From the sequence record DRR723986_14832: 50,275 nt of DNA, one strand, 5' to 3'. The notes beneath the pieces are model-generated. The model was not told the origin of the DNA. It worked only from the letters and a program-made list of their open reading frames with translations, and searched no databases. A program made the position numbers and the translations under genes. This document shows, piece after piece, positions 1-50,275 of the stretch; positions within the stretch are counted from its first letter, which is position 1, and each line of letters opens with the position of its first letter.

Positions 1-1
1 G

Positions 2-466
2 AAAGAAAAGAAAGACCGTGTTGATGATGCACTTCACGCAACTAGAGCTGCCGTTCAAGAAGGCGTGGTAGTAGGTGGTGGTGTAGCACTCGTAAGAGCT
101 GCCGAAGCACTTAATAACCTGAAAGGTCTTAACGAAGATGAAGATACTGGTATCAACATCATCAGACAGGCTATCGAGTCTCCATTGAGAACTATCGTTT
201 CTAATGCTGGCGGTGAGCCTTCTGTAGTGATCAATAAGATCAGAGAAAACAAAGGTAACTATGGCTACAATGCAAGAACTGACGTCTACGAAGACTTGTT
301 CAAAGCAGGTGTAATCGATCCTACTAAAGTAACTCGTTTAGCTCTTGAGAATGCAGCATCTATTGCAGCACTTCTATTGACTACTGAGTGTGTAGTAGCA
401 GATATGAAAGAAGAATCTCCTGCAATGCCTCCAATGGGCGGCGGAGGAATGGGTGGCATGATGTAA
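2..466 (+). CDS. groL: Chaperonin GroEL, C-terminal part (5' end outside window)
   Basis: Frame is open from nt 2 ([27 protein letters not shown]), then [20 protein letters not shown] and the GGM tail. Confidence 0.99.
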
Positions 467-489
467 TCACTGGTTCACCATACTTTAAG

Positions 490-516
490 AGGAGGTTCTA
501 AAGAACCTCCTTTTTT
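490..516 (+). terminator. Intrinsic terminator of groEL
   Basis: GGAGGTTC-taaa-GAACCTCC followed by T6. Confidence 0.9.
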
Positions 517-640
517 ATTGCCTGAGTATTAGCAGCTCCATATTTTAAATTTAAAAAAGGCGGTTAAACCTTTTTCTTGGATCAGTATTAATTGTATTTT
601 GGCTTAGTCAATTATCCTTTTTTCTATTTCAATCCCATAA

Positions 641-1033
641 ATGATCCAATTTGACACAATTTTTCTAGTGGATGACGACCCCATAAATAACCTTATTAAT
701 AAAAGGTTACTTGGAAAAGTTGGTATTACTGATAACATCATAGAATTTCTAGAAGCTGAAGAAGCTCTTAGCCAACTCAATGATATTGACCCAAACAAGT
801 CTCTTCTTATTTTTTTGGACATAAATATGCCCGTTTTAAATGGGTGGGAATTCCTCAATAAATACCAAGAGGCTCACCCGAATAGACGTGATAAAATAGT
901 TATTCTTTCTAGTTCTATCGATTATCAAGATAGATTTAAAGCTCAAGGTTATAAGATAGTTTCAGGCTTTTTAGAAAAACCCCTGACCTTTGAGAAAATT
1001 AAGACTCAATTAGAGAAATACACGAAAGAATAA
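641..1033 (+). CDS. Single-domain response regulator (CheY-like receiver)
   Basis: LVDDD, phosphoacceptor LDINMP, NGWEFL, ILSSS and KPL; no output domain. Confidence 0.93.
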   Translation: MIQFDTIFLVDDDPINNLINKRLLGKVGITDNIIEFLEAEEALSQLNDIDPNKSLLIFLDINMPVLNGWEFLNKYQEAHPNRRDKIVILSSSIDYQDRFKAQGYKIVSGFLEKPLTFEKIKTQLEKYTKE

Positions 1034-1040
1034 CCCCAGA

Positions 1041-2174
1041 TTAGTTAATAATGGGTCCCAGTCTATCCCAAATGTCTCTGATCAAAAGAAATGGAACCAA
1101 CGCATTATCTCCCGACCCACCCATTCTTATAATAACCAATCCTTCTGAGGGTACGACCATCAAGAACTGTCCATTTTTTCCCATAGCCTGGTACATATCT
1201 ACAGGTGCATTAGGCACTAGCATACCTGGAAAAATTGTTTGAGTTTGTGGAATCATATAAGAACTCTGCCCATTCAGCCAAGTGAGGTATCCATAACTTC
1301 GATTCAGGGTTTGAGAGGATTTTGATAACTCATTGAAAAAGTCTCCTGACCAGATCTGATCTCCGTCCCAATTCCCCTTTGCAAGCAATAAAAGCCCAAA
1401 TCTTGCAAAGGAGCGGGCGTCACTATAGAACACATTATTCTCGCCGGTTCTCTGCCAAAACCCTTTCATCCCTATTTTTCCACCCAAATTTTCATTGAAG
1501 AAATTTTGATAGCTTTGACCAGATGCATTTTGAACTACCTGTTCTAACAAAGTATAAGGAGCATTGTGGTAAGCCCATCTCTTACCAGGCTCAGCTAAAA
1601 ACACTAAGGAAGAAGGCTTAGTCACATCTGAATTTGCTACTCCATCATCCAGTCCAGTGGTCATGGTTAGCTGATGAATTATTCGAATATCACGCTCTTG
1701 GTTGTTGGTGAGTGATGTCCAGCCTTCGCCAAGATATTTTTGCGTTCGGTCATTAGTTTTCAACAACTTTTTATTCTCAGCAATACCCACCAATGTAGCA
1801 GTGAGAGTTTTTCCTGCAGAAGCCCAATACCAATAGGAGTTTTCATCCATCTCTCCAGCACCAGTTAACTTATTGCCCCAATATTCCTCAACTACTATTT
1901 TACCATCTTTGAGAATGATAAAAGCTCTGGTATCCTGGGTAGGTAGCCAAGCTAGAAATTCCGCAAATTTCACTCCGTCCCATCCTAGGTCTGCTATGGG
2001 TTGCTTTTCCCAAATCGAGGATTCGGTCGGGGGAAAATATAGATTTGAATTGTTAGGCGCAGGTTTTTGAGCTTCCGCACAGGCAGCGATCAATACTACC
2101 AAATACGCGAGGATCAATATTTCTCTCAAATTCTTTACCACTACTTTCTTAATCAAAATCTTTAAAAGCCCCAT
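1041..2174 (-). CDS. Serine hydrolase, beta-lactamase class C family, probable lipoprotein (true start may be slightly downstream)
   Basis: SAGK (SxxK), LTMTTGL, YHN (YxN), YGYLTW, AMGKNGQ; lipobox-like LIAAC. Confidence 0.88.
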   Translation of the reverse strand: MGLLKILIKKVVVKNLREILILAYLVVLIAACAEAQKPAPNNSNLYFPPTESSIWEKQPIADLGWDGVKFAEFLAWLPTQDTRAFIILKDGKIVVEEYWGNKLTGAGEMDENSYWYWASAGKTLTATLVGIAENKKLLKTNDRTQKYLGEGWTSLTNNQERDIRIIHQLTMTTGLDDGVANSDVTKPSSLVFLAEPGKRWAYHNAPYTLLEQVVQNASGQSYQNFFNENLGGKIGMKGFWQRTGENNVFYSDARSFARFGLLLLAKGNWDGDQIWSGDFFNELSKSSQTLNRSYGYLTWLNGQSSYMIPQTQTIFPGMLVPNAPVDMYQAMGKNGQFLMVVPSEGLVIIRMGGSGDNALVPFLLIRDIWDRLGPIIN

Positions 2175-2282
2175 TTTTATATTATTACAAATTAGATGTA
2201 AGAAGAGCAGATAGGTTTAATCGACCTACAAATTCAAGGTGAATCTTCTGGTCCAAAATAAGTCATAAAAAAGTAAATAAAC

Positions 2283-2690
2283 CTATTTAATCTGTTCATC
2301 AGGCTTCAACTGATAGCAGCGTTCATGGAGCTCAAAACCAATTTTCTGGTAAAATTGAATAGAGCCTTCAGCGGAAAATAAAAATAGCCTGGCATCGGGA
2401 GCTAAGCTCCGGGCAAACTTGAGCATCCCCTTACCTATTCCTTCTCCTTGCCTAGCCGAAATGACTGCTAAGTCTGCTATAAAAGTTCTATAGGAAAAAT
2501 CAGATAAACCCCGCAACACTCCAACCACTTGTCTTGAATCCCTTGCAACAATCACCAAATTAGAATTACGAAGCATTCTTTCTAAATGGTCGGGGTCATT
2601 CATGGGCCTTCTCTCCCCTAATCCTGAATCAGTCAGGACATGAATAAAATCCTGTAGGGGCAAGTTCTTTTCTATTTCATAAGAAACCAT
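2283..2690 (-). CDS. GNAT family N-acetyltransferase
   Basis: DLAV...RQGEGIGK acetyl-CoA motif A and FYQKIGF. Confidence 0.9.
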   Translation of the reverse strand: MVSYEIEKNLPLQDFIHVLTDSGLGERRPMNDPDHLERMLRNSNLVIVARDSRQVVGVLRGLSDFSYRTFIADLAVISARQGEGIGKGMLKFARSLAPDARLFLFSAEGSIQFYQKIGFELHERCYQLKPDEQIK

Positions 2691-2715
2691 TATTTTGAGA
2701 TATAATTAGTTAATA

Positions 2716-2976
2716 ATGACAGGAGGAGCCGGCTTTATTTCTTCAGCAAACAAGTCTTCGAAGGAGAATCGAAATCTGGGAAAAATCCGTCCCAAATCAT
2801 CAAGACCTGATGGGGTTACCCGTGAGAAAAATATGGACAAAGCTGACCTAAAAAGCATTGATGAAAGTATCAAGTATAGAAACAGCAGATATTCTTCTTT
2901 CTCTAGGAGCGGATACTTCTTCGCAATAATGGTGATCCTTACCTTGGTATGGCTTATCTGGACGCTCTTTTTTTAA
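2716..2976 (+). CDS. Small hypothetical protein with a C-terminal transmembrane helix
   Basis: 86-aa ORF filling the gap between two genes; hydrophobic C-terminus FFAIMVILTLVWLIWTLFF. Confidence 0.6.
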   Translation: MTGGAGFISSANKSSKENRNLGKIRPKSSRPDGVTREKNMDKADLKSIDESIKYRNSRYSSFSRSGYFFAIMVILTLVWLIWTLFF

Positions 2977-2981
2977 ATAGG

Positions 2982-3272
2982 TTAGTTTAAGACATCCTGA
3001 AATTCTTCCTTTTTCTTAAACATCGCTTTGGCGAATGGGCAAAGCGGAATTACTTTGATCTCTGCTTTCCGCACGTATTCTACCAGCTCCTTCAAAAGTT
3101 TTAATCCTATTCCTTGACCTTGAAGGCTATCATCAACTTCGGTATGCTCTATAATCATCTTTTTTGCACCGACCATGACATAAACCATTTCTGCAAAGCG
3201 CTTAGCTCCTTCTTGGATGAAAAAAGAACCTCTTTTCCCATCAGTTTCATGTTCGATTTTTATTTCACTCAT
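2982..3272 (-). CDS. GNAT acetyltransferase, YjdJ-like
   Basis: IEHTEVDDSLQGQGIG and IPLCPFAK motifs. Confidence 0.9.
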   Translation of the reverse strand: MSEIKIEHETDGKRGSFFIQEGAKRFAEMVYVMVGAKKMIIEHTEVDDSLQGQGIGLKLLKELVEYVRKAEIKVIPLCPFAKAMFKKKEEFQDVLN

Positions 3273-3275
3273 GGT

Positions 3276-3695
3276 TTAGCTCGTAGTTTTGCCTTCAGTC
3301 ATTTCATCATAAACTTCGTCTACTGCCTCCCAAAGCTCAATGCTGTGTCCATCCGGATCGAGTATATGCACAAACTTCCCGTATTCTGTATCATCGATCT
3401 CATCCAAAATAGTAACTCCTTCTGCCTTTAATTCTTTCACCAACTCCACGAGATTTTCTACACGGTAATTGATCATAAATTCCTTTTCTGAAGGTTTGAA
3501 ATAAGTAGTATCATCCTTCATCGGAGACCATTGGGTAAAGCCTTTTTGATTCGGATCTTCAGCACTTCTCCATTCAAAAGTAGCTCCATACGGGTCTGTA
3601 TTTAGGCCTAAGTGTGTCTGATACCAATCTTTAGTCTTTGCTGGATCCTTGACTTTGAAAAATATCCCACCGATACCTGTAACTCGTTTTTTCAT
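3276..3695 (-). CDS. VOC/glyoxalase family protein
   Basis: MKKRVTGIGGIFFK...YGKFVHILDPDGHSIELWE; ATG at 3695 preferred over the TTG at 3746. Confidence 0.9.
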   Translation of the reverse strand: MKKRVTGIGGIFFKVKDPAKTKDWYQTHLGLNTDPYGATFEWRSAEDPNQKGFTQWSPMKDDTTYFKPSEKEFMINYRVENLVELVKELKAEGVTILDEIDDTEYGKFVHILDPDGHSIELWEAVDEVYDEMTEGKTTS

Positions 3696-3820
3696 TTGAT
3701 TTCTTGATTGTTTTGATGTATTAAGATAAGGATATTCACAATTCAAAAAACCGGCAAAGGAATTTCAGGATTAACTATGTGCAAATATTAGTACTGATCA
3801 CTGAAACTGCCTACTGCATT

Positions 3821-5146
3821 CTAATTGGCCTCCTCAATCTTCACCTTAACCTTCTTCACCCGCTCATTCTTTAATTTTGGCATCAGCTTTTGTACCAAAT
3901 TACTTTTCACTGCCACATAGGAAGCAAAGTCCATAATCGTAATCAGACCAATTTCGGCGCTATTTAAACCTCCCTTTTTAGTAAGCATTCCCACAATATC
4001 ACCCTTGCTTACTTTATCCTTTTTGCCGGCACTTACATAGAGGCAAGTCCATTCTTGAGGAACAGGTGGAACGAGCTTCTCTCCCACTTTATATTCTTCA
4101 ATAAATTCTTCAATGTAATCTGGCCTGGATTCGTCATTTGCCAAAATCAGATATGACAATCCTTCTGCATGCATTCTGGCTGTCCTTCCATTTCTATGGA
4201 TAAAAGCATCTTCTTTTGGAGGCAATTGGTAATGAACTACATGCTTGATCTCCGGAATATCAAGCCCTCGTGAAGCCAAATCAGTCGCGATCAAAAGATT
4301 CGTGACTTTGCTTCGGAACCGAATCAGGTTCTTCTCACGATCGATTTGCTCTAAACCACCATGAAGAACCGAATGAAAATAGTCATACTCATTCAGCAAT
4401 GTGCTCAGTCTATCCACTGCATCCCGGTGATTGCAAAAAACGATACAGGACTCATCCTGAAATCCTGCTACCAAACGCATCAGCGTTTCCCCTTTTTCCT
4501 TGCTTGAACTATGGACAATCTTCAGTTCCAATTTGGACTCGACCACATCTTTAAGAAAATTAACCGTACGGTGATCTACAAAGGGAAGAAAATCTGGTAG
4601 TCTTTTCAACACAGTCGCCGAAGTTAGCAAATGTCTTTGCTGACCATTCAAGGCTCCGAAAATAACTTTCAATTGCTCGTGAAATCCCATTTGCAAGGAC
4701 TTATCAAATTCATCCAGTACTATCGTCTGCACAGTTTTTGGATCGAAAGAACCTCTTTCTATATGGTCAGCCAGTCTTCCAGGAGTTCCGATAATCACGT
4801 CCGGTGATTCACTTAAGCTGTTTGATTCTAACTTGGAAGAATGTCCACCATAAACAGTACTGACTCGAAATGGAGTTTTCATGCCTTTGAAAACCTGCTC
4901 GATCTGGATCGCCAATTCTCTAGAAGGGACGATAATCAAGGCCTGTACTTCCCGTACATTTTCTTTCAGTGAATTTAAAAGTGGAATGAGAAAGGCAACT
5001 GTCTTTCCTGAACCAGTTGGTGATAAAAGTACGAGATGAGGATTTTTGGCTGCTCTGGAGATGAACTCAGTTTGCATTTCGTTGAGGCTTTCAATCGAAA
5101 GGCTTTTGAGATACTGGGCGGTGGAATTTTGTTGTTTTTCTAACAC
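3821..5146 (-). CDS. dbpA: DEAD-box RNA helicase, DbpA-like
   Basis: SPTGSGKT, PSRELA, TPGR, DEFD, SAT, RGLD and HRNGRTAR, plus a C-terminal GKKDKVSKGDIVG RNA-binding domain. Start uncertain; GTG at 5146 chosen. Confidence 0.88.
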   Translation of the reverse strand: MLEKQQNSTAQYLKSLSIESLNEMQTEFISRAAKNPHLVLLSPTGSGKTVAFLIPLLNSLKENVREVQALIIVPSRELAIQIEQVFKGMKTPFRVSTVYGGHSSKLESNSLSESPDVIIGTPGRLADHIERGSFDPKTVQTIVLDEFDKSLQMGFHEQLKVIFGALNGQQRHLLTSATVLKRLPDFLPFVDHRTVNFLKDVVESKLELKIVHSSSKEKGETLMRLVAGFQDESCIVFCNHRDAVDRLSTLLNEYDYFHSVLHGGLEQIDREKNLIRFRSKVTNLLIATDLASRGLDIPEIKHVVHYQLPPKEDAFIHRNGRTARMHAEGLSYLILANDESRPDYIEEFIEEYKVGEKLVPPVPQEWTCLYVSAGKKDKVSKGDIVGMLTKKGGLNSAEIGLITIMDFASYVAVKSNLVQKLMPKLKNERVKKVKVKIEEAN

Positions 5147-5149
5147 ACA

Positions 5150-5157
5150 CAAAAGTA
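5150..5157 (-). promoter_or_regulatory. Bacteroidota -7 promoter element for dbpA
   Basis: TACTTTTG on the minus strand is an exact TAnnTTTG match. Confidence 0.6.
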
Positions 5158-5198
5158 CCCATTTCTAATGAGCTAAGCGATCAATTCCCTACCTGCAG

Positions 5199-5567
5199 CT
5201 AAACTTCCTTTCCTTTCACCACTAAAAACCAATCTCCTTCTAGCCCCAAATAGCCATAGTCGTAGCAATAATGGTAGACGTTTCCTTTCTTGGTTTCGTA
5301 GAGATGGGTGAAATATTTGAATTGAAATCCATCACTCAACAGTCGCGCACGGGTTGTTTTGCCCATTTCCTCACCTTCAGGAATGATTGATTCCAGAATA
5401 TTTCGATTCTTTTTCAGGCTGTGATTTACCCTTCGGATGTAATTGGTTGAAAAGGCATTCTGCTGATTGTTGTAGGAATTACGACATTGATCATCACAGA
5501 ACTTCTTATCAATTCTGCCTTGAATCACCGAATTACAGTTCAAACAGTATTTTTTCTCTATGGCCAT
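5199..5567 (-). CDS. Conserved hypothetical protein with an N-terminal Zn-ribbon (DUF2116-like)
   Basis: CLNC...GRIDKKFCDDQCRNSYNN and YCYDYGY. Confidence 0.8.
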   Translation of the reverse strand: MAIEKKYCLNCNSVIQGRIDKKFCDDQCRNSYNNQQNAFSTNYIRRVNHSLKKNRNILESIIPEGEEMGKTTRARLLSDGFQFKYFTHLYETKKGNVYHYCYDYGYLGLEGDWFLVVKGKEV

Positions 5568-5606
5568 ATGCTAAAAAGTTTGAAGGAATTTAAATAAATA
5601 GTTTCT

Positions 5607-5640
5607 AAAAAAATAGCGGGAGGATTAAAACTCCACCCGC
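5607..5640 (-). terminator. Intrinsic terminator downstream of 5668..6522
   Basis: Minus strand GCGGG..GGAG-ttttaa-TCCT.CCCGC followed by a T-run. Confidence 0.7.
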
Positions 5641-5667
5641 CAAAATTCGATTTTAATCATTCTTTCA

Positions 5668-6522
5668 CTAATTAAACCTGTAAGAGACTCCAGCAGTTAC
5701 TGTCATAAAGTGAAGCCAATTTTTCACATAGCCATCTCCCGGCCCTGGCTCATCCTCAGAGGTCCCAACTGCTCCGCCGCCAAGGTAACGAAAATTGAAA
5801 AATGCATTTACGTCATTAGTCACTTTCAGTCCTGACCGGATGCTTGCATCCAAAATCGCTCCTTTCACCTCATTATCACTTCCATTCAGATAACTAATCG
5901 GAGCATAGATACCGTCTGCTTCCAGTTCTAAGTAAACCAACTCACTCAAATCATACCTGGAACGAACTTTCAGAGCTGGAACTATACCCACGTCTCTGTT
6001 GGTACGGAACCTTTCTCCATCGGTAGATTCAAATGTGATAGTAGCGTTTCTTAGCTGTATACTTCCTCCTACAGCCAAATCAAATTTCGGCTTGTTGGGA
6101 AGCAATTCCCTCAGATAACTAACTCTGTAAAAAGGGAAATTATAAAGCAAATCCACAGAAGTATTTGCTGGATAGACTAAGTCGTCAACCACGATATCAT
6201 CATTCAGCAAAACCTGAGTTTGAATAGTCAGAGGCTGATACAATAAAATAAATGTGTTGCGCTCCTTAATGTCCAATTCAAGAGAAACCCTACCCACTGG
6301 AAATAGCACATTCTGTCCCCCATCTCTTTTATAATCAAAGTATGTCCCGTTTTCTCCAAACTGTACTTTATGGCTTAATACGGACAAAAAGCCTAATTCA
6401 GCCGCAGCTCGGAATTCGAAATCCTTCTTTTCTTTTTCTTCCAAAGGATGTGAATTCTGAGCAAAAGCTGGGATGCATAACGCTAAATAAAACAGTGGAA
6501 TTACAATTTTAACAATCTTCAT
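5668..6522 (-). CDS. Secreted protein, probable outer-membrane beta-barrel of unknown function
   Basis: Signal peptide (AFA-Q), alternating beta strands and C-terminal AGVSYRFN beta-signal. Confidence 0.75.
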   Translation of the reverse strand: MKIVKIVIPLFYLALCIPAFAQNSHPLEEKEKKDFEFRAAAELGFLSVLSHKVQFGENGTYFDYKRDGGQNVLFPVGRVSLELDIKERNTFILLYQPLTIQTQVLLNDDIVVDDLVYPANTSVDLLYNFPFYRVSYLRELLPNKPKFDLAVGGSIQLRNATITFESTDGERFRTNRDVGIVPALKVRSRYDLSELVYLELEADGIYAPISYLNGSDNEVKGAILDASIRSGLKVTNDVNAFFNFRYLGGGAVGTSEDEPGPGDGYVKNWLHFMTVTAGVSYRFN

Positions 6523-6586
6523 AATAATAGTTAGTTAGTGGTTTAATCTTACCTCCATTAACTATAAACTAAGAATATTGTTACGT

Positions 6587-9250
6587 TTACTTCTCAAATT
6601 TTAAGGTGTTCAGGTTGAAAGTGCTCCAGATAGATATTGGCTCTTCTGTAACATATACGAAATAGACATCCCCAAAGTAATCGGTAGCTGGAATAGTAAA
6701 GGGAGCTGCAAACCAACCTACTTGCGGTCCTGACGAAGGCCTAGAATCTTTGGTTAAAATACCGGATTCCGCAATCAACTCACCGTCTGGTGATCCAGCT
6801 CTGACCTGAAGCTTCCCTTTGGTATTTCCAGGCATGATAGCCAATGTGATTTGCTTAATCTGATTGAGATCAATATTTCTAAACAGCAACCAGGAATTAT
6901 TTGCTGTGAATTGCACATAATGTTCATCTTCAGGATTTGCCCTAGCCACATTTTCAATGCCATCAGCACTGTAAGCAGAAACAGTAGTATTTCTCAATTT
7001 CAGCTGATTAGTCGTTTTGATTGGCTTTATTCCATTTGCTCCTTGGTCCTCATAGGAAGCTTGAACCAAATAAAATCCTTCAGAATCTTCCGTGTTTTCA
7101 ATCTGATATTTACCCGATGCCGGCAAACCAGAAACAGCATTTGGATTCGCTATGCTCAAAACAAAATCAACCATTTGCCCCACCATTTTTTCATCCAAAT
7201 GAGAATGCCCAGGCATAAGTTGATCTCCCCAAACGCCGGAACCTCCATTTCTAACTTTGTTGATTAGATACGTTTTTGCATCTGGATCATTTTTATATTT
7301 CTCGGATACTGAGGTATAGTCAGGTCCTACCGATTCATTACTGATACCATGACAGGCTTTGCAACCAGCCTCATTGATGTAGGTTTCCCCAATGCTTAAG
7401 ACCTCTTCCTGATGCCCCATTTCAATGATATCGTATCCACCCTCCAAATAGTCGACGGACACATTTATTTGAGAAGGTTCTATATCCCCATCTTCCTTAT
7501 CACTAGCAGTCACAGCATAATTGATGGCCTGCTTTCCAAAATAGAAGCTCTTGTTTCCAGCCCAATCTATGGACACTACAGGTGCTTCATTTCCGACCTT
7601 TATCTCCAAAAATGAAGTTGCATCCTCTCCCTGTTTATCTGTCGCGGTCAAAGTCACCTTATATACACCGGCTGATTCGAACGTGTATGATGGATTCTCT
7701 TCATTGGAAGTAAGTCCATTTTCTCCGAATTCCCATCGATAGGTAATCTTATCATCTGTATCTGGATCCTGAGTTCCTGCGGAAGAAAAATTCACCGTTA
7801 AAGGAGCAGCACCTTGGGTTTGGTCTGCAGAGATTTGCACGTATGGCTTTCTATTTCCTTCGGAAAAAACAATTCTATACAATCCAGAATCATCGTTATT
7901 TGCCCGCCAAAAAGTACCATATTCCAACACATATAAGGACCCGTCTTTGGCGAACTGCATGTCCATAGGCTTTTCAAAATGTGTTTCTGGCATGAAACGC
8001 TCCATGGTATCGTATTCAAAATTCTCCGTCAAACTAACTGTGAAAATCCAGTTTCTCATCCAATCATAGATGAATAACTTTTCATTGTAATATCCTGGAA
8101 ACCTAACTTCTGAATCTTCATAATCTTCACGGTAATATACTTGACCAGCCATGGCATTTCTACCTCCTTGACCAAGCATAGGAAATTCTTCAGACTCAGC
8201 ATATGGGTAATAAATCAATGCAGGATGAGCTTCTGGAAGGATTTCCATTCCGGTATTATTTGGAGAGGTGTTCTTAGGGGCTTTCGGATCGAATTGGTAT
8301 AAGCTCTCTCCAGTTTCAAAATCGTATTTCCAATACGCATAATTATTTCCTACAAAATATGGCCAACCGTAATAGCCAGCACCAGTTGCTACGTTGATTT
8401 CATCGTATCCTCTAGGTCCTCGACCTTCCTCATCCTCAGCACCATCGGGCCCCACTTCACCCCAAAACAAGTTCCCATTATGGCTATCGATAGAAAATCT
8501 AAAGGGATTCCTGTTTCCTTTGACATAGATCTCAGGGCGAGTTTTTGGTGTGCCTACAGGAAATAAATTCCCTGCAGGAATGGAATAGCCACCTTCAGGA
8601 TTTGGCTTGATTCTAAGAATGGCTCCGCGCAAATCGTTGGTATTTCCCGAGCTTCGCTGGGCATCCACATTTTTGGGTTGATCAGGACGCTCATCGATAG
8701 GATTGAAATTACTAGATTCGAAAGGAGTAGTGTCATCACCGATACCAAGGTATAGATTACCTTCTGAATCAAATTCCAATCCTCCACCGGAGTGGCAGCA
8801 TCCTCGGAACAGATCGATATCTAAAATTTTAACCTCAGAAGCTAAGTCAAGCTGATTATCTACGAAATCAAATCGGGAAATTCTATTTAGTGCAGCTTCA
8901 TTTGCAGGGGCGTAATAAAGATATAGCCAGTGATTCTCGGCAAAATTAGGATCTTTCGCCATCCCCATCAAACCATCTTCACGTTCTGGAAACACGTCTA
9001 GTTCACCTACTACAATTGTTTCTCCAGAATCTTCCTGATAAAGTTTAAGCAAACCGTGACGCTCAATAATCAATACATCACCGTTATCCAATACCTCTAT
9101 CTCCATAGGTTCATTGAAATTCCCAGCAAGAGGTATTTTCGTGAAACGGGATTCATCAGGCTTTATAGTTGCAAATGGATCTTCTTGCTTTTTGTCACAA
9201 CCCCAAAAACTCATAGCACAAACTGCAAACAGAATAAGATATTTTCTCAT
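6587..9250 (-). CDS. Lipoprotein: PQQ-type glucose/sorbosone dehydrogenase propeller + PKD + cytochrome c + CBM6-like domain
   Basis: Lipobox FWGC; CCHSGGG, GNRNPFR, DEIN, YGWP; PKD YRWEFG..NPSYTF; heme motif CKACH with distal MPGH; C-terminal RAGSPDGELI..DVYFVY. Confidence 0.88.
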   Translation of the reverse strand: MRKYLILFAVCAMSFWGCDKKQEDPFATIKPDESRFTKIPLAGNFNEPMEIEVLDNGDVLIIERHGLLKLYQEDSGETIVVGELDVFPEREDGLMGMAKDPNFAENHWLYLYYAPANEAALNRISRFDFVDNQLDLASEVKILDIDLFRGCCHSGGGLEFDSEGNLYLGIGDDTTPFESSNFNPIDERPDQPKNVDAQRSSGNTNDLRGAILRIKPNPEGGYSIPAGNLFPVGTPKTRPEIYVKGNRNPFRFSIDSHNGNLFWGEVGPDGAEDEEGRGPRGYDEINVATGAGYYGWPYFVGNNYAYWKYDFETGESLYQFDPKAPKNTSPNNTGMEILPEAHPALIYYPYAESEEFPMLGQGGRNAMAGQVYYREDYEDSEVRFPGYYNEKLFIYDWMRNWIFTVSLTENFEYDTMERFMPETHFEKPMDMQFAKDGSLYVLEYGTFWRANNDDSGLYRIVFSEGNRKPYVQISADQTQGAAPLTVNFSSAGTQDPDTDDKITYRWEFGENGLTSNEENPSYTFESAGVYKVTLTATDKQGEDATSFLEIKVGNEAPVVSIDWAGNKSFYFGKQAINYAVTASDKEDGDIEPSQINVSVDYLEGGYDIIEMGHQEEVLSIGETYINEAGCKACHGISNESVGPDYTSVSEKYKNDPDAKTYLINKVRNGGSGVWGDQLMPGHSHLDEKMVGQMVDFVLSIANPNAVSGLPASGKYQIENTEDSEGFYLVQASYEDQGANGIKPIKTTNQLKLRNTTVSAYSADGIENVARANPEDEHYVQFTANNSWLLFRNIDLNQIKQITLAIMPGNTKGKLQVRAGSPDGELIAESGILTKDSRPSSGPQVGWFAAPFTIPATDYFGDVYFVYVTEEPISIWSTFNLNTLKFEK

Positions 9251-9635
9251 AGGTATTATTCAGACTTTTATCTAGGCGTGAAGGTATAGAAAACTGAAAA
9301 ACACGCGCCAAGATTATGATTAAAGGTTTATAATCAAGACAAGAGAACCTCTCTTTCCAAAACAACCAACGAGATCGCTTAACGGTTTTACGGTCATTAA
9401 ATACCAATAGTAAGAGTCATTGTTTGATAAACTTGACACTATTATTCGCCTCAGCAGTCTTCCAATACAAGTCAAGAAACTAGGAAAGGAGATTGATAAC
9501 AAGATGTCGTTGTTTTATTTAGCAATTAGACTCTTATAAAAAAAAAAATCATCTTTTATCCGCAAGCGATGTAGCACATTATTGTTTTGATACGTCTGAC
9601 TAATACATACTTTTATACCACTAAACTCGAACTAT

Positions 9636-10874
9636 ATGAAATCCCTCTACTCCTCCGCGATTTTCTTACTATCAGTTTTTGTTTTTTCTTCCTGCCATGA
9701 TGAAATGAATTCTTCATACACTTATCGGACAATGATGCCCGTCTATTACGAAATGAGCGATATCAGGGCAAGAGTCATTACTACCGAGCCGGCCCAACCG
9801 TTGGACAATCCTGGCAAAATCTACATTTATCAAGATTACCTTTTTATCAACGAACCCACAAAAGGTATTCACATACTGAATAATGAAAATCCTGCCAACC
9901 CTATCAATTTAAGCTTTATTCCAATTGCAGGTAACGTAGATTTAGCAGTAAACGGTAACATTCTTTATGCTGATAATTACGTCGACTTGTTGGCTTTTGA
10001 CATTAGTAATATTGCAAACATTAAACTTATCAAAAGGATAGAAGATGTTTTTACTCATATGTATTACCATCAAACCGGTGAAATTATCACATTTAAGGAC
10101 ACCGTACTGACATCAGAAAACCCAAACTGGGGAGGAGAATTTTGGCTGATGAATTCCAGCATGAGCTTTTCTGCTAATTACTCCGCAGCGTCTCAAAGCT
10201 ATGGTACAGGTGGATCTATGGCTAGATTCACACTTTCTAATGAGCATCTTTACGCTGTAGACGAATCTACCTTACGGGTATTTGATGTTAAAACAGCTTC
10301 CAATCCCACTTTTGTAAAACCTATTGATTTGGGCTGGGGAATAGAAACTATTTTTCCTTTTCAGGACAAACTGTTCATAGGTTCAAATGTAGGTATGCAT
10401 ATTTACGATGCGAGTACACCTAATTCCCCTACTCGAATGGCTGTATATGAGCACGTACAAGCCTGCGATCCTGTGGTGGTTAATGAAGATTACGCCTTTG
10501 TAACCCTCAGAAATGGAACTGCATGCAATGGCGTGGATGAACTGCATGTCATCGATATTAATGACTTGTACAATCCAACACTAAAAAAATCTTACCCTAT
10601 GCTTAATCCTCACGGTTTAGGTTTGGCAGGAAACTTTCTCTACATAGCGGAAGGTGCGCACGGTTTAAAAAGCTTCAATGCAACTGATGTTATGAACATA
10701 GATCAAAATCAACTTGAATTCTTGACCGATCAAAAGTCGGTCGATTTGATTCCGGGGCCTAAATCCCTAATTGTTATTGGCCCAGATGGCGTATGCCAAT
10801 TTGACTACAGCAATCCAGCTAAACTGAAAAAACTTAGCTGTATCCAAGTCACAAATCCTACCCAGTTTTATTGA
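9636..10874 (+). CDS. LVIVD-repeat lipoprotein
   Basis: Lipobox FSSC; repeated 'YLFI..GIHIL / LLAFDISN / LHVIDIND' units; GTGGSMARF and ACDPVV. Confidence 0.85.
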   Translation: MKSLYSSAIFLLSVFVFSSCHDEMNSSYTYRTMMPVYYEMSDIRARVITTEPAQPLDNPGKIYIYQDYLFINEPTKGIHILNNENPANPINLSFIPIAGNVDLAVNGNILYADNYVDLLAFDISNIANIKLIKRIEDVFTHMYYHQTGEIITFKDTVLTSENPNWGGEFWLMNSSMSFSANYSAASQSYGTGGSMARFTLSNEHLYAVDESTLRVFDVKTASNPTFVKPIDLGWGIETIFPFQDKLFIGSNVGMHIYDASTPNSPTRMAVYEHVQACDPVVVNEDYAFVTLRNGTACNGVDELHVIDINDLYNPTLKKSYPMLNPHGLGLAGNFLYIAEGAHGLKSFNATDVMNIDQNQLEFLTDQKSVDLIPGPKSLIVIGPDGVCQFDYSNPAKLKKLSCIQVTNPTQFY

Positions 10875-10881
10875 TAGGTAG

Positions 10882-11505
10882 ATGTTTCGAAAAGCTAAAC
10901 TCATATGTATTGGTTTACTATTCCTGAGTTTTAAAAGTCTGGCTCAGGAGAAGAAATATTTCGGGCAAACTGAAATTGGGATCTTATTTGGCAAAAGTGA
11001 GGAACAATGGGATGGAAATCAGGAAGAGCGGACAGATTTAACACTCCTCACCTATCATGGAATGAAGATCACTCGAAGTCATGTGGTTGGTTTTTCGGTA
11101 GGACTGGATCAATATGATGGCATTGCTATTTTACCGCTTGCATTTGGATACCGTGGATTTCTGGGAAAAGAAGGTAAACCGAAAATTTTTGGAGGGATAG
11201 ATTTGGGTTTTGGTTCGGCTATGCTGGAAAAAAGGGAAGAAACTGAGTGGAGCCAAAGCTGGTATAGAGGAGGATTAATGTTTAGCCCTTCGGTAGGATT
11301 CAGCTTTCCAGCCCGAAAAGGAAACTCTGCGCTTTCACTTAGCGTGGCATATAAACGGCAGGACATTTCCTATTTCCAAGGCATTTTGACCGGACCTGGT
11401 GCTCAAACCATCGTCTCCACCCAGCTACCTCCTGGATTCAGCTCCTTGTCAAAAACTGAAAATTTGTATAGAAGTTTTGTACTTCGTGCGGGATTGATGT
11501 TTTAG
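10882..11505 (+). CDS. Small outer-membrane beta-barrel protein, hypothetical
   Basis: Signal peptide, amphipathic strands and C-terminal LRAGLMF; 7 nt downstream of the LVIVD gene. Confidence 0.72.
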   Translation: MFRKAKLICIGLLFLSFKSLAQEKKYFGQTEIGILFGKSEEQWDGNQEERTDLTLLTYHGMKITRSHVVGFSVGLDQYDGIAILPLAFGYRGFLGKEGKPKIFGGIDLGFGSAMLEKREETEWSQSWYRGGLMFSPSVGFSFPARKGNSALSLSVAYKRQDISYFQGILTGPGAQTIVSTQLPPGFSSLSKTENLYRSFVLRAGLMF

Positions 11506-11508
11506 AAT

Positions 11509-14373
11509 CTACCTACCACAAATCTCCCGATACGGACAGTACTCGCATTTCTTCACATCTTCCGTTTGGTCAAATGGAATTTCAGGATTGTAGATATCCT
11601 CCAAAAGTGATTTAAGACCTGCCCTATAATCCTCTTCAAATTGTCTGTAATCATCAACTTCAATTCCTGTCTTATAAGGCAGTTTCTGTTGTAAATAGGG
11701 ATTGAAATCATCCCCAAACATTTCCCTTAGATTGAAAATCGCAGGTTTAAGAGGCAAGGTATTGCTAGGATTTGTAGCTTGATAGATCAATCCATAAAAC
11801 ATCGTTTGCATCGCTGCTTTATTTCGGGACTTATGCTCACGATCAAAAAGTGACTCCACATCAGGGAAAGTCTTATTGTCCTGACCTGATTTGTAATCGT
11901 TCAGCCTTACAGAACCGTTATGCTCATCCACGCGGTCAATGATTCCTTTTAGAGACACCGTTTGCGGTCCAGCTGCGGTTTCAATAGGCAGGCCTGCAGT
12001 ATATTTTTTCTCTTTCTCCAGAGAAATCAACTTAAATGGCGCAGAATCCTCATCAATTTTCAAAATCTGATGCAGGTATTTCTGCAGTACATCACGCGCG
12101 ATGGCCATCTGCCCATTAAGTTTTGTATCTACTTCATCTTCTAAATGATAGAATTGGCGTATGGCTTTTTCAATTGCCGGAAACACCCAATTCTTACTCA
12201 ACTCATCGAAATCTGACTTTTCCAGCAAAGTTCTATTCTTTCGCTTCGCAAAATCCTGATATAAAATCTCCATGCTCAGGTGAGCCAGATTTCCAAAAAC
12301 AGCGGCATCAATCTCCTCACTTACCTCCTGCTTTTCCTGAATATTTGCCAGGTACTGAAGGTAGAATTTCAGCCTACAATCCAGAAATACGCTTAGCGCA
12401 GATGGTGAAAATGAAGTCTTGGATTGCCCAGACTCATCGATCAGATACTTATCCAACAAGCCTAGAACTTCAGAATCCTTTTGGATGGTAATTGCTTCCG
12501 GTGATTTCTGATCGATAGGTATGAAAACAACCTCTTCCTCCATCTCTCTTCCAAGCTCCACTCCCATTTGCTGCATGTAACGGCTCTTTTCTCCTGCTTT
12601 TCCCTGATCCGAAGCTGTGGTATAAATCATATGAACTTCCTCCGCACTATGCAATAATCTATAGAAAGTATAGGCATAAATAGAGTCATTCTGCTCTTGC
12701 ACTGGCAAGCCAAAGGCTTTGCGAATATTAAAAGGAATCATGGAATTCAGACCTGCTGAAGGAGGAAAGCTATCCTCATTCATATTGCAAATGATCACTC
12801 GCTTGAAGTCAAGGTTTCTGGATTCCAACACGCCCATGATTTGTAAACCTTGAAGTGGCTCACCTTCAAAAGGCAATTTGACCTCCCGAAAAATTTGACG
12901 AAAAAGGCGAATAAAGAATTCTCTATTAATGGAAAGAATATCCTGACCTGCAAAAATCTCACGTAATCTCGTAAGTTGCTTGAAGCATTGATACAAATAA
13001 GAACGCTGCAAAGGCTCATCCTTCAATCGCTCAGCCAAAGCTTCCATCAGCTTAGCCAGATAGGGAAAAAGAGAATCATTCTCCAACTTTTGAAAGATCA
13101 ATTGAAACAACCCACCTCCTTTATGAAGCTTTTCTGCCGAGACATGAATCTTGTTCAAAAGCTGCATTTCTTCCATCAAGTCCTCTGCAAATCCCGGATT
13201 GGCACTTTTGAGATAGATGGAGCTTAAGAGATTTTTTACGGCAGTATGATAAAACAATATTTTCCCATCCTCTTCTTTGATGAAACGCTGCATCTCCAGC
13301 ACAGCTTCCAAAAAGGAGTAAACCGGCGCATTTTTCACAGGATAACCCATGGTTACGTTCACCTTATCGACTTGCTCAGGAAGTGTATGCAATACAGGAA
13401 AAAGCATCTGCTCGTCTGGCAAAATAACCACAGTTTCTTCCCATGCTTCCCCAGCTGGAATCTTCTCTAGGATTGAACCAACCAAATTTGCCTGATTGGT
13501 CTTCAGAGGAGTTGCGTAGGTCTTGATCCTTGCCTTCCTATCATCAATCTGGGTAGGAATGTGTTCCGGAAAAGTTGGCCCAAAGATCTTGTCCTTTTGA
13601 TAATCACGAAAAAACAAACCTGCTTCTTGGACTTTATCCTCTAAATAATAGGCATCAATATCCCAGTAAATCTTTGCCTCAAATTCAGTGATATAATGTT
13701 TGATCAAGACTTCTTCAGTTCCTGTGAAGGCATTAAACCCCACAAAATGATGTACTTTCTCAGGTCGAGGAATGCTCTCCAAACCCTCCGCAACTTTTCT
13801 ATACAACATCCCAGAATAAGCCAAACCGGATACTGCAAGTGAAGCCTGAAAACTAGTGTAAAGCGGACTTAGCAATTGCCAGAACTTCAAAAACTTTTCC
13901 TGATGATCCCTATCCTGATTTACAAATGATGCCCAAAATTGCCAAATCAAAGCAAGCTGACTCTCGGTCAGAAAACTCAAATCCGACTCTAATTCCTTGA
14001 TTTCAGACAAATGATGGTAGAGTTTACCAGCATCCGCCATGAACTGATCCACATCATTGAAATCCTTCAGGATCATTTCTCCCCAGAAATAGAATCGATC
14101 GAAAGTTTCGGCTTCTGGATTAAGATCCTGGTAGACTCGATACAATTCAAAAATTAAGGTCAAATCATCAGCAGGTCTGTTTCCTGCTAGATCATAGAAT
14201 ATCTCTTCGATAGTCTTCACTTCAGGCATCCACGTGGGTTCGCTGATCAGACTCCCAAGGTGTTGAGTGAAAAATAATCCTGCTCGCCTATTAGGCAAAA
14301 CTACGGTGAGCTTTTGCAGATCAACTCCACTTTCGAGGATTTCTTTGGCTGTATTTCTTAAAAAACTATGCAT
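11509..14373 (-). CDS. addB: AddB-like subunit: inactive helicase + PD-(D/E)XK nuclease with Fe-S cluster
   Basis: VVLPNRRA, GVLESRNLDF, SPSAL..FLDC, GIIDRVD..DYKSG and CEYCPYREIC; overlaps the addA stop. Confidence 0.88.
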   Translation of the reverse strand: MHSFLRNTAKEILESGVDLQKLTVVLPNRRAGLFFTQHLGSLISEPTWMPEVKTIEEIFYDLAGNRPADDLTLIFELYRVYQDLNPEAETFDRFYFWGEMILKDFNDVDQFMADAGKLYHHLSEIKELESDLSFLTESQLALIWQFWASFVNQDRDHQEKFLKFWQLLSPLYTSFQASLAVSGLAYSGMLYRKVAEGLESIPRPEKVHHFVGFNAFTGTEEVLIKHYITEFEAKIYWDIDAYYLEDKVQEAGLFFRDYQKDKIFGPTFPEHIPTQIDDRKARIKTYATPLKTNQANLVGSILEKIPAGEAWEETVVILPDEQMLFPVLHTLPEQVDKVNVTMGYPVKNAPVYSFLEAVLEMQRFIKEEDGKILFYHTAVKNLLSSIYLKSANPGFAEDLMEEMQLLNKIHVSAEKLHKGGGLFQLIFQKLENDSLFPYLAKLMEALAERLKDEPLQRSYLYQCFKQLTRLREIFAGQDILSINREFFIRLFRQIFREVKLPFEGEPLQGLQIMGVLESRNLDFKRVIICNMNEDSFPPSAGLNSMIPFNIRKAFGLPVQEQNDSIYAYTFYRLLHSAEEVHMIYTTASDQGKAGEKSRYMQQMGVELGREMEEEVVFIPIDQKSPEAITIQKDSEVLGLLDKYLIDESGQSKTSFSPSALSVFLDCRLKFYLQYLANIQEKQEVSEEIDAAVFGNLAHLSMEILYQDFAKRKNRTLLEKSDFDELSKNWVFPAIEKAIRQFYHLEDEVDTKLNGQMAIARDVLQKYLHQILKIDEDSAPFKLISLEKEKKYTAGLPIETAAGPQTVSLKGIIDRVDEHNGSVRLNDYKSGQDNKTFPDVESLFDREHKSRNKAAMQTMFYGLIYQATNPSNTLPLKPAIFNLREMFGDDFNPYLQQKLPYKTGIEVDDYRQFEEDYRAGLKSLLEDIYNPEIPFDQTEDVKKCEYCPYREICGR

Positions 14374-17300
14374 TGATTTCCTCGATTACTCCTGTTTCTA
14401 AATAACATAAATAGCCCTTTGTTGGCTTCTGGGATAGCTTTGACACCAATTCCATATATTCTCTCACTTGATTGGCATAGCGACTTTGAGCCTCACCCGT
14501 TTTAAAATCCACGATCACAGCTTCATTTTCATTTAGGATAATTCGATCTGGCCTTTTCTGCTTTCCTCCTGGTAAAAGAATCCCCTGTTCGGCCAATAAA
14601 ATACCTTTGGTGCCAAACCAGGAAGCAAAAAGTGAATCCTTAAATAAATGTTCCAATTGTTGCTCGACTAGCTGTTTTTCCTCCTCGTTCAATCTTCCTT
14701 CAAAATAGAATGACTGCAAATTCTGTAATGCTGAAGCCTTGTCGACAGACAATTCCAAGATCTCATGCACAATCAAGCCAAACTTCTGTTTCTTCCGCTG
14801 CTCAATTCCTTCCATCGAAAAATCAACCGCATATTTCTTTAGCGTAAGCACTTCAGCCCAGTTTTTATAGGCCCAGCGAAGTTCTGGAGATTTTCCAGGA
14901 AGTATTGATTTCACTTGATTTACAGGCCATTCGCCTAACTCAAATACTTTTGACTCTGAGTCATAATAAGAAATCAAACTTAAATTAGACTCTGGATCGG
15001 TATGGGATTGAACCAATTGCTGAAGCTGGACTTCGATTGAATTCTGCGAACCGATTTTCTCCTTGTATGGTATAAAACCAAAAAAGACATCCTCTGCTCG
15101 TGTCAGCGCCACATATAGCATATTTAAGCTGTCCAAATAGGCCATCGTAGCTTCATCAGCGTAAGTAGCGCTGAAGTCAGAATTCGCCAAATCCCCACTT
15201 AATGTCAACGGAATAATAGCAGAGAGCCCTTTCTCTCTATCCTCAAATGGTGACCACACCACATTGCCCTTCGTAATATCAAAGATTGTCCACTTCAGGA
15301 AGGGCATCATGACCACCTTAAATTGTAGACCTTTTGACTTATGAATTGTGAGAATTCGCATTGCATTATGACCATCAGGGATTTTGACGGTGCGCTTAGT
15401 CTGATTGGTTTCCCACCATTCCAAGAAACCGCTCAAATCCGCCCTATTATTGGCTGTGAAGTCATATACAGCCTCCTTAAATCCCGAGATATAAGCCTTT
15501 TCCAGGCCCAACTCCATCAATCCAAGCACTTTGATCAACTCCTCCAATGCTTCCATCAGAGGAAGTTGAAGCATCAAATTTTCCTTTTCCTGAAATTGCT
15601 TAACCTGATCTTCCAGAAAGTCTGGCATCTTATCCAAAGCAAACAATTCGTGATCTACGGGAGCATCCATTAGCACTGCCAGATAATACCACATGGTTTT
15701 GTACTGAACTTTATCGGCTGGATTGTGCAGGTAATTGAAGCCAGAAACAAGTGCTTTCACCGAAGCCGACTTATTTAAATACATAGACTCATCGGAAAGT
15801 ACATCGAAGCGGTATGGAGTGTCTGGATGCTCCGCCGCATAGCTCATCATGCAATCTGCTATCGCTTCACCCTCTGATCTTGTTCTCACTAGAAAAGCGA
15901 TATCCTCCAGTTCATATCCATGATCCTGCAACTCCATGACCCGCTCAGGCAATTTTCCTAGAACGATCTCATCGAACTTACCCACCTCTTCTTCATCCTT
16001 GGGATCGATAAATTCCAGTTTAACCTTTCCCTTAAAAGCTGACTTTTCCTTTTTAGGGGAAATTTTCTGAAAAGAATCGGCATAAGCTTGAGAAAGAATT
16101 TGCGCATTTTCAACTCCATAACTTGAACCCAAAACCTGCTCCATTGCCCGTGGCAAGGCCTTAAAAACCGCATTATTGAAGTTGATGATATTGGGAAGGC
16201 TGCGGAAATTCGTGTCCAGATTCTCCAATTGTATGCTTTCCTTTCCAATTTCATCCTCCACCTGTGAAAGCAATAATTTCATCTCACCACCTCGCCAGCG
16301 ATAGATCGATTGCTTTACATCTCCTACCAATAAATTGGTTTGGCCTTGACCAAGGGAATTTTCTAGCAGAGGTTTGAAACTATCCCATTGAAAACCTGAG
16401 GTATCCTGAAATTCATCAATCAGGTAGTTCTTGTACTGATTGCCGACTTTCTCATAGATGAAAGGCGTATCATTTCCTTTGGTGATTTCCTTTAGAAATT
16501 CATTTGCATCGGAAATAAGTAGAATATTTTCCTCGTCTTTGATTAGCGTAAGTTCGTCTAGAAGATTCCTAAAAACCCCATAGACATAGCTGTTTTGTGC
16601 AATGGCCTGAAGTGTATTCCACTTACCTGTAAGAACCAAAATTTGGTGGAAAATCTGATTTAAACCTTGATCGTAGGCAGATAGAATAGCATCCGTTTGC
16701 TTACTTGTTTTGGTATGCCAGCTTGCGGGATTGTCTATTTTAGCTAATGTCGCGGGTGTAAGCTCGGGAAGGGGATTGCTTCGATCACCAAGCTTGTCCA
16801 ATATTTTGATAAAGCCTCGATTAAAATCCGACCATTCCAATCCATTTGCAATGCGAATAGCTTCCGCTTGCTTACCTAACTCTTTTGCTAAGTTGACAAT
16901 CTCATTTTTACGCTCCCTTACAAAAGACTGTAGTAAAGTGATATTTTCTTTATCCTTCAGAAACTCCTTGATTTCAGGAGCATATTTTTTAAAATCTTCC
17001 TGAAAAATCTGCTGACCTAAGCCCCGGATATTTCGTCTAATGTCCCAGGATTTTCCATTTTGGATTTGCTCGTAGGCATAGTCCACCAACCACTTGTGCA
17101 GAAATTCATCCTCCATTACAAGCATTACTACCCGATCCACCACGCGCTCCAAAACTGCAGTTTGATCCAATTCCACATCAAATTTGGCATTTAGGTCAAT
17201 CTCCCGGGCAAAGGCTCGCACCACTTTTTGGAAGAAACTATCGATGGTACTCACAGAGAATCTTCCATAATCATGAAGAATCGCAGTGAGCGTCTGCTGA

Positions 17301-17575
17301 GCCAATAGTTTTAGGCCGGCTTCATCCACTCTCAAGGTGCTCATCAGTTCAGAATCCATCTTTTCATCTGGATTCACTTGATTCCGCAGGCGTTTCAGTT
17401 CTTCCACGATCCGCTCTTTCATCTCCTGTGTAGCCTTATTGGTAAAGGTCACAGCAAGAATTTGCTTGAAAGCATGCGGGCTCCTAAGGGCAAGTTTGAG
17501 GTACTCCAGCGTCAGCGTGTAGGTTTTCCCAGAGCCCGCTGAGGACTTGTAAATGATGAAAGGTTTTTGATCCAT
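14366..17575 (-). CDS. addA: AddA-like UvrD helicase-nuclease
   Basis: SAGSGKT, TFTNKAT, DEFQDTS, GDVKQSIYRWR, NFRS, TIHKSKGLQF, YVALTRA, and C-terminal RPDR..VDFKTG. Confidence 0.92.
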   Translation of the reverse strand: MDQKPFIIYKSSAGSGKTYTLTLEYLKLALRSPHAFKQILAVTFTNKATQEMKERIVEELKRLRNQVNPDEKMDSELMSTLRVDEAGLKLLAQQTLTAILHDYGRFSVSTIDSFFQKVVRAFAREIDLNAKFDVELDQTAVLERVVDRVVMLVMEDEFLHKWLVDYAYEQIQNGKSWDIRRNIRGLGQQIFQEDFKKYAPEIKEFLKDKENITLLQSFVRERKNEIVNLAKELGKQAEAIRIANGLEWSDFNRGFIKILDKLGDRSNPLPELTPATLAKIDNPASWHTKTSKQTDAILSAYDQGLNQIFHQILVLTGKWNTLQAIAQNSYVYGVFRNLLDELTLIKDEENILLISDANEFLKEITKGNDTPFIYEKVGNQYKNYLIDEFQDTSGFQWDSFKPLLENSLGQGQTNLLVGDVKQSIYRWRGGEMKLLLSQVEDEIGKESIQLENLDTNFRSLPNIINFNNAVFKALPRAMEQVLGSSYGVENAQILSQAYADSFQKISPKKEKSAFKGKVKLEFIDPKDEEEVGKFDEIVLGKLPERVMELQDHGYELEDIAFLVRTRSEGEAIADCMMSYAAEHPDTPYRFDVLSDESMYLNKSASVKALVSGFNYLHNPADKVQYKTMWYYLAVLMDAPVDHELFALDKMPDFLEDQVKQFQEKENLMLQLPLMEALEELIKVLGLMELGLEKAYISGFKEAVYDFTANNRADLSGFLEWWETNQTKRTVKIPDGHNAMRILTIHKSKGLQFKVVMMPFLKWTIFDITKGNVVWSPFEDREKGLSAIIPLTLSGDLANSDFSATYADEATMAYLDSLNMLYVALTRAEDVFFGFIPYKEKIGSQNSIEVQLQQLVQSHTDPESNLSLISYYDSESKVFELGEWPVNQVKSILPGKSPELRWAYKNWAEVLTLKKYAVDFSMEGIEQRKKQKFGLIVHEILELSVDKASALQNLQSFYFEGRLNEEEKQLVEQQLEHLFKDSLFASWFGTKGILLAEQGILLPGGKQKRPDRIILNENEAVIVDFKTGEAQSRYANQVREYMELVSKLSQKPTKGYLCYLETGVIEEINA

Positions 17576-17748
17576 ATAGAAAAAGTAAGGGAACTAAGAT
17601 AAGGAAGGAAGTCAGTTTCAAGGCTATTGAACTCAAGCTTTGACGAATATTGTCGGATAAAAATGCAGCAAGTTCACAAGTTCATGGTTTAATAAAGTCT
17701 TGGATTTAGCAATGATTTTTCGATCTTTTACCCTCAAACCCATAACCT

Positions 17749-19902
17749 ATGTACAAACCTATTTATCTGTCAGCCATACTTTGGATCTGCTTTACAGTTT
17801 CTTCCCTAGCCAACGACGGCTACAAACTCTGGCTAGATTATCAGCCTATCAGCGATTCCCAATTAAAATCTCAAGTCGAACCTTTGCTCTCTGGAGTCTA
17901 CTTTTTCGGGGAAAATCCGACCTACGAAGCCATACGAAATGAGCTGAATCTAGCTTCCAAAAGTTTGCTTGGCAAAAGTCCGATTTACACTAAAGAGCGA
18001 TTGCAAAACACAAAGCTTTGGATAGGTACACGAGAGCAACTTTCGCAGGTCTTATCTCTTGATCAACAAACCCAAATCAAGGAATTAGGAAGCGAAGGAT
18101 ACTGGAGAGGCCAAATAGAACTAGATGGAAAATCCTTTTATGCCATCGTGGGAAACCAACCTATCGGAGCACTTTATGGAGTCTATAATTGGCTAAATTC
18201 TATTCAAAGTACAACTTTCGATAAGTCCATAGAAATAACTGACAGTCCGAAGATTAAACTTAGAATGTTAAACCATTGGGACAACTTGGATCGCACCGTA
18301 GAAAGAGGCTATGCAGGATTTTCTATTTGGGATTGGCATAAGCTTCCAGGCTACGTTGATCCACGCTATACTGACTACGCCCGGGCAAATGCTTCCATTG
18401 GAATCAATGCAGTTTCGCTGACCAATGTGAATGCAAATGCCTTGATTTTGACCACCGATTTCATGAAAAAAGTGAAGGTGTTGGCAGATATTTTCAGACC
18501 ATATGGCATCAAAGTTTTTCTTACCGCCCGATTCTCCGCACCGATTCAACTCGATGGTCTGAAGACAGCTGATCCATTGGATCCAGAAGTGATTGCTTTC
18601 TGGAAAAAGATGACCGATGAGATCTATTCTTTTATTCCGGATTTCGGAGGATTTCTGGTCAAAGCAAATTCCGAAGGACAACCCGGTCCGCATGAATATG
18701 GAAGAAATCATGCCGAAGGAGCAAATATGCTGGCTAATGCACTAGGGCCTCACGGAGGAGTTTTAATATGGAGAGCTTTTGTCTATTCACACGAAGATGA
18801 TGTGGACAGACACATGCAGGCAAATAATGAGTTTGAGCCTTTGGATGGAAAATTCAAAGACAATGTGATCATTCAAATCAAAAACGGAGCGATAGATTTC
18901 CAACCGCGTGAGCCTGTTCACCCACTTTATGGTGCGATTAACAAAACCAATGTTGGCATGGAATTCCAGATCACTCAGGAATACTTGGGTCAAGCTACCA
19001 ATCTTGTGTACCTCGCCCCTATGTGGGAAGAAGTGCTCAAAACGAAAACCTTTCGCCCAACTCCTAACTCGACAATTGCAAGTATATTGGAAGGAAAAGA
19101 AAGCGGTCAGAAACTGACCTTAATCGCTGGAGTTTCCAATATTGGAACAGATCGAAACTGGACTGGTCATTTATTTGGACAGTCAAACTGGTATGCTTTT
19201 GGACGACAAGCGTGGGATCCAAATCTGGAATCCAAGCAAATCGCAGATGAATGGATCAAACTGACATTTGGCACAAACCCCGATGTGCTGTCAAAAATTG
19301 AAGATATCATGCTTTCGTCTCATGAAGCAGCTGTGGATTATATGACTCCTCTTGGTTTGCACCATATTATGGGCAGAAGCCATCATTATGGACCTGGACC
19401 TTGGGTGATGGGCGGCAGAGCTGATTGGACTGCCCCATATTATCATAATGCCGATAGCTTGGGAATTGGATTTGACAGAACCACTGCAGGAAGTGGAGCC
19501 CTTGATCAATACGCTCCTGAGGTCGCTAAAGCATGGTCAGATCCACATCAGATCCCTGAGAAATACTTGCTGTGGTTCCACCATGTGCCTTGGGATTTTA
19601 AACTCAAAGACGGAAACACACTTTGGGAAGGAATCGCCTATCACTACGACAGAGGGGTAAAAAAAGTAAGGAAAATGCAGGAAATTTGGGCAAGTCTGGA
19701 ATCGGAAATTGATCCAGCTGAGTTTGAACATGTGCGACAACTATTGGAAGTTCAGAAAGAGGAAGCAGAATGGTGGAGAAATGCCTGTTTACTATACTTC
19801 CAAACCTTCTCTAATCGTCCATTTCCAACTGATATAGAGCAACCTGAGGGAGATTTGGAATATTACAAAAGTCTTCAATTTCCAAATGCTCCGGGGATAT
19901 AG
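17749..19902 (+). CDS. aguA: Alpha-glucuronidase, GH67
   Basis: LWLDY, LRMLNHWDNLD, VERGYAG, KANSEGQPGP, DFQPREP and EFQITQEY; signal peptide. Confidence 0.95.
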   Translation: MYKPIYLSAILWICFTVSSLANDGYKLWLDYQPISDSQLKSQVEPLLSGVYFFGENPTYEAIRNELNLASKSLLGKSPIYTKERLQNTKLWIGTREQLSQVLSLDQQTQIKELGSEGYWRGQIELDGKSFYAIVGNQPIGALYGVYNWLNSIQSTTFDKSIEITDSPKIKLRMLNHWDNLDRTVERGYAGFSIWDWHKLPGYVDPRYTDYARANASIGINAVSLTNVNANALILTTDFMKKVKVLADIFRPYGIKVFLTARFSAPIQLDGLKTADPLDPEVIAFWKKMTDEIYSFIPDFGGFLVKANSEGQPGPHEYGRNHAEGANMLANALGPHGGVLIWRAFVYSHEDDVDRHMQANNEFEPLDGKFKDNVIIQIKNGAIDFQPREPVHPLYGAINKTNVGMEFQITQEYLGQATNLVYLAPMWEEVLKTKTFRPTPNSTIASILEGKESGQKLTLIAGVSNIGTDRNWTGHLFGQSNWYAFGRQAWDPNLESKQIADEWIKLTFGTNPDVLSKIEDIMLSSHEAAVDYMTPLGLHHIMGRSHHYGPGPWVMGGRADWTAPYYHNADSLGIGFDRTTAGSGALDQYAPEVAKAWSDPHQIPEKYLLWFHHVPWDFKLKDGNTLWEGIAYHYDRGVKKVRKMQEIWASLESEIDPAEFEHVRQLLEVQKEEAEWWRNACLLYFQTFSNRPFPTDIEQPEGDLEYYKSLQFPNAPGI

Positions 19903-19998
19903 AATTTGAAATTATTGATTTGAGATTTGAAATTTCCTCGGAAATAGGCACTAATCGTTAACTAGTTCGGTTAATTTCAAATCTCAAACTTCAAATTT
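19903..19998. repeat. Inverted repeat built from degenerate heptamers
   Basis: TTTGAGATTTGAAATT (19919-19934) and AATTTCAAATCTCAAA (19973-19988) are perfect 16-bp reverse complements, with outer AATTTGAA/TTCAAATT. Confidence 0.85.
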
Positions 19999-20484
19999 AT
20001 GAATGATTACACCATACCCGCCGCCACCCGCATAGGTCATATTCATCTTAAGGTTTCCGATCTTCAACGTTCTCTTGATTTCTATCAGGGTTTGCTAGGC
20101 TTTGAATTGGTCACCATGTACGGACAGGATGCAGCATTTATTTCTGCTGGAGGATATCATCATCATATTGGACTGAATACTTGGCAAAGTAAAGGTGGAA
20201 AACCCGCTCCGAAGAACACGGCGGGACTTTTTCATACGGCTATTTTGCTGCCAACAAGACGGGATCTTGCTGTTCTTTTGAAAAGACTACTCGATGAAAA
20301 GTATCCGCTAACAGGTGCTGCTGATCACGGCGTTTCTGAAGCAATTTATCTTGACGACCCAGATGAAAATGGAGTGGAATTGTATTGGGATAGGCCTCGT
20401 GAAGAATGGCCATTGAATCCAGATGGAAGTATTCAGATGTACACCAGACAATTGGATATTAACGGATTACTAGCCGAAATTTAA
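19999..20484 (+). CDS. VOC family protein, CatE-like
   Basis: IGHIHLKVSDL, GGYHHHIGLNTW and DHGVSEAIYLDDPD. Confidence 0.9.
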   Translation: MNDYTIPAATRIGHIHLKVSDLQRSLDFYQGLLGFELVTMYGQDAAFISAGGYHHHIGLNTWQSKGGKPAPKNTAGLFHTAILLPTRRDLAVLLKRLLDEKYPLTGAADHGVSEAIYLDDPDENGVELYWDRPREEWPLNPDGSIQMYTRQLDINGLLAEI

Positions 20485-21338
20485 CCCTTTGAATAAGGGT
20501 CAATAAAACGACTCCCAATCCAAGCTACAATCAGTTTAATGACTTCCTCCCTATCCAAATCATTGATCAATTCATGAAATCCTCCTGGAAAAACTTTTAG
20601 CGTTTTATCTGCTGAAGTAGCTTTTTCATAGAGCAATTCTGAACCCTTTGGATTAGTAAGCCCATCATCAGAACCGTGGATTAGTAAAACTGGCAATTTG
20701 AATTTTGAGGCGTTTGCTTGAATAAAACGCATCATTTGAAGCAGTTCATATCCGGTTCTGGCGGGAACAGCATCTGTGTAAACCAATGGATCGTTCAAAT
20801 ACTTTTCTACTTCCGCAGGAATTCTGGAAATTTTTTGGGCGTCGAGTTTCAGCGCTTTCAATTTGGGAAAGTATTTGCTGATCACACTAGACATAGCAAT
20901 CAGGATTTTAGAGGTGCCCTCTGCCTCTTTTATCGCAGGGGAACTCAATATTACTCCTTTTGTATCTGGATTGTATTTTAGGACATAAGCCGCCACCAAT
21001 CCTCCGCCCATACTATGCCCATAAATGAAGGCAGGAACTCCAGGCACGTAGCTTTTCACCTTTCCAAAAAGGGAATCTATGTCTCTCAAATAATCTTCAT
21101 AGGATTCAAAAAAGGCTGTGGGATCACCTTTCACAGATTTTCCATGCCCTCTTCCATCAAAAGTAAAAACCGAAACACCTGACGCATGCAATTTTTCCAC
21201 TAGATGCAAATACCTCGAACTATGCTCTCCTAAACCATGAACTAGCAATAAGGAAGCCTTGGGAACGTCTACCATCCAAGCCTGGAGATAAAGTTCTATG
21301 CCATCATGGGTTTTGTAGGTAGTTTCGAGATGTTTCAT
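20481..21338 (-). CDS. Alpha/beta hydrolase (lysophospholipase/monoglyceride lipase family)
   Basis: HGLGEH, GHSMGG nucleophile elbow, HGSDD and FHE. Confidence 0.92.
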   Translation of the reverse strand: MKHLETTYKTHDGIELYLQAWMVDVPKASLLLVHGLGEHSSRYLHLVEKLHASGVSVFTFDGRGHGKSVKGDPTAFFESYEDYLRDIDSLFGKVKSYVPGVPAFIYGHSMGGGLVAAYVLKYNPDTKGVILSSPAIKEAEGTSKILIAMSSVISKYFPKLKALKLDAQKISRIPAEVEKYLNDPLVYTDAVPARTGYELLQMMRFIQANASKFKLPVLLIHGSDDGLTNPKGSELLYEKATSADKTLKVFPGGFHELINDLDREEVIKLIVAWIGSRFIDPYSKG

Positions 21339-21543
21339 GAAAGTAATATAAGGGTTGGATAGATAAGTTGCACAGAAAATCGAGAGCTAAAAAATCGCTT
21401 TCATTTCCTGTCCCAAAACCCTGATATGATTAGCAAAACTTAACTAAAGATTAATCTCAATGCAATATCATTTTCTTAAATTGAGCTAACTATTAATAGG
21501 TAGATTCTCTACCTATTTTTCAAACCAACAAAATTTCAAAACG

Positions 21544-22119
21544 ATGAAAAAGATATTATTCCTGACTGGGGATTTTGCTGAAGATTATGAAACTATGGTT
21601 CCAGTACAAATGCTGGAAATGGTAGGCTATGAAGTTCATTCTGTTTGTCCCGGAAAGAAAAAAGGCGAAACCATCAAAACGGCGATTCATGACTTTGAAG
21701 GAGATCTGACTTACACCGAAAAGCCAGGTCACAACTTTATGCTGAGCTACTCTTTTGACCAAGTGGATGTAGATGATTATGTTGGCTTGGCGATTGCCGG
21801 TGGCCGCGCACCAGAATATCTTCGCTTAAACCAGAAACTTCTTGAGATCGTGAAGCACTTCTTTGACACCAACAAACCGGTAGCAGCTGTTTGTCATGGT
21901 ATCCAGATTTTAACGGCGGCGGGAGTTGTAAAAGGTAGAAAGCTGACTGCATATCCAGCTGTAGGCCCTGAGGTAACTATCGCTGGTGGAGAGTTTCAGG
22001 ATATTCCAGCCACAGATGCTTATGTAGATGGCAACCTAGTAACATCCCCAGCTTGGCCAGGTCATCCAGCTTGGATCCGAGAGTTTCTGAAAGTATTGGG
22101 AGCAAAAATTGAGATTTGA
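21544..22119 (+). CDS. DJ-1/PfpI family protein
   Basis: [18 protein letters not shown] and VDGNLVT..AWP. Confidence 0.95.
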
Positions 22120-22170
22120 TAATATGGTTGGTGTCGGATGTCCGATGCTTTACTACTCATAAAAATCATG

Positions 22171-22203
22171 AGCCCTTTCAGGATTATCCAGAAAGGGCTT
22201 TTT
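22171..22203 (+). terminator. Intrinsic terminator of the PfpI gene
   Basis: AGCCCTTTC...GAAAGGGCT followed by TTTT. Confidence 0.85.
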
Positions 22204-22253
22204 CATTCTATTTCATATGTAACGAATTCAATTAATAAGTAATTTGTCACACT

Positions 22254-22417
22254 ATGCCTACTGTTCTTAGAGAAAATGGATATCGATTTTTCTTCTACAG
22301 CAATGATCATTTGCCGAAACATACTCATGTGGAAAAGTCAGGTTTTCAGAAATCCGTACATTAATTGAATTAAACGTTCTACTATTTGATCAAAAATGGG
22401 ATGAGTACTTTAACTAA
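22254..22417 (+). pseudogene. Decayed DUF4160 (HicA-like) toxin-antitoxin gene
   Basis: MPTVLRENGYRFFFYSNDHLPKHTHVEK.. stops at 22362-22364; the family-like C-terminus EIRTLIELNVLLFDQKWDEYFN* continues in another frame to 22417. Confidence 0.85.
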
Positions 22418-22637
22418 ATTCAAATCAAACCAAGCATCTAGCCTTTCCTTTTCCGATAGCAAAATGAAAATTAGTATGGAAGATGGAAGAGAAATAAGTA
22501 TTCCATTAGAATGGTTTCCTACTCTCAAAAATGCCTCCGACGCAGAATTAAATAACTGGCGATTTATTGGTGATGGAGAGGGAATTCACTGGGAAGATCT
22601 AGATGATGACTTATTGATAAGTGAATTGATTTCCTAA
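22401..22637 (+). CDS. DUF2442 domain protein (partner of DUF4160)
   Basis: DGREISIPLEWFPTL..A...LNNW..IG.GEGIHWEDLDDDL; the ATG at 22401 overlaps the DUF4160 end. Confidence 0.9.
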   Translation: MSTLTKFKSNQASSLSFSDSKMKISMEDGREISIPLEWFPTLKNASDAELNNWRFIGDGEGIHWEDLDDDLLISELIS

Positions 22638-22713
22638 AATTCTACTAGATATAAAAAAGAAAAGAATCAAAACCAATCAGGTCTTAATACTTGGCTTTCA
22701 AGTTTTGATTCTC

Positions 22714-22748
22714 CGACTTTAGACTTTAGATTTTTCACTTTAGACTTT
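22714..22748. repeat. Tandem heptamer array (consensus AGACTTT x5)
   Basis: CGACTTT AGACTTT AGATTTT TCACTTT AGACTTT, abutting the menB stop. Confidence 0.8.
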
Positions 22749-23582
22749 TTACGGTATCCACTTATTCTTCCCAAAATCAGGCTTTCTCTTCTCCAAGAAA
22801 GCATTTCTACCTTCCTTAGCTTCCTCTGTTCCGTAGGCCAGGCGCGTTGCTTCTCCAGCAAAAACCTGCTGGCCAACCATGCCGTCATCAGTCAGGTTCA
22901 TCGCAAACTTCAGCATTTTGATTGAAGTTGGAGACTTGGCTAAAATCTCCTTAGCCCACTCATAAGCCGTTGATTCTAATTCAGCATGCGGAATGACTGC
23001 ATTCACCATTCCCATTTCGTAGGCTTCCTGAGCGGAATAATTTCTACCTAAAAAGAATATTTCACGTGCTTTCTTCTGCCCCACCATCTTTGCCAAATAA
23101 GCAGAACCATATCCCCCATCAAAGCTGGTCACATCTGCATCTGTTTGCTTGAAGATCGCATGCTCCTTGCTTGCCAAAGTGAGATCACAAACTACATGGA
23201 GAGAATGTCCACCACCTACTGCCCATCCTGGAACTACGGCGATCACAACCTTCGGCATAAAACGGATCAGGCGCTGAACTTCCAAAATATTCAACCGGTG
23301 ATAGCCATCTTCACCCACATACCCTTGATTTCCTCTAGCTTTCTGATCTCCGCCAGAGCAAAATGCCCAACCACCATCTTTTGCAGAAGGCCCTTCCCCA
23401 CTCAATAATACAACTCCAATCGAGGTGTCTTCCTGTGCATCGTAAAATGCATCATATAATTCCGCAGTAGTTTTAGGGCGAAATGCATTTCTCACTTCCG
23501 GGCGATTGAAAGCGATTCTGGCCACGCCATCGCATTTTTTATAGGTAATATCTTCGTATTCTTTTGCTGTGATCCAGTTCAT
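22749..23582 (-). CDS. menB: 1,4-dihydroxy-2-naphthoyl-CoA synthase
   Basis: RPEVRNAFRP, FCSGGDQ, GGGHSLHVVCD, SFDGGYGS and EGRNAFLEKRKPDF. Confidence 0.97.
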   Translation of the reverse strand: MNWITAKEYEDITYKKCDGVARIAFNRPEVRNAFRPKTTAELYDAFYDAQEDTSIGVVLLSGEGPSAKDGGWAFCSGGDQKARGNQGYVGEDGYHRLNILEVQRLIRFMPKVVIAVVPGWAVGGGHSLHVVCDLTLASKEHAIFKQTDADVTSFDGGYGSAYLAKMVGQKKAREIFFLGRNYSAQEAYEMGMVNAVIPHAELESTAYEWAKEILAKSPTSIKMLKFAMNLTDDGMVGQQVFAGEATRLAYGTEEAKEGRNAFLEKRKPDFGKNKWIP

Positions 23583-23685
23583 ATCTTTCGATTTGGGTAA
23601 AAATCTAATTCTTTTGCAAGATAACAGGCTTCCCTGAATTTTGAAGCCAGGATTACTACCTTCGGAAAAACCACTATAATCTCAC

Positions 23686-24753
23686 ATGTTTCAACTTAGT
23701 TTCGGCAGTCATACTTATCAGAAAAAAGAGGATTTCGACCAAGAATTTACTGATTTACCTGACTTTGCGATAGGTGCATTGAAATTCTGTAATGACTGGT
23801 TTTCGGAGAAAGAAAGCTTTGTACAGCAAACCTCAGGGTCAACTGGAATTCCAAAGAAAATTGAGATTACAAGAGCTCAGATGATTGCAAGTGCAAAAGG
23901 GACGCAAGCTTTTTTTCAAACAGATCAGAGCACCAAACTCCTTTGCTGCCTAGATCCATCCTATATCGCTGGGAAGATGATGCTCGTTCGTGCTATGGTC
24001 TGGGATTGTCAAATTGAGTTAACTGAACCTAAGTCAAATCCTCTTTCGGAAATTGTAACTATACCCGATTTTGTTGCGATGGTTCCCCTTCAAGTTGATG
24101 CATGCCTTCGAGAAAAATCTTCGCTTGAGAAGCTGAGAGCTGTAAAAAACTTACTAATTGGCGGCGCTCCTGTTGGTTTTTCTTTGAAAGATGAACTGGT
24201 TAAAAACGGCATTGAAGCTTACCAAACCTATGGTATGACGGAAACCGTATCTCACATCGCTGTAGCAAAAATCGAAAAAGGAGATTTGATTTATCGCGTT
24301 CTTCCAGGAGTTGAATTTGGAGTAGATGAAAGAAATGCCCTATGGGTAAAATCGGCTTCGAGTAACAATGAATTAGTCAAGACAAATGATTTGGTCGAGC
24401 TAATCCATCAAAACTCTTTTAAATGGCTAGGAAGAGCTGACTTTGTCGTCAACTCAGGCGGAGTCAAGCTTCATCCAGAACTATTGGAATCAAAAGCTGA
24501 AAGTACCATTCATAACTTCTATCCAACTGCTTCATTTTTCTTTTTTGGAATGAAAGATGTAAGACTAGGTGAAAAATTATGTTTGGCAGTAGAGTCAACT
24601 AATATCAACAAGGAAGTAAGTCAGCAACTTCTAAAAGCGCTAAAGAAAGTCATGAACAAATATGAAATCCCGAAAAACACTTTTGTCATCTCCTCGTTTT
24701 CAAGAACGAACACAGGGAAAATAAACAGACCTAAAACCATAGAAAATTTATGA
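23686..24753 (+). CDS. menE: O-succinylbenzoate-CoA ligase (short Bacteroidota type)
   Basis: TSGSTGIPK, YIAGKMM, YGMTET, TND, GRAD..NSGGVK and TGKI; divergent from menB. Confidence 0.88.
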   Translation: MFQLSFGSHTYQKKEDFDQEFTDLPDFAIGALKFCNDWFSEKESFVQQTSGSTGIPKKIEITRAQMIASAKGTQAFFQTDQSTKLLCCLDPSYIAGKMMLVRAMVWDCQIELTEPKSNPLSEIVTIPDFVAMVPLQVDACLREKSSLEKLRAVKNLLIGGAPVGFSLKDELVKNGIEAYQTYGMTETVSHIAVAKIEKGDLIYRVLPGVEFGVDERNALWVKSASSNNELVKTNDLVELIHQNSFKWLGRADFVVNSGGVKLHPELLESKAESTIHNFYPTASFFFFGMKDVRLGEKLCLAVESTNINKEVSQQLLKALKKVMNKYEIPKNTFVISSFSRTNTGKINRPKTIENL

Positions 24754-25178
24754 AGCTGGCAATTCTAAGCCTATTCTTTCTTTTCAATTTCAATCCATGC
24801 CAAAAAGAATATGGTACGATTGAGTTGGTAATTTCTGAAACGTCAAATGATGAAGGTGTCATTCAGCTGCTCATTTTTAACCAAGAAAAAGGCTGGCCAG
24901 AGTCTTTGGATGATGCCTGGAAAATAGTGACTCTTCAACTCAAGAACGGAACAGCTAAGCAAACTATCCCTAATGTACCCGCTGGAAACTATGCGATAAC
25001 AGTTTTTCATGACCATGACGAAGATGGGAAAATCAGGAAAAACAAGATCGGCTACCCCATAGACCCTTTTGGCTTTTCTAATAATCCAAGCTTGCTTTTT
25101 GGAGTTCCTTCTTTTGAAAAATGTAATCAGAAAGTTACGGCAAGTAAGACCACCCGGTTCGAAATTGATCTACGCTAA
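24750..25178 (+). CDS. DUF2141 family secreted protein
   Basis: GNYAITVFHDHDEDG..GYP..FGFSNNP...P.F; 4-nt overlap with menE. Confidence 0.85.
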   Translation: MKLAILSLFFLFNFNPCQKEYGTIELVISETSNDEGVIQLLIFNQEKGWPESLDDAWKIVTLQLKNGTAKQTIPNVPAGNYAITVFHDHDEDGKIRKNKIGYPIDPFGFSNNPSLLFGVPSFEKCNQKVTASKTTRFEIDLR

Positions 25179-25200
25179 ATCTTTTTTAATCTAAAAGACC

Positions 25201-25208
25201 TACTTTTG
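25201..25208 (+). promoter_or_regulatory. Bacteroidota -7 promoter element
   Basis: TACTTTTG is an exact TAnnTTTG match about 100 nt upstream of the 25306 ORF. Confidence 0.6.
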
Positions 25209-25305
25209 CAGTGATGAAATCGAGCATTACGAAGAAAATCGCATGCAGGTAGACATACCCATCTTGCGAGATTCCATGTGCCCTAAAAAATCAAATTATT
25301 AACAC

Positions 25306-26067
25306 ATGAAAAAGAGTAACGACCACACTAGCGGAGTTGTAATTGAATTTGATTCAGGAGTAATTCCGCCACCATATAGTCATGTGTATAGATTGTCCTT
25401 GGACTGGAGCACATCTGAATTATTCGCAGAATTAGAGCTACACTATACTGATAGAGAGGACTTGACCGAAGATGAGATTTTAGATGAAGGATTTACTGCT
25501 AATGATGATTTCAGCTTCAAGGGCAAACTTGATTATGTCTGGAAAAAAGTAGTTTCAATAGAATTCGAAAAAACTAAGTGGAGCGGAAGGCATCTAGAAG
25601 AAGGCGGGATCGTTCTTTCAGCATTAGAAAACGGTAAACCTGGTCCATCAAAAGCTCCTGTTGAGCAGGAAGCCTGGCAAATGCTTGCTCAGGATGTGAT
25701 TCAGGCTATTTACGAGACTTCTAAGAAGGAAGCTCCTTTGACAGTGAATTACCGTCAAGTGACCAACGAAGGAAGTAATGATTGCTCAATTACCATGAAT
25801 TTCTCCACTCGTGAGGCAGTATTCACGCTGAAAAATGAATCCAGAACAATCAACTGGGAATATGCCGTTCAATTACTGAAACTGGTCTTTTCTCCAGATT
25901 ACAACTATGAGATAGCAAAAGAAACTGCAGGTACAAAACGAGGTGAATACATCGAATGCGGAGATGGTTATTGGCATGAGTTAGGAAAAGGGGTTATCAA
26001 CATTGACAACTCATTTGATGCTGTTGGAAGAATAAAAGATGGATTTGAAAACCTGATAGAGGAATAA
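25306..26067 (+). CDS. Hypothetical acidic cytoplasmic protein
   Basis: 253-aa ORF with an AT-rich leader; no family recognised. Confidence 0.8.
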   Translation: MKKSNDHTSGVVIEFDSGVIPPPYSHVYRLSLDWSTSELFAELELHYTDREDLTEDEILDEGFTANDDFSFKGKLDYVWKKVVSIEFEKTKWSGRHLEEGGIVLSALENGKPGPSKAPVEQEAWQMLAQDVIQAIYETSKKEAPLTVNYRQVTNEGSNDCSITMNFSTREAVFTLKNESRTINWEYAVQLLKLVFSPDYNYEIAKETAGTKRGEYIECGDGYWHELGKGVINIDNSFDAVGRIKDGFENLIEE

Positions 26068-26090
26068 AAACATTCTGCAAATTGCATTTA

Positions 26091-26136
26091 AAAGCCTGAT
26101 TCGTTTAACTTTAGCTAAACAGAATCAGGTTTTTTT
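26091..26136 (+). terminator. Terminator-like hairpin immediately before the TIR gene
   Basis: CCTGATTC-GTTTA..TAAAC-a-GAATCAGG followed by T7, which ends at the ATG. Confidence 0.7.
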
Positions 26137-27117
26137 ATGGAAAAGAATAAAATTTTTCTCAGCCACAGACATTCCGACACACAAAGTGATTGTCATCGAA
26201 TCAGGGAAACGCTAGAACAAGAATTTGGTGAAGATGCTGTTTTCTTAGACATAGAAAATCTTGAGCCTGGAATTCGCTTCGCCGACGCGATAGATAAAGC
26301 ACTAAAGGAAAGCAAAGTCGTGCTGGTGGCCATAGGCCCAGACTGGTTTGGTGATCCTAACGAAAATGGAGTTACCAGACTTTTTCAAGAAAAAGACTGG
26401 GTCAGAAGAGAAGTAAGTGCTGCACTTGCGAAACCGGATACCCGAGTGATTCCTTTGTTGCTGAAGGGTGCTTCTAGACCCACTGCGGATCAGTTGCCTG
26501 ATGAACTAAAAGAACTTGCAGACTTACAAACTTTTGAAATATCAATCACCCGATGGAAATATGATTTGGGAGTGCTACTGGAAGCACTTGCGAAACTTAT
26601 CCCTAGAAAGAAGAAACCTGCTGGTCCATTCCCATACAATCCTACCCCAATTCCAAGACCTAAGAAAAGCTGGTGGGGAAGAAATTACCTTTGGGTACTT
26701 GGGATTTTTGTAGTGCTGATGATTGTAATGATCAGCAGTGAGGAGTTTCAAGATGGATATCAAGATGGACTTAATGGTTCAGAAACTGTTTATGATGATG
26801 AATTTTTGGATGAACCAGAGGAATCACTAACCAGTATATATGTGATATATACTGGAGATGATTATGGTTGTGCATTAGATCTGAAAATAAATATTGGAGG
26901 CAAAATATTCACTCCTGTGGGAAATGAATATTTGATTTCAGGATTAAAACAAGGCACTCAACCCTATTCTATAACTGGAATAATTGGCTGTCCAAATCAA
27001 GGAACATGTACTGCGAATGGCTCTGGGAATTTGGAAATTATTCCTAATGGAAATTACTATGTAAGTTGGAATACAACAGAAGTAGGCAATTGTGCTATTA
27101 AACTATCCATGCACTAG
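26137..27117 (+). CDS. TIR-domain (TIR_2) protein with one transmembrane helix and a C-terminal Cys-containing domain
   Basis: IFLSHRHSD, VFLD..LEPG..F..I..AL..S.V.LV.IG..W, DWVRREV, VIPLLL; TM YLWVLGIFVVLMIVMIS. Confidence 0.88.
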   Translation: MEKNKIFLSHRHSDTQSDCHRIRETLEQEFGEDAVFLDIENLEPGIRFADAIDKALKESKVVLVAIGPDWFGDPNENGVTRLFQEKDWVRREVSAALAKPDTRVIPLLLKGASRPTADQLPDELKELADLQTFEISITRWKYDLGVLLEALAKLIPRKKKPAGPFPYNPTPIPRPKKSWWGRNYLWVLGIFVVLMIVMISSEEFQDGYQDGLNGSETVYDDEFLDEPEESLTSIYVIYTGDDYGCALDLKINIGGKIFTPVGNEYLISGLKQGTQPYSITGIIGCPNQGTCTANGSGNLEIIPNGNYYVSWNTTEVGNCAIKLSMH

Positions 27118-27163
27118 TTTCTCCGAGATTCTCTTTCAAAACCTTAGAATATTTATTTAACGC

Positions 27164-27937
27164 TTATCCTTTTAGCGTCCTGAGGTCTGCCCGAATATCT
27201 GAGATCATTTCTCCAAGGTCTTCCAAACTTAATGGCTTTTTCTTGTCACCAGGATTTGGAAAATCAGTACTGATAAAGGCCTTCGCTTCCCATACCTCGA
27301 CAACATCCTCACCTTTCACCTCGTAGGGTTTGTACTGCTCATTGTCAGAAACCAAGAATAGTTTGCCATTATCGCTCAGGTAATTGAACACGCGCTTATA
27401 AACTACACCTTCTGTATCTGTCACGAGCACATAGGTTTTGCCACTTTTGATATCTTTCAACTGGTCGACATAAGCACCGATAACTATGGTGCCTGAAGTC
27501 AAAGGAAGCATGGAATCTCCCGCTAGCTCAAACGCACGATAGGTAGCCTGCTTAGATAATGTTGGAATCTGAAACTGAGGCAAGCTCTCCATGTATTCCG
27601 TATCGGCAAATCCATTTAGATACCCAGCTGATGCCTTCTGCCCTACCAGCGTGATATTCTCTTTTTCGTCTTCGTCACATGCAATCGTCAAAATATTGAT
27701 TCCTCGCTTCTGTATTGCCTTTCTCCCCAGACTCTCAATATCATGATTTAGAAGCTCTTCCATTCCCACCTCCAAGATGTCACATAGCTTTCCAAGCGTC
27801 AATAACTTTGGTTCAGACCTCCCATCTTCATAGGCTGAGATCATAGTACGCTGCACATCTAATTGATCTGCCAACTCATTTTGGGTGATACCTTTTTGCT
27901 TTCGCAAAAACCGGAGGTTGGAAGCAAGGTTTTTCAT
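27164..27937 (-). CDS. XRE-HTH + S24 peptidase repressor (CI/LexA-like)
   Basis: NLRFLRKQKGITQNELA..ISAYEDGRSEP; A-G site ASAGY; catalytic Ser in GDSM and Lys in YKR. Confidence 0.92.
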   Translation of the reverse strand: MKNLASNLRFLRKQKGITQNELADQLDVQRTMISAYEDGRSEPKLLTLGKLCDILEVGMEELLNHDIESLGRKAIQKRGINILTIACDEDEKENITLVGQKASAGYLNGFADTEYMESLPQFQIPTLSKQATYRAFELAGDSMLPLTSGTIVIGAYVDQLKDIKSGKTYVLVTDTEGVVYKRVFNYLSDNGKLFLVSDNEQYKPYEVKGEDVVEVWEAKAFISTDFPNPGDKKKPLSLEDLGEMISDIRADLRTLKG

Positions 27938-28191
27938 GCTGAGTACAAATAAAAGTTATGATCTTCTGGACTAGCCGGAATTGGGAAAAATGGATTCATG
28001 TTCATCGCAGCACTTCTTCTGCGCTCCATACGCTGTTTGATCTCTTCAATGATTTCCCCAACAGGCTTTGGACCATTCACAAGCAAATAGCCGTATTGTG
28101 GTTTAGCCTCGTCTTCAATAAAAAATTTCACTTGGCAATTTCCTGAAGCCAAAGTCTTGGTAGTGATGCTGATCTTCTCTTGATTTTCCAT
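27934..28191 (-). CDS. Small hypothetical protein translationally coupled to the repressor
   Basis: MENQEKISI..; its TGA overlaps the repressor ATG (ATGA). Confidence 0.75.
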   Translation of the reverse strand: MENQEKISITTKTLASGNCQVKFFIEDEAKPQYGYLLVNGPKPVGEIIEEIKQRMERRRSAAMNMNPFFPIPASPEDHNFYLYSA

Positions 28192-28223
28192 AGTAGATTC
28201 TTTTAACATCAGCTAAGATATAA

Positions 28224-28265
28224 ATGTTGCTTTTATAAACATAAAGATGATTGAAAAATAAACAT
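28224..28265. promoter_or_regulatory. Two tandem palindromic boxes, candidate operators
   Basis: ATGTT-N9-AACAT (28224-28242) and ATGAT-N9-AACAT (28247-28265). Confidence 0.55.
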
Positions 28266-28536
28266 TTTACTCCGACGTAAATTGTCAATTATGTTTTCCA
28301 CCCTGAGAAAAGCAATAAAACACCTAGAACATATCAGCTTTTTCTTTGAAAAGCCATGTATATAAATATATTATTTACTACTCAATAGAGCATTTGACCG
28401 CTTAGCCAATTATCGCTCTTTATCCTGAACAATAGTTCGTTCATTTGGCTTAAAGTCTTTGACTAAAATACCACCAAAAAATCTCTCTATGAATGGGAGA
28501 CCAGCTTTTTTTAAAGCATCCAACTAACCTACACCA

Positions 28537-31284
28537 ATGAAATCCTACCTCTGTCTATTCCTATTATTTTTAATTGCTGTACCCAAACTTTCAGCCCAAA
28601 CTTATTCGATAAAAGGAAGAGTAAAACAAGCTGGTACAGAAATCACAATTCCAAACGCCACCATTTTACTTCAAAATTTACCTGATTCCATTCAGGTAGA
28701 TGGAATGATTTCAGATTTGGATGGTGAGTTTGAGATTACAAATGTGAAGAATGGGGAATACTTGCTGAAGATTCAATATTTAGGCTACGAGAACCTTTAT
28801 AAGTCTATCAATGTCACTCAGGATATTGATATAGGTGTATTAGGCCTAAAGGAAGAAGCTACTGCATTGGATGAGGTGACGATCAGCGCTAGAAGATCCC
28901 AAGGAGAACAAAAAGGAGATACTACGCTTTTTAATGCTGATGCGTTCAAAACTATGAAAGACGCTAGTGCTCAGACATTAATTGAAAAACTCCCTGGTGT
29001 AATTTCACAAGATGGTTCCTTGCAAGCGCAGGGTGAGGCAATCACTCAAGTATTGGTGGATGGGAAGCCATTTTTTGGTGGAGATGTGACAACAGCACTG
29101 CAAAATCTTCCTGCAGAAGTAATCCAGGGAATTGAGATTTTTGATCAAAAAAGTGATAAAGCTCTTCTAAGTGGGTTTGATGATGGTGAACGTATGAAAA
29201 CCATTAACATTATCACTAAACCAAATCGTAGAAAAGGAATATTTGGAAAAACTACTGCAGGATATGGAACTGACGATCGTTATTTAGCAGGGGCAAGCGT
29301 TAATTCGTTTAACGAAGACCAGCGAATTACTATCACAGGACTTAGTAATAACATCAACGTCTTGGACTACTCCAGTGATGCAAATATTCAGAGCAACAAC
29401 CGTCCTCAAAATGGCATAGTCAATACCAATATCTTTGGAATTAACTATTCGGACAATTGGGGTGAAAAAATAAAAATCAGTGGTAGCTATCAATACAACA
29501 ACCGTAAAAACACGAATGAATCAAGTCTGATCAGAGAATATGTTACCAGTTCTAATTCTGGCCAAATCTATACAGAAGATAGTCGAGAAACCCGAACTAG
29601 ACAGGATCACCGCTTCGACATGAGATTGGAATATAACATCAACGAAAATAATAGAATCTTATATCGTCCTAGATTTTCAGCAAGTTTTGAAAAAGAAAAC
29701 TCTGGTTTTTTTGGGGAAAGTGTAAATGCTGAGGGGCCTCTTAACCAGACTGAAAATATTCGGTCAGCAGACAACGAAGATTATGACATGTTCCATAGAT
29801 TGTTTTACAGTCATAAATTCAATAAGGAAGGTAGGACAATAACCCTTAGTGCAAATACTGGTAGTCATGGGAACAATGATAACGCGTTGCGAACGGCTAC
29901 AAACATTTATTTTCAACCTGATGAGCGGACCGAAATTATCAATCAGAACATCACACGTGACCGCTCTGGCTACGATTGGGAAACAGGAATTTCTTATACC
30001 GAACCATTAGGAAAAAATGGTCAGATGGAGCTGGAATACGAAATCGGCAATAGATTTAACGATTCTGATCAATTGACTTTTGATATTTTGAATGATGATA
30101 TCAGTAACCCTAATTTAGAACTCGACACCGCTTTAAGTAATTCATTTGAAAGTAAATACCTTAGACATGAAGTTGAGCTTGGGTATCAATATCAATTGGA
30201 GAAATTGAAGTTTCAGGCAGAATTGGAATATCAGAATGCAAACCTTAAAAATGATCAACTATTCCCTGCCGTAGGAACAATAGATCGGACCTTCCAAAGC
30301 TTCATGCCTACCATCAGATTTGATTATACCATATCATCCACTACAAACTTTGAGATTGATTATGATACTGATGTGGATGCACCGTCGGTGGGTCAATTGC
30401 AAAACGTAATAGATAACTCTAATCCACTGCAATTACGAACAGGTAACCCAAACTTAGACCAGTCCTATTCCAATAGAATAAGGTTTAGATTTCGTAGCAA
30501 CAACCCAGAAAACGACCGTTCATGGTTTGTTTTTGCCCAGTATAATCTGACAGAAAACGCCGTTTCCAATAGTACATTTACAGCTGAGGAAGCTACTGAA
30601 TTGCCAGGCGGGATTATCCTGGAAAAAGGTTCTCAGCTTTTCAGGCCAGTAAATTTAGATGGGTATAAAGACTTTAGATCTTGGGTGAGTTATGGTATTC
30701 CCCTTGACTTCGTCAAGTCCAACTTTAATATCAACGGAGGATTTAGCAGCACGAAAAGGCCTGGAATGGTTAACAACCAAATAAGCTTCAATAACTCTCA
30801 AAGGATCAGTACAGGTATATCGCTAAGTAGTAATATTTCAGATCAGATAGACTTTAATATCTCCACACGTTTTTCCTTTAATAATGTGGAAAACACGCTA
30901 AACGAAAGCCTGAATAACGACTTCTACAACCAGCGCTCAAGGTTAAACTTAAGCTGGATTATTTGGGAGGGTTTTATCTACAGACTGGATGTAAACCATC
31001 AATTGAACTCCGGCCTCTCTGAAGGATTTGATGCGAATGTAGTATTGATGAATATGAGTTTAGGTAAAAAAGTTTTTGCTAACCAGCGCGGAGAAATTTC
31101 TTTAAATGCTTATGATATACTTGGACAAAACAGAAGTGTGTATAGAAATGTCACTGACGCATTTGTGGAAGATGGCCAAAACAATGTGATGCAACGCTAC
31201 TTCATGTTGTCCTTCACTTATAATATCCGCCATTTCAATAAAGGAACGGATATGGATGACTACAAAGAACTGTATAATAATTAA
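28537..31284 (+). CDS. TonB-dependent-like outer-membrane beta-barrel with an N-terminal carboxypeptidase-regulatory-like domain
   Basis: Signal peptide, LDEVTI, LIEKLPGV, LVDGKPFF, GNPNL and RYFMLSFTYN. Confidence 0.88.
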   Translation: MKSYLCLFLLFLIAVPKLSAQTYSIKGRVKQAGTEITIPNATILLQNLPDSIQVDGMISDLDGEFEITNVKNGEYLLKIQYLGYENLYKSINVTQDIDIGVLGLKEEATALDEVTISARRSQGEQKGDTTLFNADAFKTMKDASAQTLIEKLPGVISQDGSLQAQGEAITQVLVDGKPFFGGDVTTALQNLPAEVIQGIEIFDQKSDKALLSGFDDGERMKTINIITKPNRRKGIFGKTTAGYGTDDRYLAGASVNSFNEDQRITITGLSNNINVLDYSSDANIQSNNRPQNGIVNTNIFGINYSDNWGEKIKISGSYQYNNRKNTNESSLIREYVTSSNSGQIYTEDSRETRTRQDHRFDMRLEYNINENNRILYRPRFSASFEKENSGFFGESVNAEGPLNQTENIRSADNEDYDMFHRLFYSHKFNKEGRTITLSANTGSHGNNDNALRTATNIYFQPDERTEIINQNITRDRSGYDWETGISYTEPLGKNGQMELEYEIGNRFNDSDQLTFDILNDDISNPNLELDTALSNSFESKYLRHEVELGYQYQLEKLKFQAELEYQNANLKNDQLFPAVGTIDRTFQSFMPTIRFDYTISSTTNFEIDYDTDVDAPSVGQLQNVIDNSNPLQLRTGNPNLDQSYSNRIRFRFRSNNPENDRSWFVFAQYNLTENAVSNSTFTAEEATELPGGIILEKGSQLFRPVNLDGYKDFRSWVSYGIPLDFVKSNFNINGGFSSTKRPGMVNNQISFNNSQRISTGISLSSNISDQIDFNISTRFSFNNVENTLNESLNNDFYNQRSRLNLSWIIWEGFIYRLDVNHQLNSGLSEGFDANVVLMNMSLGKKVFANQRGEISLNAYDILGQNRSVYRNVTDAFVEDGQNNVMQRYFMLSFTYNIRHFNKGTDMDDYKELYNN

Positions 31285-31288
31285 TAGA

Positions 31289-31326
31289 AAGGCCTGATGG
31301 ATACAAATTCATCAGGCCTTCTTTTT
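31289..31326. terminator. Terminator between convergent genes
   Basis: AAGGCCTGATG-N10-CATCAGGCCTT followed by CTTTTT. Confidence 0.85.
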
Positions 31327-31331
31327 CTAAT

Positions 31332-31658
31332 TTACGCTAAAAGAGATTCACATTCCTCTATACAACTTCTGCAAGCCTCTGCGCATTGTCTACAACTGTC
31401 ATGTGTATGCTTTTCACACTCCCGGGCGCAATTATAACAAGCATCGGCACATTGCTGAAGATAAATAGCGGTATCGAGAGAACTTTTGTTTGTTGATGCA
31501 ATACAGTCTTTGCAGGCATCTATACATCGTTCGCAGTACTTGATACAATCTTGCATCCCAGGCCGATTACTACATGATTCAATACAGATAGTACAAGATT
31601 CTATACAGCTTTCAAATGTCACAATAGCATTGTTTTTAATCATCGTTACTGAGCTCAT
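31332..31658 (-). CDS. Four-helix-bundle copper-storage protein (Csp3/DUF326-like)
   Basis: 108 aa with 18 Cys in CxxxC/CxxC arrays, C.R.CEKH.H..C..CAEAC..C; no signal peptide. Confidence 0.9.
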   Translation of the reverse strand: MSSVTMIKNNAIVTFESCIESCTICIESCSNRPGMQDCIKYCERCIDACKDCIASTNKSSLDTAIYLQQCADACYNCARECEKHTHDSCRQCAEACRSCIEECESLLA

Positions 31659-31987
31659 AAGAATATATTTTTTGGTTTAAGAAATGAATTACCTAGGTCA
31701 CCTAATGGAAATCAAAGCTTAATTGAGTCCTAGATTCTTAGATAAATCATGTTGGTTTTATCCATTAGGAATTTCAAAAAACCTGCCATTTAAAAACAGC
31801 TCAAATAAGCTATTAACATAGATTTTTGAGTTAGGACCATTCACTATTATTCTTAATTGAGGTAGAATATTCTCAATTTGTTGAGTTGGGTAACATGAAA
31901 ATTCGTCCAATAAAAAGGAATCCCCGAAACTTTCTTGAATGAATTTCAATTTGCTTACTAACTATTAAGCAATCACCTATTTTGAAA

Positions 31988-32974
31988 ATGAACCTACCCT
32001 ATTCTATACTTGACCTTGCGATCATTCGAGAGGATTACGATGCCAAAGATGCCTACGAAAGAAGTTTACAAGTGGCTCAGAAAGCGGAGGAACTTGGCTA
32101 TACCCGCATGTGGCTCGCTGAGCATCACAACATGGCCAACGTCGGCAGCTCCTCTCCTCAGGTATTGATTGGCTATTTGGCAAATGGAACTTCAAAAATC
32201 CGTCTGGGATCCGGAGGAATTATGCTTCCCAATCACAGCCCACTGATTATTGCCGAGCAGTTTGGTACACTAGCGACACTTTATCCTAACCGAATTGATC
32301 TAGGACTTGGAAGAGCTCCAGGAACCGATCAGACGACAGCGACAGCTTTGCGAAGAGGGCGACATGAGTCTGTGCAGGAATTCCCAAACGACCTGGATGA
32401 TTTGAGACGCTATTTTTCAGAGGAAAATATAGATTCGAAAGTTCGAGCCTTTCCCGCAGAAGGAATAGACGTTCCTATTTATCTCTTGGGCTCAAGTATG
32501 AGCAGTGCAGTATTAGCTTCGCAAAAAGGATTACCCTACGCATTTGCAAGCCACTTCGCACCAGGCTACCTAATCAACGCGTCAAAATACTATAGAGAAA
32601 ACTTCCAGCCCTCTGAGTCCTCTCAGAAGCCCTATTTCATTTCTTGTGTAAATGTAATCGCTGCGGATACTGACGAGGAAGCTCACTACTTGGCCACTTC
32701 GTTTTATCAAACTGCTTTGGGAATTATCCGAGGAAAATCATATCCTATGAAAAAGCCTGTGAAAAGTATGGAAGGAATCTGGTCAGAACCAGAAGCTGCT
32801 GCAATTCAGAATATGATGGCTTGTACTTTTATTGGAACAAAAGAATCCCTCAAACCACAATTTGAAAGCTTCTTCAAACAAGTGGAAGTCGATGAGTTGA
32901 TGGTGTCTACCAACATCTACGAGCCCGCAAAAAGGTTAAGATCATTGGAAATCACTGCAGAAGTTTTAGGATAA
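31988..32974 (+). CDS. LLM-class flavin-dependent oxidoreductase (luciferase-like)
   Basis: [34 protein letters not shown] and FASHFAP. Confidence 0.93.
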
Positions 32975-33005
32975 AATAAAAGGGGATCGAATCCCCTTTT
33001 ATTTT
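32973..33005. terminator. Bidirectional terminator
   Basis: AAAATAAAAGGGGAT-cga-ATCCCCTTTTATTTT between convergent genes. Confidence 0.9.
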
Positions 33006-35423
33006 TTATTCATCTGCTAAACTATCGACTGGATTTCCTAAAGCTGCTTTTACAGATCGGTAACCAACTGTAGTGGCAGTGATCAAAAGTGAAACTGCAA
33101 TGACCAACACATAGAGGCCTAAAGGAACAGATGTCTGATAGGCGAAATTTTGCAGCCATTGATTTGTGAAGTAATAGCCAAGGGGAACTGCTATCGCAAA
33201 TGCTATGAAAACAAGTAAAATGAATTCCTTCGAAAGCAAGAAAGTTATTTGCGGAATAGAAGCACCAAGCACTTTTCTGATTCCTATTTCCTTTAGCTTC
33301 TGACCCACCATAAATGAGATCAAACCATATAATCCAATAGAGGAAATTATGATTGAAAGTACTGCAAAGACTTTATAAACCAGCGCCAATTGATTTTCCC
33401 TCTGGTAGAAATTCGCAATAGTTTCATCTAGAAATTTCCCCGAATAGATCGCGTCTGGATAGATAGCCTTGAACTCATTTTCAATACTCGTGAGCGTTTC
33501 TTTACCTGCATTTTTATCTAGTTTCAATCCTACAACTTCATATTGAGATTTTTCTGTGGCAATGATAAAAGGTTTGATTTCCTCTCTCAGGGAGTTTTGT
33601 GCAAAGTCCTTAACCACGCCGGTAATCGTCATCCAAGGTCCACTTCCACCGATAGTGATCGTCTTGCCAACTGCATCTTGAGGATTCGTTAGATTGAGCT
33701 TCTTAGCCATGGTTTCATTAATTACTGCCTCCTTTAGGGTATCGCTTTCTGCAAAACCATTACCCGCTAAAAACTGTAAACCAAAATTCTCGAAATAATC
33801 AGCATCTCCATACTTCAGGAAAGTCATGAATTGCACATCTTCTCTTTTTCCATCAAACCAAAAATTGGAAGCCCAGTTATTATTAGAGGAAGGAACATCA
33901 CTTGAAATAGTGACACTTTTGATTTGAGAATTCGACTCCAAACGCTGCTTCAGCACATCCAACCTACCGTCTTTTGACTCCTCTGAAGGTAGGTCAAAGT
34001 AGTAAACAGCTTCCTTCGAAAAACCTAAATCAGCATCCTGAATCTCTGTCATTTGCTTGACTGCGATCACCGTCGCAATCATCAGCACCTGAGCAATCAC
34101 AAATTGCAATACGACTAAACTCCTTCGTAATGAAACCCCGCCTATTTGAGCCACTTGAATCTTGTTTTTCAATGCCTGAATTGGCTGAAAACCGGAAAGA
34201 ATCAATGCTGGGTATAGTCCTGAAAGAAAAGTGACACCCAAAATTATTGCCGTAGAAAACAAAAGAAATGTAGGAGTAATCAATTGAATAGACTCAGGCA
34301 CTTCGGCTACTTTGCTGAGAAAAGGAAGCAAAATCGTCGCTGCCAGCGTAGAAATGACAGCCGAAATAAATACAACCATAAATGTTTCTCCAAAAGATTG
34401 TCCAATCACCTGCAACCTACTTCCTCCCATTACTTTCCTGATTCCAACTTCCTTACTTTTCCCTATTGCCTGTGCAGTAGATAGATTAACAAAGTTGATA
34501 GAAGCCATGATTAGAATAAAAACACCAATCAATCCAAGCGTATAAATTGTCTCTTTTCTAATCATATCGCCACTGATAGGGTCAAATCGAGTATCGAAGT
34601 GAATATCTCCCATCGCTTGTAGGAAAAAAGATTTCTTTGAAGTCCCGCGATCCTTGTAGTTCTTTTCTGCGAAAGCAAGTAATTGTTCGTTTACCTGCTC
34701 TGCAGACTCAGACTGTGGAATCTTCAAATACAGTTGGAAATTACTTCCAAAACTTCCCCACTCATCAAAGTAAATATTAAAAACCTCCTCGTTACTTTGT
34801 AGCGTTTGATACGAGGCAAGCATGTTAAACTTGAAATTGCTATTGTCAGGAATATCCGCCACAATACCTCCAACGCTTGCCTCCACGTTCTTGGATAAAA
34901 GAATAGACTTTCCAAAAGCATTTTCCCAGGTCCCAAAAAGTTTCTTCGCTTCAGTTTCTGTCAGGACCACTTGCCCAGGCTGATCTAAGGCTTTAAGATC
35001 ACCCGCTAAAACTTTCACATCGAAAAGCGACGAATAGTTACTAGTGGTGAAGAATGCATCCTCCACCATAAAATTATTCTCTCCATTGCTAGTGACTGCA
35101 TTGTCAATGGTGACAAATACATAGGAAGTCATTACTGGGACAACATTGTCAACGCCTGATAAGTCATTTTTCAATGCTTCGGGCATAGGTGGAGAAACAC
35201 CAGGAGTATAACTAATACCATCTTGATAATCATCCTGAGTAACCACACGGTATACCCGATCAGAGTTGGATTGAAAATTATCGTAGCTGAGTTCGTAGCT
35301 AACGACTGTGAAAAGCAAAAAAGCAGCTGTAATTCCCAGCGTCAATCCAAAGATGTTGATCAAGGTCACACGCTTACCTTTTACAAGGTTACGCCAAGCG
35401 ATTTTAGAGTAAATTTTCCACAT
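33006..35423 (-). CDS. ABC transporter permease, MacB/FtsX family (duplicated)
   Basis: IAWRNL..INIFGL, two KE(V/I)GIRKV(M/L)G motifs and NPVDSLADE. Confidence 0.93.
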   Translation of the reverse strand: MWKIYSKIAWRNLVKGKRVTLINIFGLTLGITAAFLLFTVVSYELSYDNFQSNSDRVYRVVTQDDYQDGISYTPGVSPPMPEALKNDLSGVDNVVPVMTSYVFVTIDNAVTSNGENNFMVEDAFFTTSNYSSLFDVKVLAGDLKALDQPGQVVLTETEAKKLFGTWENAFGKSILLSKNVEASVGGIVADIPDNSNFKFNMLASYQTLQSNEEVFNIYFDEWGSFGSNFQLYLKIPQSESAEQVNEQLLAFAEKNYKDRGTSKKSFFLQAMGDIHFDTRFDPISGDMIRKETIYTLGLIGVFILIMASINFVNLSTAQAIGKSKEVGIRKVMGGSRLQVIGQSFGETFMVVFISAVISTLAATILLPFLSKVAEVPESIQLITPTFLLFSTAIILGVTFLSGLYPALILSGFQPIQALKNKIQVAQIGGVSLRRSLVVLQFVIAQVLMIATVIAVKQMTEIQDADLGFSKEAVYYFDLPSEESKDGRLDVLKQRLESNSQIKSVTISSDVPSSNNNWASNFWFDGKREDVQFMTFLKYGDADYFENFGLQFLAGNGFAESDTLKEAVINETMAKKLNLTNPQDAVGKTITIGGSGPWMTITGVVKDFAQNSLREEIKPFIIATEKSQYEVVGLKLDKNAGKETLTSIENEFKAIYPDAIYSGKFLDETIANFYQRENQLALVYKVFAVLSIIISSIGLYGLISFMVGQKLKEIGIRKVLGASIPQITFLLSKEFILLVFIAFAIAVPLGYYFTNQWLQNFAYQTSVPLGLYVLVIAVSLLITATTVGYRSVKAALGNPVDSLADE

Positions 35424-35472
35424 AGTTTAAATGTTATAAATTCTGAAAAAGCAGGAGAATCAACTATCCGCC

Positions 35473-35496
35473 GACGTGAGTGTCCCCACTCACGTC
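35473..35496. repeat. GC-rich perfect hairpin (REP-like)
   Basis: GACGTGAGTG-tccc-CACTCACGTC. Confidence 0.65.
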
Positions 35497-35702
35497 ATAT
35501 AAGAATAGTAAGAATCCCTTGAGCGAAGATTAAACCAGAAAAAAAGTAGCTCAAAAAGCTCTAAACAATGATTTTGAAATATCACGCCCAAATATCCCGA
35601 ACAATTTTGTTCGCTTTCGGGCGAAGATGAATTTTTTCAAATCAGTAAAAAGTGCCGAATTGAATCGACAATTATCTCCTGATTTTGGCTTTTATATTCG
35701 AC

Positions 35703-35734
35703 AAAAAACCCAAAGAATTAAGTCTTTGGGTTTT
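35703..35734 (-). terminator. Terminator of tex
   Basis: AAAACCCAAAGA-N6-TCTTTGGGTTTT, with T6 on the minus strand. Confidence 0.85.
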
Positions 35735-35797
35735 ATTTTAAAAATACTTCTGCGCCTTCTCTGCGCTTCCTCAGTGCGCTTTGCGGTTATAGAAACA

Positions 35798-38044
35798 TCA
35801 TCCTCCAAACTTGCCTTTCAATGCAGCCAGTTTATCAGCCATTGATCCTTCTGGTTCTTTTCTCTCTGGTTTAGAAGCTGGTCTTTTCTCCATCTTTTTC
35901 CCTCGTTCCGCAAATGGATCTGATTTCATACTCAGCCCAACTCGCTTTCTAGGAATATCAACTTCCATCACAGTCACTTGCACTTTTTGATTGACAGAAA
36001 CAATCTCATTCGGGTCTTTCACAAAGCGATCAGCCAGATGACTCAAATGAACCAATCCATCCTGATGAACTCCCACATCCACAAAAGCCCCAAAAGCCGT
36101 AATATTAGTCACTACGCCGGGTAGCTTCATTCCTACCTTAAGGTCAGACATGCTATTCACTGATTCCTCAAAAGCAAAAACCTCGAAGGTCTCACGAGGA
36201 TCTCTTCCCGGCTTTGCAAGTTCCTCCAAAATATCCTGAAGCGTAGGAAGACCAACCGTTTCAGAAACGTAATTCTTTAGGGAAATCCGATTTCTCAAAT
36301 CCTCCGAATTCATCAAATCTGACACCGAGGAATTCACATCTTTAGCCATTTGCTCCACCAAAGCATAGCGCTCTGGGTGAACTGCGGAAGAATCCAGCGG
36401 ATGCTTTGCCTTGCTTATTCTCAAGAATCCAGCTGCCTGCTCAAATGCTTTCTCTCCCAATCTTGGCACTTTCTTTAATTGAGCGCGACTTTTGAATGGC
36501 CCATTCTCATTTCTGAATTCAACAATATTTTGAGCCAAAGTTGGCCCCAAGCCAGAAACGTAGGTCAAGAGTTGTTTGGAAGCAAGATTCACTTCCACTC
36601 CTACTCCGTTTACAGCAGACATCACAGTATCATCCAAGGCATTCTTCAATGCATTCTGATCTACATCATGCTGGTATTGACCTACTCCAATTGACTTCGG
36701 ATCGATCTTCACCAGTTCAGCTAGCGGATCCATCAATCGCCTACCGATTGAAACTGCTCCTCTGACAGTCAAATCCAGATCTGGAAATTCCTCACGCGCT
36801 ACATCTGAAGCAGAGTAAATGGATGCTCCTGATTCGTTCACCATCGTTACGATCACCGATTTTGGAAGACCCAGACCTTTTATAAAAGCTTCTGTCTCAC
36901 GCCCAGCAGTTCCATTTCCAATAGCAATTGCTTCAATCCCAAATTTCTCCACCAATCCTTTTACGTTCATCGCAGCCTCCTGACTTCTGCGATTGGCTTC
37001 ATGAGGAAAAATAGCTTCATAGTGCAGGAATTGGCCTTGGGGTCCTAGGCAAACTAACTTGCAACCTGTTCGGAAACCTGGGTCAATTGCCATCACTGAC
37101 TTTTCGCCCAAAGGTGCTCCTAGAAGCAACTGACGAAGATTCTCAGTAAATACTTTGATTGCTTCCTCGTCGGCTTTTTTCTTGGTAAGCAATCGAATTT
37201 CAGTTTCCATGCTTGGCTTAAGCAATCTCCTGTAGCAATCTTTGATCGCAAGCTTTACCTGATCCACAGAAGAATTGGAAGCGTCCTCTAAAATCATCTT
37301 TTCCATCTGATAGATAGCAGAAGCCTCTTCAGGAACAGAATCCAACATTAAAAACAATTCTTTCTCTCCTCTTCTCATCGCCAAAACGCGGTGAGATGGA
37401 GCCGATTTTATGGGCTCAGACCATTCGAAATAGTCCTTGTATTTTATAGCTTCCTGTTCTTTGCCCGGTAAAACTCTGGAAGAAAAAATACCTTCATTCA
37501 AAAATAGCTTTCGCATCTTTTCTCTCAATTCAGCCTTCTCATTAATCCATTCAGCTATAATATCCCGAGCACCTTGAAGAGCTTCTTCGGAAGAATTCAC
37601 TTCTTTGGCTGCATCCACAAACTTCTCTGCTTCAGCATCCAGATCAATAGATTTTTGCTCAAAAATCTGCTCAGCAAGTGGCTCCAAGCCCTTTTCTCTG
37701 GCAATGGTTGCCTTTGTTCTACGCTTAGGCTTATAAGGCAAATAGATATCTTCTAGCTTTGACATAGTCTCCGCTGCATCCACTTTACTTTTCAATTCAG
37801 GAGTTAATTTTCCTTGCTCCTCGATTGACTTGAGCACAGCCTCTTTTCGCTTTGCCAGCTCTCTCAACTGTAATACCCGGTCACGAATAGCAGCTACTTG
37901 CACTTCATCCAGTTCACCAGTTGCTTCTTTTCTATATCGGGAAATAAATGGAACCGTTCCGCCCTCGTCCAGTAACTGCACCGTGGCATTTACTTGATGT
38001 GGTTTGATTTGTAGTTCTGTGGCTATTTGTACTTCGTAATTCAT
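35798..38044 (-). CDS. tex: Tex family RNA-binding transcriptional accessory protein
   Basis: TVPFISRYRKEATG, EDIYLPYKPKRRT, DPGFRTGCK, IGVGQYQHD and a C-terminal S1 domain. Confidence 0.96.
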   Translation of the reverse strand: MNYEVQIATELQIKPHQVNATVQLLDEGGTVPFISRYRKEATGELDEVQVAAIRDRVLQLRELAKRKEAVLKSIEEQGKLTPELKSKVDAAETMSKLEDIYLPYKPKRRTKATIAREKGLEPLAEQIFEQKSIDLDAEAEKFVDAAKEVNSSEEALQGARDIIAEWINEKAELREKMRKLFLNEGIFSSRVLPGKEQEAIKYKDYFEWSEPIKSAPSHRVLAMRRGEKELFLMLDSVPEEASAIYQMEKMILEDASNSSVDQVKLAIKDCYRRLLKPSMETEIRLLTKKKADEEAIKVFTENLRQLLLGAPLGEKSVMAIDPGFRTGCKLVCLGPQGQFLHYEAIFPHEANRRSQEAAMNVKGLVEKFGIEAIAIGNGTAGRETEAFIKGLGLPKSVIVTMVNESGASIYSASDVAREEFPDLDLTVRGAVSIGRRLMDPLAELVKIDPKSIGVGQYQHDVDQNALKNALDDTVMSAVNGVGVEVNLASKQLLTYVSGLGPTLAQNIVEFRNENGPFKSRAQLKKVPRLGEKAFEQAAGFLRISKAKHPLDSSAVHPERYALVEQMAKDVNSSVSDLMNSEDLRNRISLKNYVSETVGLPTLQDILEELAKPGRDPRETFEVFAFEESVNSMSDLKVGMKLPGVVTNITAFGAFVDVGVHQDGLVHLSHLADRFVKDPNEIVSVNQKVQVTVMEVDIPRKRVGLSMKSDPFAERGKKMEKRPASKPERKEPEGSMADKLAALKGKFGG

Positions 38045-38142
38045 AATGGATGGAATCAAATCTAGCTTCGAAGGTAAGGCATTAGAATGGGTCGGAATGA
38101 ATCAAAAAGTCAAAATCTGTGAGGATAGTTACTAAGGGATTG

Positions 38143-38306
38143 ATTTTAAGATTGTAAAATTGGAAGATTTTAAAATTGAAAAATTTCGTCAAATCGAGTG
38201 GTTCTACCGTAAATCGTATTTCGTACTTCGCAAAATCATTGTTAATTAAAACTTAAAAGAGTTAAATGTGCTTCCTCTTTGGACTTGGTACATTGGACTT
38301 TGGACT
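38143..38306. repeat. Three short periodic arrays (8-mer x5, 7-mer x4, 7-mer x4)
   Basis: ATT(T/G)NAA(A/G) x5 at 38143-38182; ACCGTAA ATCGTAT TTCGTAC TTCGCAA at 38206-38233; CTTTGGA CTTGGTA CATTGGA CTTTGGA at 38277-38304. Confidence 0.75.
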
Positions 38307-38312
38307 CAAAAA

Positions 38313-38894
38313 ATGGATTGGAAAAAAGAAATTAAAAGCTGGGGCATCATGCTCAGCGTAGTTGCATTTTTATATTTCACAGGGCTTTTGCCAGTGATTA
38401 TGGGCGGAATACAATCAGTCATGCTTTCTACAGGCTTGATCAAACCAAAACTGGAAATTCCAGACCTCACCGATAAGCAATTCGACTATCGAGGTAAATT
38501 CCTCACGTTTGATGGGCAGCAAATTGATTTGGAAAGCTACCGAGGCAAAACCTTGTTCATAAATCTTTGGGCTTCTTGGTGTGGGCCTTGTCGTGCCGAA
38601 ATGCCCCATATTTCCGAATTATATAAATCAGTACAGGAAGAGCCCGACTTAGAATTTCTCATGATTGGGATTGACAATAACATAGAGAAAAGTCGTGATT
38701 TTATAGAAGGTAAAAGCTGGACATTTCCTACCGCTCATGCTAGTTTTGGTTTAAATCAAAGCCTGCAAAGCCAATCTATCCCAACTACTTTGGTAATAAA
38801 CCCTGAAGGAAAGATCGTTTTCTACCAGGAAGGAATGAGTAATTTTAACACTGACGAGTTTCGGGAATTTTTATTGGGACAGGCCAAGCTTTAA
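38313..38894 (+). CDS. TlpA-family thiol:disulfide reductase
   Basis: N-terminal TM, NLWASWCGPCRAEMP and SIPTT; ATG at 38313. Confidence 0.93.
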   Translation: MDWKKEIKSWGIMLSVVAFLYFTGLLPVIMGGIQSVMLSTGLIKPKLEIPDLTDKQFDYRGKFLTFDGQQIDLESYRGKTLFINLWASWCGPCRAEMPHISELYKSVQEEPDLEFLMIGIDNNIEKSRDFIEGKSWTFPTAHASFGLNQSLQSQSIPTTLVINPEGKIVFYQEGMSNFNTDEFREFLLGQAKL

Positions 38895-39042
38895 GTAAAA
38901 AAGTCTCGTTATTGGGGTAATTAAAAGCAGGAATTTGAGCAAAAACCAGGTACTATTCGTCAGGCTCTTAATAATTACTCTCTTCAATAGTTTGGAATTT
39001 ACTTTATTGAAAAGAATTAATTTTAGAGTTACGTTGCTCTTG

Positions 39043-39062
39043 TAAACTCAATTTTGAGTTTA
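39043..39062. promoter_or_regulatory. Perfect palindrome upstream of the ATPase operon
   Basis: TAAACTCAA-TT-TTGAGTTTA, 23 nt before the ATG at 39086. Confidence 0.55.
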
Positions 39063-39085
39063 TTTGATTCCCATTTTCAGCATTT

Positions 39086-41476
39086 ATGAACGAAAACATC
39101 ACTTCTCAGCATGAGCCAGAAATAGACAAAAGCAGGCTGATAGATGCTGTATTAGAAGAATTTCAGAAGTTCACAACGGGTGTAGCTGATCAAGTTGGCT
39201 CAGAAGAACTCTACACCTATCTATTCAAAAATGGAAGCAGCTTACTAGCACACTATTGCGAAGCGGGCGAAGCTTGGCTAGACTCTGTAGAAGATAATGT
39301 CGAAATCACAGATCCTGACCATTACCTAATTCACTTTTCTTATCCAGACAGGATCAAATCAAGTTTATTACTTGTGAGAGATGTGCTCCTTCAGCTCAGC
39401 ATAGCCCGGCTTCGGCATTCTGAAGGTTTAGTTTCGGAAGCTAAGATTCAAGAGCATTTTGAGGAGTCTCAAGCGCTGCTCACTACTGAATTAGAAAAAT
39501 ACCTACATTATTTCCAGCTTGAACGTAAAGCTATTTTGGGTAAACCTGAAGTACTCAGAAGAAAATTGGAATCAGTCAAACATTTCGCTAATCCTTGGAA
39601 AACATTCAATTCCCAATTTCAGACCATCTCTGGCCAATTTGATGAAATAAATCTTAATGATAGCAGGCTAAAGCAAACCATTGACCAATACAGTCTGATT
39701 CATGAGTTGATTCTACAAATGAGGACAGACGTTCTCAATAAAAATTCCCTCTTTGAGCAGAAGGCCCTTTCCAGCTTAGAAGACCTTACAAAAATCAGCG
39801 AAATTGAGCAACTCAACTCCACGTTAAAGTCTTTTGAGGATCTAATTAATTTAGGTGTTGGAATGGAAATCCGGTCGGAAAGCACCTTACGAAATCTGGA
39901 AGATTCAGTAAATAAACTTACATCGCTTTCCGTGCCTGTAGATTCTGAAGGTGGGTATCTAGTAGTGAAAAAAATAGATTTTAGAAAAACTTCAGAAAAA
40001 TGGCTTGACTACGAAATCCTTCCCTACCTCACTGATCTTTGGGATCTCCAAGAAGCTACTTTTTCTCCGCTGCTGAATATTGCTACGCAAATCAAAAGCA
40101 GTTTGCTTGTAGCGAAAAAAACACAACAGATTGCAAGTTTTGACGCTGAAATCAGCTCGTTAAATTCGATCACAGAACAACAAAAAAATGCTATCAAACA
40201 GAGTAAAGACCTTATCAAGCATATTGAAGATGTTCTTTCTCAAAGCTACAAAGTAACTGAGCTCTATACTTCAGAAGAATACCTTAAAGTCCCTTTTCAA
40301 ACTAATTTCTCCAGACTAAAATCAAGTAAACAAGGGAGCTTCCATTCTTATTGGCAGAAAATGGCTCATGTCTTCAAAAATCTAGGTAAGCAGGTGAAAG
40401 ATGCTAAGGAGAAATCACCACATCAACGCTTGGATATTGCCCTACAGATTCTTGAGACAAGAAATGAAAAGGAAACACCAGACCATTATCATTCTTTATT
40501 TCTAAACAAAAACTTTATCGGAGACCTATTTTTGGTTAGGCGAAGCGAGCAGGAAAAAGAAATTGAAAAAATTATAGGCTATTGGAAAAAAGGCCAAAAT
40601 AGGTCATTAGCAGTTTTAGGAGATCCTCTCTGCGGCAAATCAGCCATTTTGGAGTATATCACGCATCAATTCAAATCAAACGAAGTACATCATCTCACTC
40701 AAGGATCGGAAATCAGCATAGAAGGCAGAAAACTAAAGGTGGGAAAAAATTTGGAAGAGGTATTGAACTTTGTTAAAAGATCAGTTAGCAATTCCAAACC
40801 ACTTATAGTACTGGATGATTTGCATCTTTGGCGAGATTCAAGCTCTTCTTTACTCACAAATGCTGAAGCTCTAATTGATTTCATCAGCTCTATTTCTTCC
40901 AAAATATTCGTGGTAGTAGGGATGACAAATGCACTTCGGGTTCATTTAGATACCAGAATGAAATTCTCTCAAGGGTTTACTAATTTGTTGGATGTAAAAA
41001 CCTCCACCTCCGACGAAATTTATAAGGCAGTAATGCTGCGTCATGGTGCTTCTCATCGATCGATCTTTGAAAAGGATGGAGTTAAAATGAATGAAATCCA
41101 GCTTCAAAAGAAAATCGCCTGGCTTACCAAAAAATTTGATTTTAATATTGGCGCTGTATTGCAAGCGTGGATCTTTTGTACAGATGTTAAGGAAGATGGG
41201 TCAATTCGCTTTTCAGAAAAAGAGACACATCTCAATGATTTCTTAGCTATTGCTGAGCTTCTCATATTAAAAAATTGTTTGCTTTTTGGATATTCCAGTG
41301 ATTTGGAACTCAAAAACTTGTTTACCGACAGATACGAAAATGAGTACAAGCCTGCCGTAAGAAAACTGCTGAATATTGGCGTTTTGGACCGGGATGCCAA
41401 TGGGTACCTAATCGTAAAAAACACAGTGAGACAAGACCTTTATTCTATTTTGAAATACAGAGAATTACTCGCCTAA
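39086..41476 (+). CDS. Large protein: helical N-terminus + AAA+/P-loop ATPase + probable winged helix
   Basis: Walker A GDPLCGKS, Walker B LIVLDD, and C-terminal ..AVRKLLNIGVLDRDANGYLIV. Confidence 0.8.
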   Translation: MNENITSQHEPEIDKSRLIDAVLEEFQKFTTGVADQVGSEELYTYLFKNGSSLLAHYCEAGEAWLDSVEDNVEITDPDHYLIHFSYPDRIKSSLLLVRDVLLQLSIARLRHSEGLVSEAKIQEHFEESQALLTTELEKYLHYFQLERKAILGKPEVLRRKLESVKHFANPWKTFNSQFQTISGQFDEINLNDSRLKQTIDQYSLIHELILQMRTDVLNKNSLFEQKALSSLEDLTKISEIEQLNSTLKSFEDLINLGVGMEIRSESTLRNLEDSVNKLTSLSVPVDSEGGYLVVKKIDFRKTSEKWLDYEILPYLTDLWDLQEATFSPLLNIATQIKSSLLVAKKTQQIASFDAEISSLNSITEQQKNAIKQSKDLIKHIEDVLSQSYKVTELYTSEEYLKVPFQTNFSRLKSSKQGSFHSYWQKMAHVFKNLGKQVKDAKEKSPHQRLDIALQILETRNEKETPDHYHSLFLNKNFIGDLFLVRRSEQEKEIEKIIGYWKKGQNRSLAVLGDPLCGKSAILEYITHQFKSNEVHHLTQGSEISIEGRKLKVGKNLEEVLNFVKRSVSNSKPLIVLDDLHLWRDSSSSLLTNAEALIDFISSISSKIFVVVGMTNALRVHLDTRMKFSQGFTNLLDVKTSTSDEIYKAVMLRHGASHRSIFEKDGVKMNEIQLQKKIAWLTKKFDFNIGAVLQAWIFCTDVKEDGSIRFSEKETHLNDFLAIAELLILKNCLLFGYSSDLELKNLFTDRYENEYKPAVRKLLNIGVLDRDANGYLIVKNTVRQDLYSILKYRELLA

Positions 41477-41491
41477 TCAACCAATTTTACT

Positions 41492-42190
41492 ATGAATCAT
41501 TGGAATGATCTCCTTGTCTTAATTCTCATCGTATCAGCGATTTACCTAGCACTATCGCTATGTTTTTTCGGTCTTACCCGCTATGTCCGAAAAAGGAGGA
41601 TAAGTGAAAAATATTTAATTCTGATTAATAAATTTCGACTCTTTTATAAGCCAACGGCTTGGCTAGTAGTTATTGGTGGGTTTATAGCTTTAGACCCGGT
41701 TACACATGGTTTTATCATTTTGTTAGTCTTAGGTGTTGGCTACAAGCATCTTGGGAATTATATCAGCGGACTTTTCCTCAGATCTAGTCCCCTACTCGCT
41801 ATTCATACGCTGGTGAAAGCTGGGAAAATCCGTGGCAGAGTGAATAAAATCGGAAGCTTAGGAATGGTACTTGGAACCGATCAGGGTGAGCAATGGGTCT
41901 GGTTTAATTCCTTCGATCGAGCGGGTTTCACCTTGATTTCCAACCAAACAAATGAGCAACAACGCTCTCTTTATCTTAAATCCGAACATTCGAAGGAAAA
42001 GTTAGAGAACTTGATTTTCGATCATCCGATTTTAGCGCTGGGGAAGCCCTCCAATCTAAAATCGCTTAGTGCTGAGAACACGTACTTGCTGCACTATACT
42101 TTGGTGAAAGGTGCACAGCAAGAAGATCTCACCAACTACCTGAATGATCACGATATCCAAACTAATTCCACTGAAAAATTTAACTCCTAA
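41492..42190 (+). CDS. Divergent MscS-like membrane protein
   Basis: About three TM helices, LGNYISGLFL (MscS TM3-like), then GKIRGRVNKIG..LGTDQGEQ...NS (MscS beta domain-like). Confidence 0.65.
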   Translation: MNHWNDLLVLILIVSAIYLALSLCFFGLTRYVRKRRISEKYLILINKFRLFYKPTAWLVVIGGFIALDPVTHGFIILLVLGVGYKHLGNYISGLFLRSSPLLAIHTLVKAGKIRGRVNKIGSLGMVLGTDQGEQWVWFNSFDRAGFTLISNQTNEQQRSLYLKSEHSKEKLENLIFDHPILALGKPSNLKSLSAENTYLLHYTLVKGAQQEDLTNYLNDHDIQTNSTEKFNS

Positions 42191-43467
42191 TGGAACTTAT
42201 ATCCTCTTATAACTTGATCATTGAGTTTTCGGTGATAATTATTTTATCCTTTCTATTCAACGGTCTATCAAAGAAAACGAACATTCCTGCAGTGTTGATG
42301 CTGATCGCTCTGGGACTGATACTTCAATATATCCTCGGATATTTCACCACAGAAACTATCGATTTTTTCCCGATTTTGGAGGTTTTAGGAATCGTTGGCC
42401 TTATTATGATCGTATTGGAAGCAGCACTAGAGCTAGAACTCAAGCGTGAAAAGCTCATCCCTATATTAAAATCTCTGGCAATAGCATTGATCGGTCTGAT
42501 GCTCTCGACTTGGGCAGCAGCAAGTATTCTATATTATTACATTCCTGAGATGACCATGCAGTCCGCATGGCTTTATGCTACCCCACTTTCCATTCTTTCG
42601 AGTGCTATTATTATCCCAAGCGTGGCAGGGTTGAAAAGCAAAAAAAGGGAATTCCACATCTATGAAAGTACATTTTCAGACATTCTGGGAATTATGCTTT
42701 TCTACTTCCTCACCGGAAAATTAAATCCTGCTGAGGATTCTGGTTTGGTAGGTTTTGGAGGGAATTTCTTGTTGACTGTCGCTATTTCGTTGATAGCTAG
42801 CTATGCAATTATTTTGATTTTTCAGAAAATCAAAAGCAATGTGAAGCTTTTCCTGTTAATCGCTGTTTTGTTGCTTCTCTATGCATTAGGCAAAAAAATG
42901 CATCTTTCTTCTCTGATTATCATTCTGATTTTCGGGTTGGTGATCGCAAACATGAAGTTATTCTTCAAAGGCAAACTTTCCCGCTTATTGGACTATGCAA
43001 AAGCACATCAGATCTATCATGAATTGCACACAATCACTGCGGAAACAGCCTTTGTGGTTCGAACGCTTTTCTTTGTGATTTTTGGGTTAACTATTACCAT
43101 TACTTCACTTTTTGATCTACAAGTAGCCTTAATCAGCTGTCTCCTGATCGGCTCAATCTATGGAATTCGAATTGTTCTATTACTGATTTTTGAAGGCAAA
43201 GACATTATTCCTCAAGTATTCATTGCTCCTAGAGGATTGATCACTGTTTTGCTTTTCTACGGCATTCCTAAGGAAGCTCAAATCGATAGTTTCGAGCCAG
43301 GAATTTTACTTTTCGTCATCATCGGCACTAGCTTAATCATGACTTTTGCTATGATCTATGAAAAGAAAAGATCGTCGCAAGCAATTGATCAAGCGAATAG
43401 CAGAGCTGTGGGATCCGTAAAGTGGAAAGCACCTAGCGTACTCGAAAATTCGGACTCCAAATCTTAA
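42190..43467 (+). CDS. Cation:proton antiporter, CPA1/NhaP-like
   Basis: About 12-13 TM helices, SSAIIIP, ESTFSDILG and APRG; TAATG overlap with the upstream gene. Confidence 0.88.
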   Translation: MELISSYNLIIEFSVIIILSFLFNGLSKKTNIPAVLMLIALGLILQYILGYFTTETIDFFPILEVLGIVGLIMIVLEAALELELKREKLIPILKSLAIALIGLMLSTWAAASILYYYIPEMTMQSAWLYATPLSILSSAIIIPSVAGLKSKKREFHIYESTFSDILGIMLFYFLTGKLNPAEDSGLVGFGGNFLLTVAISLIASYAIILIFQKIKSNVKLFLLIAVLLLLYALGKKMHLSSLIIILIFGLVIANMKLFFKGKLSRLLDYAKAHQIYHELHTITAETAFVVRTLFFVIFGLTITITSLFDLQVALISCLLIGSIYGIRIVLLLIFEGKDIIPQVFIAPRGLITVLLFYGIPKEAQIDSFEPGILLFVIIGTSLIMTFAMIYEKKRSSQAIDQANSRAVGSVKWKAPSVLENSDSKS

Positions 43468-43575
43468 AAAACAGTTACTATACCTGCAGAAAACCTCCTT
43501 CAAGTCAATTTCGAATAGTTATCGTTGGCGACTTCGAAGATTTATCGTAATCTTAATTTTTCGACCCGATAACCT

Positions 43576-45912
43576 ATGAAAAAGTTCTTGTTGAGCACTG
43601 TGCTCATCTTTTGCCTGTACAATTTCAATTTTGCCCAAACTTCCACGATTCTTTGGTACGATCAACCAGCTGTAGAATGGGAAGAGGGACTGCCAGTTGG
43701 AAATGGCAGACTTGGAGCAATAGTTATGGGTTTACCTGGACAAGAACACCTTCAACTTAACGAGGATTCTCTCTGGCCAGGAGGATATGAAGATTGGGGA
43801 TTGGCAGAAGGAAAACGGGCTGATTTAGATCAAATTAGAGCCTACCTACTTGCAGGCGAAAACAAAAAAGCAGACTCATTACTGGTATTGAAGTTTTCAA
43901 GAAAAGGAGTGACTCGTTCTCATCAAACAATGGGAGATTTATGGTTTGACTTTGGCTATGTGGAAGCTGAAAACTACCGTCGAAGCTTAAATCTAGAAAC
44001 TGCTACTGTACTTACTCAATTTATAAGTGAGGGCTTTGAATTCAGCCAGGAAGTTATTGCCTCTGCGCCGGACGATGCGCTAGTCATTAGATTCAAAACC
44101 AATCATCCTGAAGGTTTCAACGGTAAAATCACCATGAGTCGCCCAGAAGATAAGGGCTTTGCGACAGCCAAAACAGTAGCCCTAAATGAAAGGGAACTTG
44201 AGCTATCTGGAATGGTCACTCAGCGCGGAGGACAGCTTGACTCCAAACCAGTAGAGATTTTGAATGGAGTGAAATTCCGCACCCTACTTTTCGCTCAACA
44301 TCAATCGGGGGAGATAAGCACAACCGACTCCACAATGGTAATATCTGGAGCCAAAGAATTTATGCTGAAATTGGTTTCTGAGACGTCATTTTATCACGAA
44401 GATTTTGGAGCAGAAGCGGATCGCCAATTAGAAAAAATCCAGTTAAAAAGCTGGGGAGAAATTCTTCGCTCCCATGAGACTGAATATGCCTCTTGGTTTG
44501 ACCGCATGAGCCTGCAGCTTGGAAATGAAGAGCCGGATAAAATCGCAACAGATCAAAGAATTGAGCGAGTCAAAAATGGAGAGTTGGACTTACATCTTGA
44601 AAAATTGCTTTTTGACTATGGTAGGTACCTCCTAATTTCTTCCAGTAGACCCGGAACCAATCCGGCAAACTTGCAAGGACTCTGGAACAAGCATATCGCT
44701 GCACCTTGGAATGCAGATTACCATGTGAATATCAATTTGCAAATGAATTATTGGCCAGCCGATGTCACAAATCTGAGTGCATTAAACCAGCCACTTTTTG
44801 ATTTTATTGACGGTGTAATAGAAAATGGAAAGAAGGCAGCCCGGGAAAACTTCGATATGGCTGGATCGATGGTTCCTCATACGACAGATCTTTGGCAAGT
44901 GGCCTTTTTACGTGCTGCTACAGCTTATTGGGGAAGTTGGATCGGTGCTGGAGGTTGGATCGGAAGACATTATTGGGATCATTATTTATTTACTCAAGAC
45001 AAGCAATTTCTCGAAGAGCGGGCATTTCCAGCATTAGAGACAATCTCAGCTTTCTATTCAGACTGGCTGGTAAGCTATCCTTCAGATGGTACTTTGGTTT
45101 CCTCTCCTTCTACTTCGCCAGAGAATCAGTTCGTCAATGCAAGAGGAGAAGTAGTGGCTTCCACCATGGGAGCAGCCATGGATCAGCAGATCATCGCAGA
45201 TGTTTTCAACAACTATATGAAGGCATCAGAGCTTTTGGGAAAGGTGACCCCACTTCGTGAAAAGGTGAAAAATCAACTGGCAAATCTTCGGCCTGGCGTT
45301 CAAATAGCGGAGGACGGAAGAATTTTGGAATGGGATCAGCCTTATGAAGAAAATGAAAAAGGGCACAGACATATGTCACATTTGTATGCTTTCCACCCTG
45401 GAGACGCCATCACATCAAGTGAAACTCCTGAAGCTTTTGCCGCTGTTCGTAAAACCCTAGAATATAGATTAGCTAATGGTGGAGCTGGAACGGGTTGGTC
45501 ACGCGCTTGGTTGATTAATTTTTCTGCAAGATTATTAGACGGAGAAATGGCTCATGAGCATATTCAAAAGCTGCTCTCACAATCACTCTACCCTAATTTA
45601 TTTGATGGTCACCCACCATTTCAGATCGACGGGAATTTCGGTTATACTGCCGGAGTCGCGGAGATGCTTGTGCAGTCCCATGAGACAGGCCTCATCCGCT
45701 TGCTACCTGCACTCCCTAAAGCTTGGGAGAATGGCCGTGTGAATGGACTAAAAGCCAGAGGGAATTATACAATAGATATGACTTGGGAGGCTGGTGAACT
45801 AAAAACCTGTAGAATTCATGCCGGTAAAAGCGGTAGAGTTTTGGTGTTTTATGACGGATCAGAAATGGATATAGATCTCGAAAGAGGACAAAGCTTCGAG
45901 GTGGAGTTTTAA
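43576..45912 (+). CDS. GH95 alpha-L-fucosidase family glycosidase
   Basis: LPVGNGRLGA, PANLQGLWN, YHVNINLQMNYW, HRHMSHL, GWSRAW and PPFQIDGNFG. Confidence 0.95.
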   Translation: MKKFLLSTVLIFCLYNFNFAQTSTILWYDQPAVEWEEGLPVGNGRLGAIVMGLPGQEHLQLNEDSLWPGGYEDWGLAEGKRADLDQIRAYLLAGENKKADSLLVLKFSRKGVTRSHQTMGDLWFDFGYVEAENYRRSLNLETATVLTQFISEGFEFSQEVIASAPDDALVIRFKTNHPEGFNGKITMSRPEDKGFATAKTVALNERELELSGMVTQRGGQLDSKPVEILNGVKFRTLLFAQHQSGEISTTDSTMVISGAKEFMLKLVSETSFYHEDFGAEADRQLEKIQLKSWGEILRSHETEYASWFDRMSLQLGNEEPDKIATDQRIERVKNGELDLHLEKLLFDYGRYLLISSSRPGTNPANLQGLWNKHIAAPWNADYHVNINLQMNYWPADVTNLSALNQPLFDFIDGVIENGKKAARENFDMAGSMVPHTTDLWQVAFLRAATAYWGSWIGAGGWIGRHYWDHYLFTQDKQFLEERAFPALETISAFYSDWLVSYPSDGTLVSSPSTSPENQFVNARGEVVASTMGAAMDQQIIADVFNNYMKASELLGKVTPLREKVKNQLANLRPGVQIAEDGRILEWDQPYEENEKGHRHMSHLYAFHPGDAITSSETPEAFAAVRKTLEYRLANGGAGTGWSRAWLINFSARLLDGEMAHEHIQKLLSQSLYPNLFDGHPPFQIDGNFGYTAGVAEMLVQSHETGLIRLLPALPKAWENGRVNGLKARGNYTIDMTWEAGELKTCRIHAGKSGRVLVFYDGSEMDIDLERGQSFEVEF

Positions 45913-46156
45913 TTCCTGAGGATTCAAGTAGTATTTATTACATCAATTTGTCTCTAAAGGAGGGGCCTCTGGCTTAATTCGGAGTAAGCTATTCGGATAC
46001 CTCGCTTGTCGAAGTGCCCCAAGGAATCTAGTTTGCTTACTGGAAGAAAATCGTAATGCTGTAACTTTCCTAAGTTGATACCAACACTTATCAATAGCTG
46101 TAGATGTTGCCACACAATCTGATAAAGTGTAAATTACTACATCACTTAATCCAAAA

Positions 46157-46753
46157 ATGATGAAAAAATCTCTCAGTTTAGCGCTAGTATGCCTTGCTAT
46201 TTTTCCGGCTTTTTCCCAAACTGCTATGATCCCTTCTAAGGAAGTTCAAATCAAAACAGCAGTAATGGCTGCTCCAGAAGAAAAACAAGCAGATGCAACC
46301 GTATTGGGGTACCATGAAAATGGAGAACTTGTAGAATTGAAAAAAGGCACCAATGAAATGATTTGTATCTCAGATGACCCAAGTGCTAAAGGTTTTAGCG
46401 TTTCCTGCTATGCTTCAGATTTGGAGCCATTCATGATCAGAGGACGAGAATTGAAAAATGAAGGAAAGTCGTTTCAAGAGATCTTTGACACAAGAGAGGC
46501 TGAAGCAAAAAATGGTAAACTCAAAATGCCCAAAGAAGGGGCTACTCTTTATGTGCTAAGTACTGATGCAGAAAAATATAACATGACAACTGGGGAAGTG
46601 TCTGATACTTATTTAAGATATGTTGTTTACCTACCTTGGGCAACTGCAGAGACAACTGGTCTTCCACTGAAACCTAGTGCACCAGGTATGCCTTGGATCA
46701 TGGATCCGGGTACGCACCGGGCGCATATCATGATTACTCCTCCGAGGGATTAG
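46157..46753 (+). CDS. Secreted hypothetical protein
   Basis: Signal peptide (AFS-Q), two Cys and a C-terminal PWIMDPGTHRAHIMI; no family recognised. Confidence 0.8.
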   Translation: MMKKSLSLALVCLAIFPAFSQTAMIPSKEVQIKTAVMAAPEEKQADATVLGYHENGELVELKKGTNEMICISDDPSAKGFSVSCYASDLEPFMIRGRELKNEGKSFQEIFDTREAEAKNGKLKMPKEGATLYVLSTDAEKYNMTTGEVSDTYLRYVVYLPWATAETTGLPLKPSAPGMPWIMDPGTHRAHIMITPPRD

Positions 46754-46813
46754 CCTGAAAGATTTAGAATAGTTAGTGTTTTTCGACAAAATAATAAAGT
46801 AAGGCTTATTTTT

Positions 46814-47776
46814 CTACCACATTACCACCTGCTGAGAATCAGTTCTTACATTATCTCTGAAAAGGTTGAATATTGCCGTGAACTCATGTGTATTACCTGG
46901 GAGATTATATCTTCCTCCAGTAGGAAATTCATATACATAGCCAATTCGGAGTCTGTTGGTCACTACTCCCAACTGGGCGTTTGTTGCATAGTCTATTCTA
47001 TGACCAATCCCAAGCCAAACCCTATCCATCATCAGTGCTTTGATGTTAAATTCAATATTGTCATCCTGGTTCTTTTGGATACTGTACATCCCGTTTACAA
47101 TCACAGCCAAATTATCACCCACCGCACTTCGGTAGCCAGCCTGAAAAATTGAACTCGCCGGATAAGCATCCATAAATTCATCCCCAGAGGTGATCTTACC
47201 GCCATTCACACGACGAATTCCGTAGGACAGATAATAATTAGCATGTGTCAATGCAATACCCAGATTGAAGTCAATCACGTTCATATTCGAAAACTGGCCA
47301 ACATACTGACCAAGTGTCGCGTCATTCTGCTCCTCAGTTGTAAGCGCATTTCCATCCAATCGTATACTTTGATAATTTAACCCTGCTCCCAGTCTCAAAT
47401 TGTGAGTCTCTGAAAGTCTTATTCTACTTGCATATCCTAGCGTTAATTCGGTTTCCCTAAAAGCACCATAAGTGTCATATAGTAAATTTACAGAAACTGC
47501 ATTTTTCCCCATCAAAGCAGGATCCTCTTTCCCTGACAATTCCCCAAAGTCCAACTCGGTGCTGAAAAAATAAGTTTTCGGGGCTCCTTCGACTCCTGAC
47601 CACTGATTTCTCACAAAGCCTCTTACAGTCGAACCTTCGTAGCCCGTCAATCCCGGATTGTAGTAACTCTGGAATAAATTGAAGCTCGAAACATATTTAC
47701 GGGACTGAGCCTGGACCTCAGACAGTCCTACTATCATCAGAAAAAATGCCGCTGCGATGTATTTTAATTCCTTCAT
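46814..47776 (-). CDS. T9SS membrane protein, PorP/SprF family
   Basis: YYNPGLTG..RNQWSGVEGAPKT, IGYVYE and THEF; lies downstream of a type-B CTD gene. Confidence 0.93.
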   Translation of the reverse strand: MKELKYIAAAFFLMIVGLSEVQAQSRKYVSSFNLFQSYYNPGLTGYEGSTVRGFVRNQWSGVEGAPKTYFFSTELDFGELSGKEDPALMGKNAVSVNLLYDTYGAFRETELTLGYASRIRLSETHNLRLGAGLNYQSIRLDGNALTTEEQNDATLGQYVGQFSNMNVIDFNLGIALTHANYYLSYGIRRVNGGKITSGDEFMDAYPASSIFQAGYRSAVGDNLAVIVNGMYSIQKNQDDNIEFNIKALMMDRVWLGIGHRIDYATNAQLGVVTNRLRIGYVYEFPTGGRYNLPGNTHEFTAIFNLFRDNVRTDSQQVVMW

Positions 47777-47889
47777 GGTATTTCCTTTTAAAAATTACTT
47801 GGGTGGAGGCGTCTTCCAAAGCCTCCTTTTATTTATAATCCACATTTTGTTACTAATGCTTGAACCAAGGTTCTTACTTTGATTCAATG

Positions 47890-50274
47890 CTATTGCCTAA
47901 GCAGATTCAGCATACCTCTCCGTATTTCACCTGTTTCACCTACTTCGATCACATATAGGTAAGCTCCGACTGGCATTTCTTTGCCATTGAATATGCCATC
48001 CCACTGTACATCAGGATTCTCTGTATAGAAGACTCGATCTCCTCCCACACTCAAAATCGATATTCGTACGCCTGTATAGTAGCGCAACGCCAGCACACCC
48101 CATGTATCGTTAACACCATCTCCATTCGGCGTGAAGGTGTTTGGCACATCCAATTGGTTAAGCGGAGTTCGCTGTCTGGTTATCTGGAAACTCTTCTCAA
48201 GCACATTTCCTGCTCGGTCAGTCACCTGAAGCAGGATGGTGAATTCGGTTCTGCCTCCTGCCTGCTCAGCACTACTCCAGAAAAGGATACCATCGAGAAC
48301 TTCAAAGAAATCATTGTCCTGAACGCCTTCTGGCAGACTGAACATATGAACGTTATCAGTAGGGTCAATTACCGTGAAGGCTCCAATTTCCTGGAAGTAC
48401 TGATCAGGAGTTCCTATGAAACTATTTGCACTTAAGGATACATCCTGTGGTGCCGACTTGGCCAATACTGTGATTTCCAGAATTGGCTTAAGCTCATCCG
48501 GATTGAACAATCCTTCAGGAAGTTCTACCGTACCCATATAGTTTGTTGTTCCTGAAACTAACGGATCATAACCTGTAAGATCCCATGTTACTGGAAGATT
48601 GATAAATTCACCTTTGCTGGTGATCACTACTACATCTGTTGGTACTTTAAGATCTCCACTTTCAGTTCCCCAAAGTACTTCCAAGCTTTCGTTTACAAAC
48701 TCAGTGACAGATCTTTCCTGCACATAATCAGGATTTCCATCTCCGTCTTCATCTTCGAAGTCAGTACCATCTTCAGGATCTGAGCCTTGTTGCTCTTCCA
48801 CATAATCTGGAACCATATCAACATCAGAATCCAAGTAATCACCTGCATCATCAGGATCAGTTCCCTCTTGCTCTTCCACATAGTCTGGAACTCCGTCACC
48901 GTCAGTATCCAAATAATCCATTGTGTCTTCAGAATCGGTGCCTTGCTCTTCCTCTATATCATCCGGAACACCATCACCATCTGTGTCATTACTTATGATT
49001 TCGAAATCAGCTCCTGTAAAGTCTATGGTATAATTAGAACCAGCGTCTAAAGTCCCGATATTAATCGCATAGGTTCCTATACCCTCCCCAAGTTCTCTGG
49101 ATAAGGTTCCTGTTAATATATTTTCATCATCTCCAACTCCAAATCCAGAAGCAGAAAAAGTCAATACCGGATCAGCTTCTCCATACAACTTATTCTGATC
49201 TGCATCGGCTATCACTTCCAGAATCGCTTTGGTGATTTCTAAATCTGCAGTAAGCTCAAAGGATGTGAAATTACTTCCAGAAATAGTTGCGGTAACTTCT
49301 TGAAGGCCTACATCGGTTCTGCTATTATTAGTATAAGCTACAGATGCTCCAAGTGGTAAAGCTCCTGTAATCGCCAACGACTTAGCTGTACCGTCATAAA
49401 CAAATGAGTTATCTTCAAAGCTAATTCCTATTATAGACGCTGGAGTAATTGTGAGATCTGCCATTAAGACTAGGTTTATGTAATTGGAACCACTTATGGT
49501 AGCAGTTACTTCCTGCATTCCAACATCCGTCCTAGAATTATTAGCATAAGCTACAGATGTACCTGTTGGAAGCGTTCCTGAAATTGCCAAGGATTTAGCT
49601 GTACCGTCATAAACAAAGCTTCCATCTGCCAGTGTAATGCCAGTGATTAGTGCTTTGGTTATCGCAAAGTTTGCTCCGACGTAATTGATGGCATAGTTAG
49701 CACCAGCATTCAATGTTCCAAGGCTTATTGCATAGCTACCAACGTTTTCTCCTGCTGCTCTAGCAAGTTCCCCTGTCAGAATAGCGTTAGTATCTCCATT
49801 CTCAAATCCATTCACTGAATAGGTAAATACAGGGTCAGTCGTTCCAAATACCTTACTTTGTCCTGCATCAGCAGTAATATTCAATACTTTAGCAGCAATC
49901 TCAAAGTCAGCTGAAGTAAAGCTGATCGTATAGTTTCCTCCGGCACTTAGACTGCCCAAATTGATTGGATACATTCCTATATTCTCACCAGGAGTTCTAC
50001 TTAATGTACCGGTTAGGAATGCATGGGTATCGCCGTTGCCAAAATTGCTTGCCATGAAAGTCAATACTGGATCAGGCTGTCCATAGACTTTCGCTTGGTT
50101 TGGATTTGCAGTAATAAACAAGGTACGCTTGGTGATCTCAAAATCAGCCGAATTAAAGTTAATCGTATAGTTACCACCCGCATCGATAGTTCCTGGCTGT
50201 ATAGCGTAAAAACCTACGTCTTCTCCAGCTATTCTGATCAGTAACCCAGTAAGGATCGCACCAGTATCACCATT
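47890..50274 (-). CDS. Large T9SS type-B CTD surface protein with MBG repeats and Ca-binding DxDGDG repeats (5' end outside window)
   Basis: Frame is open to the window edge; repeated 'K.YG..DP.LT..GTL.R..GE.G.Y.I..G.L.AG.NY.I.F.ADFEI'; C-terminal VPNTFTPNGDGVNDTW..WDG..G.Y.Y. Confidence 0.93.
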   Translation of the reverse strand, partial: NGDTGAILTGLLIRIAGEDVGFYAIQPGTIDAGGNYTINFNSADFEITKRTLFITANPNQAKVYGQPDPVLTFMASNFGNGDTHAFLTGTLSRTPGENIGMYPINLGSLSAGGNYTISFTSADFEIAAKVLNITADAGQSKVFGTTDPVFTYSVNGFENGDTNAILTGELARAAGENVGSYAISLGTLNAGANYAINYVGANFAITKALITGITLADGSFVYDGTAKSLAISGTLPTGTSVAYANNSRTDVGMQEVTATISGSNYINLVLMADLTITPASIIGISFEDNSFVYDGTAKSLAITGALPLGASVAYTNNSRTDVGLQEVTATISGSNFTSFELTADLEITKAILEVIADADQNKLYGEADPVLTFSASGFGVGDDENILTGTLSRELGEGIGTYAINIGTLDAGSNYTIDFTGADFEIISNDTDGDGVPDDIEEEQGTDSEDTMDYLDTDGDGVPDYVEEQEGTDPDDAGDYLDSDVDMVPDYVEEQQGSDPEDGTDFEDEDGDGNPDYVQERSVTEFVNESLEVLWGTESGDLKVPTDVVVITSKGEFINLPVTWDLTGYDPLVSGTTNYMGTVELPEGLFNPDELKPILEITVLAKSAPQDVSLSANSFIGTPDQYFQEIGAFTVIDPTDNVHMFSLPEGVQDNDFFEVLDGILFWSSAEQAGGRTEFTILLQVTDRAGNVLEKSFQITRQRTPLNQLDVPNTFTPNGDGVNDTWGVLALRYYTGVRISILSVGGDRVFYTENPDVQWDGIFNGKEMPVGAYLYVIEVGETGEIRRGMLNLLRQ
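48718..48987 (-). repeat. About 3.5 copies of a 26-aa (78-nt) acidic DxDGDGVPD repeat
   Basis: DTDGDGVPDDIEEEQGTD / DTDGDGVPDYVEEQEGTD / DSDVDMVPDYVEEQQGSD / DEDGDGNPDYVQ. Confidence 0.85.
49223..49648 (-). repeat. Tandem 213-nt (71-aa) domain duplication
   Basis: Identical TTAGCTGTACCGTCATAAACAAA at 49382 and 49595; SFVYDGTAKSLAI..NNSRTDVG.QEVTATISGSN occurs twice. Confidence 0.9.
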
Positions 50275-50275
50275 C

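Follow-up and report, generated by a model that had tools for sequence, protein, structure and literature searches.

Bacteria carry many MscS paralogues. We know of no MscS protein with a dedicated ATPase. In the locus analyzed here, an MscS-like protein is encoded between an ATPase and a cation/proton antiporter. The locus lies in a 50,275-nucleotide stretch of DNA (the window), and consists of three genes on the plus strand. Gene A (39086..41476, 796 aa) encodes a helical arm, a Cdc6/STAND-like P-loop NTPase and a winged helix; gene B (41492..42190, 232 aa) encodes a degenerate MscS-fold membrane protein with three helices, a beta domain and a ferredoxin-like C-terminal domain; and gene C (42190..43467, 425 aa) encodes a cation/proton antiporter of the CPA1 type that belongs to a distinct subfamily and has no RCK domain. 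In our best reading, A and B form an ATPase-MscS regulatory unit of a kind that is joined to various ion transporters, here in trans. The novelty lies in the gene module and not in its folds; its function is one that we infer. A literature search (mostly of open-access papers) found no published description of an ATPase/MscS-like/antiporter combination.

Gene Organization and Conservation of the Locus

The ORF coordinates agree with the preliminary description of three co-oriented genes, with a spacing of 15 nt between A and B and a TAATG stop/start overlap (42188-42192) between B and C. Comparison with an orthologue 94% identical gave dN/dS values of 0.084, 0.066 and 0.021 for A, B and C, respectively, confirming that these are real genes under purifying selection. 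The G+C content of the operon (38.5%) is close to that of the window (40.3%), and thus gives no sign of a recent foreign origin. A promoter scan found 13 sites, as compared with 15.2 expected.

The order A>B>C was kept at 75 of 78 GTDB loci, the remaining three stopping at contig edges, and the gaps ranged from -17 to 15 nt. Many of these loci are closely related, 24 of the 78 being labelled Algoriphagus. In a distant subgroup, the gene after A was B at 55 of 57 testable loci, and C came next at 43 of 44. These counts rule out a chance juxtaposition of the three genes, and bear out the expectation that their homologues would be co-located in other genomes. Identity drops to 20–33% in A and B while it stays at 60–79% in C, with the gene order unchanged. 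Since the nearest genome (G001, used as a stand-in) carries 9 further MscS genes and 6 further CPA genes, B and C are extra paralogues.

Gene A Encodes a Cdc6/STAND-Like ATPase with a Helical Arm

The long helical region reported for A was recovered in the AlphaFold model, in which helices extend over about residues 16–462 with a single beta-hairpin (280–298), followed by the NTPase and the winged helix; its length is, however, about 460 residues, not about 480. The last ~200 residues of this arm (39122..40471, about residues 13–462) align with other ATPases, corresponding to the pre-ATPase region of ~1000-aa MscS-linked ATPases (hhalign 80%, E 1.4e-5). Designed bundles were the sole fold matches of the arm, searched as part of the whole A model. 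The absence of a transmembrane segment held, with one marginal hydrophobic window (595–613, 1.72) located inside the NTPase fold. Every Pfam/NCBIfam model matching A scored below its cut-off.

The Walker A motif GDPLCGKS (residues 512–519; 40619..40642) and Walker B motif LIVLDD (residues 573–578; 40802..40819) were found in the sequence as described, as was a winged-helix end (about residues 720–796; 41243..41473) in the AlphaFold model. Both motifs are kept across 140 ATPase representatives, the Walker A lysine being retained in 129 and replaced by R in 11, D577 being present in 137, and position 578 being occupied by D in 123 and by N in the other 17. This conservation counts in favor of control of C by A and B; position 580, which is His in the window's A and Glu in 122 of the 140 relatives, counts against it.

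Residues 468–778 of the model aligned to Cdc6/Orc1 2qby (Z 12.5, rmsd 8.0, 285 aligned), tied with other AAA+ entries, and further fold matches included plant NLRs and Avs5, a STAND protein involved in defence (Z 12.2, rmsd 4.7, 217 aligned). A has the STAND layout of a P-loop NTPase, helical domain and winged helix, and shares with Cdc6/Orc1, the archaeal ATPases 2qen and 2fna, and STAND NTPases the NTPase, helical lid and winged helix, together with Walker A/B, the R in a 'GRE'-type motif and a possible GNIG/GxP-type motif. STAND NTPases carry a GxP motif in the lid; the corresponding position in the window's A reads FNIG, and among the 140 representatives G686 occurs in 90 and N687 in 131, with no Pro, two distant members having GTP or GNP. 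A differs from these ATPases in its 460-residue arm and its linkage to membrane transport genes. It also ends in the winged helix in the AlphaFold model, and lacks the C-terminal repeat sensor domain that PMC7583971 describes as a STAND NTPase feature.

The matches to Avs5 and plant NLRs, and a patchy occurrence (in 23 of 84 genomes within the genus), would suit an anti-phage system, in which A, upon sensing infection, oligomerizes and depolarizes the cell by opening B or activating C. We consider such a system highly improbable. PADLOC 2.0 gave no matches for A, B or C (three of three proteins), and the matches at 1e-10 in 7 of 119 neighbor types each cover only part of the model; the recurrent neighbors include genes for CCC (cation-chloride cotransporter), further MscS proteins, Ion_trans, TrkH and TrkA. 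Moreover, A has no repeat sensor, C is highly conserved, and no match was found in plasmid (A) or phage (ATPase part of A) collections. The defence role, previously offered as a less likely alternative, thus found no support in PADLOC, the neighbor types or the phage collection.

MalT is a STAND-type transcription regulator, and A might similarly be a regulator that B or C tethers to the membrane and that contacts DNA through its winged helix. The basic residues at 760 and 769 are conserved, the mean net charge of the winged helix is +3.9 (132 representatives), and the fold matches DNA-binding Cdc6/Orc1. However, the charge is +1 in the window's A, in most of the remaining ATPase classes the winged helix is acidic or close to neutral, and no palindrome or 8-mer was common, above shuffles, to the regions upstream of 29 loci. 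In addition, the winged helix belongs to the STAND nucleotide-binding unit in any case, according to PMC7583971. We therefore regard a MalT-like role as improbable.

Gene B Encodes a Degenerate MscS-Fold Protein

The middle ORF had been read as a divergent MscS protein. Foldseek with the model of B (pLDDT 58, low confidence) gave a best E of 6.5e-7 to the MscS fold and 43 matches, and among the matches listed, all at E ≤ 0.001 were MscS-family. A profile match to YbiO (E 2.9e-4) and hhalign against canonical MscS (95%) agree with this, and Pfam PF00924 matched below its cut-off only. B thus has the MscS fold, as the earlier reading requires, with TM1–3, a beta domain and an alpha/beta domain in common with EcMscS, YbiO, YnaI and AtMSL1. 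In contrast to these, its TM2–TM3 stretch is 8 residues shorter, its TM3a is bulky, and its gene always comes after an ATPase gene.

A Gly/Ala-rich pore helix TM3a and the PN motif of the beta domain are features of the MscS family (PMC3386975) that B lacks. In the stretch leading up to the TM3 kink, the share of Gly, Ala and Ser was 0.17 in the 76 triad B proteins, as compared with 0.38 in 28 canonical MscS partners; by class, the values were 0.17, 0.20 and 0.15 where a transporter is linked (three classes) and 0.38 in the canonical-MscS class. Similarly, [IV]PN occurred in one of the 76 triad proteins and one of 53 in the distant subgroup, in contrast to 26 of the 28 canonical partners, and PFxVGD in none of the 76. 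At one locus (L015), B has lost ~25 residues of the beta domain and still sits between A and C. The absence of pore motifs is no proof of non-conduction, since a miniature MscS retains conduction (PMC12334622) and the Phe-rich pore of MSL10 conducts (PMC6261518). A role of B as a sensor or anchor is nonetheless more likely than one as an ordinary release channel.

Gene C Encodes a CPA1 Antiporter with an Unusual Motif Set

C matched PF00999 (E 7e-22), and has 12 hydrophobic segments and a PRG motif. CPA1 antiporters pair a Glu at position 5 of the motif with an Arg at position 8, whereas Kef-type CPA2 has no Glu at position 5 and a TM4 motif of L-S-S-T (PMC6181914). As noted previously, ESTFSD begins at residue 159 (E159-S-T-F-S163-D164; 42664..42681), covering positions 5, 6 and 7; R327 (43168..43170) occupies position 8 and is the predicted partner of E159. 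E159 and R327 are invariant in 22 orthologues, as is D164 at position 7, the ion and proton site (22/22). The assignment to CPA1 therefore stands, but on E5 and R8 and not on the ND pair that had been named as usual for it. C shares PF00999, E5, D7, R8 and the PRG motif with NhaP/NHE antiporters, and differs from them in having Ser for Asn at position 6 and an Asp-free TM4.

The unwound TM4 motif of C, I135-L-S-S-A (42592..42606), read against PMC6181914, lacks Asp at position 3 and has Ser at position 4. The marks of NhaP-I/NHE and NhaP-II (P-T-D-P or S-T-D-A in TM4, N at position 6) are thus absent, C having I-L-S-S and S163, while the TM4 serines resemble those of Kef (PMC6181914). In other respects C is not a Kef-type CPA2, since E159 is present and no RCK/TrkA domain was found by Pfam, as the preliminary description had stated for its C-terminus. 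The Kef-like, Asp-free TM4 is a hint of K+, and C probably prefers this ion, as judged from sequence. C falls in a clade of its own (SH-aLRT 99), apart from the CPAs otherwise encoded by three host genomes, and no solved structure was matched in PDB sequence and profile searches. This odd motif set (CPA1 E/R pair, Kef-like TM4, SD for ND) makes C a test of published ion-selectivity rules.

Kef-type CPA2 carries an RCK domain, and in KefC/KefB and KtrAB/TrkAH, K+ transport is under nucleotide-binding RCK regulators. The likeness to the present locus lies in a cytoplasmic nucleotide-binding module regulating a cation transporter, as proposed for A; the locus differs in having no RCK, a P-loop NTPase in A, and the MscS-fold partner B.

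The ATPase-MscS Pair Is Joined to Different Transporters

The wider ATPase family of A is present in 83 of 401 Bacteroidota genomes. An MscS-like gene adjoined the ATPase gene at 52 of 54 non-triad loci by script, and at 53 of 54 after manual inspection of L216. Relatives carry the ATPase as a fusion with a CCC, and also with a PF00999 (CPA2-like) antiporter (4 of 5 tested) beside TrkH/TrkA genes, the pore helix of the MscS partner being likewise worn down in the fused classes. Two quick trees with long branches, one of the ATPase (SH-aLRT 99) and one of MscS (87), each place the triad together with the CCC-fused class. These CCC/SLC12-fused ATPases, as the sister group, share a homologous NTPase-winged helix and a degenerate MscS partner; they differ in that A is a separate protein with an arm of about 460 rather than 604–645 residues, and its transporter is a CPA1 protein encoded downstream.

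The fusions to two other ion transporters support the ion/osmotic module suggested earlier. Many ATPase-MscS pairs lack an adjoining transporter, which shows that C is not a fixed part of the module and counts against control of C by A and B. We thus refine the three-component proposal to a fixed ATPase-MscS core with an exchangeable transporter. Also against such control, 31 of the 34 other members of the C subfamily have no ATPase gene nearby, and in 2 of 7 genomes the antiporter clade closest to C is present without A and B.

These observations would also fit another explanation, that B is a true small-conductance channel which A gates, assembles or removes, and C is merely co-expressed for the same salt/pH stress, with no contact. 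The constant element is the ATPase-MscS pair, many pairs having a canonical MscS and no transporter, and divergent MscS proteins can conduct, as noted above. On the other hand, fusions of the ATPase involve two unrelated families of transporters, erosion of the pore helix goes with transporter linkage, and the shortened B of L015 is retained between A and C. We consider this explanation rather unlikely.

The folds and motifs, the coupling of the three genes and the fusions seen among relatives point to A and B as a nucleotide-switched regulatory unit controlling the ion transporter C, a proposal to which we give an even chance. B would be an MscS-like membrane oligomer, conducting poorly or not at all, that serves as a tension/turgor sensor and docking site. 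The NTPase-winged-helix end of A may bind the cytoplasmic cage of B and toggle between ADP and ATP states in the manner of Cdc6/STAND proteins, and the arm may relay the nucleotide state to C. C would be an electroneutral antiporter, probably K+-preferring, adjusting cation efflux and pH upon changes in salinity or turgor; in relatives, the corresponding unit is fused to the CCC or CPA2-like antiporter. More tentatively, with the balance slightly against it, we propose a modular tension-sensing control unit, in which an MscS-fold oligomer that has abandoned solute release recruits a Cdc6/STAND-like ATPase, whose helical arm switches secondary transporters (CPA1 here; CCC or CPA2 when fused). 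This tight three-gene unit of many Bacteroidota looks like an undescribed coupling of membrane tension to ion export. If true, this would represent a bacterial counterpart of volume-regulated cotransport, and would give MscS proteins a role other than conduction. As three small separable genes, the operon allows one to ask whether an MscS-fold protein can be the sensor of an ATPase and whether the latter in turn controls an ion exchanger, and this unfused form is simpler to dissect than the 1500–1700-residue fusions. Among the triad loci, one (L094) has a CCC gene 15 nt upstream of A, and four have an Ion_trans channel gene after C.

Conservation of the Three-Gene Operon

The three ORFs reported in the preliminary description were all found on the plus strand, namely gene A (ATPase, 796 aa) at 39086-41476, gene B (MscS-like, 232 aa) at 41492-42190 and gene C (CPA1-type antiporter, 425 aa) at 42190-43467, with both the 15-nt gap and the TAATG overlap present. 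In the window, the operon is flanked by a thioredoxin-like gene and a GH95 gene, and its G+C content is 38.5%, as compared with 40.3% for the window. The closest named match was Algoriphagus winogradskyi, with 99% protein identity, and a comparison with a 94%-identical orthologue gave dN/dS values of 0.084, 0.066 and 0.021 for A, B and C, respectively.

The check on gene-neighbourhood conservation among the ATPase homologues, proposed earlier, bore out the linkage: in a GTDB scan, the order A>B>C (the triad) was complete at 75 of 78 loci, the remaining three running into contig edges. The intergenic gaps at these loci ranged from -17 to 15 nt, and on two MAG contigs (L034 and L061) A was broken into a pair of ORFs. 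The 78-locus count overstates independence, because 24 loci are titled Algoriphagus; the others include Flavobacteriaceae, Marinifilaceae and other Cyclobacteriaceae, with differing flanks. At distant loci, identity fell to 20-33% for A and B, as compared with 60-79% for C. In a second triad subgroup, comprising 60 metagenome loci with near-duplicates among them, B came next after A at 55 of the 57 loci that could be tested, and C was present at 43 of 44. At one exception (L255), close to the end of a contig, the ORF after A is unrelated (204 aa); at the other (L258:7433-8967), B stops after about 114 codons and is followed by unrelated DNA of an amino-acid ABC transporter, this contig being probably chimeric. 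A occurs in 23 of the 84 genomes of the genus, and the module is accessory. In a literature search covering only a minority of subscription papers, we found no description of an ATPase-MscS unit with exchangeable ion transporters. The component folds are all already known; the triad is a real, conserved and undescribed module, new in kind as a gene architecture, whose function we infer below.

Properties of the Three Proteins

The best Pfam match of A was AAA_16 (E 1.7e-5), every AAA-type match lying under its cut-off, and NCBIfam and PADLOC assigned it to no family. The AlphaFold model (pLDDT 81.7, pTM 0.48) consisted of a helical part (approximately residues 16-462), an NTPase domain and then a winged helix. 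By Foldseek and VIA-align, the C-terminal part matched RuvB, Cdc6/Orc1 (Z 12.5, rmsd 8.0, 285 aligned), NSF, clamp loaders, Avs5 and archaeal ATPases; these matches were tied, so that no subfamily is singled out. A profile search gave 856 representatives at E <= 0.001, and motifs were counted in those of at least 650 aa among the best 150 (n = 140). The Walker A residue was Lys in 129 and Arg in 11, D577 was kept in 137, position 578 was Asp in 123 and Asn in 17, and R652 was invariant (140/140); position 580, His in the window's A, was Glu in 122. The description that best fits A is an intact, predicted nucleotide-binding switch with a Cdc6/STAND layout (for the STAND switch model, see PMC7583971). 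Its winged helix would also suit a membrane-held transcription regulator, a reading that we consider unlikely, as no shared operator was detected upstream of 29 loci.

The short and divergent B had been assigned to the MscS type, and this assignment held. PF00924 matched 15 of 19 close B homologues, every one under the cut-off, and a profile of 47 B sequences matched YbiO (E 2.9e-4) and canonical MscS (95% probability). A low-confidence model of B (pLDDT 58) gave 43 Foldseek matches at E <= 0.001, all to the MscS family among the matches listed. B is a degenerate MscS protein. As compared with canonical partners, its TM2-TM3 stretch is 8 residues shorter, and Gly, Ala and Ser make up a share of 0.17, instead of 0.38, of the 22 residues that precede the TM3b Asn. 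The beta-domain motif [IV]PN and the motif PFxVGD were found in 1 and 0 of 76 triad B proteins, respectively, as compared with 26 and 24 of 28 canonical partners. PMC3386975 describes TM3a as rich in glycine and alanine, and reports the PN motif to be essential in MSL2. However, a miniature MscS conducts (PMC12334622), and MSL10 conducts with a Phe-rich pore and has a non-conducting function too (PMC6261518), which calls for caution against reading the motif loss in B too far. At L015 (7172-7729, minus strand) and L016, B has only 185-187 aa, with about 25 beta-domain residues missing, and A carries Arg for the Walker A Lys; the triad order is still intact. At L256, L261 and L274, B is longer (325-329 aa), with about 90 additional residues at the N-terminus, which look like a signal peptide and a periplasmic stretch.

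C matched PF00999 (E 7e-22) and, as previously noted, gave no match to a C-terminal RCK domain by Pfam. When C was aligned with 15 further CPAs, taken from three host genomes, the motif was I135-L-S-S138, E159, S163, D164 and R327. In PMC6181914, CPA1 members, which are electroneutral, are defined by Glu at position 5 and Arg at position 8, and Ser/Thr at position 1 or 4 is tied to K+ selectivity (Kef, L-S-S-T). C has both the Glu and the Arg and thus counts, on this definition, as a CPA1 member outside NhaP-I and NhaP-II; by extrapolation, it may prefer K+. In a quick tree, its subfamily formed a clade of its own (SH-aLRT 99).

The Wider ATPase Family

A broader NTPase profile gave 84 matches in 83 of 401 Bacteroidota genomes, 48 of these genomes being in one family. 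Five matches were triads; among the 79 others, five were seeds, and behind each of these lay an MscS-like gene; a further 54 loci were examined, of which 52 had a co-oriented MscS-like neighbour by script, with L216 added by inspection. Class a comprises stand-alone ATPases, with lengths of about 430 or 800-1500 aa, that come with canonical MscS and mostly have no adjacent transporter. In class b, the ATPase is fused to a cation-chloride cotransporter (CCC) at L018, L140, L196 and L207, and split from it at L136. In class c, the ATPase, about 1500 aa long, carries an N-terminal, CPA2-like PF00999 domain (4/5 tested, one just under the cut-off), and its gene adjoins TrkH and TrkA genes. Class d is the triad.

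By hhalign, the helical regions of the class a, class b and class c ATPases were homologous to one another (97.6-99.7%). The arm of the triad ATPase, over its final ~200 residues, matched class a at 80% (E 1.4e-5) and class b only weakly (11%, E 0.003). The triad grouped with the CCC-fused class in both ATPase (99) and MscS (87) trees, which are quick trees with long branches. Erosion of the MscS pore helix was seen in all three transporter-linked classes (Gly/Ala/Ser share 0.17, 0.20 and 0.15) and was absent from class a (0.38).

Several arrangements were seen besides. At L197-L201, the ATPases are short (413-437 aa), with most of the helical arm missing, and a canonical MscS gene directly follows; at L214, L216 and L218-L221, the MscS gene lies upstream of the ATPase. 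L209 (3657-12853, plus strand), L210-L213 and L233 carry an operon for a 414-aa hydrophobic protein with no Pfam match, a CPA2-ATPase fusion of about 1495 aa, an MscS-like protein, TrkH and TrkA. At L217, a 1540-aa ATPase follows a 1690-aa ORF; the parts scanned gave no Pfam match.

Proposed Role of the Module

At E <= 1e-20, a search of the 401 genomes with B found strong matches in five of them, always immediately downstream of an ATPase; G244 alone of these did not depend on the seeds, and the search missed the truncated B of two triads. The C subfamily was present in 41 of the 401 genomes. Its closest clade had seven members, five in triads and two alone in genomes with no ATPase match; among the other 34, three lay beside an ATPase-MscS pair in divergent orientation and 31 did not. 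Within the triad class, A and B are therefore nearly always accompanied by C, yet C occurs independently of them. One possible explanation, which we hold to be clearly the less probable, has B as a real channel under the control of A, C merely being co-expressed. The fusion of the ATPase to two unrelated transporters leads us to expect physical coupling, and is the main reason for it. We prefer the hypothesis, the most likely one at about an even chance of being right, that B would serve as a tension-sensing anchor on which A, as a nucleotide switch, would be docked, the arm of A regulating C, a putative electroneutral and probably K+-preferring antiporter. The 430-aa ATPases suggest that the NTPase-winged-helix end is the part working with MscS.

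Genes Near the Triads

Within 10 kb of the 78 loci, a stand-alone CCC gene was found near five. In Ulvibacter antarcticus (L094:7030-14256, plus strand), a 159-aa B-like ORF and a 730-aa CCC gene, the latter 15 nt before A, precede A, B and C, an arrangement that may be intermediate between fused and unfused forms. An Ion_trans channel gene follows C at four loci and further MscS genes occur at 14. An 803-aa CPA-Ion_trans fusion with a zinc ribbon (L097:12097-14508, minus strand) lies directly after its triad, convergent and facing C, and its CPA part belongs to the same subfamily as C. PADLOC matches at 1e-10 were obtained for 7 of 119 neighbour types (294 neighbour slots); each covered part of a model, and these seven are presumably generic enzyme domains. 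We regard a defence role as very improbable.

Two families of unannotated ORFs with no Pfam match, of 233 aa (L047:14465-15166) and 147 aa (L055:6030-6473), occur near the triad at 10 and 6 Flavobacteriaceae loci, respectively. Elsewhere in the window, a cysteine-rich protein of 108 aa (31332-31658, minus strand) apparently resembles four-helix copper-binding proteins. The minus-strand gene at 47890-50275 encodes a large, repeat-containing surface protein with acidic DxDGDG motifs and is followed by a 320-aa gene (46814-47776, minus strand); the two may represent a T9SS type-B substrate and its PorP/SprF partner.
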